Below, one piece after another: positions 1 to 64,000 of a stretch of DNA of 64,000 nt. Below the pieces are notes generated by a model. The model was not told the DNA's origin. It saw only the letters and a list, made by a program, of their open reading frames with translations, and ran no database searches. Where the stretch lies: assembly GCA_010093995.1 (NCBI GenBank), contig ML992529.1, forward strand, positions 1 to 64,000. Direction: 5' to 3'. Position numbers and translations under genes: made by a program. This DNA is from Elsinoe ampelina (Eukaryota). The stretch's first letter is position 1. Every line of letters begins with the position of its first letter.

Positions 1-3000
1 ATTTAGTCGCCTATAGAAGCTAGTAATAGCTATAAACTTCTAGACTGTCTTTTATACTCTTATAAGAATTCCTAGTACTATCTCCTTAGCCTTAGACCTA
101 TTAAGCTTCTTAGCTTTAACTAGGTTATCTATCTTATCTTTCCTTTACTTCTATACTTATCTAACTACTAGTGCCTTACTAATAGTTACTAGAGCTACAA
201 TAGTAGAGCTAAAGTTCTTAGGTCTAGCCTAGCTTCTATCTTTAGTGTTTAAGCTAAGAATAGTAAGTCTACTAACTAGAGCACTTTTATAATAATTATT
301 ACTAAGCTTATACTAGAACATAGACAGCTAGAATTACCTAAGACTCTTAACTAGTTAGCTCCTAATATTATTATTCCTATTATCTTATCTTACTAAGTCT
401 ATAATATTTATTAGAAATATTCTCTATATAGTTAATAGCTTATATTCTAGTCTATCTCCCTTAGCTAGGTCCTAGGTTCTCTAGATAAACCTTAGTAGCT
501 TTACCTAAATATTAGTATAGTTCCTAATAGTACTAACTTTATACTTAGAATAGAATAGTTATTAGTCTTTACTTCTACTAACCTCTAGTCTTTTAATAAA
601 CTCTAGAACTACATTTCCTACTATAGACTACTTAGTAGTCTTTATGTAGAGTCTAATAAGTATACTAGTTGCTCTACTAGCTCTTAGTAGCTTAGTATCT
701 CTCTCCTATATCTTCTAATTAGTAAAGTGCCTAAAGTAACTATCTCTCTTAGCTTATACTTATCTTTAAGCTTCTACTTATTCCTTTATTATTAGGTATA
801 CTCTATGCTTTATCCTATAACTATAGGATATTCTAGCTCTAGAGAGCTAATATAGCTAAAGAATAGAATTCTAACTAGAGAGAGTAATAGCCTATAGAAC
901 TTAAAGCTACTTAAATTCTATAAGATACTAGATCTAACCTGTTATTTCTAGCTAGGGATTAACCTTATATCTGTTTCCTAGACCTTAAATAACCTTCTAG
1001 TTGTTCCTTCTACTTAGAGTATCCTAATAGATTTCTAATTATATATTAACTCTATCCTTAGGTCTTTCCTATACTACTTCTATATCTAGGACTTAAACCT
1101 AGAAAGACTTTTACTAGGCTTTATTCTAAAAGAACTTCTAGCTCTAGATACTACTAATCTATATCTTATTACTTCTTAGTTTTACTCTCTAAGCCTTACT
1201 CTTTCCCCTAGACTTATTACTCTTTTAGTTATACTTCTAGCTATAGTACTATTATATAACCTTAATATACTAGGTAATATAGCTATACTATCTTTCCTAA
1301 GTATCCCTATAGATATACTTAAAGCTTAGACCTTAAATAGGTAGTTCTAGAATTACTTCTACTATAGGGTAGAGGTACTAGATATTTAATTTCTTCCTTG
1401 CTAAATTTAGTATATTTCCTACTATACTAATAATATTCTACTATCTATTCTTTGCTAGGGAAAAGTAATACTTCTTTAGGTAGGAAGTAACTTAATTAAG
1501 AATTATAGTAAATCTATAATCTATATAGATAATTACTTTAAACTACTAGAAGTACTTAAAGAGTATTTCTTCTACTAGGTAAGAATAGAAAACCTAGAGA
1601 GAGACCTATAGTTCTTACTAGAATACTATAGTAGATAGAAGTAAACTAAATAGATCTAGGAAGTATTAAATAGTAGTACCTTTTATATAAAGCTTAGTAT
1701 TCTATATAGAGACTTAACCTTTATTAAAGAACCTCTAAAGCCCTAGACTACTCTTCTAAGGTTCTAAGGAATAGTAGATCTTAGATGTTTAGTAGACTAA
1801 GACGTAGAGGACTTAAAGTTTAAGCCCTAAGGTTAGTAGGCCTAGACAAATTAGAAAGCTACTATACTAAATATAAATTAAAAAAATATAGTTTAAGTTT
1901 TTTAGGGTTAGAGTAGGCTTTATACTTAACTAAGAATATAAGGATAGCTTAACTAGAGAAATTCTTATCGATTAGATAGAATTAGGCAAAATAGTAACTA
2001 TACTTATATTAGCTAATAATAAGGCCCCTATATATAGTAGGCTTAAGTAGATTAGAATACTCTAGTAGTATAGGGTAACTACTCTAATAGTTAGAAATGC
2101 TTAGCTTAAAATTCTAAGGTAAGTAGGTCTAGGCAAATTAGAAGAATATTATATTAGGTATAAATTATAGAAAGACTCTAAGATTGCTCTAACTCTTAGC
2201 TAAGCTTAGAATTCTAACCTAAGGTTAGAAGGTTTAGGTATATTAGAAAGATACTATATTACTTATATATTATAGAAACACTAGGAAATTTAATAGACTA
2301 TTAGTAAAGATTTCTAATTTAGAACTAGAGTTATAATATTTAGAAGCTTACTAGCCTATTATAACATCTAGAACACTTAGACTAAGCTATCTAAACCCTA
2401 GGAAAGCTACTTACTTACTCTATACTTAAGAAAACTAAGAGAGCTAGCTACTCTATTCTAATATTCCCTAAAGTTACTCTAAGGCTATATATAATCCTAA
2501 CTAGCTCTAAGCCTTATTAAAGATAAGCCTAGACTTAGTAAGATCTAGGAGCTTGTCCTACTCTACTAGGTAGCCTCTATCTCTTAGGGTAGTTACCTAA
2601 GCCTTAATATTATCTAGGAGAGCTAGAAAATTATCTAGGACATGCTAGTTCTTAGAAGAGTTAGAGTCGTTAGGAAGCTTAATTAGGAAGCCCCTAGTAG
2701 CCTTATTATCGGTTAGGAGACCTCTAAGGCGTCTTATAGGTCTAGAAGCCTTAGGATATATAGAGGTAAGGTTAGTAGAGAGGCGTCTAGAAGCTCTTTA
2801 GTAGTTTAGGACTTATATTAGTTAGAATCGATTAGGAAACTTAGAAACATATACTAGATAAGCTATAGCTATAGTAATTATTCTAGAAGCTATAGTTAGT
2901 ATAGGAGCCCCTTAGAAGTATAGTGCTATTAGGAGTAGTTATAGTAATATAGGAGTTATATTTACTATTTCCCTAAGTATAGGAAGTATACTTCTAACTA

Positions 3001-5600
3001 GCTAGGTAAATAGTATACCTAGAAGCGCTATAGATAAGTAGAGAAACTAGGTAGTTAGTGTTAGATCTAGAAAGGTTTATAGTTGTTCTAGGAGTTCTTA
3101 GGTTAATAGGCTAGTTAAGCTAGAACTTAGAACTAGTCCTAGTAAAGACCTAGAGATTAGCGTTAACTAGGGGTTTAACCTAGGCGTCTAGGGAATTATA
3201 TTAGGCTATATTAAGTCTCTAGAGGTTAGCCTAGACCTACTAGGTAAAGAGAAGAGTTATAGGAACCTAGGTATAGCTTAGAAGTGTTAGTAAAATTAGA
3301 ATATATATTAGAGGCTTAGAGCTTACTTAGGGTATTTAGGTTAGTAACTCTATCTCTAGTAGTAGCTAGGAAGGTTATAGGAGTTCTAGTATATAAGGCC
3401 CTAGGAGCTATAATAGTTACTAGGAGCGCTAGGCTTAGGAAGTTGTTTAGGAAGGAAGGTAAAATTATAAGAGAGCTAGGAGATTAAAACTAGAAGTTAT
3501 AGTTAGTTAAGGTTCTTAGAAAGGCTTATATTTACTAAAGGTCCTTATTTAAGGCCTCTTAGTAGAGTTAAAGTAGCAGAGATAAGATCTATAGGCTAAA
3601 TAGAGCTATATATATTACTATAAAGGCTACTAGGCTTATTAGTATAAAGAGCTACTAGGTATATCTATCTCTTACTAGTAAAAAGCTTTATAAAAGCTAT
3701 AAAGGCTATAAAGGCTATAGGTAAGCTATAAAGCTAATTCTTTCTAGAGCTAATTAGAAGCTATTTAATCTCTATAGTAGTATCTCTAGCTACTTTAACT
3801 CTCTTAAAGGGACTAGATAAGGATCTAGCTATAATAGAGTAAACTTACTATAATAAAGATAATAAGAAGAGAAAGGAAAAAAGCTAGAAGAAATAAAAGA
3901 GATATATAAGATCTATAAGTTATACTAGGTAGCTAGGTATATAAAACAAAGAGTAATATAATAATAAAGAAGTATATAAATATAACATATAAAAGACCTA
4001 AGTTATAATCCCTAGAGACTTAGGATATACTAACTAACGCCTAGCTACTAGAGGCTAAACTAGAAATACTTACTAATAATTCCTTATAAAAGTTTATTAT
4101 TACTTAGAGTAATATAATAATAAGTAATATAATAGAAATAATAGCCTAAACCTTTAGGTAGATAGACTTATAATTATAACTCTATACTCTAGTAGAACTA
4201 TAAGCCCTTAAGAATTCTATTTTAACTTCTATCGATATAATCTACTTACTAGATCTAAATCTAGTATTATAAAAAGCTATTAAATATTAATCTAGCTATC
4301 CTAAGAACTTTAGACTCTAGAAAATAATAAGGGAATACTAAGAGGTAGTTAGAAAAGATAAAGACAAGAGAGAAGATAGGTATTTCTACTAAAGATCCTA
4401 GTTGTCTATTATTTAATTAAGAATTATAAGCTCTAGGATTTCTCTAATAACTCTAGGAGCGATATTTATATATATAATCTAAGTACTATAGAGTTATCTA
4501 TAATTCTTAAATCTTCTATTTACTAGGAAATTTATTTTACTTTAATATATATTTTATATCTGTCTACTAGTCTACCTAGGCCTTTCTAAATTTATAGAGA
4601 TATTCTAGAGTTTCTAACTATTAGAAGTAAAGCTACTAAGACTTCTACTTTATATTTTCTTAAGAACTTTAAAAGATTTTTAGGATAGTCCTAGTATACT
4701 ATAACCTAGATTCTAGAAGTAATACTCGATAATTCTAGATAATACTAAGTATTATAGAGGACCTAGATAATATAAATAATCTTTAAAAAATTTAAAGGGA
4801 AAAAATCTTAGGAAGTTCTAAAGAATAGAAGTTAGGAATCCTATTAGAATCTAGGAAAATACTCTAACTCTACTCTAGTAAAACTATTAGAATATACTCT
4901 TTCTTCTAAGATATATAGTGTCTAGTACTATAATAAATTTATTTAGTATTCTATACTAATCTACTAACTAAGTATCTAAATAACTCTCTACTAGAATAAG
5001 TCTTTAAGAAACTACTATTAGTAGAGGTTTATAGTAAAGAGAAATATAAGATTAATAATATAATTAATATATATAAGCTATATAGAAAACTAATTACTTA
5101 TATAAGCTAAAAGAGCTATTTTAAGAATCTTACTTAGTAGCTAATTAATAATCTTAAAGAAGCTACTAATATACTATATAACTATCTAGACTATTATATA
5201 AATAAGCTAAGGCTAAAATAGATTAATAAATAATATATAATAGTATTTAAGAGTAAATATACTTAAGAGAGAGAGTAGTAATATAAGATAGATATAAACT
5301 AGATTTAGTTAGAATCTAGTTTAGATTAGTTATATAATCTTAGTATTATAGCTTAGGCTTCTAGCTACTCTACTCTTAATATTATATATACTTTATATAT
5401 TAGCTTTCTTCTTCTTCTTCTAAGTCTTAATATCTTAATAAATAAATATAATTAACTTCTTATCTTACTAGTTGTAATTAGTATATACTATTTTACTTAT
5501 AGAGATATAAACTATATAAAATTTAAGTAGTAAATTTCCCTTACTTAAAAATTTTCCTTGTCTAAAAATTCTAATATATCTCTATAGAATTTATACTAAG
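1..5600. repeat. AT-rich, RIP-degenerated repeat or mobile DNA block; family not identified; continues off the left edge
   Basis: Very AT-rich, saturated with TpA (TAG/CTA/TAA), almost no CpA/TpG or CpG, and no ORF in the track. Composition grades back to normal between about 5900 and 6280. Confidence 0.85.
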
Positions 5601-5659
5601 CCCGGAGTAGAACCTAAAATAGCTATACGATAGAGAATGTTACTTATAGTATATAAATC

Positions 5660-7857
5660 TTATTTCTTATTAAGCTATTCTATAATAGTAAGTAGCTTCT
5701 AAATACTACTTAGAAAAATAAAGCTATACTTATAATATAGTAGAATACTAATATAGAGAGTATTTACTCTAAAATATCTCTTAACGTATATCTCCTTTAA
5801 CCTATGCTACTTAGTAGTAGTTAGTTCTAGTCGTAGTAGTCTTTATATAATATATACTTACTTCTATCTTAAGTCGTTCTTAACTATATTACTATAATAA
5901 CGCTTTCTACTATCTTATAGAGGGGCATAGCTAGCATATAGGGTTTCTATAGCGCTATAGTTCTAGTCTATACGGATTTATATAGGCGTAGGTATACCTA
6001 GCTAGGCTAGAAGTACGCAGGAGGCGTTAAAGCTTAACAAGTGTAGTTACGGGTCAAATATAGTCGATATAGAGGACAAATCCAGCACAAGTCTAGTGTA
6101 AGTTTCCTTCGCTCTAGCTATTACGCTATAATGTCTTATAGCATCCCGTTCGGAGGCCTCGTCTTCGGATCGAGGTAATGCTACTACATCGAGGCTCTTA
6201 GCAATATTATCCGGAACCTCTTAACAAGCCGTAGCCGCAGTTATAAGCACCTAATACAAAACGCCAGCAAGGTGGTCCTAGACAGACTTGATCGATGTCC
6301 GCTTTACAGCGTTCTGAATCATGACCGGAGTTGCTATGTAGTCCTTTCGGAGTGAGCAAGGCGTGCTTCCTCGCAGAGGCGTACGATGCACGACAGCGTG
6401 GCAGAGTAAGAGCGAGGTGAGCCTCACAGACTCATATATCCAGCCGGCTTCCGAGTCAGTGTCCATCTGCAGCGGTGCCATTTCGTGAACCTGTTCGCAA
6501 ATGGCAAGTAATGCTCCATTGGCGCGACGCCCGGAGACTTGGTGAGAGTGGCTGTCCTTTCGGTTGCGGAGCTCGTCCTCTCTAAGCCTTGAGACTATCT
6601 CGATGAGCTCATGCATTAATCGTACCAGTTCGAAAGTGTCCAGTCTGCAATGGGGCGTGCGCGCGATACTTCGCAAATTGTCCGGCATGCATGCCAATGG
6701 ACCAATGGGTGCAGGCGACTTGAAAGTGTCGTGTGTGGCAAGGTAGCGGTTTATCCAGGCCACGTACATCGAGTCTGGTAGTTCGTGTCGAAGTATGCTG
6801 GTTTCCAGGTTTGCAAGTGTCATATTCATTGCCACGACACCACTGCCAGGTAAAGCGTCCAGGCCTCCCCGCTCTCTTACCATTGTTGCCAGGACCTTCT
6901 GGTGACCTTCGACAGGTCCAGGATACGGGTAACATAATTGACCGATCAGTAAGCACATGATGGCTATCATGTTGCTGACGCTATTCTTGTCCTCGCTTGC
7001 GTCTATCTGATCATTGATGATTCGCGGTAATATGTTCATCAGTTCAAGAGTATGACGTGAGTCTGTATGTGGCGAAAGCCCCTCTCGACCCGGGGGCTGA
7101 TCCATTAGGTCCGTGAAGGGGGCCGATAGCGCTAGGCTAGCGAGGAATGTGTGAGAAGCATTGGCCGTGAAGGGCACGAATTGATCGAATGCCGCTTGTG
7201 AACCAAAGTAAGTGACACCTGCCTGATTGTCAGAGAGATTGATGTGACCTCAGAGGCCTGCTTACAATTGATCTTGAGCAGATCAAGATTGGAGAATACG
7301 GGCAAATCGTGCTCGTCGGTATTTGTCAAGTGCCCGTAACGTCGTGTTCGATGATAGGCGACTGCGAATGCGACCCGCCGTTCGAGATGCCCAATTCCAG
7401 GAACAAGAGCAGGGTCGGAGCTGTCCTGATCCGCGGTGGAAAGACGATCTTGTGGGCGGCTATTGAGCCGGTCCGCGATATACACGTACTTGTCATGGTT
7501 CTCTCGATGTGTAATCATTGGATTCAATATAGAGCGGCCCTGGATCGGTGTAGGTCCAGCTGAATGTGTGATGACCGGGGACGCTGTCGCCGCGGTTGTT
7601 GCGGAGTCACCAGATGCAGCATCGTCGCCGGGAGCCATAGCATTCGGCGCGGACGGCGGTGACCTGGTCGGCTTGTTGTGTGCTTCTGCTCCGTTTGCCT
7701 TGATCCTGCGGTCCTTGGTTTTCGGATCTCCTTTTGCTTTGTCCAGATAGTCACGCATCACAGCCTTGCGGACAGAGCTCAGTGTTTCCCTCTTCTTAAA
7801 GTCGGCCGGGCAATTGCCCGTGACGAAGGCGAATGTCTTCCGAGGCGCGGTGGCCAT
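5660..7857 (-). pseudogene. Uncharacterised fungal transcription-factor-like gene with a RIP-damaged 3' third; first premature stop at 6278-6280
   Basis: ATG at 7857 (MATAPRKTFAFVTGNCPADFKK...VRKAVMRDYL), one intron at about 7219-7265, then the frame of ORF 6278-7177. The same frame continues past TAG as (W)DHLAGVLY(W)VL... to a TAA at 5660-5662, with stops explainable as TGG>TAG or CAA/CAG>TAA/TAG. Confidence 0.7.
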
Positions 7858-8553
7858 GTCTGCGCTGTGGTCTGGAAGATAGGCTGCATTGGTCGACTCC
7901 GGTACCCTTGTGGAAAGCCTGTCGTCTGGTAACAAACCGACCTGGAAGAACAAACAAGAGCTCGTCAAGTCGGGAGACGTGAACTACTCGTAGAAGATTA
8001 GAGATCAGGATCAAGGCAAGGCGGCGTGCCGAGGATCCATGACCCCGCCTGGCCATGTGGAACGGCGCCTGAACGCGTGCCATCTTCCAATCAAAGGCTC
8101 GCTGTCACATCGATCACACAAATTCCCTCCGGCACGAGAGATGTGCCTTCCGTACCCAGGAAAACGGCAGGCGATGACGCCGTCCTGCATGGCCCGCCGC
8201 CACGAGCACTGACTAGTGCCTAGAGAGAAGGTGCCGGTGGCCGCAACGTTTGTACGATGCCGCCATACCCAGATGACCCCAAAAAAGCGGTGGAGCAGGT
8301 CAAGTCAGCTTGGTAGCGGCTTGATCGATGCTTGCATACGACATTGAGTTACATGTCCCTGCGCTAGTGCTTACACGACAGAACAGCACTTCATAGTGTA
8401 GGACCTCACAAGTCTCTTTGCGAAACGATGAGCACGTCTGCTGGCCTGCTGGGAAGGCATCTCAGCTGCATGAACAGATCGGCAGTAGATGCTGCTGAAG
8501 TAGAGGTACATGCGGTTCTTTCTGTGTTATGAGACGCTATCTTGGACGACACT

Positions 8554-10942
8554 CTACAATCTCCCTTGTAGCCTGATATCGCGTGAGCTCGCCCCGACGT
8601 AAATGGCAAAACCTGATGTTGGTGTCTTCCATGACTGCGAACCGGTGTCCCAGTAGCTCAGGTCCCTTTTACGGATGTTGAACGTCACCGTCTGGGATGC
8701 ACCAGGAGCAAGAATGACCTTTTGGAAGCCTCGCAGCTGCTTTGGTGGTGTCGAGGGCGTACCGGTTGGAAGACCAATGTACAGTTGAGCGACCTTTTGA
8801 TGTGTTAGCAAGATACATCAAAGTGGAAGGGCACAAGGCGTACCTCCGCTCCAGTGACTGTGCCGTTGTTCCTGATGGTGGCCGTCACTGTGGCGACATT
8901 GTCGAATAGCTGCCCAGATCCTACACTACTGACACCAAGTGCAGAGTAGGCAAAGGTTGTGTAGGCTGAAATCGTCAGATCACGCTAACAATCTTGTACA
9001 GGATGCTTACACAGGCCGAAACCGAATTCATAACGAGGTGCAATGTTCGCGGCATCAAAATGCCTATAGTCAACGAATAGACCTTCGGAGAAACTGTCGT
9101 CGCCGTTTTGGATGGACACTCCGTAATCATTCGGCGATTTAGCGATGGTATACGGCAATTTGCCACTGGGTGAAATCAGGCCATACAAGACGTCGGCTAA
9201 TCCGTTGCCGGACTCTTGACCTGGAAGACCGGCCCACACAACAGCGGTGACGTTGGGCTGGGCCAGGATGGTCTCAAGGATGATCGGCCCGACGCTATGT
9301 ACTACCACAATGGTATTCTTGTTGACCCTGGCCACGGCCTGGACCAACTGGTTACCTGAGTGCCATGGATCGAGGTTGTTCCTGTCACCCTTGTTACCTT
9401 CGACGGTGATGTACTCTTCTCCCGAGTCGGCGGTGATGAAGACCAGTGCAGTCGCTGCCTGCAATGCTGCGGACGCTGCTGCATTGGTGTCGTCGGTCGT
9501 CGCGGTGACGACTCTGGTGCCATCCTTTGAAGCCTGAGTCCTGATCGCATCTGCCGGTGCTACAAGATATGGAAAATCTGCAGTCCCCGAGCCCCAGCCC
9601 ATGGCAAGGTGTCCGGTGTTGCATCCTCTGTCTACGCAGGCATTGGCGCCAGAGGGATTGACGATTGCATCTTGTCCGATGAGGGCAATGCTCGCCGGCT
9701 TGACCAGAGGGAGAGCCTTGTTGCTGTTCTTGAGCAACACAATGCCATCGCGAGCAATCTGCCGGGCGACAGTGGCATGACCCGAAGATACCGAAGGAGC
9801 TCCCTTTCCGCCATTCCAGCTAGACCACGTGACTGACGGGTAGCCTGAGTCCTGCTTCAACAAGTACCAAGCAGCCAGTATACGAGTCACCATGTCGTCG
9901 AGACGAGATTGTTTGACAGCGCCGCTGCTGACCGCGTTGATCAGGTTCTGGCCCCAGAGCATGTTGCCTCCAGAGAAATCGGTTCCAGGCATGGACATGT
10001 CCAAGCCCCCTACGGCTGTGAGCAGATTTGACTATCAGCAGATTTGCGGCAGACTCACCGATTGCTGCACCATTCGTCGTATGCTGAGCATTCCAGTCCG
10101 ACATGACATAGCCTTGGAAGTTGAGCTCTCCCTTGAGTAACCCATTCAATGCCTTGTCATTCTCGCATGCGTAGGTCTGGTTCAGCTTATTGTACGAGCA
10201 CATGACCGAGGCGACATTTGCGTTGATTGCGTCCGCGAATGGCCAGAGGTAGAGTTCGTGCATGGTCCTGTCGTCAATATTGCTGCTCATGACATCGCGC
10301 CCCTTCTCCTGCTCGTTGCCGATGTAGTGTTTGGCACAGGCTTGAACGCCCGCCCCCTTCTATTGTCAACTTCATCTCAGCGGGCCCCGCGTGTACTCAC
10401 CTGCATTCCATTGATGGTCTCGGCCATTGCGATTCCGGTCAGATAAGGATCAGCTGCGAAACCCTCCCAATTCCGCCCGGCTTGGGGAATTTTTCCGAGT
10501 GGCCCTGCAACAGGGCCAAGTTGTACATGCACGCCGACACCTTTCGCTTCGGCACCAAGCGCAGCACCGCGGGCCCTGATCAATGCTGTGTCCCAAGTAG
10601 CAGCTGCTTGAACGCCAGCAGGAAAGGCAGTGACACCCTGCACGTATCGAATACTACCAGGATCAGTCAAGTGGTCTTGGTGGCACGCTGATTCGCTTAC
10701 CCGAGAGGACCATCTTGGAGGCACAAAGATGGGTATCCTATGCTCGAGACTGCCCCCGTGTTTCCCACACATGGCCCCTTGGACCAGCCTACACCAGTGA
10801 CTATTTTCACCTTGTCATTGTTGTTCAATTTCGCAAGTGCAGTTCGAGCCTTTGTGTATGCACCCGACCAAGCACCCGTGCCTGTGTTCTGACCCAAGAC
10901 CTGCAGGGCGAGCAAGAGTATTAGTATCAACGTTGTCGCCAT
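8554..10942 (-). CDS. Secreted GH3 beta-glucosidase (BglL/Cel3A-like), multi-exon
   Basis: Signal peptide [19 protein letters not shown]3 motifs [34 protein letters not shown] and VMSDW (nucleophile). C-terminal Fn3-like QLRGFQK...SSRDIRL. Exons are split across several track ORFs. Confidence 0.93.
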
Positions 10943-11431
10943 GTCGGATTTCCTGAGATGATCGATTTTGGGAAGTGAAGAAAAAGGGCTGCCAAACGGC
11001 ACCTACCTGGCTAATCTATATGGACGCTACATGAAACAAATCGTTACGGGCAAATATGGGTGGATCATGGCGAACAGAGATGATCCTCGGTGCAATATGA
11101 AAAGCGTTAGGATAGGAAGCGGACTCTGCGTGAAAAATGCCGGGAGAGTTGCGGAGTGCTCATTTGGGCGCGGAACGTGTCTTTTTATCCAGATTCTAGC
11201 AAGCACAGGGCACGTGGACCCCTCAGTGTGGCAGCCAGCCATTAAAAAAGCCCCTCCTAATTTGATGATCAGGAAGGTGAAAGTTAGGACAGCGAAAGTG
11301 TGCTGCATTCTCACCATACCAAAATTGTACGCCGCCATGCTTGAGCCCTACCATGGTGCTGTCCAACCCAACCAAACCCTCATTCCTTGCGAATAACGCC
11401 TATCATGTCGTCCGTCCTCGTAGCTCGTTAC

Positions 11432-13993
11432 TTAAGCAGGATTACCCACTCCTCCGCCATGCTCTTTGATCTCATGCTTGTCCAGCTTTTTCACCTCCCG
11501 ACTGAGCAAATCTCTCAGTTCAGGCGTCACGATCTTCTCTTTGGTGTCTTCCACTCCAGCGATCCGTGCTATGTGGGATCCGATACTCTGCTTACCCTTA
11601 TTCTGGCTCGGACTAGGGGCAGTCGTCGGTGGTGGAGATGACGGACCGGCTGACGTCCTTCTTTGAGGAACATCGGGAAAGTTCTTCTTCTTGTCCACCG
11701 CCTCTACCACACGCTGGAATCTTCGGAAGAGCGCCTCGGCTCGAATAAGAGTAGATTCGAGATCGATGGTGTTGCTGAGTTCATTGACATATTTGAGAAC
11801 CTCGTCGAAGCCCCTGAGATGCTCCATGATGACGTCGCGATGCTTCTCGAGGATAGCCAGGGCAATGAAGAGATGGAAGTTCGCACTGAGGTAATCTGTC
11901 CAGAGGCCCTCCCATAGCCGGAGGACGTTGTCCCACTCGAATTCGCGCTTGTACCAGACCAGAAGCATCCGGAAGAAAAAGAAGAAATTTGTGCTGTCGA
12001 CTGATTGGAGATGTAGATAGAGCTTGGGATCGATGAGCTGAACAAGCTGGTCCAGGGTAGTGAGTTGCAGTCTCATGCCTGACTGGTCGCGGAGGAAGTT
12101 TCTTTCCATTCTGTCCATGAATCCAGCAAAGCCCCAGAAGGCCACGGCATCATCCTGCATTACAGCATATATGGGAGCCAGTAGGTCGCTCATTCCTTGA
12201 ACGTAGCCCAGCTGTCTGTTGTATTCGTTGTAGGTAAGAAGCATATCCTTCATTTGCTCCATGTGGACGTTGGTGCCTATCTCGGCAAAGGGCGACGTTG
12301 GATCAGGATGTGGTATATCTTCTCCTTCGAAGAGAGGCATGTGACGATCTGTTCGGTGCACGTCTTTCTCTACATGCCGGATCCCCAACAATGGGGTCTA
12401 GTCAGCCGAATGTACATTTTGGAATCGTGAGAAGCTCGACTTACCTATTCGGAGCTTCTGGTCTTTCCACCATTCACGCTCTTCCAGAGTGCCTTCACCG
12501 TCCATCATGCGCTCCCACCAAGCACCTTTGAGTCGGATGTATTCATCCCTCAAGCTGTTGATCTTCGCTTGTCTTTCTTGGCTGCTGCTATCCCATTCGT
12601 AGACACCGAGTAAAAACAGCCATGCCTCTTTCCGTACTCCGTCCTCAGGATCCAGGCCGCCATGGAAGATCCTTTCCTTGACTTCATCGACGGTGACCTG
12701 GAGACGTCCATTTGTGCTGTTGAAGAAGCCATCCCACTCCTTCTTGGTGACAGGCTTTCTCTTGTTGCCCATGCTGAGATTATTCATGTCCAGCTCCAGG
12801 ATCTCAAATTCGCCGACCTCGCTATCCTCGCTCTTGAGGACATCACTGGCTGTCCATATCCGCTGATTCCGCTCTTTTTCGCTCTGCTCTGCAATGCCCA
12901 TTGCCCATCTTGCCAGATATAGCCTCGCGCTGTCGAACTCATCTTGGACGGTCTGGACATCGGGATTCTGCATCAGTCGTCTAAGCTGAGGGGGCAGGTT
13001 TTTATTCTCTGCAGCCGCCTGTGCCGTACGTCTGGTGAAGGTCGTGACCTGGCTCAGCTTCTCCAGTATGTTCCACCTCGCTTCCTTCAAGACCTTTGTC
13101 ACTGGGTCCATACCCGAATCCCAAGGCTCGCTCTTGTTCTTGTCACCTTCTAGGGCCTTCTTGACCCGGTCCGCATTGGCTCTTTCGCTTGACGCCCGGG
13201 GTGAGGAGGCGAAGGCGCGCTTGTCCTCTTCGCTTGGCTCCACCAGGAAGACATTCGCCTCGGCAGATCGGTGTACGTCAATGTATCGCTTCAACCACCT
13301 CAGAACTTCGTCTCCGCCCCAAAACACGTTGCCGCCTTCTCCAAACGGGTCGAAGTTCTCCCTCGCTAGCTTCTTTCGCTGATTGATAGTTGATTGGCAT
13401 TCCGAGTCATGGAAGAAGAGTGCCGGTAATGATTCACCGGAGCGTGTGTTGATCACGAGGCTTCCGAACCACCATCCGACGCTCGGAGGGCGGACCGAGA
13501 GGGAATATATGCTGTTGAGTGGGAGGGCAAACGCATACGAGCCCAAGCTAGAGCTGGTGGGCGTGTTGGTTGGCAAAGGAGGGACGAGGTATGTCTGTTT
13601 CGGCGGCGAATCTCCTTCAGCTTGATCTACTTTGACGTATGCATCATATGCGTCGCCGAGAGATGACTCTGGGACCCAGGCGAGGAGGAGGTTCTTGGGG
13701 TCAATGTCGGACTTGGTCGATGTGGAAGCAGTCGCAGGAGAGGATGCAGAGGGTTTTGGTGAAGATTTTTGCTGTATGAGAGCGATGAAACCAGGGATAT
13801 TGTCCTTTGCGCTTGCGGAGGGGTGTACGTAGACCTTGCTCTTGGAATAGAGGAGCTTCACTCCTCGACCTGTGCGTTGGCTGCGGATCGTGTTGTATTC
13901 GCCTTCTGAATCATCGCTCATGGCGTAGAAGGATCCCGATGGAGAAGCCGCCCTGTTAGAAGTAGAAGTGTCGCCTGACTTGTTCAAAGTCAT
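11432..13993 (-). CDS. GYP7: TBC-domain Rab GTPase-activating protein (Gyp7/TBC1D15-like), 2 exons
   Basis: GVKLLYSKSKVYVHP N-terminus, VRKEAWLFLLG, I|EKDVHRTDR across an intron at about 12370-12444, YVQGMSDLLAPIY. Confidence 0.92.
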
Positions 13994-14543
13994 GGCTGAC
14001 GGGGGGAGGACCGGCGATGGAAGGTAGAGGGGGGGAGGAGGAGATCTGGCGGGCTGATCGTGTATATTGGTTTCGGTCGCTACTCAGGTCATATTTGAAT
14101 AATGATCGTTCACTTTCTGTTCAGTGTAGATGTATGAGCGTGCGAGAAGATCCTGATATCAAGTGGTAGCGAAGGTGAGGCGCAACCTTGAACTTGGACG
14201 TGAAGTGGGGGAGGCGGGGGACGTCATCGGAGGTCACAAGGCAGAATAATTACATGTCTTGCTTGTATCTAACGCTACACTCAATTTTGTGTCTGAAAGG
14301 CGGTCCGATCTGATCGAGGACTGGGTGGAGAAAATACTGTTCAGGCGTGGAGGTTGTGCCCTTTCTTGTTCAATGAAAGATGGGAAAGGTGTCGTGAGAA
14401 TGATTCGTGGACTTTGTATACACACAAGTGGAGCTACAACGTCCGTACATGTGACACCTTTCATGAACTTGGCATAATTCGACATTATATACTATCATGT
14501 GGGCCTACCCGCCCACGGTCATGATCATTAGGTTCACCCATCC

Positions 14544-17309
14544 TTAAACAAGGCTGCCAGATAAAGGCAGGTTCCTGCTTGAGCTACCGACATAGACGGT
14601 CTTGGTAGAGTTGCTGACTACCCAATTCTGGCTGTTGGTGTCCCAGTTGCTGAGATCCCTCCTTGTGAGATCCGCCGAGAAGATGGCAGTGCCATTAGGC
14701 TGGATGCTCAATCTTTGGAAGCCCCTAAGGACGATCTTCGGGTCGTACTGTCCACCTAGAGACACGTACAGCTGAGGCACCTCGTCACCAGGTCGGCTTC
14801 CAGTATTGGTAATGGTGGCTTGGACACTGTAAAGTACATCATACAGTCCAGGATTACCACCTGGTGCGCCACCTGCAGGAAGTAGTGGTTGAGGGGACCC
14901 GTCCAGGGAGGCAGGGTCGATGTAGGTGCGACCGTAGTCTGATCCGTTGTACGCCTCGCTCAAATTGGCGCTGGATAGGTAAGGGTAGATGTAACCATTG
15001 GGTCGAGTAAGGTTATCTGGGAATAGATAGCTGGAAGTGTCGTTGTTGATGGAGCCAAACACTGGTGCAGCTGTTGTCTCGCCGGTAGTCGGTACGTATG
15101 GCCCTGCACCAACGTTGGTGATGGACAAGTTGGAGTAAGCAAAGCTCGTGTACGATTGACCATATCCGAACTCGTACACTGGTGTGATGTTGCCGCGGTC
15201 AAAGGCGCGATAGTCGATGAAGACTCCCTCCTCGAATTGTACCTGGGGGACGTCCTGGTTCACGGTGTAGAGGACATCGGATCCGTAGTCGGCGCGAGTG
15301 TCTCCAAGAGTGAACGGGAGCTTGCCACCAGGATTGACCCGCCCGTACAGAATGTCTGCGATTGCATTGCCAGACTGCTCTCCTGGCATGCCAGCCCAGA
15401 GAATGGCGGTAATATTCGGGTTGTTCTTGTACGGGCCAAGCTCCACAGGACCTGGAGAATGTACTACCAGAACGGTGTTGTTGCAATTGGAACTAACGTT
15501 GGCAATGACAGGCTCGACACCCTGCCAGAAGGTCAAGTTCTTCCGATCTCCAAAGTTCTCATCGGGAGCAATGAAGCCTTCGCCTGCATCAGCATTGGCG
15601 AACACGATGCAAACGCCCAAAACCTCTGCCGTCCTTGTCGCCAGTGTCTCGATCTGCGAGTTAGCCGAGTTGTTTGTGATGGACTCGTATGCTCGGCCAG
15701 CCTGGATGGCTTCATAGGCAAGGGCAGTATCTGGGACGATGAAGTTGGTAAAATCAGCTGTACCACTTCCCCAACCGATACCCAAACTGCCACAATCGGC
15801 ACCTCGATCTGGTGCGCCGTTTGGCCCGAGGGCACATTCACCAGCATCCTCGCCGAAGACTGCAGTAAGCTTCTCGCGACCTGTCAAGGGTAATGCGCTA
15901 TTGTTGTTCTTGAGAAGAACCGTGCTATCTGCCGCAACCTGGCGGATAAGGTTTCGGTGCTCGCGTCGGACGTCGACATGCTCGTTGATCAATTCGTAGG
16001 ACTCTTCGCCATAGTAATTTCTGTAGCCAAAGGTCTCCTTGGTCCAAGAGGAGAAGTTGATGTCCGTGTCGACTGTATCCCTGCCAACGTAGTACCACCC
16101 GGCGAGGATTCTGGTAGTCATGTCGTCAATCCGCCATTGTGGTACAGAACCGTTGAGAACAGCGATGGTCAGGTTGGTACCGAAATAAGTAGCGCCGTCG
16201 TTGAAGACAATGTCTCCGGGCATGGTCATATCAAGACCAGATAGGATAGCGTACACCCCGCTGTAGGTAGCTTGCCAATCGCTGAGGATGAAACCCTGGA
16301 AGTCCAGCTCATTCTTCAGCAAATAGTTCTGTGTGTAGCTGTTCTGGCATCCATGCGAGTTGTTGATCTGGTTGTAGGAGCACATTACGGAAGCTACACC
16401 AGCTCTGACGGCATCAGCAAAGGGCCACAGGTATAGCTCGTGCATAGTCTGGTCGTCCAGATTCGAGGAGAGTGGGTCGGTAATGTTGAACCCATAGCCT
16501 CTGGATTCTGGGATCTGGCGGAAGTGCTCTTGCTCGTTCATGATGTAGTGTTTGGCGCAAGCCATGACATTCTGGCTTTGAATGCCCTTGATGGTGTCGG
16601 CGAAAAGTACGCCAGTAAGCCAGGGGTCTGGGCTGAATCCCTCCCAATTCCTACCAGCAGTCGGTGACCTGCCAAGGGGTCCAGCCACAGGACCGAGCTG
16701 GATGTCGACACCTTTGTCGCGGTGCTCCTGACCCATGGCCACACCTCTTTGATATGCAAGACCACGGTCCCATGTAGCGGCGACATTGACACCGGCCGGG
16801 AAGACGGAGACGAAATCGGCTTTATCGAGTCAGCTTCAAATGAACATCTGGCTGGATTTAAAGTGAGACTTACTGGATCGGACGCCAAGGGGTGAATCTT
16901 GAAGACAGAGACCTCTGATGCCGAGTCTCGGAACGGAGCCTGTCTCGCCAACGCAGCGCTCTCCTTCCCAGCCAACGCCGGTCGTCAAGTTGACCTTCTC
17001 CTCGAGCGTCATTTGCGCGACGAGCTCGCGAGCTCTAGAGTAAGCACTTTCCCAATCACCTAGACCGCGGCCCCATGGGGAAGGGAACTTTTCGGGGCTG
17101 GTCTGGTTTGCTTGGGCTCCCTGTGCCACGAGCGGATTGGGTGAGGTGGCATTAGGATATGTCGTGTCCGGAAACTGGACAAATGTAAGACTCTCACACA
17201 CTCATGACTAACTCCTAGGCCGACGTACTGGAGATCCATAATTGCCATACTGGCCAGTCACCGTAGTGAAGCCAATGGCTAAAGCCAATGCCAGCGTAGA
17301 GAGAGACAT
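14544..17309 (-). CDS. Secreted GH3 beta-glucosidase (BglA/Bgl1-like), multi-exon
   Basis: Signal peptide MSLSTLALALAIGFTTVTG. Motifs MTLEEKVNLTTG, LCLQDSPLGVR, GRNWEGFSPDP, ACAKHY, ILSDW, YEFGYGQSYT and an Fn3-like tail. Confidence 0.93.
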
Positions 17310-17887
17310 TGTTGATACTGATGCTCGACGCTGATTCTCACGGGGAAGAATCAGAAAGTAGTGAGAGAAGAAGCAGCTAGGTTTTGTACTACCACATTCT
17401 CTTCAAATGCCGCGCGCCAGTGATGACAGTAGCATCGGTGGTATCCAGGGTTCAAGGTAGCACTTCGGAAGAGCTATTGGGAGATCTTCTCCACACAAAC
17501 AGAGCGGAGAGGTGCAGCACTCTGCAGCAGTGATGGATCGACAATCCGGAGCCGACGGTTGGGCCGGAGATTGACGTCAGTTGGGAAAAAAAGGGGAGAT
17601 GCGTCGAAAAGGAGCTGTAGCCCGTTCTTGCTCTCCTGTGCTCAATAATCGCGTTGGTACTGTAAGTGTAGTCTATCTTGTCTGGTGTGATCAAGATGTT
17701 CCACTCAAGTCCCGTCTTCTTCTGCCTATACCTCTCTTGCGTCGCGTATCTCGCAGCTTTGCACCTCGGACTCTGATAAATAAGACCCGAGTCTGACCTG
17801 TACAACGTCACAATTCTCACCCCGCCGATCGTTCCGTGTGGCTCGGAGCTTGGTTGCCTTGTTCATCCTTGTCGCGGTATCCACAAT

Positions 17888-20800
17888 AGAGGGTTTTAGC
17901 AGCTGTCGGTCGAGTGACAGCCAGTGGGTCTGTGGCTTGTTAGCGTCCGCCGCCGTTGTACTCCTTCCTCACCAAAATAGCTAGCGGCCGGCGTACAATT
18001 TGAGCACCTTGGCGTAATCCTTCTACAGTGCTGATATTTGCCACCTCGTCGTCGATATAGAGCGTGAATTTGTCTAAAAAGGTGTTAGTGCAATTATAAA
18101 GGACAAAGAGCTTAACTTTAATAAGATATTACTTATCTATCTATACCTCCTTTACCGCTATTAACTTAATTGCTCTCGCTGCTACTATAGCGCTAAACGT
18201 AAGAAGAAGCGCTCTATCTATCGGTATAGAAAGCCTTATCCTTATTAGTAGTTTAACTAGGATATAGACTAGTAGTATAATAACTCTTTCTATAATAATA
18301 TAAGGTTCTCTAAAGGCTAAATCCTTAAGCTAGTATAGCTACTCTAGATCGAAGGACTATAATATAGCAATTGTAATTAGCTATTAGTAGAGATAGCTAT
18401 CTATGTAATGCTTTACTAATTAACTTATCTAAACTAGTAGAATAAGATTTACTATGTTTTTAGCTACTCTTAAGGTTAGCTATCTAGTATCTTTATTAAC
18501 GTAATTATATATATTAATAGCCTCTTCTACGACAAGGTTACTTAGTATTCTTAGCTAGATAACTATAAGCTTCTAGAGTAATTTACTAAGGCTATTAGTA
18601 ATACTAGAGAGTATAATTAGATTTAGAGTTTTATTAATAGTACCTTTAAAGGCTTCTAAAGATCTACTATTAGTTAGTAGTAAGTCTATAGTAGCTATTA
18701 TAGTAGCTACGGCCTTAAATTTTAAGGCATTATTACACTAGACAAATTAATAAGCTTACTTATTAGACTCTTTAGTAGTAAGAAGAATAACTAGACAATA
18801 TAGAATTTGTTAATTATAAAGGATAAACTCTACTATATTAATACTAGATATATACTAGGGGAGGAGCGCTTATACCTCTATAGTAACGCTACCTATTATA
18901 ATAGTAAATTAGTAATAGTACTATTTTAGTATAAGGCTAGCTAGTAGTTTCTTAGTAATCGAGAGTTAGCTTTTAATACTAAGATGTTATTAATAAGAAT
19001 TATAATCGAGAATAGCTTTAGTAAAGTATAGTAGAAGTAGATATATATAAGCTTTATAAAAGGCCTATATAGAGGTAAGTAACTAGTTAGCTTCTTCTAT
19101 TAAGTAGTAGTATTACTTACTAATATCTATACCTATTTAGAAGGCTCTAATAGTATATCCTTATAGTTTAATTATAATTCGCTATCGGTGGAAGAATATT
19201 TATAAGTTAAAGAGATTACTAAGGTAGAGGTATAAAGTTAGAGAGCTTAAAAAAGTACTAAGTCTAAAAAAAGTAACTAAGGTAATAAAGATATAGAAGT
19301 AGCTATAAGAGTAGCGACTAATACTAGTATTTAGTTTTATATAACAATTCTTATATTAATTAATTCTTTAGCAGATTTAGAGTTAATTAATATATATATC
19401 GTTATAATATTTAGCGTATAATACCTTTATCTTAAAGCTTAGAGATCTATCTATATTAGCTTTACCTAGTATAAGATAGGCCGAGATAGATATATAATAT
19501 AGATTGTACTTAATAAGGTATATAGTAGTATCCGCGCTAGTTTAGCTACTTATAAGCTTATAATTTCTTTAGCTATCTCTTCTATTACTACTTTATTCTT
19601 TACCTCTACTAATATACTTAATAAAAGCATAAAAAAGAGTAGTATTCTTATGCTACTAGCGCTCTATTTACTTCTCTAGCTAGTTAATTAACAAGCGTAG
19701 GTCACTAAGTTAAGATATACTACTAGTATTAAGTAAAGTAGTCTACTTATTAAGATAGGTAGTAAGACTATATTCTATATTAATAGCGTCTTTATATTGT
19801 TCTCTATAGCGGTAAATATTATAACTCTAGCTTCTATCTCTTACCTTACTTACCGAGCTATTATTTACTTAGCTAGTACTACTAGCTATAGTAATAGTAG
19901 CGGTAGTAGTAGTAGAGGAAGGCCTAGCCTTACTACTAGCCTATAGCGCCTTACTATTCTCCTTCTTATTCTTCTCTACTAATAACTAACTATTGCTCTT
20001 ATTTAGATAAGAGCCTTAGCGACTTATAAGCGAGATAGACTAGTAATCTATCTACGTAGCCTTAGCCTTAGTATTCTCCTTATTGCCGACTACTAGCTTA
20101 TACTTATATAGCTTCTATACTTACTTAATAAAGAAGTTAAGCTATAGCTTTAAGTTAGTAATGTTCTTTAAACTACTAGGATTCTTAGTGTAATAGTTAG
20201 TCTTCTCCTTATAGTAGTTAATAATCTACTTCTTTAATATATATATAAGTGTCTTATAGTTCTTACTAGTCTTTAACCTCTAATTCTTCCGTAGCCTTAT
20301 AATTTACTTACTAAGTAGCTTATTCTTTAAGAGTACTAGACTAATCTCTTAAGCTATTACTAAGATTATCTTTTTATAAGTATCTAGCTAGTAAGTTAGT
20401 ATTAGCTTTATAGTAGGTAAGGATTACTACTTCTTAGAAGCTAGTATAGACTTAGCTAGCTACTTACTAGCCTTTCTCTTTTAACTTAATACTACCTCTA
20501 TCTCTAGCTTTACCTCTTTCTCTTTCTTAGTATCTACTATCTACTTTCTTACCTCTCTCTCCCCCTTTAATACTACTACGCTAGCCTACTACGCTAGTAC
20601 TAATAATAAGGCTAGTATAGCTAGTAGTTCTATTACCTCTACTAGTAACTATAGTAGTATCTATACTACTAAGTTTAAAGGTGCTAGTAAGAGTATTAAT
20701 TGAAATTAAATAGGAGAAAGATAGTACTCTAGATAGAAGTACTACTATAGTAGAGAGTAGTATCCTTATAAAGGATATAGTAACTATAATAGTAAATAAC

Positions 20801-21155
20801 CTCCCTATAGTAATTAATAGCTAGATTAGTTATATTACTACAAATTCTCTATCTTATAATAAGGTAGTAATATTAATCTATTATACCTTAAAGAATAATA
20901 CGTTAGAAGAGATATTAAAGCAAATTCGCTACCTTAGTAATCTAACTACTCTCGGCTAGTACTATACCCCTTTAAGTACTCTAAGCTAGCTATTAAGAGT
21001 TAATAGGTAGCTATCGACCTTTAATAGCTAGCTATTATAGTTTATACTATCTACTACGCCGTTACTAATTGTTAAATAACTACTCTATACTATTTAATTA
21101 GAAGAAGTAAGATTAACGCTAGCTATTACTTAACTAATAGCTACTAAAACTCTCT
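17888..21155 (+). mobile_element. RIP-inactivated PIF/Harbinger-superfamily DNA transposon (element A)
   Basis: Left TIR AGAGGGTTTTAGCAGCTGTCGGTCGAGTGACAGCCAG at 17888. A RIP-mutated reverse complement ends at 21155. AAT flanks both ends (17885-17887 and 21156-21158). Contains a fossil DDE transposase. Confidence 0.88.
18621..19042 (+). pseudogene. Fossil PIF/Harbinger (DDE_Tnp_4-type) transposase catalytic core; gene ends not resolved
   Basis: Reversing only C>T and G>A changes in one frame gives IWGFIDGT (18621), HGLKFQGIVTPDGL, GPF.G..NDW, LYLYGDAAY (GD at 18882) and FNTKMSS.RI.IENGFGKV (RI at 18996). Confidence 0.85.
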
Positions 21156-21158
21156 AAT

Positions 21159-21534
21159 AGAGGGTTTTAGTAGCTGTTCTATTACTAATAGCCTATAGGT
21201 CCTTAGAGTTATTAGGTAGAGACAGTTATAAGCTTATAATTAATAAGCTTACTAATATTATACTAGATATAGCTAGCATAGATAGTAGGGTTTAGGACGC
21301 TAATAGCACGCATAGTGTAGCTAGACTATATAAGGCTTAGGATAGGGGGGCATCTATATAGCTAGTACATTTATAGATTAACCTAAGCTACTTTCGGCTT
21401 GATTCTTAGCTGTCGTAGGTCGATAGAGCAAGAAATTAAGTTTTGAATCGTTACGCTCGTATCCGGCGCTATTTCGCTACATTCAGAGCGATCAGCGCTG
21501 GCTGTCGGCGACAGGACAGCTGCTAAAACCCTCT
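21159..21534. mobile_element. 376-bp non-autonomous MITE (element B) with TIRs related to element A
   Basis: The right TIR reads AGAGGGTTTTAGCAGCTGTCCTGTCGCCGACAGC on the minus strand from 21534. The left copy at 21159 differs only by C>T/G>A changes. AAT lies at 21156-21158 and 21535-21537. Confidence 0.85.
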
Positions 21535-21793
21535 AATGCTTGTCTCAGCACGATGCTGGCCCTTGCTTCGGCAGCAACACCGCATTTAGGCGGAATCGGG
21601 TGTAGCTCTGGCGCACTGTTGACAGCTCGATAGTAGGCCCAAGGCTCGAGCAAGAGCTCGTCCAAGGGTCGTTGGCACTCTTGCCGTCTACCACCGACTA
21701 GTCCCGAGCGTAACGCTATACATTTCAAATCGCAACTGGGAAAAGCTTTGCATCTCAATTGGCGCCTCTTCGGGACAAGACCTGGCTGTCTGG

Positions 21794-22958
21794 TTACAAA
21801 CGCAAAGCCTCCCCACCCTCACCTACCCCTCCGCGGAACAGGTCTCGGATGACCTTTCCCCCGAGCACAGTCTTCTCGACGATGCCCTCCACATGACGCG
21901 GCTCTACTCTGCCGTACCATATACCTTTCCCTCGTAGCGCGTGGTCCTTGAAGCTTGGGGGTATGTATATGATCACGTTACCAGCATACTTATGTCCACC
22001 AATGTGACTGATGCTTCCTATCCGAGCTGTTGGCGTGTACCCGTCGATCTCGGCATTACGTTCCTCTCCGACCAAAGGAGGTGCATTCTGCAACACTGAA
22101 ACGCCCTGTCGTGCCAACTTGTCTTCAAATTCTCGACATAGCACAGGCCCCATGATGCCACATCGCTGATCACGTCCGCCGTGTCCGCAGACTAGAATCA
22201 AGATCTCGTCCATCTTTCGTGCCCCAGTAAACCGCCCACGTAGCTCTGGTAGTCGTTGCAACATGTTTCGTTGGTCTCGGCTGAGTCTATCATGCTGCGC
22301 GTGTATTTGTGCAGGAAGGACGAAAGCCCGGAGGAACGCCTCGACCCCGCTGTCATCTGTCGGGATGCTTGGCACGTATTCGAAGCTGGGAAGAAGAAAT
22401 GCTGATGCCGGAGGAGACGGAGGAGTCTGCTCTGGGACCCTGTCTGCATCCAGACCTGGTTTTGGATTCGGCGAGTCGATAGGATTACTCCGATCCTCAA
22501 ATGCTTCATTTCGATTGACTGTTGGTGGCAATGAAGAGTTGGTGATCATGACATTGTGAAAAGGCTGGTTACGTCAGTGTACTGATGATACCGGAAAAGA
22601 GAACGAGACCTACGTCGCTGTATTTGCCACCGCGTCCTAGGAACTTCTTGAGTTGCTTAACCAACACGGCATCCTCATCGTCTTCGATCCGGCTTTTCCA
22701 GTCTGTCTTGCCGGTAGATATGAGAACTTGCTCAGCATATGCCGCTGTCGTGCCATTCAATGGTGCATCTTGATCGATTTCTAGTCCCGCTGGTGTCTCC
22801 TGACACTGACACGTGGGATTGGGACAGGAGTCGACCACAGGAAACGGCGGAGGCGTCGGAATGCTGATGCGTGATGCCTCTCTTCTTGGGAAAGCTGATA
22901 TCCGGGGTCTTAGGGGACAGATAGCCGAACGTCTGCATCCATGTTTGAAGATAAACAT
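21794..22958 (-). CDS. AIM32: Thioredoxin-like ferredoxin / sucrase-ferredoxin protein (Aim32/Apd1 family), 2 exons
   Basis: CGHGGRDQRCG and SHIGGHKYAGNVIIY (C-x8-C...H-x-G-G-H [2Fe-2S] ligands), WYGRVEP, and an Arg-rich presequence-like N-terminus. Confidence 0.8.
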
Positions 22959-23233
22959 GCCGGTCTCAAAAGTATGGTGGATGTGTTGCGTATTTGCCCC
23001 CAGCAAAAACCCCAAGCTCAGAATATCGAGATTGTCGGCTTTTGCGGCTTTTGCGGCTCTGCTGACGTCACCCTGAAGCCGAAAAATGCATCAGAGGCTC
23101 GAAGTGGATGATATTGAAAACAAACAGGAGCAAGGTGATGAGAAAAGGTCTCCACCAAGTCTGCAATGACAGCATCCATTAGAGGCTACTGTGAGATATA
23201 TGGTGTTGCGAAAACGTTCAACATCCCACCCCT

Positions 23234-24445
23234 TCATGCGCTGTATGAGCTGACGTAGTACTACCTCAAGTCAGTTTCCATCAGGCGATGTGAGGACAAG
23301 GGGAGTCATACCGTAAGTACTGACTCAGTCTCTTCGTGGTCATTCGCCAGGTATACATAGAGAATCAAGGCATTCTCGTGGCAGAAGCCTGCGACGGTCA
23401 GTGGAGGCTCCATCATGCATGCAGAATGACACATACAAGCAATGACCCTGCCACCAAGACGACCGACACCCAAAACCCTGCCCCAGTCCCTACCATCGAC
23501 CCTTACCGTCGCCCAGCCCTCATCAGATATGCCCTCAGCATCTCCGTAACGTTTCATTCTCGTGCTGGGATGCTCCCTGACGCCCTCTACCCCTCCATCG
23601 ACGCTCCCAGGGTCAAGCTCAGGATTGTTCAGTCCCGTCCATGTTGAGCTGACCTTCATCCCCTCGGCATCCAGACCCAGCCTCAGACACCCATGCATAT
23701 TGGCTGACAACTCCAGCTTCTGAGCACGTGCCGCACTTCCCTTGAAGCCTCCGGCGGCCTTTGCCGAGGACGAAGAGAGTGCCAACTTCGTGAATCGATC
23801 CGAGATGGATTTGAGCTGCATGAGCGAAGGGAGCATAATATGGACATCAGGTTCGCGACAGACTGGTTCGTGCAGACCCTGGACTGAGGCGGGAGCCAGC
23901 ACACGTACGGGAATGTCCTGGGTGATGACGGTGTCTCTGGCAGAAAGAGGCTCTTCTTGGAAGGATGGAGAAGGGTCATATCCGTCGCCATCAAAGTTGC
24001 TGCCTGTACCGTGGGGATCATATGTACTGGTCGATCCAGGTCCGCTGAGCACTGGGGTAGTAATCGTCATTGATAGCAAAGGGACATTGTCCTTCTTGGT
24101 CAGGCGGATCGAGGCACCTGCAGCATTCTGGGCCGATCGAAGGGCGCGGAAGAGTGGTTGTAGAGGGACTTCTAGGTTGATGCTGTTTTCCGGAGCGGCC
24201 GACTGGATGGTGAAGGTCTCATCAAAGATGGTGTCGATCTGTAGCACAGCCCATACTTGACTTCCCTGCTCAGGAACGACTGTGAAGCGAGCGTCGTGGT
24301 CGGAGAGACGGACCCATGCTACGTTGCCTAGTGACGAGAGGGAGGAAGTGAGCTCTGCTTGTCGTCAGGACCTATCGGCTGACTGTACACTGAAGCACTC
24401 ACTGCTGAACACATTGATGTTCTGGATGCCCGCACGGAACCTCAT
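23234..24445 (-). CDS. HUS1: 9-1-1 checkpoint clamp subunit Hus1/Mec3, multi-exon
   Basis: MRFRAGIQNINVF start, INLEVPLQPLFRALRSA, IRLTKKD..PLL, ITQDIPVRVL, C.EPDVHIMLPSL. Ends YYVSSYSA*. Confidence 0.88.
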
Positions 24446-24772
24446 GTTGAGTGGCAATCGTTGGCTTCTGGAACAAGAGCCTGCCCGACGCCGACCCTCG
24501 CAAAGAAAGTGCTCACTTCATGCTCGAGCAAGCCACAGAATCGACGACAACATCGGCGGGACAGTCAGACAAATGCCGGCAGGATAGTTGTCGTTGTCGA
24601 CGAGTTGCTTGACCAAACCAACAGATGTGCTCTGATTGGCTCCTTGGCTGTCGGGTCTGCGATGCGGCTCTTTCTCTTCTCCGCAAAAAAGTCCCAAAAA
24701 CATGACCGAAATTTTGTCTCTCACCACAACTTGAGCATTCTCGATTCAGTCCACCCCAACATCACCAACATC
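24446..24772. promoter_or_regulatory. Bidirectional HUS1/MAK16 promoter with PAC-like and RRPE-like motifs
   Basis: 327-bp head-to-head spacer containing GCGATGCG (24659-24666) and GAAATTTT (24708-24715). Confidence 0.5.
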
Positions 24773-25765
24773 ATGTCCGACTCGCCAGAGATCATCTGGT
24801 CGCTCCTCTCGCAACAGTTCTGTGCCTTCAAGCTCAAGACTACCAAAGACGCTACCTTCTGCCGCAATGAGCACAACGTCTCCGGCCTCTGCAACCGCCA
24901 GTCATGTCCACTCGCACAGCCCCGCTACGCAACGATTCGCCCTGACCCCGATAACGATCGCCTCTACCTTTACATCAAGGAGCCGGAACGCCAGCACCTT
25001 CCCCGTCAATGGTGGCAGCGCGTCAAACTGAGCAACAATTATGCCAAGGCGCTGGATCAGATCGACGACCAGCTCATCTACTGGCCGAAGTGGATGGTAC
25101 ACAAGTGCAAGCAGAGATTGACAAGGTTGACACAAGTACGGGTCAGGTCGAGGAAGTTGGCTATCGAGAATGAAAGACTTGGGGAGGAACTAGTACCAAG
25201 GCTGGCTCCGAAAGTGAAGAGAAGGGAAGCCACAAGAGAGAGAAAGGCGGAGGCGGCAGCAAAGATTGAGAGAGCGATTGAGAGGGAGCTGATTGAGAGA
25301 CTGAAATCGGGAGCATACGGCGACCGACCGCTCAACGTCGACCAAAACGTGTGGAGAAGGGTCATGACGAGAATGGAGAAGGAGGGAGACGTGGCTCGCG
25401 ATAAAGATCTGGACGAGGGTATTGTCGAGGAGGAAGACGGCGAACGAGAGGAAGAGTACGAAACGGTCGGAGGAGAACCAGACGTCGAATACGTCAGTGA
25501 CGTGGACGAGAGCGACGAAGAGATTGAGGACTTTGAAGACTGGTTAGGAGGAGAAAGCGGCGAGGATGAGAGCGGGGAGGACGAAGAGGAAGACAGTGAA
25601 GAGGATGGTAGTGACACCGATGCCGCGAAGAAGGCGGGCGCGAAAAGGAAGAGGCCTGCGGCGCCGCCAAAGCCGAGCAAGAAGAAGAGCAAAAAGGGAC
25701 CGTCGACCGAGATCGAGTACGAGTACGAGAGGGAGCCCGAGCAGAGGCAAGCGGTGCTTGCATAG
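24773..25765 (+). CDS. MAK16: Ribosome biogenesis protein Mak16
   Basis: MSDSPEIIW...FCAFKLKT...FCRNEHNVSGLCNRQSCPLA, HKCKQRLTRLTQV, IERELIERLKSGAYG and an acidic tail. Start is the ATG at 24773 inside the track ORF. Confidence 0.95.
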   Translation: MSDSPEIIWSLLSQQFCAFKLKTTKDATFCRNEHNVSGLCNRQSCPLAQPRYATIRPDPDNDRLYLYIKEPERQHLPRQWWQRVKLSNNYAKALDQIDDQLIYWPKWMVHKCKQRLTRLTQVRVRSRKLAIENERLGEELVPRLAPKVKRREATRERKAEAAAKIERAIERELIERLKSGAYGDRPLNVDQNVWRRVMTRMEKEGDVARDKDLDEGIVEEEDGEREEEYETVGGEPDVEYVSDVDESDEEIEDFEDWLGGESGEDESGEDEEEDSEEDGSDTDAAKKAGAKRKRPAAPPKPSKKKSKKGPSTEIEYEYEREPEQRQAVLA

Positions 25766-25910
25766 AGTAGAAACGAGATCATGCACCATGGTCGGTCGAA
25801 ACGACGCCATGGGGCTCACGTACACGGAAGTGTGTCTTGCTGAGGATATCATGAATGAATATACTACCAGACCTTTCTCGCCGCTATGCAATCCTCTACG
25901 CGTATACCTT

Positions 25911-27261
25911 CTAATTCGCCGGCGCCGGCACCACAGGTGCGTGAATCTTGTCCACCTCTTCCTTAAAGTCTTTTGTTCCCAGCTTGTCCTTGTAGTGCTG
26001 GGTAAAGTCATATCGCACCGCGAAACTCCCCATCAACATCTCCCTGGCAAAATCCTTGTCTCCTTGCGACTTGACGACCATCTTTAAGAAATCATCCCTG
26101 TCCACCCTCGATCGAGGATCCTTGTCATGTACCCGCCTGAAGTTCTCCGAGCTTACCGGGTCTATGACCGTCCTCCACTTTTCAATCCTCTTGGCCGAGT
26201 ATAGATCCAGGATATCCTCGTCTGCTTTGCCGTCCCAGATGCCAGCTAGACAGTCGTAAAGCCCCCCGACGTCTACGAAACCACCTGTGATGCCCATGCC
26301 TCCCCAAGGATTGCATAGATGTGCTGCATCGGCCGCAAGCATGAATCGGCCCACCCGGAATTTCTCGGCGCATCGCTGGTGCATCTTGTATGGACTAAAG
26401 TTCATCACCTTGTACTGACTCGGATCTGGGTTGCCGGGGAGCATTGTCTTGAACTTCCACTCCATACGCTCTTGCAGTTGCTCTCGACTGAGGCCGGGCT
26501 TCTCGCCGTATGTGATGCGGTACAGACCGTCTTCTTGGATAATGGCTGCCATGTAGAAGTGCTCGGGGTGGATGATGAAGTTGGCGTCTTTCCAGCCGAA
26601 CTTCTTAAAGTCATAGTAAGTCTGTAGATGTCAGTCTCATCTCGCGTCCTCGCACATTGAGGCTCCTCACGTTTGTGGCAACAATCTGATGATCATCCCA
26701 GGATTTGCCTGGGTAATTCAGGTCACCGAAGAGACTTCTTCTGATCTGACTGTTGGCTCCATCACACCCGACAATGTAGTCTGCCTCCAAGTTCTTGTTC
26801 CCTTCAGGTGTCTCGACATCTACCCATGCTTTCTTCTCGTTTTGGCCGATCCCAGTCACCTTGTGCTTGAAGCTGACCTTCCCATTGTACTTGGTCAAGA
26901 ACTCATCCAACAGCAATTGATCCAGCTGTTGTAATACTAGGCATGTCGTCCGTTGGTCTTCCCCATTCACATCTGCAAGCACTATGTTGTCGATGTTGGC
27001 GATCTCGCTGAGATCGTCCGGGTACCGCCAACACATGGTGTCGAGCACCATGCCTTGCTTCCGGATCTCATCCAGGACGCCTGCGCGTCGCAATTCTGGT
27101 ATCGCGGGAGGCCCATAATGAGCTGCTCGTGGTTGATCGTCCAATTGATGTGAAGCTTCCACAATCTCAACACTAATGCCCTTCTTCGCGAGGAGAAGCG
27201 CGAGCAGTAGTCCTGAAGGTCCGGCACCCACTATGATTACTTTTTCGAATGTCCCAGGCAT
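25911..27261 (-). CDS. FAD-dependent aromatic-ring monooxygenase (PheA/TfdB, FAD_binding_3), 2 exons
   Basis: VIIVGAGPSGL Rossmann motif, YIVGCDGANSQIR (DG motif), GRFMLAADAAHLCNPWGGMG (GD-type motif). Confidence 0.9.
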
Positions 27262-28851
27262 ACTCGTGTGGGTAGCTGTGTAGGGAAGAGTAGCTGGAAA
27301 GAGAGGAGATGCACAAGGAGCAAGGATTGGATGCGAAAGGAAGAATTAGGAAGAAAGAAGTGGTGACGGCTATGATACAGTAATAGCAGCTGCAAGTGCC
27401 CCACCGTACCTACGGTCAAGTCCACGTGCGCCGAAAGGCATGGATGGAGATGGGGAAGCGCCGTCCAATGAAGCCCAGGAAGAAAGACAAAATGATGAGA
27501 GAAGTGATGAGCCAACAAGGCTGTCGCGTGCAAACGGTGGTAACGAACGTGGTGCAGGTGGGTTCAAGGTTGAAATGGCTTACATTTCCCCACGGCAAGA
27601 TGCCCCAAAAGACCCCTCGGTGGGGCAAATGTTCATGACCGAGGGGCAATCTGCGTCCCCCACACCGGATGTCCTCCGGCGCATCTCTTGTTGCTTGTTT
27701 TCAAGATGGATCCAACCTGACATTGCGCTCTCACCATCATGGATCAGGAACACGTGAGGAATGATGCAGTTGATCGAGTTTCAGGCTTACGGTGGCAGGC
27801 CCCGCGACGGACATAGTTGAAGCCGTCCATTGCCAACGGATTGGTATGGTCAGGTCCACGCGATCGGGGGAGTCGATTCAGGTCAATGTTGCTCCATTCG
27901 GATGATCGTCATGGTAGATTGATTACCAGATGCACCGTCGTTCATTCACATACTCGAATATCTCGCAGACTTGGTGAGCGAGCAGTGTCCATCCACCTCG
28001 CTGTCCTAGTAGAAGAGTACTGCTTGTACTATCAGGCGATGCTCGTCTCGCCAGGTCTTTACATGGTCTTCGGGGGTTTGCCGGTGGAGAAGACATCCCG
28101 TTGTTTCGTTTCTCGGTGCCCGCCCCCAGATCCCTCCAAGCCCGAGAACGATGTGGGGTCCTAACGTCGAACTGATCATTGCAGGAGATCTGCCAGAGAG
28201 AGCTCGTACTCTTAGGGTGTGAAGAATCATCCTCCGATCCTATGTGGTCTAACTGACGAGAAGATAGCTATGGGCCAGTCCTCTTTAAGCACACATTGTT
28301 TCGAAGAGAGAACATTCGAGCGCTTCCTTGATCAGTTCGGCGTGCGGAGGCAAACCCTCTGCGTCTCTGCTTGCCAATTTGAGCTGTCGAAGCATGGCTG
28401 CTGCTCGTGCGGCGTGTCCGATTGATCCGCCTTGATGCGTGGGCGACGTGAAGGCGTCTGGTCTCAAGTGGTGGACTGCCGTGAAAATGGCTACGAGAAT
28501 GGTCAAGAGCAGGAGTCGGTAAAGCATTTCGATCTTTTGGGCGGGGACCAGAGCAGGTGACCGTAAGAATGATGAGAGAGTTGTACATTATAGCTTTCGT
28601 CCTCACGTTTCTCATTCCCTCTATGCTGTCTCGAATATCACATATCCGGGCTTCACCAGCCACTGTCGAAGAGCTTTCGGAATTATTATCGGAGGTCAGA
28701 GCCGGATCGACAACCAGTGATATGAAGGCCGCAACTCAAGTCCAATTGCGCCTTTCCGGATCTGCATTTACCGAACAAGTGGCGCTCGCCCATTGCATCT
28801 GATTCGCCAATAAAAGGTCCAAGATGTCCAGGGTATGTACAGTACGAGGTA

Positions 28852-31800
28852 TTACGCGAGCACTTTCTCGGTCTGCCAAACACCACCGACTCTGACCTGT
28901 CTCTCCTTTCGGCTACCCATCTCCCATCGACCACTCTCGCCATTCAGACTGACACCGACCCAGCATTCTCTTCTCTCTTTTCCGTCCTCGCCTCTACTCA
29001 AGACATCCACCTTGCCAACGGGTTTGCCGACGTCCAGCAATTCCGAGCCCTCCATCAACGCAAGCAACTGCTTTCCGCCCACAGGTGTCAACGGATGCAT
29101 CCTTGTCCTGGCAGTGCCACCCGCACCGACTACCTTGATTGCTGCACGGCTGAGATGGCTATAGACCACAAACTGTGGCATTTCTGCAACTCCAAGCCTG
29201 GCGAGTATGCTGCTTGGATGAATGAAAACATCCCTCTCAGCCTCATCGGTCCTGGCGCCAACCTCGTAGCTCCTGGTCAGGGTTCGGTAAGGAACCAGGA
29301 TCGCCCTTCTAGGCTTCCGGCCCTCGCCCATACCCTCGGGTCCGGCCAGTAAATCTTTGCGAATGGCTACCTGATCCGCAAAGCCTGCCGCGAGAATGTA
29401 CTTCAATTTAGCCCGCTCGTTGTCTTTCAGAACCTTGAGCTTTGTCAAGTCTTCAGCCGACACACCAGGATTGTTCATCTGCACGATTCGAATGAGTTGA
29501 CCGCGTAAATCCAGAGCTTCACGCATACCCTTTTCCCGAATGAACAGATCTGCACATCGAGACGCCACCATACCAATGTTGCTACACAGCACAAAAGCAG
29601 TGAGGAGCTTCAGTGCATCACATCTGCTATCCCACCTTGATAGTGTAGCCTGTGCCGACTTGTACGCCTTTAATCGTTCTGCAGCAGCAGTCGAAATGGC
29701 AGGATCTGGTCGCTTTGCTGGGGCGTCACTATCCGAGTCTTCGTCCGACAAGGTATCTATTGTCAAGTGGGGTGAGACCTGATTTTCGGTGATGAGAAGC
29801 TCTGGAACAGCCAGTGCGCAGACGAGAGCAATCGTATGGGCCAAGAGACCATGGGAAGAAGCAAGGAGTAACATTCGCCCGAAACGAGGATTGACAGGAT
29901 AGTTGGCCAACGATTGTCCAGTAGTCGTGATTTTACCAGCCCTATCGATCGCTCCTAGGTATTTGAGCAACTCTTCCGCTCGCGCCAGGGCGTGACGATC
30001 CGGCGGAGTAGGGAAAGGGAAGCTTGCAACATTGGGGAAGTCGACTCCCTTGACCATCAGAGCTACATTCTCGACAGGAGATCGTAGGATTTCTGGTACG
30101 GCGTATTCAGCAAAGTCACGTTCGTACACAGCGGAGGAGTAGAGCCGATAGCAGTGGCCTGGACCGGTTCGACCAGCACGACCAGCTCTTTGGGCGGCTG
30201 ATGCTTTGCTGATCCAATTGACCTCAAAGGTTTGCACTCCAGTCGTATTCGTGTATTGTTTCTCTTTGACTCGTCCACAGTCGAAGACATAGCGGATGTC
30301 CGGGATAGTGAGAGAAGTTTCGGCGACGTTGGTGGACAATACGATCAATCGAGATCCGTCCGGTGGAGGGACAAATACCTTGGCTTGCTCAGACGATGGT
30401 AGCTGAGAATACAAGGGTAATATGTGCACCTTCTGGTGTGCCTCAATTTGCTGATTGTCCTCGATCTGGAACTCCTCGTCGTCGTCGGAAAGTCCGTGCA
30501 AGCCATCGTTATCTAGATCGTCTTCTCCGTTCAAGTGCGGTCTCTGCTCGTCCACAAGGCGGGTTTTGGCTTCTCCATGATCGTGGCCACCTTGTCGGGA
30601 ATTGATCGATGGGTGAGCATCAGTGTCCGAGAAAGATCGTTGCAGTCGTTTCATCAAGGCCACGATTTCTGCCTGGCCAGTCAGAAAGACGAGCATCCCG
30701 CCTTTTGGAAGTTTCTTGTGGCCTTTGCTGACTTTGTTATACATCTCTTCCACATAATCTCGCTTGGTCTGACGTGCGAAGTGATTGACTACGGGATACT
30801 GCCTGCCTTCTGCCTGGACAATGGGAGGTGGACCATCTCGGAAGAGGATTGTGTTCCGGGTGAAGTCTTCTACTCTCATGGTAGCGCTCATAATGACAAG
30901 CTTCAGCGGGTAGAATTGCTGGGGCTTTTCCTTCGACAGATCCGCTCTAAGGTCAACAATACGGCTCAAGAGACCGATAAGAATATCAGTGTTGACCGAT
31001 CTTTCGTGTGCTTCGTCTATAATGATGGCGGAGTATCGTGAGAGGGTGAAGTCGCTCGCTACCTCTCGCAGTAAGATGCCATCTGTCATGAACTTGATGG
31101 CGGTGGAAGGCCCTACAGCCGAGTCGAAACGCACTTGATGACCGACTCGGGATTTCATGTCACCCATCTCTGTCGCCACTCGATCTGCGACACTCGTTGC
31201 TGCTACTCTGCGGGGCTGCGTGACTCCGATCATGCCTTTGGTACGTTTGTCTTCTATCACTGTCGAGGCTTTCTCGCCGATCCTACTGCCGTAGCCACTT
31301 TCAAACATCATTTGCGGAACTTGAGTCGTCTTACCCGAGCCTGTTGCACCGCAGACGATAGTGATTGGGTTGTGATGGATGGCCTCCATGATTTTCTGCT
31401 CTTCTTGCACGACAGGGAGTTTCAGTCGTGCTTCCTGGATCTGCTCGCTCCGATTCACCAAAGCGCTGACGACGGTCGCTTCCGAGACTGACTTGAGTGG
31501 ACCTACGGCGGGAGCATTGACTGACACATAGGGCTTTGGTTCATACTTGACCCTCGTAGAGACCGCTATATCGCTGTTGGTTGCGGTGGAGGCTGGTGTG
31601 AAGCCCAGTGCCACGTTCCGCTGCTGCTCTGCCCATTGTTTGAAGAGTGAAGATCTGGAAGAGCCTGCGTCTGGTGGGGAAGATGCACTTGATCCGTCCA
31701 CATCCTCAACATCCTCTTCCTCGTCCTCATCGCCATCGGACTTAGCAGAGTCCATGTCAGAGGTATCGTGGATGTCGCGATCTGCCGCTACCACATCCCG

Positions 31801-32589
31801 TCCTTGCGAACAATCCTTCTCGTCGTCAACGCTATCATGATCCACATCCGAAAACCCATTCCATTCATCCGACGTGTGCTCGTCCAAAGAATCTTCCTCG
31901 GGGTCTGAATCCTCGCCCCCGCTCAAGATGACATTGGATGTGACTGACTTCTGGACGATAACCTTCCGGCGTTTTCTCTTCTTGATCTGTGGCCGCCCAG
32001 ACTCGTCAACCTCTAGAGGCCTCTTCAATCCAGTACCGAACAGACCTGGCTGAGGTAGAATGTTCCGATTGACAGGCTCGAGTTCTTTCAAGGTCGCATT
32101 TCCCGATATTGGTCGACTCGTCTGCTTCTCGAAATGATCCTCGACCTCAGTGTCTGCGAACAAAGGCCTATCCTCGTACAAGAGTTCCCTCTCCTCCTGC
32201 CCGGCAAGGCCTCTCCCCTCAAAGTTGAGAGCTCGTTTCAGTCCCTCCCTCCTAGTCTCCCTCCCGCGGCCGAGATCTTTCGTACTTTTGAACAGACTGC
32301 GGTCTACCTCTTTTTGTCCATGTGCCAATTTTCGAATCAACTCTTGGTTTTCTTCCTTCTTGAGCTTGGTGTCGATGTAGTGTTCTAATCGCTTTGCCTT
32401 CTTGCCCGAGACCTTGACTTCAGGTCGCTGAGCCTTGAGCTCAGCTCTGAGTGCTTCTCTTAGTCCATCGTGCGCAGGGAGCTCGGTCGTATTCGTATCT
32501 GCTGTCTGCGATGCGAGTGGTTCGCCTGTGGATGCTCGCTTGCGTGCGAGGGCTTTTTGTTTGCGGACTCGAGGGACGAATTTGGGCAT
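28852..32589 (-). CDS. DHR1: DEAH-box RNA helicase Dhr1/Ecm16 (DHX37)
   Basis: MPKFVPR start, GATGSGKTTQVPQ, TQPRRVAA, DEAHERS, MSAT, TNVAETSLTIP, QRAGRAGR. Confidence 0.93.
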   Translation of the reverse strand: MPKFVPRVRKQKALARKRASTGEPLASQTADTNTTELPAHDGLREALRAELKAQRPEVKVSGKKAKRLEHYIDTKLKKEENQELIRKLAHGQKEVDRSLFKSTKDLGRGRETRREGLKRALNFEGRGLAGQEERELLYEDRPLFADTEVEDHFEKQTSRPISGNATLKELEPVNRNILPQPGLFGTGLKRPLEVDESGRPQIKKRKRRKVIVQKSVTSNVILSGGEDSDPEEDSLDEHTSDEWNGFSDVDHDSVDDEKDCSQGRDVVAADRDIHDTSDMDSAKSDGDEDEEEDVEDVDGSSASSPPDAGSSRSSLFKQWAEQQRNVALGFTPASTATNSDIAVSTRVKYEPKPYVSVNAPAVGPLKSVSEATVVSALVNRSEQIQEARLKLPVVQEEQKIMEAIHHNPITIVCGATGSGKTTQVPQMMFESGYGSRIGEKASTVIEDKRTKGMIGVTQPRRVAATSVADRVATEMGDMKSRVGHQVRFDSAVGPSTAIKFMTDGILLREVASDFTLSRYSAIIIDEAHERSVNTDILIGLLSRIVDLRADLSKEKPQQFYPLKLVIMSATMRVEDFTRNTILFRDGPPPIVQAEGRQYPVVNHFARQTKRDYVEEMYNKVSKGHKKLPKGGMLVFLTGQAEIVALMKRLQRSFSDTDAHPSINSRQGGHDHGEAKTRLVDEQRPHLNGEDDLDNDGLHGLSDDDEEFQIEDNQQIEAHQKVHILPLYSQLPSSEQAKVFVPPPDGSRLIVLSTNVAETSLTIPDIRYVFDCGRVKEKQYTNTTGVQTFEVNWISKASAAQRAGRAGRTGPGHCYRLYSSAVYERDFAEYAVPEILRSPVENVALMVKGVDFPNVASFPFPTPPDRHALARAEELLKYLGAIDRAGKITTTGQSLANYPVNPRFGRMLLLASSHGLLAHTIALVCALAVPELLITENQVSPHLTIDTLSDEDSDSDAPAKRPDPAISTAAAERLKAYKSAQATLSRWDSRCDALKLLTAFVLCSNIGMVASRCADLFIREKGMREALDLRGQLIRIVQMNNPGVSAEDLTKLKVLKDNERAKLKYILAAGFADQVAIRKDLLAGPEGMGEGRKPRRAILVPYRTLTRSYEVGARTDEAERDVFIHPSSILARLGVAEMPQFVVYSHLSRAAIKVVGAGGTARTRMHPLTPVGGKQLLALMEGSELLDVGKPVGKVDVLSRGEDGKERRECWVGVSLNGESGRWEMGSRKERQVRVGGVWQTEKVLA

Positions 32590-32920
32590 AGCGGACACTC
32601 GAGCTTTTCAACGCTACTACGGGCGCCACAGTGTCCAGGACATGGTCGTTCGCTTGGAGATATTCTCATTCGTTTGAGAGTTTTCTTGAAGAGAGAGGAA
32701 AAGTTCTGCCGCTCGCGAGTCATGGGTGCTGTGGGGCGGAGGGAAAAGGCGGTGAGGTCTGCGGTGGTGATGGCGCGGAGAGGTCTTTGGAAAGCATCTA
32801 CAAATCGCAGCATCGCATTTACATCTGCCTCTAAATTTTGACATTCCAGCCAGAAGCATACAGGACGATCTCAAAAGCACGGAGAGCGCAAATTTAGAAA
32901 TCAAGCTTGATCAATTCGCT

Positions 32921-33388
32921 ATGGAGACCGCCTCGGAGCCGGTGGAAACACCTTATCCAGCAAAGTCACGTACTGCTGTTGCAGATATTGCCGATATCTC
33001 GACATCGGTGACCAGTGTTTCTTTTACGGATAGGATTCTGCTCACCGTAGCTCAATCAGGACGTGTCAGTCATTGGGTTCATGTCCCGCTCGCCCGAGGA
33101 GCCGCTTCAGAAATGCTTGCTCTGAGCCAGCCACCCACGTACAGCGGGGAGGGTCCCGAAAGTAGCTTGCTCCCTCTCACCCAGCTCACCGCAACCACTG
33201 TCCTGGGCGGTACGAAGGAGGAATTTGAGGTTGTTGGACAGACTCTGGCAACAACCGTGGCGAGCGCCATCTTGATGAGGAACGGTGAGGAGAGGCGAAC
33301 ACTGGTGCTTGGTCTAGGATTGGCGAAGGCTGACTGGGGGCGGTCGGACTTTGATGGTCTGGTGGGACTGTGCCTCGATGTCATTTGA
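32921..33388 (+). CDS. Proteasome assembly chaperone 3 (PAC3/PSMG3)-like protein
   Basis: 155 aa with FTDRILLTVAQSGRVSHWVHVPL, LTATTVLGG and RTLVLGLGL, matching recalled fungal PAC3-like proteins. Confidence 0.7.
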   Translation: METASEPVETPYPAKSRTAVADIADISTSVTSVSFTDRILLTVAQSGRVSHWVHVPLARGAASEMLALSQPPTYSGEGPESSLLPLTQLTATTVLGGTKEEFEVVGQTLATTVASAILMRNGEERRTLVLGLGLAKADWGRSDFDGLVGLCLDVI

Positions 33389-33498
33389 GCATGATGTGAG
33401 GCCGTGAGCGAAATGTCAACCCTTGACAAACACATTTGAGGCTCGTCCCTGGGTTCAGGACGACTCGGAACGGGAGGGGATATCCATGACCGTGTCGA

Positions 33499-34140
33499 TC
33501 AGGAGGCTCCAGCAGCGTTCTCACGGAGTTTTGTCATGATGTTGTCGATGGCCTCCATGTCGCTGGCCTGAACATGCTCGCTGGGTTTGTACTGCGGAGG
33601 AAGTCGCTTGAGAGCTTCGTCCAATGCGGGCTGGTAATTGCGAACTCCGCTTGACAAGGCCATGATGGCTTTCTTGCGGACGGCCTTGTTCGTGTCGTTG
33701 GCGGCGAGGTCGATGATAGAAGGGATTGCGCCCACAGCGAGTAGTTTAACCTGGGATTTGACGTTGTTCTGTACTGCCGTACCGACGCACCAGGCAGCCA
33801 TGCGGCGTACTTCTGCGTCTTTATCCTGTAGCTTCTGGACCAATGGATCCCACAGACCAAGGTTTGACATGTTGTTCGCGTTGTCCAGGTTTTCAATGAG
33901 CTGCTCAAAATTGTCCCAGGCGATGAGCTTGTCCTCTGGGGTCGCTTCAGGGTGGTGAATGACGGACATTGCTTCTTTCATCAGATCAGCATCAGAAGGT
34001 CCTCCCATCAGGCGTTTGAGTGCTTCGGCGTCCAGACCTCGAGCGGCATCTTGAGGTGGTTGAGCAGATTGTCCAGCGCGGCTCTCTTCCGAGTTTTCCA
34101 GACTCCACTTGAGCAGGCCATTAAGGCCGGGATCGGTCAT
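33499..34140 (-). CDS. FES1: Hsp70 nucleotide exchange factor Fes1
   Basis: LNGLLKWSLEN, GPSDADLMKEAM, DNFEQLIENLDNANN, AAWCVGTAVQNN. Confidence 0.93.
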   Translation of the reverse strand: MTDPGLNGLLKWSLENSEESRAGQSAQPPQDAARGLDAEALKRLMGGPSDADLMKEAMSVIHHPEATPEDKLIAWDNFEQLIENLDNANNMSNLGLWDPLVQKLQDKDAEVRRMAAWCVGTAVQNNVKSQVKLLAVGAIPSIIDLAANDTNKAVRKKAIMALSSGVRNYQPALDEALKRLPPQYKPSEHVQASDMEAIDNIMTKLRENAAGAS

Positions 34141-35159
34141 TGTGACTTTCTAGATCAGAATGAGCCCAGAGGAAAAATAATACGCTTGTCAAACCCTATT
34201 CACCTGTTCTGTTGACTCGTGACGATAATGGGGAATAGAGAAATGCGATATATACTAGTTACGAAGCAAAAGTCGGCAGAAGTTGCCCCACACTTCAAGA
34301 AGCTTCCATTGGTCTCATTATCTGGAGATTTGACATGGATATGATGGCCACAGTCCTGTGCAACTTATCCCATCCATCTGGGAGGTGGTATCGATGGCGC
34401 TGTACCGTCGCATGGAGTTTTGATCTGTTTGAATGGAACAAGATACGGAGTGGCGGACATGCGGTGGCGGGCGAGTCGGTGACGTTCACCAAGCCCCTCC
34501 GCCCCTGGCTTCAACCTCAGATATCAGCGAGTGGGCAATTGGAGACACAGGGGAGGAGACGCATCAAAGCTTGGTCAGAGTGCGGTTGTAGCATCTTTCA
34601 CATCAGATATCGGATTGTGGGTAGGCTACCAGGCAACTACACCTGTAGTAGAGTCAGAATCGAATCTCCAATGGGCAGTGGTTGAGCCGTTCAGGTGTTG
34701 GTTCTGTACGCGCGTTAAACATGTCAGCGCCGGTAGAGAAGGGTTTTCGGGGTGCCACGCGAGGCAAAGACGAGGATAGGCATCCGTTTAGATGGCGGGA
34801 ACCTCACGCGACGTGAAGGTTCATATAGCATACTCTCCCGACTCCGTCTTTGCATCTTCCTTGTCAATCTGCACGTTTGTTGGTCGTTTCTGAACGAGAG
34901 ACAGAGCCCGGCTATCGATCCCGATCAGGTAAGCACCGCCTGCACTTGAATTTGGGGCTGGTCTTGGCGGGCGTCGTTCCATCCAGAGGCCCACCTTGGA
35001 ATCGCACACCGCACCTGTCAAGCTTCACCTTCTTCATCGTCTCTGACATCCACCCATCAGATTCTCGTCCATATTCGATCTCGGCAGCTTCAATTGCTGT
35101 CATACTCGCTCAATAAGACTTCAAAACACTAAACCGCTCCGAAATACACCGCCGCCGCC

Positions 35160-36669
<1,510 letters not shown>

Positions 36670-37068
36670 GCGTACAAACGAATCCCCACGGCCGTCAGCG
36701 AGCAGTCAATCCAGCAAGAGCGCGCATGAGCCGTTGGTCTTGTGGTAGGCAGTCAGAGAGTGCAGCAGAAGGATGGCAAAAGCTGCTTTTTCGTCTTGCG
36801 TCGGTGTGTCGGGTGCACTGGAATGGATACAAGCCTTTTGTCAATGGAAAAGGTGCTCAGCTGTCCTGCAATAGAATTATTGGGTCCTGCTCTGTCCTTT
36901 GCTTGTCGAAGCGAGACTTGACGGCGAATGTTGCCTCTGCCACGGAGCCACCATTCCCTTTTCTGTTGCTTTGAATTAGACAGTCACATGAAATGAAAGT
37001 TGTATGTCCTTCACTTGTTGTGCGAGTTGAGATTATGGTTCATTAAACGTGAGATTTTACCCCTGGTA

Positions 37069-38625
37069 TTATAGCTTGACAACCTCCCAGCCCTTCAGAA
37101 GGCCCTCTCGCTTGAGCTCGCCCAATATCCCGCCAACTCTTCCATGTACGACTCGCCCATTCACAATGTCCCTCGGTCCAGCAAAGTGTTCCACGAAGCC
37201 GTCCGGCCCAGACACGATCACCAACTTCTTCCTCCTCTTTGAATTTGAATCGTTGTCCGCTCCTCCAGAAGTTGCGGCATATTTCGGGAGCGCCGTTCGT
37301 GTGAAGACATGCTTCAAGTGGGCTTTGGAGATGAAGCTGCCCTCTTCGTCGACGAAGTAGGCCACCTCCAGCTTCGGGCCAGCAGGAGCAGGAGCGGCAG
37401 AGCGAAGCGCATGGACAGCTGAAACCAGGTTTCGTCCATTCGGCTGCGTACGGATGCCGTGCTTGTCTGCTGGCAGGTCAAGGATGACTTCCGTGCTCTT
37501 GGCATCTGCGGGATCGGGCTCCGTGGTCGAGGCGAGATGAAGGGTCGAAATAATGGCGAAGGAGCGCTGAAGAGAGCGGAGATGGGTGACGATAGGATTA
37601 AACGTGCCCACTTCACCGTCCTTGGGCGGAGCTGGACTTGTGGTGGAGGTGAAGAACAGGTTCCGCAAAGACCAAGAAGCAGGTTGCAGACTCGCATCAC
37701 TCTTCCCGCCGTTGCACTCCTGTCGACTTCTGTTGGCCCATAGAATAGAGATGCGAGGCTCATCGCCATCTGGAGGAAGACTCGTGAAGTTGCCGTGCAG
37801 GTGGATTGCTTTGTCCATATCCATTTCCTTCAAAAGCGACCCTCTGACCATTTTGGAGGCCCTTAAGCCAGACTTCCAGTGACAAATGTTATTCTCGTAT
37901 GAGGCTGCCTTTCGTGCCAGCAAGCCATGTGCCAGCTGCATGGCCGGAGCTATACCGGTGCCTCCTGCAAGAAACACAATCTCTTCTACTTGTCCTTCTT
38001 CCAACCCATGGTCTTGCAACTCGCGCGATGGGCCTCGAAGCTCTATCGAACTGTTCGGGTCTGCGTTTTTGTCGGACACAGTACGTTGGTGTATGTAGCT
38101 GCTAGTCTCCCCATCCTTGCGGATTAGAAACCGGAGGATTGATGGAGATGCGATTGGACTGGAGATTGTCTCGATCAGCTTGTGCGAGACCGCGCGGTGA
38201 CCATTTTGCAGCAGTAAGTCTCTGTCCGCCTCATCCTCCACGAAGAAGAATGGGTGTGGAAAGGGTGGTAGTGGAGTGTATTCTCGAGCTACCTGCAGCT
38301 GTGGCTGCTTCACTGTGACACTCCATGTGCCGTTCTTCCAAAGCTCGTGGTACGGACTCTTCCATCCAGGTCCAAAGGGTGATGCATCGAGGGGACCCCG
38401 GTCGCTCGCATTGAACGGTTGGAGCAGAAAAAGGGCGTTGGTCGTCGACACAGCGTGCTTGTAGACCAAAGACCAGGAAGTAAAGTTCTGGATGTGGAGA
38501 GCTGGGTGGTATCGTCTGGCTCTCTGATCCTCGATCTCGGACTTGCTCACGTAGCCTGCAGTAGACGCCACAGTGAGCCCGATGGTGAGGAGGGCGGCAT
38601 TCTGGCGCGTCACAATTTTGGGCAT
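37069..38625 (-). CDS. CYC2: Ferredoxin-reductase-like mitochondrial flavoprotein (Cyc2-like)
   Basis: QLQVAREYTPLPP, IELRGP, FLAGGTGIAPAMQ, ILWANR and VSGPDGF FNR-family motifs, with an N-terminal hydrophobic anchor. Confidence 0.7.
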   Translation of the reverse strand: MPKIVTRQNAALLTIGLTVASTAGYVSKSEIEDQRARRYHPALHIQNFTSWSLVYKHAVSTTNALFLLQPFNASDRGPLDASPFGPGWKSPYHELWKNGTWSVTVKQPQLQVAREYTPLPPFPHPFFFVEDEADRDLLLQNGHRAVSHKLIETISSPIASPSILRFLIRKDGETSSYIHQRTVSDKNADPNSSIELRGPSRELQDHGLEEGQVEEIVFLAGGTGIAPAMQLAHGLLARKAASYENNICHWKSGLRASKMVRGSLLKEMDMDKAIHLHGNFTSLPPDGDEPRISILWANRSRQECNGGKSDASLQPASWSLRNLFFTSTTSPAPPKDGEVGTFNPIVTHLRSLQRSFAIISTLHLASTTEPDPADAKSTEVILDLPADKHGIRTQPNGRNLVSAVHALRSAAPAPAGPKLEVAYFVDEEGSFISKAHLKHVFTRTALPKYAATSGGADNDSNSKRRKKLVIVSGPDGFVEHFAGPRDIVNGRVVHGRVGGILGELKREGLLKGWEVVKL

Positions 38626-40385
38626 GGATAGTAACGAAAGATCCAGGATCGCTGAGGCCCAAAGTCTGATGAGACGCTTGATAGAGAAATGAGCCGAGGA
38701 TGCTGCGGGGACGAACCTCTGTCACCTCGTACGCCAAGTTACCCTCCTGTTTGACGACAATAAAGGGAAAATACAGACTCGACAATCCAGTTGTTATGAG
38801 GGCAAGGCAGAATGAGTTCATCACCGGAGACGATGGGAAGGTAAAGAGACACCGCCATATCCCACAAGCTACCCTTGCTTGACCTGGTGAACACGATGGA
38901 GCAGTGGCTCCTGGAGCTATCGGTAGGTAATGTCACGACATGCTATGAATCGACGACTGACGCGTTTTCGTACAGCATGCGAAAATGTAGCGTCTTGCAG
39001 GCCCACCGCATGCCATGTCCGGGGCATATGTATTTGGAATTCACGACGTACTATCAGAAATGATCCGTACACTGCTGAGACTTGGTGGGCATGCCAGACT
39101 GGTGGTAGTACTTTTCAAAATACTACCAGGCTCTGCCTCAAGAACGTTGGGAGCGAGGTTAATCAGGTCAGTGCTGTGTCCTGCTCCGCCACCACGTTCA
39201 TGAGAAGAGCTTGCTTACTTGACATTGACGGGGCACCCAAGAGAATGCGGTATCGGACGTGCCCGAAATGGAGCTTGTCTCTCTCTTAGCATGACAAGGA
39301 ATTCGATCAAGATGCATGGACATCTTGCGACGCAAGAGGAAGGTGCTATCTGGCCCAGCTGGTCGAAAGTTCTGTCGTTGTAGAGTGCCAGGGTTATGCC
39401 AGCTTCAATAACAATCAATCTATTCGCACGTGGATGTTCCAATGCTGGGTTGATATTCGAGAATCTGCATGATGACGAGCGAAACACGAACAGGGAGTAT
39501 CCGGCAATGTGGTAGAAGATGTGGTTGTTTTCTTCCCAGATTGCAGGAAGTCGAGATCAGGCCGGAAAACGATCTCCTCAGTATCTCCTTTCCTTCACAA
39601 GGTTGTTTCTTCTCCTTGACCACACAACATCCTCAAAGTCCGCTGCCATACTGAAGCTTTTGGAAGTCGCCCCAGCCCATCTGCAAATTGCTTTTGCCAT
39701 CTAGCGATCATCATTCAAAGCTGGCTGAACAGAGCCCAATAACACCGATTATTTCACGAGTGCACCACCATGATTCGACCTCTTGGAAGTCAAGACCGAT
39801 CAGTCATACCACCCAACGACGAGATGAGAGGCGTCGCCAAGGGTGTCGCGTGCCTTGGCCACCGAGCTCTCAGACAACACGTGGGTCGACCTCCGCCGTC
39901 TGTTCGTCGGCACACGTATGATATGGCCATCATTTATTGTCGACTTCTTGTCCTGCGCCAACATCTTCCTCATGCCGATCCTGCGACTGTCCACTACCTC
40001 CTCTATCGAGTGTCATGGCGGTGCTTGGCCCCGACTTTTCTCTCAGACCCTGCGATCGCCGCCATCAAATATGCAACGATGCATCACTGTGCCATCTTCT
40101 TGACATGCTCATCTCGCGCGCCAGCCAACATTGGCCGCAACAAGACCGATGGTAAGCTCTGCCAAGTTGCTACGCCTCCTTCTGGTGTAGCACGTTGTGT
40201 TGTTTCGTCACGCACGTGTGTGACTGTCTGTTCCTCTGTGGGCAAGCAGAGAAGTTACACACCGTCGCCATCGACTTGGATGCTCGCATGTTGACGAGTA
40301 TAACCTTGCTACCTCCCGTTCCTCACGCCGACAACGTCTTCCCCTTAATTGACCACAGCTCTTCACCATAGAATAGCAGACCATC

Positions 40386-42104
40386 ATGCCCAAGCTCTCC
40401 TTCGGCGCTGTTGCCGATACATGGCGACTCTTCACTCCCACCGAAAGGCGCAACATTGCCTTCTACACGTTGGGTATCATGCTGTACAAGTTCGGTCTCG
40501 AGGCGTTCAATGGGTCCATTACAGCACTCGCCACCAACAGATACGATTGGGAGCAAGATCGTGCTGAAGCTGCAGGCCTCACGCGCGCTGTCAACACATT
40601 CCAGCGTGTCGGTCTTCTCCAGGCTCTCAACCAGACTGCTCAATGCCTCGGGTCCATCATGATCGCTCCACTCATCAAGCGCTTTCCCACTCGCTCCGTC
40701 CTGGGTGTTGCCGTCTTCACCTTCGCCCTCTTCACTTCTATCCTCATGATCGTGGATGCTGCGACGGGAGGCAGGGTCAAGCCCAACGGTGTGGAGGTCA
40801 GCGACTGGGGTGCTTATTACGGCAACTATAACTCTGATGGGATGCTTCCCATCTACACCTTCACTGGAATCGCTTACGGTATGGTCGAGCTCATTCGGCG
40901 TGTCATTCCACGAGACATTGTCGGAGGCAATGTACAGAAGCTCAGGCGCATGGATGCATTGGTCCACATCTTCTACGAGATTGCCGGCACATCGGGCGCT
41001 TTCTGCACTGCCCTCGCCCTAATTCCTCGTCTCGGCAACAACTTCTCCTTCATCATTACGCCCATCTTCTTCACCGCTGCAGCTTCGAGCTGGTTCATGA
41101 TAAGCACGTTGAACTTCAAGGCTATCGAGAAGGACTACGTCGCAGGAGCTGGCTTCGGAGGACGTATGACCAGTTACACTCGGGCAATGGGACAATCATT
41201 CGTACTCTTCGGCAAGTCCATCTATACCGGAGGCTACCTTCTCTTCACCAATCAGAAGTATGTCTGGCTCATTCCTGGTTACGCCTTTGCTCTTTACGGT
41301 CATCGGTACCTGGAAAATGGTATTGGTCCTGTCATCGCCCGCCGGTACCTCCGCAACTCTGCCTGGTCCCAGATCATGGTCGGTGGATCCAACTTTGGTG
41401 AACTACTCGGAGCACTCTTCGTCTTCCTCTTCACCAACCTCATTCAGACTCCAATGCCATGGCTTCGACTGGACGCACTCACTTTGCTGATCGTATGGTA
41501 CCTCCCTTACTGGTATCCGACCCCGATCTCCAGCAACCCTACCCGATTCTCTGTGAACGAGGCCTGGAAGGTTGCTGCCACTTTTGTCCCCATCTCCTTT
41601 GGCTGGGCTGCTGGAGATGTCTCCCTTGCTGCCTACATTCAGGCATCTCTGGCCCGCGTGGAGGATACTAGCAAGGACGTCTCGGCTCTGGGGGCCGTCA
41701 TGGCTTTCCTCTACTCCACTTACATTGTGCTTTATGCCATCTTCAATCCAGTCTTGGGAGCCTACATCGATCGTGTCGACCAGGCTGACCGTCGGGCTCG
41801 GGGTGTCAGCCAGGGTGATGTCCGTCCAGCTGTTCGAAATATTGCAGGTGTACAGTTTACGATCTTGGCCGCCATTGTCATTGCTGCCACATTCATCCCG
41901 AAGGGTAGCTTTGCATTCAACCCACCTGCTCTCTACGGCGAGCAGCTTGACAAGGACCTCGACGACATCACCAACAGCAGCAGCGAGAAACTCGGAGATA
42001 TCAAGGGTCCACAAGACAGCGATGACGAGACAAGGCGAGGTCAAGTGCAGTACGACGTTGCCGCTGCTGTGCCTATCAAGGATCAGAACACGATGCAGAA
42101 GTAG
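40386..42104 (+). CDS. MFS-like multi-pass transporter, substrate unknown
   Basis: 572-aa single-exon ORF with many hydrophobic segments and strongly C-ending codon usage. Confidence 0.75.
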   Translation: MPKLSFGAVADTWRLFTPTERRNIAFYTLGIMLYKFGLEAFNGSITALATNRYDWEQDRAEAAGLTRAVNTFQRVGLLQALNQTAQCLGSIMIAPLIKRFPTRSVLGVAVFTFALFTSILMIVDAATGGRVKPNGVEVSDWGAYYGNYNSDGMLPIYTFTGIAYGMVELIRRVIPRDIVGGNVQKLRRMDALVHIFYEIAGTSGAFCTALALIPRLGNNFSFIITPIFFTAAASSWFMISTLNFKAIEKDYVAGAGFGGRMTSYTRAMGQSFVLFGKSIYTGGYLLFTNQKYVWLIPGYAFALYGHRYLENGIGPVIARRYLRNSAWSQIMVGGSNFGELLGALFVFLFTNLIQTPMPWLRLDALTLLIVWYLPYWYPTPISSNPTRFSVNEAWKVAATFVPISFGWAAGDVSLAAYIQASLARVEDTSKDVSALGAVMAFLYSTYIVLYAIFNPVLGAYIDRVDQADRRARGVSQGDVRPAVRNIAGVQFTILAAIVIAATFIPKGSFAFNPPALYGEQLDKDLDDITNSSSEKLGDIKGPQDSDDETRRGQVQYDVAAAVPIKDQNTMQK

Positions 42105-42354
42105 AATTACGCTGGATTCTTCTACTAGAGCCTTTTGAAAGAGAGAAGTACGAAGGAGATGCGAAGGAGAAAAACAAGGCTGTAACTCGTTTCTAGTAGA
42201 ATCGCGAATGTATAATGTAGATCCCTTTAAAAGAGCCTACTGAAGCAGTATCTAGACACAAGAGTAGGCGGAGTGAAAGTAAATCGTCCAGTCAATTCTC
42301 GAGAATCTCTATCATCTAATGCTACTAATCATGACCCGTATGCAACCCAAACGC

Positions 42355-43743
42355 TTACTTGACATAGACAATCTCAGTCTCATCAACGCTGGCCTTCTTC
42401 TCAACAATCTCCTCGTTGGTAAGGCGGCGCTCGATGAGCTCCTCATCCTTGACGCGCATGATCTTGAATCCGTTGCGGGCCCAGTGAGATCCACCATAGG
42501 CGAGGACTACGCAGAAACCGACGAGAGGAACAATGTATGAGATGCGAGTGCTTGCGGCGTCGGCAATGGCACCCTGGACTGGAGGGAAGACGGCACCACC
42601 GGAGACACCCATGACAAGGATACCGGCACCGCGACGGGTGTGGCGGCCGAGGTTCCTGGTGCCAAGGGTGAAGATGGTGGGGTACATGGGAGCCATGAAG
42701 AAGAAGAGGGTGATGAGGACACCGGCGGCGGGCTTGCCGTGACCACCGCAGACGTAGGCATTGAAGGCGATTGCGCAGATGGCGTAGACTGCGAGGATGA
42801 AATCGGACTCGAAGACGGTGGCCAGAGCGGTGGCGACGAAGCGGGCGACGGTGAAGGTGATGAGGGCGTAAGACAACATGTTGGAGGCCTGGGCTGAAGT
42901 GTAGGGTGCGCTTTCGGTGAGGTAGTTGATGAAGAAGGTGGCGACGGTGACTTGAGCACCGACGTAGCAGAACTGAGCGATGACGGCGAAGATCATGTTG
43001 TACTGCTTGCGGAGAGGACCCTGGGTATCAGCCTCGACGATGGCCTCCTCGTCGACTGGACCGGCAGCGGACTCTGCGACTTCAGGGAGCTTGCTGAAGA
43101 CATAGAGGACGGCAACGGCCATACCGGCGCAGGAGACGGCGAGGTAGACATACTGCACGTTGGTTAAGCTGTTCTGGTTCTCGCCAGTGAAGAAGAACTT
43201 GGAAGCGATGAGAGGGCCGATGAAGGAAGCGACACCATTCCAAGACTGGCAGAACTGGAGGCGAGCTGAGGCAGTGGCTGGAGAACCAATGACGACGGCG
43301 TACGAGTTGGCGGCAGTCTCAAGAGTGGCAAGACCGCAGGCGATGACGAGGGTGCAAATGCAGAAACCGCCGAAGGAAGCAGAGGCCTTTGCTGGTGACG
43401 AAAACTTTGCGGTCGGCCAGAAGAGAATGGCACCGAGAGAGTAGAGACCGAGACCCATGAGGATGGTGAACTTGTAGCCCTTGCGCTTCATGACTTCGGC
43501 GGCGATGGGAGAGAACAGGAGGTAACCGCCACCAAAGTACATGACCTGAAGGCCAGTGGACTCGAGCTTGGTGATGCCGAGGACGGTCTGGAAATGCTTG
43601 TTGAGTACATCGAGTAGACCGTACGAAAAACCCCAGAGGAAGAAAAGGGACGTGATGAGCGCAATAGGGTAGATGAGTTTGCGCCCAGTGAGGTAGCCAC
43701 CCTCAATCTGAGGAGCCATGGAAGGGAGACCACCGCCAGGCAT
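42355..43743 (-). CDS. MFS fucose/glucose-galactose permease (FucP family)
   Basis: SLFFLWGFSYGLLDVLNKHFQ, LETAANSY, AQFCYVGAQV and GGAVFPP FucP-family motifs. Confidence 0.88.
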   Translation of the reverse strand: MPGGGLPSMAPQIEGGYLTGRKLIYPIALITSLFFLWGFSYGLLDVLNKHFQTVLGITKLESTGLQVMYFGGGYLLFSPIAAEVMKRKGYKFTILMGLGLYSLGAILFWPTAKFSSPAKASASFGGFCICTLVIACGLATLETAANSYAVVIGSPATASARLQFCQSWNGVASFIGPLIASKFFFTGENQNSLTNVQYVYLAVSCAGMAVAVLYVFSKLPEVAESAAGPVDEEAIVEADTQGPLRKQYNMIFAVIAQFCYVGAQVTVATFFINYLTESAPYTSAQASNMLSYALITFTVARFVATALATVFESDFILAVYAICAIAFNAYVCGGHGKPAAGVLITLFFFMAPMYPTIFTLGTRNLGRHTRRGAGILVMGVSGGAVFPPVQGAIADAASTRISYIVPLVGFCVVLAYGGSHWARNGFKIMRVKDEELIERRLTNEEIVEKKASVDETEIVYVK

Positions 43744-44083
43744 GGTGACTGTTGTAGGAGGAGGGGCAAGAGGTTTGATGTGTGTTGATGGTATAGAAGA
43801 TGAGTGAGGAGAAGGAGTTGTTCAGCTTTGATGATGGAGCAGCATTTTGAGCGGACAGGAAGATCAATATATACTTCACAGACCAGTTGGAAACGATATG
43901 CCTCTCCAGATTGAAAGTCTGTGGTAGTGCGAGACCAGACCAAAACCAGACAAGCAGAGGAGAGGCGCGCTAGACCATCCCCACCGTGAATCTGTCTCTG
44001 GCTCGTGCGTGGGAGGGATAGTGCCACTTAGTGGGATGGAGATACCCCAGAGATGGCCAAGATGCGTCTGGAGGCATCTTAGC

Positions 44084-44119
44084 GCCCACTCTCGGTGCCC
44101 ACTCTCGGTGCCCACTCTC
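44084..44119. repeat. 13-bp tandem repeat GCCCACTCTCGGT, about 2.8 copies
   Basis: Read directly from the sequence, about 340 bp upstream of the FucP-like gene. Confidence 0.85.
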
Positions 44120-44971
44120 ATCGGTTTTTGAAAGCTTGCCCGCTCAATGGAAAAAGCTTGACCCTTGCGCGACACGCTAACCATGACCTTTTCGAGACAA
44201 GCTCGTGCAGGTTCCTGTCTGGTGCCACATCAGAGACTGCAGCTTCAATACCCGACGTGATCTTGATTCGTCCTTTCCAAGTGATTATGTAGATCACAAA
44301 ACAGAGTCCCCTTTGAGGCTCTTGGTGTACATTGCCAAGTGTAGTGTATGTTGTGCGGTCATGCATGATCTCAAACCCTGGGGCGCCCAAAGGAGGTCAT
44401 GCTATCATTGGGTGAGCGCCGTCAAATATAATGCCGCCAGCGCACGAGACCCGAACCTTGTCCCCGTTTCCTCCAGGAATGACGATTGAGGAATGACCAG
44501 TAAAAAGGACCGAGGGCCGCCGCCGCATACGGCGGGGGGATATTACTTCTGCCGGCCTTCTAGCGTGCTTCCTTTTGGGCGCCGCAAGGAGCATCATGAC
44601 GTTCACCTGCAGATGCAAGGTCTGGCTGGGGCGCTAGAAAACCGCTAGAAGCACTCCAGAACAAATGTAAAGTCGGTCCGACAGTAGAAACCGGGCCCCC
44701 AACGGAAACACAACGCCAGCCACTCTTGATACCTGCTCGCCGGTATCGTAGCTGCACGTCTCGACGCGTCCAATTGCATCTCGGCCCGTATGATAAGACA
44801 TGTATCGTATGGACTGGGGTTGAGGTTGTGGATACTCAATGGAATTATTGTTGTGGGGACTCCATGGAGAGTCACACGATCATCGCTCGATTGGTCGTGA
44901 TCTCCATGCCCCGAGAAATCTCCTCTTCCTTCTCCATCTTCCACAACTGTCGCGGTTACTTGACTCTGTTG

Positions 44972-47900
44972 CTATACTCTATCCAACGATTGCGCAAGGC
45001 ACATGGCATGGTATCTCCCCCTCCTGGCCAGGAGCTCTTCATGCTTCCCCACCTCGGCGATGCGCCCAGCTTCAATCACAAAGATCACATCGGCATGTCG
45101 AATTGTGCTCAAGCGATGAGCTACTGCGATCATAGTCCTTGCCATCGCAGCTTCGTCAAGCGCTTGCTGTACGATCCTTTCACTTTGTGTATCGAGCGCG
45201 GAAGTGGCCTCATCCAGTAACAGCAGCTTCGGGTTTCTGATCAACGCTCTCGCAACCGCGATGCGCTGTCGCTGTCCTCCGGAGAACTGCAGTCCTCTTG
45301 ATCCGCATGGCGTGTTCAGACCTTCGGGAAGAGAAGAGACAAAGTCCAAGGCATTCGCCTGTCGACACGCCTCTTGAATTTGGTCCAGGTCGGGCTCTTC
45401 GTCCAAGCCAAGCGTGATGTTCTCCTTTACCGAGCCAAGAAAGAGCGGAGGCTCCTGCTGCACAAGTGACATACACTTGCGGTAAAGATGCGGGGCGAGA
45501 CTTCTGATATCCCGGTCGTTGACAATAATACGACCCGACATTGGGTCATAGAAGCGCTCGAGAAGGGACACTATCGTGCTCTTGCCACAGCCAGATGGTC
45601 CAACGAATGCGGCATATTTACCAGGGGCGATCTGCATGGATATGTCCTTGAGCACCTTGACAGACCCTCGTTGTTTGTATGCAAAGTCGACACGCTCGAG
45701 CTGGACAGACATGTCATCCCCGGCAGGGCCCTTTCCATCATGCTCTTCGGTTGTGTTGATTTTCGGCTTGACTGTTCGCAGCCAGAGCAGATAGTTGGCA
45801 CTACCTGTGGCCTTCGTTATTGACGTAGTATAGGCGAAGAACTGTGCCGCAGCCTGACCGCCGAAGATGACGGAAAGGAAGATGATAAAGAATGTGGAGA
45901 CAGTGTACTCCCCACTGGCGATCCACCTGGATCCAAGCCAGAAACCAAGGCCCATAACCAGGAAGTCGGCTGACTGAGACAGAGCGTATGGAACCAGTGT
46001 CGGGATCAGGTTGCGAACAACCTTTGCGATGATACCATCCAGGACACTACTGTATCTCTCCAGCACAACACTCTCAAGCGTCAAAGAGCTGATCGTCTTA
46101 ATGGCGCTCACACTCTCAGCAGCCAAGCTGGCACTCTCCGAGAATTGCCTCTCAACAGAGATTTCTAGCTTTTGGTCGAGTCGAATCCTGATGTAGCCAC
46201 TGCCAACAATGATGGTCATTCCAGCAGCCACCAGGATTAGGCCGAGCTTCCATCCAAAGGCAATCCCTACCAGGCTGCTTGCCATAATGTTGACGATAAC
46301 ATTGAGCATCAATCCAAGATTGGCCGACATCAGCTCTTGGATAGCCGACGGTACGGAAGACAGCCTCGCCGTTAGTGCACCAGAATTGTTTTCTGGTAGA
46401 TCGAAAAAGTCCTGGTCAAAATTGACAACTCGCTCAATCATTTCCCTGCGATATCGATGCGTCAGAGCTTGGCCGATTGTGTTGGTTCCAATTCCGACGA
46501 GGAAGTAGCCGACGAGATTACCAAGAGCAAGGACCAGGAACATTAGCGAATAGAAGTTGGCTTGCTTCTGTGCCTCACTGCCTTGAAGGTTAAAGACAGC
46601 GATGAGGCGGGAGAAGAGAATGGCTTGCGCTGGGTACGTCCCGCCGACAGCTATCATGGCGACCGCTAGGACGCTATACCAGCGGTACAGGTCGGAGTGC
46701 TCTTTGAGCATGATAAATATGCATCGAGCGAGCGAGTAGCCCATGGTTTCGGTCTGAAGTTTCTGGTCTGCCGCAGCCTCAATGTCCAAAGCCTTTCCGC
46801 CTTCTTTGGTCGACTTTGAACGATACAGAGATGGCCGGCGTTCCACGTTGACCTGGGAAGACGAAGCAGAGTCAGCCTGCATGCTCTCTTCCTGCTTGAC
46901 CGTAACTGTCCCTAGATCTTGAGCGCGGACCATGGCTGCATACAGACCATCAAGATCCACAAGTTGCTGGTGTGTGCCTTCTTCGTTCACCTTTCCGTCC
47001 GCCATGACCACGATGTGGTCGGCTGCCATGACAGTCGAGAGTCGATGTGCGATGATGAGTGTCGTCTTGCCTCTGGAAACTCGGTCTATGGCGGCCTGCA
47101 CAAGCTGTTCTGCTCGAGGATCAAGCGCGCTTGTGGCCTCATCGCATAGCAGAACCTGTGGCTCCGAGATGATGCTGCGGGCGATGGACAGTCTTTGCCG
47201 CTGACCACCGCTTAGCATACTCGCGCGCTCTCCAAGCTGAGTCTGGTAGCCAAGCGGCATCTGTTGGACAAAGGTGTCTGCATCGGCAGCCTTGCATGCT
47301 TGTTGCACCAATTCGAGTTGCCGTTCTGCGGGCAGCAAGCGTTGCTCTGCCGTGAGCCCTTTCGTCACATTCTCGAAGACTGTACCCTGGAATAGCGTGG
47401 GCTCTTGTTGTACAATCCGAGTGGCAGTACGTAGCCATTGAGTATTCAGCTCAGAGATATCCTCGCCGTCCAAAAGAATCTGGCCAGATGTTGGATCGTA
47501 CCATCGCTCAATTAATCCTACCACGGTAGATTTGCCACAGCCGCTCGGGCCAACAAGAGCTGTAGTTTTACCTGCCGGAAGCGACAAGGTAAGACCTTGC
47601 AGTACTGGAGCATCAGGTCTTGCGGGATAGGCGAAGTGGACGTCTCGAAATTCAACATGCCCAGCGCAGGCCGCGGGAATTGCACCAGAAATTGCGAGTG
47701 GATCCAGCTTGGTCTCCTTGTCGATGACGCTGAACAGTTCTGCTGTCGCGGAAGACGCATTCGTGATAGCCATGACTGAAGGTAGGAACGACATGGCCGA
47801 TGTGGCGCCCAGGGTAACGCTTAGGACTACGGTAAAGACAGTGCCCACGGCCTTGATCTCTCCACTCTGAAACATCCGGAAGCCTTGCCAAAAAGCAAGA

Positions 47901-49034
47901 GCTATCCCTGCCATGACGACAAAAGTCTGACATGAGAACAGGATGCCGTATAAAATGGACTTCTTCGATCCCTCCTTGTGTGCTGCTTGGAGCAGATTGT
48001 CGTACCAGCCGATCACCTTCTTCTGTGCTCCGAACGCCTGAATTGTCTTGATCGAGCCAAGTGCATCCTGCGCTATGGTCCCTGCTCGCGAATAGATCTT
48101 GACCTGCCAAGCAGTTCCGTCAGCAAGATAGTGCTAGCAATGGCGTGGTAGGACTCACAATTCGTGCCTCGATCGGGGCGTCGGCTGCCAGTGGCCCCCC
48201 TACCACCAGGATGCTGGCAGGAATCACGCTCATGATGATGATTAGTGCAAGCTTCCATTGCACAGCGAGAGCGACGATGAAAGAAGAGAACAACAATGAT
48301 ATACTTGTAACGCAGCTGTACAACTTCTCTGCGATACCTTGATTGATACGATTGCCGTCTGCCACAGATCAGTGCTTTGCTCTTGGTCTCTTGCTTTGCA
48401 CTGACATACTTGTCGTCACCTGCGAAGCCACCGATCCCTGGTTTTGTAAATCAAAGTAGGATATCTCTTGCCGGAGCAGGCTATTCAGAAAAGCCTTCCT
48501 GACGTTGTTGGTTGTTCTGGCTGCTGCTATGCAAATGCACAGTGTCGCAACATATCCAATCAGGAAGCGGCCAACGAATAAATAGACGAAGTATAGCACC
48601 AGAGAGTTGATATTACTCTGGAACTGTTCTGGGGATCTCTGACCAGATGCAAAGTCGTTGAAGATGCTCGTCGAGGAGCCAAAGACGATTGTCATCAAAG
48701 GCAGAGTGGCTCCAGCGATGATGGCTCCGGTGAAGGCGATGAGGTACAGTGAGATATCGATACGATCGGCGTACCGGAATACTCGCTTGAAACCGACCGA
48801 GTTCAGCAAACATACTGTGTACGGCAGTTCGTGCGGAATGTGACCTACGAAGTAGTCCTTCAAGCCTCCACTATTTGCCTTGTCTTTGATACTTTCTTGG
48901 TCTCTCTCAGATCCGATCTCGTCCAGCTTCTCATTATCGTCTTTGGTACCGGTGCTTTGGTGATGGTGTTGCCTGTGCTGATCTGTGGTGGATCCAGTCA
49001 GGATATGGCCCTCTGGTCTGCTCGCAACAGCCAT
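44972..49034 (-). CDS. Full-length ABCB (MDR/P-glycoprotein-type) transporter, multi-exon
   Basis: TMD-NBD-TMD-NBD layout. Walker A GPSGCGKST twice, signatures LSGGQRQR and FSGGQRQR, DEATSALD twice. The 5' exons lie in ORFs 48369-49034 and 48120-48365. Confidence 0.93.
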
Positions 49035-49143
49035 CGTGGTTTGGATTTCGAAGTGGACAATAAGATGTAGACATTGTTACGAGCCGTGATCCACTCATAT
49101 ATGATAATAGCAATGTAGTGTTGATGTCACTTCCATCGTTGGC

Positions 49144-49207
49144 AGCTGTCCGGAGCCCGCGCACGCCGAGCGGAGCTTTCAAGCTGCGGAGCCCGCGGAC
49201 ACCGAAC
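49144..49207. promoter_or_regulatory. Imperfect direct repeat rich in CGG/CCG triplets upstream of the ABCB gene
   Basis: AGCTGTCCGGAGCCCGCGCACGCCGAGC (49144-49171) and AGCTGCGGAGCCCGCGGACACCGAAC (49182-49207). Confidence 0.5.
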
Positions 49208-49640
49208 CGTTCGCGCATGGTGGAAATCCTTCGCCACTTTTCGTCAGGTTCGCACAGATGAGCCAGTGCTACTTGTCCACTCGTAAAGGTTTGCGTCCCT
49301 TTTGCGTAATTCGAGATGTGTGGCTTATTGCGATCGCTACTACAACGCGAGAAGTCGGTCCAAAGATCTGGTAGTTACAGGCGTAGCTAATAACTACCAG
49401 AACCATCCGTGAGCCTGATTTGCGGCTTACAGCTACCGTGTTGACGGAGTTATAGATGGAGCAAGTTGATTCTCAGCTGAGATAGTGTTATAGAAACCCC
49501 TTTGCGAGTGGAAAGGTAGCACAGCATTCGCGTCTGGTAGGATCGCGCTGCAACAGCGCATTCATGATTGAACAGTCTAGGTCCGGTCCAGTTGCCGTAC
49601 GAGTTGCACATGCAGACATGTTGGATCTGTTAACCTCGTT

Positions 49641-52151
49641 TCAGTCGCTGAACATGCCGTTGGTACCGAGATCGGGGGCGAACAGGTAATCCTGGTCCAG
49701 CATACTCATCAGTGAGTTGTTGCCCTGATACCAGTCCATGAGTTGATTCGGGTCTACAAATGCCTCATCCGACGGCATGTCAAACATGGCACTAGTGTTC
49801 TGCGAAGGTGGTGCAAACCCAATGGAGGACAATTGAGCGTCGATCTCAGCTGAAGTAGGGAGTGCCCAGTTGTCTGGTAGGTCTTCCAGGTCTGACTGGA
49901 TCCTTGGCTGTGGTCGTATTTCGTTCTCGGTAGCTTTCGCTCGTACATAAAGAGAGGCGACCTTCCAGAAGACGTCACAGAGCTTGTGGAGTCTGATCAT
50001 GCCCTCGGAGAAGCGGCGTTGCTCTTTCAAAGTTGCAACAAAGTTGGCAAGTAAGTCCAGGTCGCTGTTTGCTGATTGCGGCTGGGCAATGATTTGGCAA
50101 AACACTACCACAAATGGCGTTATGGGGGCTAGAAGAATGATCCTGGTGGCGGTCAGCGCCTTTGAGGCCCAACCGACTGCAGGCATTGTCCTTACCATCC
50201 ACAATGCGCAGTCCAGATCATTTGAGGCAAGTGTTTGTACCTCTCCCATGATCTGACTGTTATCATCAATGCATTCCGAGCTGCATCAAGAGCGGGAGAT
50301 TGAGAGTGTGCTGTTGTCATTGTGGCATGCTTGACAAGTGTGCTGTCCTCGAGGTCAGCATCGTTCCAATGACCTGTGAATGGGACGTACATGGTGCTGT
50401 GATGAATGACGGCGTCTGCTTCCTTGAACAGCATGCGGAAGTCCGGATGCCCAACTTCTCCAAGGATGCTACTAGACGACTGCACAAAGATCAGATCGGC
50501 TGAAAATAGTAGGCGAGGGTCATTTCTGACCTGCTCACGTAACGCCCACGATTCCCGTAGAGCATCCAGTAACTTTGACGCACGCCTGTGGCGCTCTTCG
50601 AGGGACACAGCCGCGGCGAGGGGACTGTAGAGCTGCTCAACCACTTGGCACTGTAGGTCTCCAATCCGGCAGGAGTGTCCGAAGGCTTCAACGAAAGTAT
50701 TGGGAATCGCAGAGTCGTGAGACATGCGCGGCACGGAGATGGCGTAATTCTGAATGACAGGCACCTGTCCGTAGCGGATGGCAAAACTCGTGTCGATCCA
50801 GTAGGTCAGCCAGAACAAGAGAATCTTGCCTTGCCGCTCCTCTTCTGTATCGTTCTGCATCGTTGATAGTCGGTGGTAACCAAGAGCAATAACCATGGAC
50901 GCAGCTTTGGCGCTGAGCACCTGGGCTAGTCGAGATCTGCAGAGGTTTACAGCAATACTCGCCTGCTAGCAGTCAGGTTGAGAACGCAACGATTATTGCT
51001 GGGCACTTACAGCCATGACGAGCGCATTCGTCGCTTCCGCTGTTGGGGACATGATTAACTTTAGATCATTGGTGGCTTGATCGAGGCGCATCAGGAAGAT
51101 ATGCTGCAGGTCCTTGCATCTAGCTGCGAATGCTCGGTCTTGCCCAAGATCAGAATACTCATTACCTAAGTACCATAGCGTACTATAGAGAAGTACCCTC
51201 CGCACAGCATTGTTCTGACCATTCGTCGAGTAAACGCTGTTCCACATGTCTCTCAGCAAAGGCACACTCAATGTAGGAGCGAAGCTCAGACAGATGCTCC
51301 CTGCAAAATAGGTATTAGTCCAATTTGTCTGGTAGTAAATGCACTTACCAGCAGCCGTCTCTACGAGCCTATCAACTTCATCCTTACTTAGTGCCTCCGA
51401 TGCCTCGCTGAACGCGGACGACTGTCCTGAAGCAAGGAAGCCACTTGCACTGGGAATGTCGTCAATTTTTGCCACCATTTCCTTTAGTGATTCTAGAGCA
51501 CCAGCCAGGTCGGAGTTCTGTAAGCGAGTGGAACTTTTCCCAATCACGTTTTCCACCAGACCGGTGGCGATCCTGGTGTGAGTATCATTGGTAGCGTCGG
51601 GAATACTGAGACTCTCGGTGGCATGCATGGTGGTGGGCGATGAGGAGGCATCGGTTGAGTCTCGATCATGATACGTCGTGCTGGACCTACCAGAATTTGA
51701 CTGCTCCTGCAACAGGCGCTCGATACTTTTCAGACGATCTTCGATCCGGTCAATCTTATTCTCGCTGGAGGTTGGGTCAGTCTTGACACGGGTGGCAAGT
51801 CGAAGACGTGACCAACTATTGTTTTGTAATGATCACGCGTGACTTGGACTCGCCTGTCTGAGCCGTAGTCGTTCGACATACTGACAATGCTTCAGCTGCA
51901 TGCATCGGGTCACCGGGGACGTACTTACTCATGCCACCACTTTTGCAATGTGAGCATGGTGAGCCTTTGTCACACCGCACCTTTCTGGCTCGGCAAGCAT
52001 CACACTACCAGATCCAAGTCAGCGATGGGATTTGCATGCCGACTAGGTGCATGCTGAGGAAGGTCTACCAGCAGCATCGAATGAATGGAGAATATCTACT
52101 TACAGCACGTTTCTGAGCTACGTCCGTCACCGACTCTTTCGTGTGAGCCAT
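49641..52151 (-). CDS. Zn(II)2Cys6 transcription factor with fungal-specific middle homology domain, multi-exon
   Basis: Manual splicing gives MAHTKESVTDVAQKRA|CDACRARKVRCDKGSPCSHCKSGGM|.CRTT, which is not in the ORF track. Later exons contain ALGYHRL...LFWLTYWIDTSFAIRYG. Confidence 0.87.
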
Positions 52152-52376
52152 GCAGAAGTCCTATGGCTGACAATCAGCCTTGCTGTGCACTATTCACATG
52201 GTTATGCATAATAGTAAGAAGGGAGAGGAATGACACGGCTGCGATGCGGCTCAACCCACCTCGGCCGAGTTCCGGCCTGCGTTTGCATTCAGCTCTGATA
52301 CTGTTCTTCGACAACAGCACCTCGTTGTCACCATTCTTCTTATCGCATATCGACATCCTCGACTGACATTACTCGG

Positions 52377-52800
52377 ATGGGAGCCTTCTCCGACGTCATC
52401 CATGTAAGCGCACCAGTCCACCGTATGTCTCCGTAATCATCACTAACACCGCCAGGCCCTCCTCATCCCCGCAGGCATAGCCATCGTCCTCTACCTCTCC
52501 CTCTCCTTCCTCATCCTCCCCGCCATACGACGCTACCGCAACCGCTACGACCAGTACATCCCTCTCCAACGGGTCTCCAACACAGTAGCAGCCAGCACGA
52601 GCACCCTCCGCGACAGACTGGCCGATGTGGTGACGCGGATAGCACTGCCTCACGTACGGGGACGGATGCTGGGGCGGACGATCGTGCAGCAGGGCAGGGA
52701 CGATTCCCTCGAAGACCTCTATGCGCTGGAAGAAGGGGAGGAGCTAGAAGACTTTATCGAGCGTGCGGAACATTCGGTGGATGAGAGCAGTGATGCGTGA
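52377..52800 (+). CDS. Small single-pass membrane protein (123 aa, 2 exons), absent from the ORF track
   Basis: Exon 1 52377-52403, intron GTAAGC...CTAAC...CAG 52404-52455, exon 2 52456-52800. Product MGAFSDVIHALLIPAGIAIVLYLSLSFLILPAIRRYRNRYDQYIPL...DESSDA*. Confidence 0.8.
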
Positions 52801-52975
52801 CCCTTGATTCGCCCATACATGCTACACAGCGAGGCGTTTCCGGAGTAAAAACGAGTGGGTATCATGTTCCATGCTATGTACTATACTGTGCACTAGTCGT
52901 TGCTGTCCATTATCAATTCATACCGCCCGCTTCGTGCCCGTCGTCAATCGTTACATCTGGCCGTATACACAATTA

Positions 52976-54541
52976 TCAGGGTTTCTTGTACCAATACCCT
53001 GCCAGTTCTCGGTTCATCTTCCTCGGTGGCGGCGCTACGTCGTGGTCGCACTTGACTACCACCTGTGTTGGTCTGTCTTTGAGTGCTTGCAGCATTCTGT
53101 CGTGGTTTTCCGCTTGGGATGTCTGTAGTTTCTCGATCCGTTCGTCCATGAGTTTGTACATGTCCCGTTTGAGTCTGGCCATGTCCTTTGTGTGAGCAGC
53201 CTGCATCTCTTCGATCCTTTTCGTGACTATCGCATTGGAGTCCGGGAGTGCTTCCACAGAGCTCTGCATCTTGGAAACAATCTTATTGCTTGCCTTCTGC
53301 GATGATATCAAGCCTTGAAGCTGTGTCTGTTGCTGCTCGATCACTGTCTGCAGGCGCTGCATGCCACCTGCGCTGGGTGTGGGAGGTGATTTCTCGGGGC
53401 TGACAGGCTTCTGCCTCTCCGAAACTTGATCCAAAGACGACATGATGCGGTCGAGCTTGTGGTCGCCGGCGTGTTGGCGCTCAAGGATCGTCTGCACTCG
53501 ATCAGCTGTCTGCTTGCCGGAGAGTTTCGTGTCCTGGATCTCGAGGAGACTGACCCGCTGTGTTTCGGCCAGACCATCCAGGCGCCGGAATCCTTCCTCC
53601 ATTCGCCGTGTCATATTATCCATGCGATCGGTGTCGTCGGCTTGTCGCTCGAGGACAGTCCGGACATGGGAGGCATTTGTCTCAATCGCAGATCGCATGT
53701 TCTTGGTGCTGATGGCGCCCGCGGTATACTGAGTTGTGAGAGACTGGATCTGCATCATTGTCGACTCCAGCGCTTGGTGTAGTCTGTCCACGGAATCGGC
53801 GTACATCTGCTGCCTCTCAGCGAGCACATCGATGCGCAGGTTGGTTTGATTCATCATCATTTGCATGCGATCCAGTGTTGAGTTCAGTCCTGCCATATCG
53901 ATGGAGTTTTGGTTCGACCGAGGAGGTGTTGGCACCGTGAACGGGTCGTCTGGGAGGAGTGCCGGACTACGATGCATGTCTTTTGCTTGTGGTCCCTCGC
54001 CGATGGTGCCTAGTGATGGAGTTGATAGCATGCGCATTACTGTCCCTCTCTTGCCTGCGCGCCGCTGGCCGTTCAGAGGCTTCTCTGGTAATTCTGCTTC
54101 CTGAGAATGATTCTCCTTCTCGTCGAGCTGGCGGTAGGTCCATTTGTCCTTGAGGTGCGCAAAGCGCGGATTGTCCCATGCTCGGGCAGGTACCCGGTCG
54201 CTCTTGAACGAGAACAGTTGACTACTCTCGCGCACCGAGTCTGGAAACTCGTCTTGCATGAGCTTCCACCAATCTTGCGCCGCTTCGGCATCGACGAATG
54301 TGAGGAGATATCGGGCACGATTGATCTTGAGAGGGCTCGAGAAGGATCGAACGCGGCGCGCATAGGCTAGAAACGGGTGAGGAGGTCCTAGAGTATCGCC
54401 GTCGCTTGTGGTGAGGAACGAGTCTCGCTTGCTGTTCAATGTCTCGCTGCTTGGAGGAGTAGGTTCTTTGTCGACGGTGGGACGCGATGGAGTGCGCGGC
54501 ATCGTGGCCGTTGGCGTGTGTGTGTCGCCGTTTTCCGACAT
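52976..54541 (-). CDS. Uncharacterised coiled-coil protein (521 aa)
   Basis: Long uninterrupted ORF with a Q/E/L/M-rich heptad-like C-terminal half ending CDHDVAPPPRKMNRELAGYWYKKP. Confidence 0.75.
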   Translation of the reverse strand: MSENGDTHTPTATMPRTPSRPTVDKEPTPPSSETLNSKRDSFLTTSDGDTLGPPHPFLAYARRVRSFSSPLKINRARYLLTFVDAEAAQDWWKLMQDEFPDSVRESSQLFSFKSDRVPARAWDNPRFAHLKDKWTYRQLDEKENHSQEAELPEKPLNGQRRAGKRGTVMRMLSTPSLGTIGEGPQAKDMHRSPALLPDDPFTVPTPPRSNQNSIDMAGLNSTLDRMQMMMNQTNLRIDVLAERQQMYADSVDRLHQALESTMMQIQSLTTQYTAGAISTKNMRSAIETNASHVRTVLERQADDTDRMDNMTRRMEEGFRRLDGLAETQRVSLLEIQDTKLSGKQTADRVQTILERQHAGDHKLDRIMSSLDQVSERQKPVSPEKSPPTPSAGGMQRLQTVIEQQQTQLQGLISSQKASNKIVSKMQSSVEALPDSNAIVTKRIEEMQAAHTKDMARLKRDMYKLMDERIEKLQTSQAENHDRMLQALKDRPTQVVVKCDHDVAPPPRKMNRELAGYWYKKP

Positions 54542-55453
54542 GGCTAATTACATGATATGTGCGATATATACAAGTGGGTCCAAAGCAAGGAAACGACGGG
54601 AGGTACTAGAGCGACGACATCATCAGGCCAGTCGCTTGACAGCGCATACAGACATCATGATCAGAGGCGGGCACGGAAAAAACATGCTAAAGAGCTGTAG
54701 CCCGTGTCTGCAGAGGTCTCGTCACGCCCCAAAACAGGAAACATGCTATGACCTTGCCTGATCGAGTTAGGGCGAGGTTATGGTTGTTTTTTTAATTTCT
54801 GCAAGGGACTCTGTACCGCTCTTTGACATGTCCTTGACAACTTCATCTCTTTGCAGCCACAAGACCCAAATTTTATCACAATACCAAGCTTTCTCGACTC
54901 TGTCTCCTCCCGTGTGGCTACCATGACCTGTGGTCTTCATTTCTTGCATGCCTCGGAGGTTCCTTAGCAGACATTGATACGCATCAGTAGTGACTCGTCC
55001 CGTGTACCCCCACACAGACGTCACTTGTCCTCGGAGCTTTTCGGGGCAGCCATGGCGGACTAGTTAGCTTGTTATACGTCGGGCGAGTGAGTGAGCATAC
55101 CTACAGTACTGAGCAGATTGATGGTCCAGGAGCGATCAAAGACTTACTTGACTGTCAACGAGCCTGAAGAGCTGCGCAACAAGTTGCCTCACAGGCCAGA
55201 TGTTGCAGGCAATACCATTGCTTGCGAGCGAAGGGACTGGTTAGGTGGCAGATACATCAGCTGTGTCCGGGACATGGAGGAGCTGATGAGCAGGAAGGAG
55301 GAGATTTTGTCTAGTAACAAGTTGAAAATTTGTATGGTATTTCAACGTCTTCCTCTGTGATAATCATGGCCTTGGCCATGGTGAAACCGGTAGGTATTCG
55401 AAGTTTGCTGCATTGTGGCCAACTGACCTGGCAGTGATAGTGTCTGTCCTTCT

Positions 55454-56788
55454 TTATTCTCTTCTCATGCTAATCAACGGTAAGCCGACCGTGGCTCGTG
55501 CCCACTGTAGTGCACTGTCCCATTCGCTCCCCTTCCTCCCCTTCAGCTTGTGTGAGATGTCATCCACCACCCTCGTGCTCACAAATCGTGCCCACCACGC
55601 CAACTTCATCTCGTTCAGCACGACTCCCCAATGCAGCAGAATCATCAGAGCTGATTGATTGTCATCTTCAATATCCTCGACAAAGGACCAACCAGCCCAA
55701 GCAAGTAGAGCGAGACACATGATTGGTTCCTCTTCGATCGACCTGAACAGCCAGTCGACAGCATCTCTGTGCGCTTTTGCTCGCGCGTCCTGCACATTTC
55801 CTGCTTGGATCTCAGCCTCAGCCATGGCTCGAAGCTCGCATAGAGGCTGCGAGAGCTTCTTCTTGCTGGCTTGCTGCCAGTCGTCCACCATTGGAGTTCG
55901 TGTATTCTTTGCTGCAAACGGGCTGTTCTCAATGTGACCTTGGCCACTTCTGACCAGCTGTGTTATGATCATGACTTGTTGAAATGACACGAGCACACCC
56001 TGAATTGGCGTGGCAGGGACATCACTTGGCGCGCTCGAGAGCTGAGGTGAGACCATGGAAAAAGTCATGTTGAGGATACTGAAGAGGTAGAGAGCATCAT
56101 AGTTCTCGCTCGATGCATTGGCGGCAGCTGCCCGGGCGGCTGACGTGGCAGCATCCTGATACTGTAAAGCCCGCTTCACGTACTGTATCGAGACTGTCCG
56201 GTCCTCGTTTTCTGCGCCCAGCTGTAAGCTTGACAACCCTAGGATCATGTCCATCAAAAAGTTGTGCTTGAAGGCTATATCCGTGGCGGATCCCAGCCAA
56301 ACTGGAATGTCCGTCTCGACACGGACCGCGCTGAGATGGGTTCTAGTGCACCATTGTCGCATGAGCTCGAGGTCTACATTGCGATCATAGGTGAAGGCGG
56401 ACAAATTCAACGACCTGAGCGAAGGAAGGTTGTGTCCATTATTGTCCTGCTGGACGGGCGCGCGCAGAGGCGACGGAGCTCCTTCTTGGGTAGCTACCAG
56501 TCCTGAGGCCATACTATCCACAGGTACCGCCGGTTTCGCATTGGTCCCGGTGCTCGGATCTGCGTGTACTGCTGTGGCGGGCGGTGGGGATCTCGCAGAA
56601 GGTGTGGCAGATGCAGGTCGTCCGATATAGAAGCACTGACTTTCGGCTTTTCGTACTTGACAATTGACACACGGGGGACCTTGCTCGTCACATTTGACTC
56701 GTCTCCTCTTGCAAGGAACGCAGCCGTTTCGTGATTTGGAGTGAGGTTTCCTGGTCTGGGCCCTGGTAGGTGGCGTCGGTGTGCTCAT
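55454..56788 (-). CDS. Zn(II)2Cys6 transcription factor, Upc2-like family
   Basis: RKPHSKSRNGCVPCKRRRVKCDEQGPPCVNCQVRKAESQC, DLELMRQW, AFKHNFLMDMILGLSSLQL. Confidence 0.88.
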   Translation of the reverse strand: MSTPTPPTRAQTRKPHSKSRNGCVPCKRRRVKCDEQGPPCVNCQVRKAESQCFYIGRPASATPSARSPPPATAVHADPSTGTNAKPAVPVDSMASGLVATQEGAPSPLRAPVQQDNNGHNLPSLRSLNLSAFTYDRNVDLELMRQWCTRTHLSAVRVETDIPVWLGSATDIAFKHNFLMDMILGLSSLQLGAENEDRTVSIQYVKRALQYQDAATSAARAAAANASSENYDALYLFSILNMTFSMVSPQLSSAPSDVPATPIQGVLVSFQQVMIITQLVRSGQGHIENSPFAAKNTRTPMVDDWQQASKKKLSQPLCELRAMAEAEIQAGNVQDARAKAHRDAVDWLFRSIEEEPIMCLALLAWAGWSFVEDIEDDNQSALMILLHWGVVLNEMKLAWWARFVSTRVVDDISHKLKGRKGSEWDSALQWARATVGLPLISMRRE

Positions 56789-57541
56789 GGCGGACGCAGC
56801 ATGATTGATCAAAGCTTGGAGAGTCGTTTACGCCACACCGGTCCCGATTTACCTGATGAATGTTGAGATAGACATGGTTGGCCGAAATGAGAGGCTGATG
56901 ATGGCGAATTATCCTCAGCTCGCGTAGTAAGTCCAGTCGGAACGGCGTGACCAATGCTCCTGCTTCGGCTGGGGACAAAAATGATCCATATGAAAAATCC
57001 CTAGTTATGGATGTACTGATTATATTGATGTATCACCAGTAGACTGCGGCTGTATGCGGATCTGGAAATGTGGTTGATGTTGTGCATCTGGGAATCATGA
57101 TCGGCCGATGCCGGCAAGACGATGGAAGATGCAGCGGAACATCAGACAACCACACAATTGCTGTACAAGCGGTAATTAATATTGGTCCTATTATCTTACC
57201 ACCTCTGTCATTTCTGTAATCATCTGCTGACCGTGGAGTTCCTGTATCCGTGTAATTATGCAAAAGGTGGTCTTGAACTCCTTGCCAGTCTTCTTGTCCT
57301 TGTTCAAGACAATGCTATGGTTTGCAATCACTCCATTCTTGCTCTCTTCAGGAGTCTGCCTTTGCGAACTTCTTGTCAAGGTTGGTGGAGCTTTATGTGT
57401 TTTGATAACTGACTGTTCTTGGTGGTCCACCGGAGCAATTGGCTTGCCGACACTAGGGCAAGACCGCGGTGTCTGACTAAGATACAGGGCTTCTATACAG
57501 GCAGAGACCACGACCATTGTTGCCAGGTCTCGCCATCTGAG

Positions 57542-57580
57542 TGGAATTACTAGTTGGAACTACTAGATGGAACTACTAGA
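57542..57580. repeat. 13-bp tandem repeat TGGAACTACTAGA, 3 copies
   Basis: Read directly from the sequence; the first copy has two substitutions. Confidence 0.8.
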
Positions 57581-58130
57581 CCAACCATGCTCGAGACAGT
57601 CCAAGACATATTCGTCAGGCAGAGACTTGGAGCAGCATGTTTTCATATCGGAAGAACGTCGTTCTCTTTGATGTTGGTAGTGGAGCATGCGTAATACCAG
57701 CCTTAGTGGAGCAGAATTACTACAGCTGCAGTTCCAGGATGCCTAGGTCGCGGCGCTGTGTCTGGTATGCAGAGCAATATGCTTGACGCCGCAATCATGA
57801 AGCTGGTCAGTAGCGCTAGAAATATAAAATCTTCACCGCAGGTAGTATAACAAGGAATGCCATCAGCCATTGCGTATCATCGTAAGATGTCTAGTGCATG
57901 AGCGTAGAAGTAAGAACTAAGCCGCGCTTTAGATTTCCAAACTGACCCGGACCTCTTCGGCCACTCTGCACTCTGATTGGCTGCACATCTCCTGACCAAA
58001 ACAGCATCATCTCTCTTTTCATGTCCAAGGATCGCATCTCCCAAGACCTCGAGCTATTCAAACATATTTCTACCACCACGTTCCCCCTTCCGCGGCCATG
58101 GAATCGATATGACCCACCATCTCACCTTCA

Positions 58131-59924
58131 ATGGCCCGCTACAGCACACTGGGCGCGGGCGCCCCCACCACCACCAATCGCGACTCGCTCGAACTAGCAT
58201 CCCTAGCCTCCTCAAGCGGTAGTCCACGCTTGTCCGTCTCTTCCTCTCGCTCCGGCGCACCCTCCTCGCGGAAACTGTCCCTCGACACCTCCCCCAACGA
58301 TGCTCGACCCCTCGCCAACCGCCGCTCCTTCTCCGTCTCTTCTGCTTTCGACTTCGCGCCCAACCTCTTCCCCCTCTCCACCTCAGGAGCAGGCTACACA
58401 GCCATCGGCGCGCCCACCGCCGCGGGACCTGAAGCCGGCGGCGGCCTGGAGAAACACAAGAGCTTGACGTTCCTCAATGGCATGAGCTTGATCATCGGCC
58501 TGATCATCGGGTCGGGCATCTTCTCTTCGCCGGCGCAGGTGAACAAGAATGCGGGATCGCCTGGGGCGGCGCTGATCGTGTGGACAATAGCGGGGACATT
58601 GGCGTGGACGGGGGCGGCGAGCTATGCAGAACTTGGAGGGGCGTTGCCTTTGAGTGGAGGCCCCGCGGTGTATTTGAGCAAGATTTATGGGGAGTGGGCC
58701 GGGTTCTTGTTCACGTGGGTCGCGGTCACGGTGTTGAAACCTGGGTCGGCGGCCATCATTGCAATCATCTTTGGGGAGTACATTGTCAGGGCAGTCGTGG
58801 GGCCGGATGCGATGGAGGTGAGTCCGTGGTTGAACAAGGGAGTTGCGTTTGGGGGTTTGGCTGTCGCGACGTTGGTGAACTGCGTTTCGACCAAGATGGC
58901 GACGAGGAGCACGGATTTGTTGCTGGTCTTGAAGTTTGTGGCCCTGATTGGGGTGGGAGTGCTTGGTTTGGTGGTGTCAGTCACTGGATTCAGCTACAAG
59001 GGGCAGGCGAGTAAAAATTGGAAGAATATTGGATGGTTTGAGGGTACGAGTCACGATACCAGCGAGTGGGCGGTGGCGTTGTACGCAGGACTTTGGGCAT
59101 ACGATGGGTGGGACAACACCAACTATGTCACGGGAGAATTCATCAACCCTCGACGAGACCTTCCAAGGACGATACACACATCGCTGGCTATGGTAATTGT
59201 TTCTTATCTTCTGGCAAATGTCTCTTACCTTTTGGTCTTACCGATACACACTATCAACTCGTCCAATACGGTCGCAGTCACGTTCGGCCAACAAGTGTTT
59301 GGACCAGTTGGTGCTATTTCTTTTGCCTTGGTAGTGTCGTTATCATGCTATGGAAGTCTGGCGGCCACGACTTTTACGAGCTCGAGACTGGTGTATGCGG
59401 CATCGAGAGAAGGACTGCTGCCTTCGTGGTTTCAAAGACTGGGCTGGAGCAAAGACACCGCCGTGCGCTTACCAATGAGGACGAATCAGATGTCCAAGGC
59501 AGCGAAACTCTTCGCCGATGACGCTGGCTTCTTCTACACGCCGATCCTGGCCACCGTCCTCAATGCCGCCATCACAGCTGGGTACATCATTGTTGGAGAT
59601 TTTAGCACCCTCACCACCTTCTACGGCGTGGCAGGCTACACCTTCTACTTCTTCACGGTGCTCGGTTTGATCGTGCTGCGGGTGAGGGAGCCGGAACTCG
59701 ACAGACCATACAGGTGCTGGATCTCGACACCTGTCATCTTCTGCGCCGTCAGCATCTTCCTGCTGAGCCGGGCCGTCTTTGCGCAGCCGCTGCAGACCAT
59801 GATTGTAGTGGCCTTTATCATCGCAGGTGTGCCGCTGTACTGTCTTAGGATTTACTCTTCTGGGAGGCGTGGTCGAAGAGAAGGGCCTGACTGGAAGTTT
59901 TGGAAGCGATGGGGACGGTCATGA
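58131..59924 (+). CDS. APC-superfamily L-type amino acid transporter (LAT/Mup-like)
   Basis: IIGLIIGSGIFSSP, YAELG, ALYAGLWAYDGWDN, E..NPRRDLPR, RVREPELDRPYR. Confidence 0.92.
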   Translation: MARYSTLGAGAPTTTNRDSLELASLASSSGSPRLSVSSSRSGAPSSRKLSLDTSPNDARPLANRRSFSVSSAFDFAPNLFPLSTSGAGYTAIGAPTAAGPEAGGGLEKHKSLTFLNGMSLIIGLIIGSGIFSSPAQVNKNAGSPGAALIVWTIAGTLAWTGAASYAELGGALPLSGGPAVYLSKIYGEWAGFLFTWVAVTVLKPGSAAIIAIIFGEYIVRAVVGPDAMEVSPWLNKGVAFGGLAVATLVNCVSTKMATRSTDLLLVLKFVALIGVGVLGLVVSVTGFSYKGQASKNWKNIGWFEGTSHDTSEWAVALYAGLWAYDGWDNTNYVTGEFINPRRDLPRTIHTSLAMVIVSYLLANVSYLLVLPIHTINSSNTVAVTFGQQVFGPVGAISFALVVSLSCYGSLAATTFTSSRLVYAASREGLLPSWFQRLGWSKDTAVRLPMRTNQMSKAAKLFADDAGFFYTPILATVLNAAITAGYIIVGDFSTLTTFYGVAGYTFYFFTVLGLIVLRVREPELDRPYRCWISTPVIFCAVSIFLLSRAVFAQPLQTMIVVAFIIAGVPLYCLRIYSSGRRGRREGPDWKFWKRWGRS

Positions 59925-61401
59925 AGATTACAATTGTTGTTTGCATAGCCTAGGGTAGGGTAGCATTGGATATCGGAACATTGCTGACCAATCAATTTTG
60001 TAAAATGCCTGGAGCATTTTCTGCTCTGAGCCAATGATTGTGCTGAGCGAGCGTGTCGTACAAAGAACAAGGCTCGTTACAAGAAAAGATGACTGTAGCC
60101 AGCGAGGATACTCGATGCTTCTTCAAGCTTGCTCCTGCTCGGTACTGCACCTATGCCGAAAATACCATGCTCGAAATAGAGGAAAGTGTATTGAATCGAT
60201 CCAATCAGAGAACCAAGACGGTGTCTACTGTAAAGGGAGATGTAGGTATTTTTGGACGCCGTACGCGTAGACAAGGGATCTCTGGCGAATACGATTGCCT
60301 TTCATAGCCCTGCCGCGGTGTTGGTTCCTCCGTTTGTGTCTCCAGCTGAACGGGAGCTTTCTTTCAAGGGAAAAATCAGGTCAGGATCGAGGTCAGGGCT
60401 GAAAACACACGTGCTCCGGCACCAACACCCTTCCCTGCACCGAGTCACGTTTACTGTATGTTGACGAGCAGTGTTGTTGCCTGCCACTATCGTCTAGCTA
60501 GAGACGGATCACAATTGCTCCGTCTGGTAGTACTATCGCGAGCAAGCAATGGCGATCCGATAATTGTTGTCACCCTCCTAGTCATCAGCGAATGCAACAA
60601 GGACATGGTCAAATGTACTTACTGCACCCATCAGAACGGCACCGGCATCAAGCATTACCCATGTTAGTCAAAACCGTGCGCTCCATGTCAGACACCAATT
60701 CCAATCAACGGGCCAGACGCAGGTACAGTACTCGTGTACCTTTTGGCTAACCAATCCAATCAGCTGGATCAGGCGACCGCTGCTGAGCCCATCATGCCCA
60801 TGACAGGCAGAATGACAGATGCGGCTGCATGATGATGGGCCAACTTATTATCTGACTCCATCAAAGGGACAAACACTACTACGACCTCACTTTGTCCAGT
60901 GGCAGTGCTTCCTTCAATTACACTTTACTCATCTCCATCAGCTCACGGATGCCTCGGACCATATCAGCCTTATTGCCTGACCTCGTGTCCCCAATCGAGA
61001 CATGTTCTTGCTGTTTTCCCTCTATAGGTCGGTTGTCTGCGGCCTCCCGAGCATGAGTCCCCTAGGCTACCAATGACTCTTGACACCGATTTTAGCACCG
61101 CCTGTGGTCCTTCACACGCTCGTTCTGCGTCAGAGGGTCAGCTAATCTTATTCATCCTTCGCATTGTCGTTGTTCTAGAAGGTTGTGTCTGCCTTGTCAC
61201 CGTCTGAGAGACAAGTGTGATTGGTGCCTGAGCAAGGCATATAAGGTGGCGTATATCTCTCTCATTCTTCTCGTTCTTCATCATCACCATCAAACACATC
61301 TTCCGTATAGCATCACTACCGCTACCGTCTACCACTACCAGTCAGACCAACCAACCATATCCCCAACAATACACCACCACACAAACATCACAACATCAAC
61401 A

Positions 61402-61650
61402 ATGGGTCGTGGAGGATACAACACCCCCTTGGTCGTCTTCGGCAGAGGAGGCTACAACGCCCCCGCCCGAGCAGGCGAAGACGAGGGTCGAGGCGGGTAC
61501 AACGCCCCGGTCAACGCTGGACGAGGAGGCTACAACAAAGCCGGCGGCGAAGACGAGGGTCGAGGCGGGTACAACGGTCCCATTAACTTTGGGCGAGGAG
61601 GATACAACAAGGATGGCGGCGAAGACGAGGGTCGCGGTGGATACAACTAG
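61402..61650 (+). CDS. 82-aa protein of seven GRGGYN repeats; function unknown
   Basis: ATG in ACAATG context after a CA-rich leader and a TATAA box near 61240. Seven exact hexapeptide cores differ only at synonymous sites, and the stop follows the last core directly. Confidence 0.85.
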   Translation: MGRGGYNTPLVVFGRGGYNAPARAGEDEGRGGYNAPVNAGRGGYNKAGGEDEGRGGYNGPINFGRGGYNKDGGEDEGRGGYN

Positions 61651-61974
61651 ATCTGCATTTCATTTCCCTTCTCCTGGGACAGATTGGGCATAGCATTGCG
61701 AGGATCGGAAGGGATAGATCTGTACAACACCTCTCTTGCGACATATTTACACGACCACGGCATAGACACTGGACCATCGACACGACCATGTCCTTCATCA
61801 TTCGAGCATAGCAGGACCACGGACAGGAGGGAAGAATAGAGGAGCATCACCCCGGCGCCAGACAAGATGGGATACATTTCACTCGTTCACACACACACAC
61901 ATCTCCTTTTCGTCATACTTTCTCTCCGTCATCTCTACTAGACAGTTTCACCACTGAGAATGTTGATCCATTCC

Positions 61975-63861
61975 CTATTTGCCTACACAAAACCTCTCAA
62001 ACACAACCCCCAAGACCTCTTCCACATCTCCCTGTTCCCCCTTACCAGTGATCCGTGCCAGACACCCAGCCGCATTACGCAAGTGCTCAGCAGCGAGGAC
62101 AAAGTCTAGTTCCCCGTCACTCTCTCCCTGTATGTGTTCCATATCTTGCCTCATCCGTGACTCATTGCAGTGACCAGACCCGGACACCGCATGCCGTCCA
62201 ATGTCGAGAAACAGGCCAAGGTGCTCGTTACATTCTTCCAGCAAGAGGCGTTGGCGCTCGGTCGCCCCTAGAGATTCTTGCCAGATCGAGGTGTCAGCGT
62301 CCGAGGTATCCGCCGTGTCTGAGGCGGTCACCGCGCGGGTCATGGCGTGAAAAGTGGTGACGAGGCCGGAGAGGAAGGAAGGAATGCCAGCATCTGGAGA
62401 AGCAGTGGTTGGCTGTAGAGTAGTGTTGGGTCGGCATGATAGCATGTGAATGTCTTCTGACCGCAGACCAGGTATGGCTGCTTGAATGCCGCCCGTAATC
62501 TCGCTGTCTGGGAGGTCGGGCGGCTTCTGATCGATCTTGTTGACGACGACCAGAATGTTGTGTCCTTGGCCAACGAGTGTGCGTGCGGTGTCAAGAACCT
62601 CCTCGTCGAGCTTGAGGGCGGGACTGGAGCTGTCGGGCTCGAATGATAGGGCGACAATGACTAGGTCGCTCTCTGCTGCTCTCGCTTTTGCCCTTCGTAT
62701 GCCCTCTTGCTCCACAATCCCAATGTCCTGGCTTTTGTGTCGGCCGTTGTCCTCGGTAGGCAGGTTCAGAGCCCGTCTCAACCCTGCTGTGTCACCGAAT
62801 CGACAGAGGTAGCCACCGATATCAACCGATACCTCAACCACATCTCTTGTCGTTCCAGCCTCGTGGCTGACAATGGCTGCCTCCCGACCGACGATCCTGT
62901 TCAGCAGACTGCTCTTGCCAGCGTTTGGTGCTCCAAGGAGACTGATGCTAATACCGTTGCGGAGAAGTTCGCCTCTGACTGCGTTCCGGGTGTGAGCTTC
63001 AAGAGTCTTCTGTAACTCAAGGACCTGCTGGGCAACATTCCCAATGAGCTCCGCCGGCGACTCATCAAAATGCTGATCTTCCGAAAAGTCAATGAGTGCT
63101 TCAAGCTCGCCACGAGCAGACAACAAGAGCTGACGCCATGACTCGTAGCGTCGGGTAAGATTGCTGACAGTCCCTCGGACAGACAAACGTCTTTGTTGCT
63201 CTGTCACAGCTGACAACGAGTCTCCCAGAGCTTCGACCTGTGTCAAGTCCATGCGATCATTGAAGAAAGCTCGGCGTGAGAATTCTCCTGCTTCCGCGTA
63301 CCGAATGCTGCCAGTCTTGCCCGAGCACTTTGGGATGGCAGACAGCACAGCCTTGACGATGGCTGGACCTCCGTGTACATGAAGCTCGAGGACATCTTCT
63401 CCAGTGACGCTGTGGGGACCAGGGAAGAAGAGGATCAGAGCATTCGAGTCGAGCATAGTCTGCTGGGAGGGCGCCACGTGTGGCTCGTAGAGCGTGCGGA
63501 TAGCAGCATAGCGTGGTTTGGGCACCGTCTTCCCGGGACTCAATCCATGGTAGACGAGTCTTGCTCCAGGTCCGGAGATTCGGATGACAGCTATACCAGC
63601 TCTTCCAGGGGCAGTGGAAAGGGCATAGATCGTTGAACCTAATCCAAAGGCTCCATCACCGTGTAAGTCATCGGCTTGATTGTATGTCGGAGCTTCTATA
63701 TTCCCGCTTGCTCTTGTGCCTGCGGTCTCATGTGGATGATGTAATCGTGTGGATGAAATGGACCAAGGACCCCAGATGGGCCCCTCATGGGGGATTCGAA
63801 GGCGGTGCGCGGATCTTCGTGCTGACCTCAGATGTCGAAGGAGACATCTCGAAGCCAGCAT
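61975..63861 (-). CDS. MSS1: Mitochondrial tRNA modification GTPase (MnmE/TrmE)
   Basis: TIYALSTAPGRAGIAVIRISG, TGEDVLELHVHGG, GAPNAGKSSL, GTTRD, DTAGLR, NKID and a C-terminal FCVGK. Presequence-like N-terminus. Confidence 0.95.
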   Translation of the reverse strand: MLASRCLLRHLRSARRSAHRLRIPHEGPIWGPWSISSTRLHHPHETAGTRASGNIEAPTYNQADDLHGDGAFGLGSTIYALSTAPGRAGIAVIRISGPGARLVYHGLSPGKTVPKPRYAAIRTLYEPHVAPSQQTMLDSNALILFFPGPHSVTGEDVLELHVHGGPAIVKAVLSAIPKCSGKTGSIRYAEAGEFSRRAFFNDRMDLTQVEALGDSLSAVTEQQRRLSVRGTVSNLTRRYESWRQLLLSARGELEALIDFSEDQHFDESPAELIGNVAQQVLELQKTLEAHTRNAVRGELLRNGISISLLGAPNAGKSSLLNRIVGREAAIVSHEAGTTRDVVEVSVDIGGYLCRFGDTAGLRRALNLPTEDNGRHKSQDIGIVEQEGIRRAKARAAESDLVIVALSFEPDSSSPALKLDEEVLDTARTLVGQGHNILVVVNKIDQKPPDLPDSEITGGIQAAIPGLRSEDIHMLSCRPNTTLQPTTASPDAGIPSFLSGLVTTFHAMTRAVTASDTADTSDADTSIWQESLGATERQRLLLEECNEHLGLFLDIGRHAVSGSGHCNESRMRQDMEHIQGESDGELDFVLAAEHLRNAAGCLARITGKGEQGDVEEVLGVVFERFCVGK

Positions 63862-64000
63862 GCAGTCGATTGCACAGTACGTCGAAATGTCAGATTGTGA
63901 AGGGGATGATTGTTGATGGAGAAGAATTATTGTACTTGATCTTCACCGCAGTGCCAAGGCCGAGGCAAGGTTGCTATCGAACATCTTGCGACGGGCTCGG

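Follow-up and report, generated by a model that had tools for sequence, protein, structure and literature searches.

Positions 61402-61650 of the 64,000-nucleotide window analysed here (the whole stretch of Elsinoe ampelina DNA) raise the question of whether a short and highly repetitive open reading frame is a gene and, if it is, whether its product is cut into small peptides or works as a whole. The translation (P0001) contains seven exact copies of the hexapeptide GRGGYN, and a six-frame scan of the whole 64 kb turned up no GRGGYN-like word apart from these seven cores. A preliminary description, made from the sequence letters, had given a translation to which ours is identical residue for residue, and had reported that acidic and hydrophobic spacers alternate, that the Gly and Arg codons of the cores vary and that the protein starts and ends exactly on a core. 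The alternation is as described, the codon spellings are correct when checked against the DNA, and the initial Met is indeed followed directly by core 1, with core 7 forming the C-terminus. The features of the locus are collected in Table 1.

Table 1. Features of the repeat gene and of its downstream neighbour, in window coordinates
Feature	Position	Strand	Basis or remark
TATA-like box TATAAG, followed by a pyrimidine-rich leader	61240..61245	+	read from sequence
5' untranslated leader, start approximate, without upstream ATG	61290..61401	+	starts of RNA-type contigs
Coding sequence of the 82-residue GRGGYN-repeat protein P0001, stop included	61402..61650	+	ATG start, TAG stop, intron-less
GRGGYN core 1	61405..61422	+	motif scan
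GRGGYN core 2	61441..61458	+	motif scan
Internal tandem duplication, 72-nt unit, 2.4 copies	61474..61647	+	Tandem Repeats Finder, 85% matches, score 243
GRGGYN core 3	61486..61503	+	DNA identical to core 5
GRGGYN core 4	61519..61536	+	codons GGA CGA GGA GGC
GRGGYN core 5	61558..61575	+	DNA identical to core 3
GRGGYN core 6	61591..61608	+	motif scan
GRGGYN core 7	61630..61647	+	C-terminus of P0001
3' untranslated region of uncertain extent, possibly reaching into the 3' end of the convergent TrmE gene	61651..61981	+	contigs
TrmE/MSS1, mitochondrial tRNA-modification GTPase, convergent neighbour	61975..63942	-	Pfam TrmE_N, MnmE_helical, MMR_HSR1

Transcription of the reading frame is shown by contigs from public sequencing runs. 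Those of four runs, which belong to three studies, together span 61290-61981 collinearly and show no joint within the gene. They start at 61290 (run X3), 61293 (X7) and 61311 (X4), all continuing collinearly into the reading frame, which in X4 is spanned by contigs at 61311-61503, 61475-61575 and 61547-61981; contigs starting at 61547 reach 61756 in X7, 61870 in X5 and 61981 in X4. The kinds of the sequencing runs (12 in all) were guessed, and regions without contig cover were not counted as evidence. X3 contains spliced RNA, since one of its contigs omits 60574-60621, a segment whose ends on the minus strand are of the splice type (GTAAGT...CTGAT...AG). The sole difference in three runs is a G to C change at 61509, which is synonymous (Pro codon 36). 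The word depth in X3 is 2559-7267 for the contigs of the leader and reading frame against 68 for a neighbouring contig, a hint that the transcript is abundant, although contig depth cannot rank genes.

The reading frame begins at the first ATG of the transcript, and the last 150 nucleotides before this ATG are 62% C+T. Of 13 distinct upstream regions from relatives, 12 have a TATA[AT]A box 167-377 nucleotides ahead of the start codon, and none of the 13 has an ATG within the final 120 nucleotides. Positions 61402-61650 are a real, transcribed, intron-less gene. The gene call of the preliminary description is thus upheld, RNA-type contigs covering the reading frame and the core being conserved in homologues.

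These homologues were found in several ways. A word-indexed search returned 27 proteins of 57-126 residues at E<=0.01, including hypothetical proteins from Glarea lozoyensis, Cadophora malorum, Venustampulla echinocandica and Exophiala mesophila. Twenty of the 27 were aligned (alignment A1), and the resulting profile, run against 1.84 billion representatives, matched 128 proteins at E<=0.001, including 36 at E<=1e-10; the matches P0029, P0109 and P0145, which are without any core, were rejected as spurious. The named relatives come from Leotiomycetes, Eurotiomycetes, Sordariomycetes and Agaricomycetes, all fungal, and carry in GenBank and UniProt only such labels as "hypothetical protein" or "glycine-rich protein"; most metagenomic relatives are unlabelled. 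The ESM Atlas gave a single Ascomycota cluster for P0001 (score 0.81, which we take as a lead only) and no usable match for the long relative P0157.

A scan of metagenome contigs yielded 26 loci of the family, in 25 of which the reading frame ends in GRGGYN directly followed by the stop codon, the 26th being broken by the end of its contig. Close pairs of relatives have low dN/dS ratios, of 0.09 for L008 and L013 (17 synonymous and 7 non-synonymous differences) and 0.06 for L001 and L009 (16 and 4, respectively), which indicates purifying selection; the ratio of the window gene against L001 is 0.33. The 68 GRGGYN cores found in 21 distinct genes have 43 different 18-nucleotide spellings; together with the 128 profile matches, this shows that the repetition is not due to chance. 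That the locus is a transcribed repeat, or a non-coding RNA in which a reading frame arose by chance, as the shortness and repetitiveness of the frame might suggest, is hardly credible in the face of these matches, the low dN/dS in close pairs, a frame and stop position that are kept in every metagenome locus except the truncated one, and a start codon that coincides with the first ATG of the transcript.

A recent tandem duplication of a two-core unit inside the P0001 gene nevertheless accounts for some of the seven-fold repetition. The 72-nucleotide unit consists of an acidic spacer, a core, an xPxN-hydrophobic spacer and a second core; its two full copies differ at 12 of 72 bases and are identical over the first 30. 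The variable codons of the invariant cores had been taken to point to selection on the peptide and not to DNA slippage. Across species this stands, as dN/dS and the core spellings testify, but in the P0001 gene the recent duplication contributes to the pattern, and the argument against slippage therefore holds for the family and only partly for this gene.

Proteins with at least two cores were sorted by architecture, nine near-identical cluster mates being dropped, and fell into three classes. What they have in common is 2-15 copies of GR[G/S]GYN set between fast-evolving spacers. The largest class comprises 116 small leaderless proteins (<=200 residues) with 376 cores, either GRGGYN or GRSGYN, in two to seven copies, P0001 being the only member with seven. 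Their cores are followed by a single Lys or Arg in 168 cases, by x-Pro in 102, by the stop codon in 80 and by a Lys/Arg pair in only 4 of the 376. The C-terminus falls exactly on a core in 80 of the 116 members, P0001 among them. Leaderless members with GRSGYN include proteins of Anthostomella pinea, a Xylariaceae species, Sordaria macrospora (SMAC_04439) and Neurospora crassa (NCU04148), the last of which runs on past its final core.

The second class is made up of about 15 proteins, containing 62 cores, that begin with a signal-peptide-like stretch, as called by a hydrophobicity rule of our own and by inspection, in place of a dedicated predictor. In this class a Lys/Arg pair follows 17 of the 62 cores and Asp or Glu precedes 38. 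Units such as ...EETDGRSGYN-RR... occur in Lentinus tigrinus, Heliocybe sulcata and Colletotrichum aenigma, and other members are from two Hymenoscyphus species, Pyrenula, Microthyrium, Collariella and Aspergillus homomorphus. The third class consists of 16 proteins of more than 200 residues, one of them from a Hypoxylon species, and includes a conserved Ser/Pro-rich subfamily of about 300 residues with 8-9 cores (P0037, P0045, P0154-P0157). Pfam searches of 14 long profile matches gave only unrelated or gene-fusion domains (e.g. MBOAT_2 in P0039). That the hexapeptide is kept letter for letter in three architectures and throughout the fungal classes sampled points to a recognition or assembly element, for which we could find no existing name.

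One way to account for this conservation is that P0001 is a leaderless multi-core precursor, from which enzymes encoded at other loci would produce, by cleavage after each Asn or by other trimming, short peptides ending in -GRGGYN. These peptides would possibly be modified or exported non-classically, and P0001 would be the cytosolic counterpart of the secreted, Kex2-type relatives. Such a precursor is suggested by a core that stays invariant while spacers and copy number vary, by the many small members that finish on a core, by the Lys/Arg pairs after cores of the signal-peptide-like relatives and by alignment A1, in which the best-conserved stretch, an acidic run and the terminal core, mirrors the units of the relatives bearing signal peptides. 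The contig depth in X3, within the limit given above, hints at an abundance like that of precursor genes. P0001 itself, however, has no signal peptide that we could find (its most hydrophobic N-terminal stretch of 12 residues averages 0.39 on the Kyte-Doolittle scale, by our own rule) and no Lys/Arg pair before or after any of its seven cores, both of which the preliminary description had noted as missing. Cuts after Pro or after single basic residues would yield non-uniform products; a prolyl-oligopeptidase-type cut after each Pro of P0001 was rejected on this ground, by reasoning from the sequence. The motif is also found within long Ser/Pro-rich proteins lacking any cleavage logic, and NCU04148 does not finish on a core. 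Taking these points with the genomic context described below, we regard a leaderless precursor as possible but doubtful.

The only neighbour common across loci is the TrmE/MSS1 gene, which lies downstream in convergent orientation in 18 of 27 sources. Where it is missing, the contig ends about 0.7 kb or less downstream (L007, L015, L016, L017 and L025), has 1.2 kb of downstream sequence with no TrmE match by the criteria used (L012) or carries 10 kb of other genes (L023 and the near-identical L021 and L022). We take TrmE as a marker of conserved microsynteny and make no claim that it is a functional partner; this microsynteny argues that the repeat gene is an ordinary chromosomal gene inherited vertically, and speaks against a biosynthetic cluster. 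TrmE from the window shares 96% identity with its Elsinoe ampelina counterpart and 86% with that of E. batatas, which places the window in an Elsinoe-like dothideomycete.

Among the 30 large open reading frames of the window that were scanned with Pfam are an amino-acid permease, two Zn2Cys6-type factors, an ABC transporter, an MFS transporter, GH3 enzymes, Hus1, Mak16, a DEAH helicase, Fes1 and an actin-like protein. None of the 30 is a DUF3328, tyrosinase, peptidase or methyltransferase gene, which bears out the preliminary description on the first three; the window extends only 2.3 kb 3' of the repeat gene, so that its downstream side is partly covered. Domains on the 20 reading frames scanned in nine related loci include FAD-binding, P450 with haem peroxidase, GARS/AIRS, Sec1, MBOAT, WSC and transcription-factor types, and neither DUF3328 (UstYa) nor tyrosinase is among them; in these loci as in the window, the domains belong to housekeeping or unrelated kinds. 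Two apparent links were rejected: the amino-acid permease gene, which in the window is found 1.5 kb upstream of the repeat gene, is not beside it in other loci, and an ABC transporter gene is directly downstream in L023, 13 kb off in the window (39% identity) and nowhere else.

Across the 27 sources, no tailoring or processing gene is conserved beside the repeat gene, be it for a peptidase, DUF3328, tyrosinase, methyltransferase or prolyl oligopeptidase. The comparison of neighbourhoods that had been proposed as a check thus returned a common neighbour, TrmE, but no conserved co-occurring enzyme gene. The suggestion of a cytosolic precursor served by enzymes encoded elsewhere gains from the existence of signal-peptide-like relatives with Lys/Arg pairs and loses from the lack of any such gene travelling with the repeat. 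A more specific version of it, which we consider unlikely, is that the acidic run and GR[G/S]GYN with a free C-terminal Asn would constitute a peptide "word" common to Ascomycota and Basidiomycota. It would be released by Kex2 and Kex1 in the secreted relatives, the leaderless arrays being a new class of cytosolic multi-core precursors whose cleavage after Asn would fall to an enzyme from another locus, with export possibly by a non-classical route. The products would be signalling or bioactive peptides, in the present case of a plant-pathogenic Elsinoe-like fungus.

The composition of P0001 is as unusual as its repetition. The protein has a mass of 8.3 kDa, a pI of 6.2 and a GRAVY of -1.2; 27 of its 82 residues (33%) are Gly, its ten basic residues (8 Arg and 2 Lys) balance ten acidic ones (6 Glu and 4 Asp), and Cys, His, Gln, Ser and Trp are absent. 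AlphaFold2, run on the 20 sequences of alignment A1, gave a mean pLDDT of 53, a pTM of 0.11 and no secondary structure, and P0001 is predicted to be intrinsically disordered. A complex prediction with four copies (score 0.00, mark 0.32) carries no weight for or against self-association. N-myristoylation of the Gly that follows the initial Met was considered and found unlikely, because that Gly is followed by Arg, a context in which the modification is disfavoured.

These properties could by themselves be the function, P0001 being a generic protectant or condensate protein, either hydrophilin-like or of the RGG/Tyr sticker-and-spacer kind, that acts through bulk properties and has no specific partner. 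Hydrophilins have more than about 6% Gly and a high hydrophilicity, and the composition of P0001 lies within these criteria; RGG together with Tyr is the sticker grammar of FUS-type proteins. The predicted disorder is consistent with such a role, as is the hint of abundance from X3, with the same restriction that depth cannot rank genes. Hydrophilins are also induced by water deficit or stress, of which the promoters give a weak sign: the 13 upstream regions contain 33 STRE-like words (AGGGG/CCCCT), compared with 15.9 for mononucleotide shuffles, but C+T-rich leaders inflate this roughly two-fold excess. Proteins of this sort, however, rarely hold six consecutive residues invariant across Ascomycota and Basidiomycota, and we find it improbable that bulk properties are all that P0001 provides.

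The reading that we favour, and to which we give about an even chance, is that P0001 is an intact, disordered, multivalent-motif protein working like the GRGGAGN repeats of Par32, and not a RiPP precursor. It would act whole, in the cytosol or nucleus, as a multivalent array in which each GRGGYN unit (Arg and Tyr spaced by Gly-Gly, with Asn as a cap) would serve as a short linear motif, recognized either by a conserved partner or by the other GRGGYN copies, and in which the acidic GEDE spacers would keep the array soluble. We infer that P0001 is not cut. This is favoured because P0001 is without every mark of a secretory or Kex2-type precursor, because no processing gene travels with the repeat gene and because long Ser/Pro-rich proteins reuse the hexapeptide without visible cleavage logic; such use in long proteins looks like the behaviour of a linear motif. 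Of the two possibilities that had originally been put forward, a processed cytosolic precursor and a minimal RGG/Tyr low-complexity protein, it is the second that fits better, given the predicted disorder and the presence of the motif in Ser/Pro-rich proteins of about 300 residues.

Several observations speak against an intact protein. The approximately 15 signal-peptide-like relatives have a Kex2-type layout, from which the unit could be released as an acidic peptide ending in ...GYN, and a binding motif of the cytosol poorly explains the same hexapeptide in secreted proteins. The predominance of small leaderless members that end on a core is like that of pheromone-type polyprotein precursors, the yeast MF-alpha-1 precursor also ending on its last core.

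The preliminary description could not assign P0001 to a described family, and neither can we: Pfam gave no family for it at E<=10, and a string search of the literature with motif words found no paper describing a fungal GRGGYN/GRSGYN family. Among the matches listed for "RSGYN" and "RGGYN", none concerned a fungal family by its title. A match to GRGGYN in bioRxiv 2020.07.30.229062 comes from a synthetic peptide ending in ...GRGGY-NH2. NCU04148 is named once, as a down-regulated gene (PMC5905970), in the sole paper found for the tags NCU04148, SMAC_04439 and GLAREA_01001. The motif is absent from the supplements of two surveys of Kex2-processed repeat proteins (KEPs), PMC7329392 (three files) and PMC6339444 (two files); PMC9769878 could still list the secreted form. 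The family is wide, a breadth that the preliminary description did not anticipate any more than it did the resemblance to the GRGGAGN motif of Amu1/Par32. It is apparently undescribed, in that we could not find a description of it, and the membership of NCU04148 makes it directly testable in the model fungus N. crassa. If the proteins are cut, they would represent a new class of leaderless peptide precursors; if they remain whole, they would be a second family built on a Gly-rich linear motif, beside Par32.

Among known systems, the KEPs (alpha-factor-type precursors and the dikaritin UstA) resemble P0001 in having tandem invariant cores with Tyr, variable spacers and copy number, acidic flanks and often a terminal core. 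The repeated Tyr-containing core of dikaritin-type precursors is present seven times in P0001, and among the approximately 15 relatives with a signal-peptide-like start and KR or RR after cores, some answer to the KEP definition. P0001 differs from KEPs and UstA in that it has neither the secretory signal nor the at least three repeats separated by dibasic sites that characterize KEPs, and in that no DUF3328/UstYa or tyrosinase gene is found nearby.

RGG-box proteins, of which RNA binding and/or Arg methylation are further traits, usually have an aromatic residue after RGG, and P0001 is like them in its clustered RGG and aromatic residues, with seven RGG-Y units over its 82 residues. Hydrophilins and LEA-like proteins, which in fungi include small stress proteins such as the CON-6-type repeat proteins, are also small, hydrophilic, Gly-rich, repetitive and predicted to be disordered, and P0001 may, like them, be abundant; it nevertheless has no similarity to any Pfam family of this kind.

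The closest parallel is the Amu1/Par32 family, of which P0001 could be a true, miniaturised member regulating ammonium or amino-acid transport under TORC1-Npr1. In both families the proteins, which have been found in fungi alone, are predicted to be disordered and have in common a Gly-rich motif in multiple copies that starts with GRGG and ends with Asn, and the window has an amino-acid permease gene upstream of the repeat gene. That neighbour is not conserved in other loci, however, and Pfam, silent on P0001, gave no match to the Amu1/Par32 family for P0037, P0045 and P0129, three of the long relatives, at E<=1, the model of that family being, we presume, DUF3602 (PF12223). A regular-expression search with the published pattern, G-R-G-G-X-[AG]-N-X(30,110)-G-R-G-G-X-[AG]-N (PMC4501750, legend to Fig 4), matched none of the 154 family proteins, P0001 included, and GRGG.[AG]N on its own is likewise absent from all 154. 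GRGGYN, the motif of P0001, has an aromatic residue and is shorter by one residue than GRGG-x-[AG]-N, its seven copies lie 5-9 residues apart in 82 residues, against 3-6 copies spaced by 30-110 in the approximately 295 residues of Par32, and some relatives of P0001, unlike Amu1/Par32, look secreted. Membership is therefore very improbable, and the resemblance appears to be a likeness in possible mode of action.

According to passages of PMC4501750 and PMC6249832, Amu1/Par32 of S. cerevisiae and other fungi belongs to a disordered, fungi-only family with 3-6 GRGGAGN motifs, mutation of the four motif arginines abolishes its function, and the authors propose a partner for the motif, the identity of which is not established. 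The motifs are also needed for the nuclear accumulation of Par32 (PMC6249832). A second parallel is the Kap104-dependent PY-NLS of yeast Hrp1, which, as given in a review table (PMC8140498), contains GRGGYN literally. The hexapeptide occurs there once, in a basic stretch ending in PY, whereas P0001 has no PY and repeats it seven times as its only conserved element. The presence of GRGGYN in the Hrp1 signal and the part played by the Par32 motifs in nuclear accumulation make an importin-type reader a candidate for the protein that would recognize the GRGGYN array.

Transcription between the permease gene and the gene for the microprotein with seven GRGGYN cores is indicated on the minus strand, as an assembled contig of the public sequencing run X3 skips 48 nt there (within the examined region 60000-60800) and the skipped segment has minus-strand ends of GTAAGT...CTGAT...AG, pointing to a spliced transcript. 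The spliced sequence contains no ORF of at least 30 aa, and this transcript may therefore be a divergent non-coding RNA. Within the microprotein gene itself, contigs of three other runs (X4, X5 and X7) read C for G at a single position. The change is synonymous (Pro codon 36) and therefore looks like strain-level variation.

Features of the window and of a related metagenome locus
Sequence	Positions	Strand	Feature
Window	44972-49076		Closest match to the L023 ABC transporter
Window	60574-60621	minus	Segment skipped in the X3 contig
Window	61509		G>C in the microprotein gene
L023	10810-15042		Full-size ABC transporter

In the metagenome locus L023, the transporter gene lies directly downstream of the GR[G/S]GYN-repeat family gene. 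The window's most similar sequence to this transporter (39% identity) is found 13 kb upstream of the microprotein gene; the transporter was not seen in the other loci. Only the closely related loci L013 and L026 carry, some 4.6-8 kb downstream from the family gene, ORFs of the fatty-acid oxygenase type, which have P450 and animal haem peroxidase domains.

Several relatives from outside the window (P0094, P0135, P0107, P0118, P0089 and others, with examples in Lentinus tigrinus, Heliocybe sulcata and Colletotrichum aenigma) have a signal-peptide-like start followed by ...DGR[G/S]GYN-KR/RR units. Judged from sequence, they are a Kex2-type repeat-protein (KEP) family, which is absent from the supplementary files examined for two KEP surveys (PMC7329392, 3 files; PMC6339444, 2 files). 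A secreted-looking variant from Aspergillus homomorphus (P0064) has Cys-rich spacers, with repeated CVQCDEVTPQE-GRGGYN, and ends C-terminally on a core.

Other relatives, also from outside the window, are longer. In P0032 (from a Hypoxylon species), P0059 and P0100, which are 345-505 aa long, up to 15 GRGGYNQP repeats come after a common N-terminal region that has no annotation (around the sequence ...IPPVxIPxEVLxMPF...FPWLP...YNPRYLY...). P0037, P0045 and P0154-P0157 form a conserved Ser/Pro-rich family of about 300 aa without a Pfam match, in which SP-rich stretches separate 8-9 [A/M]GRGGYN motifs. These proteins lack the GRGGAGN motif of the disordered fungal protein Par32, but resemble it in overall design.
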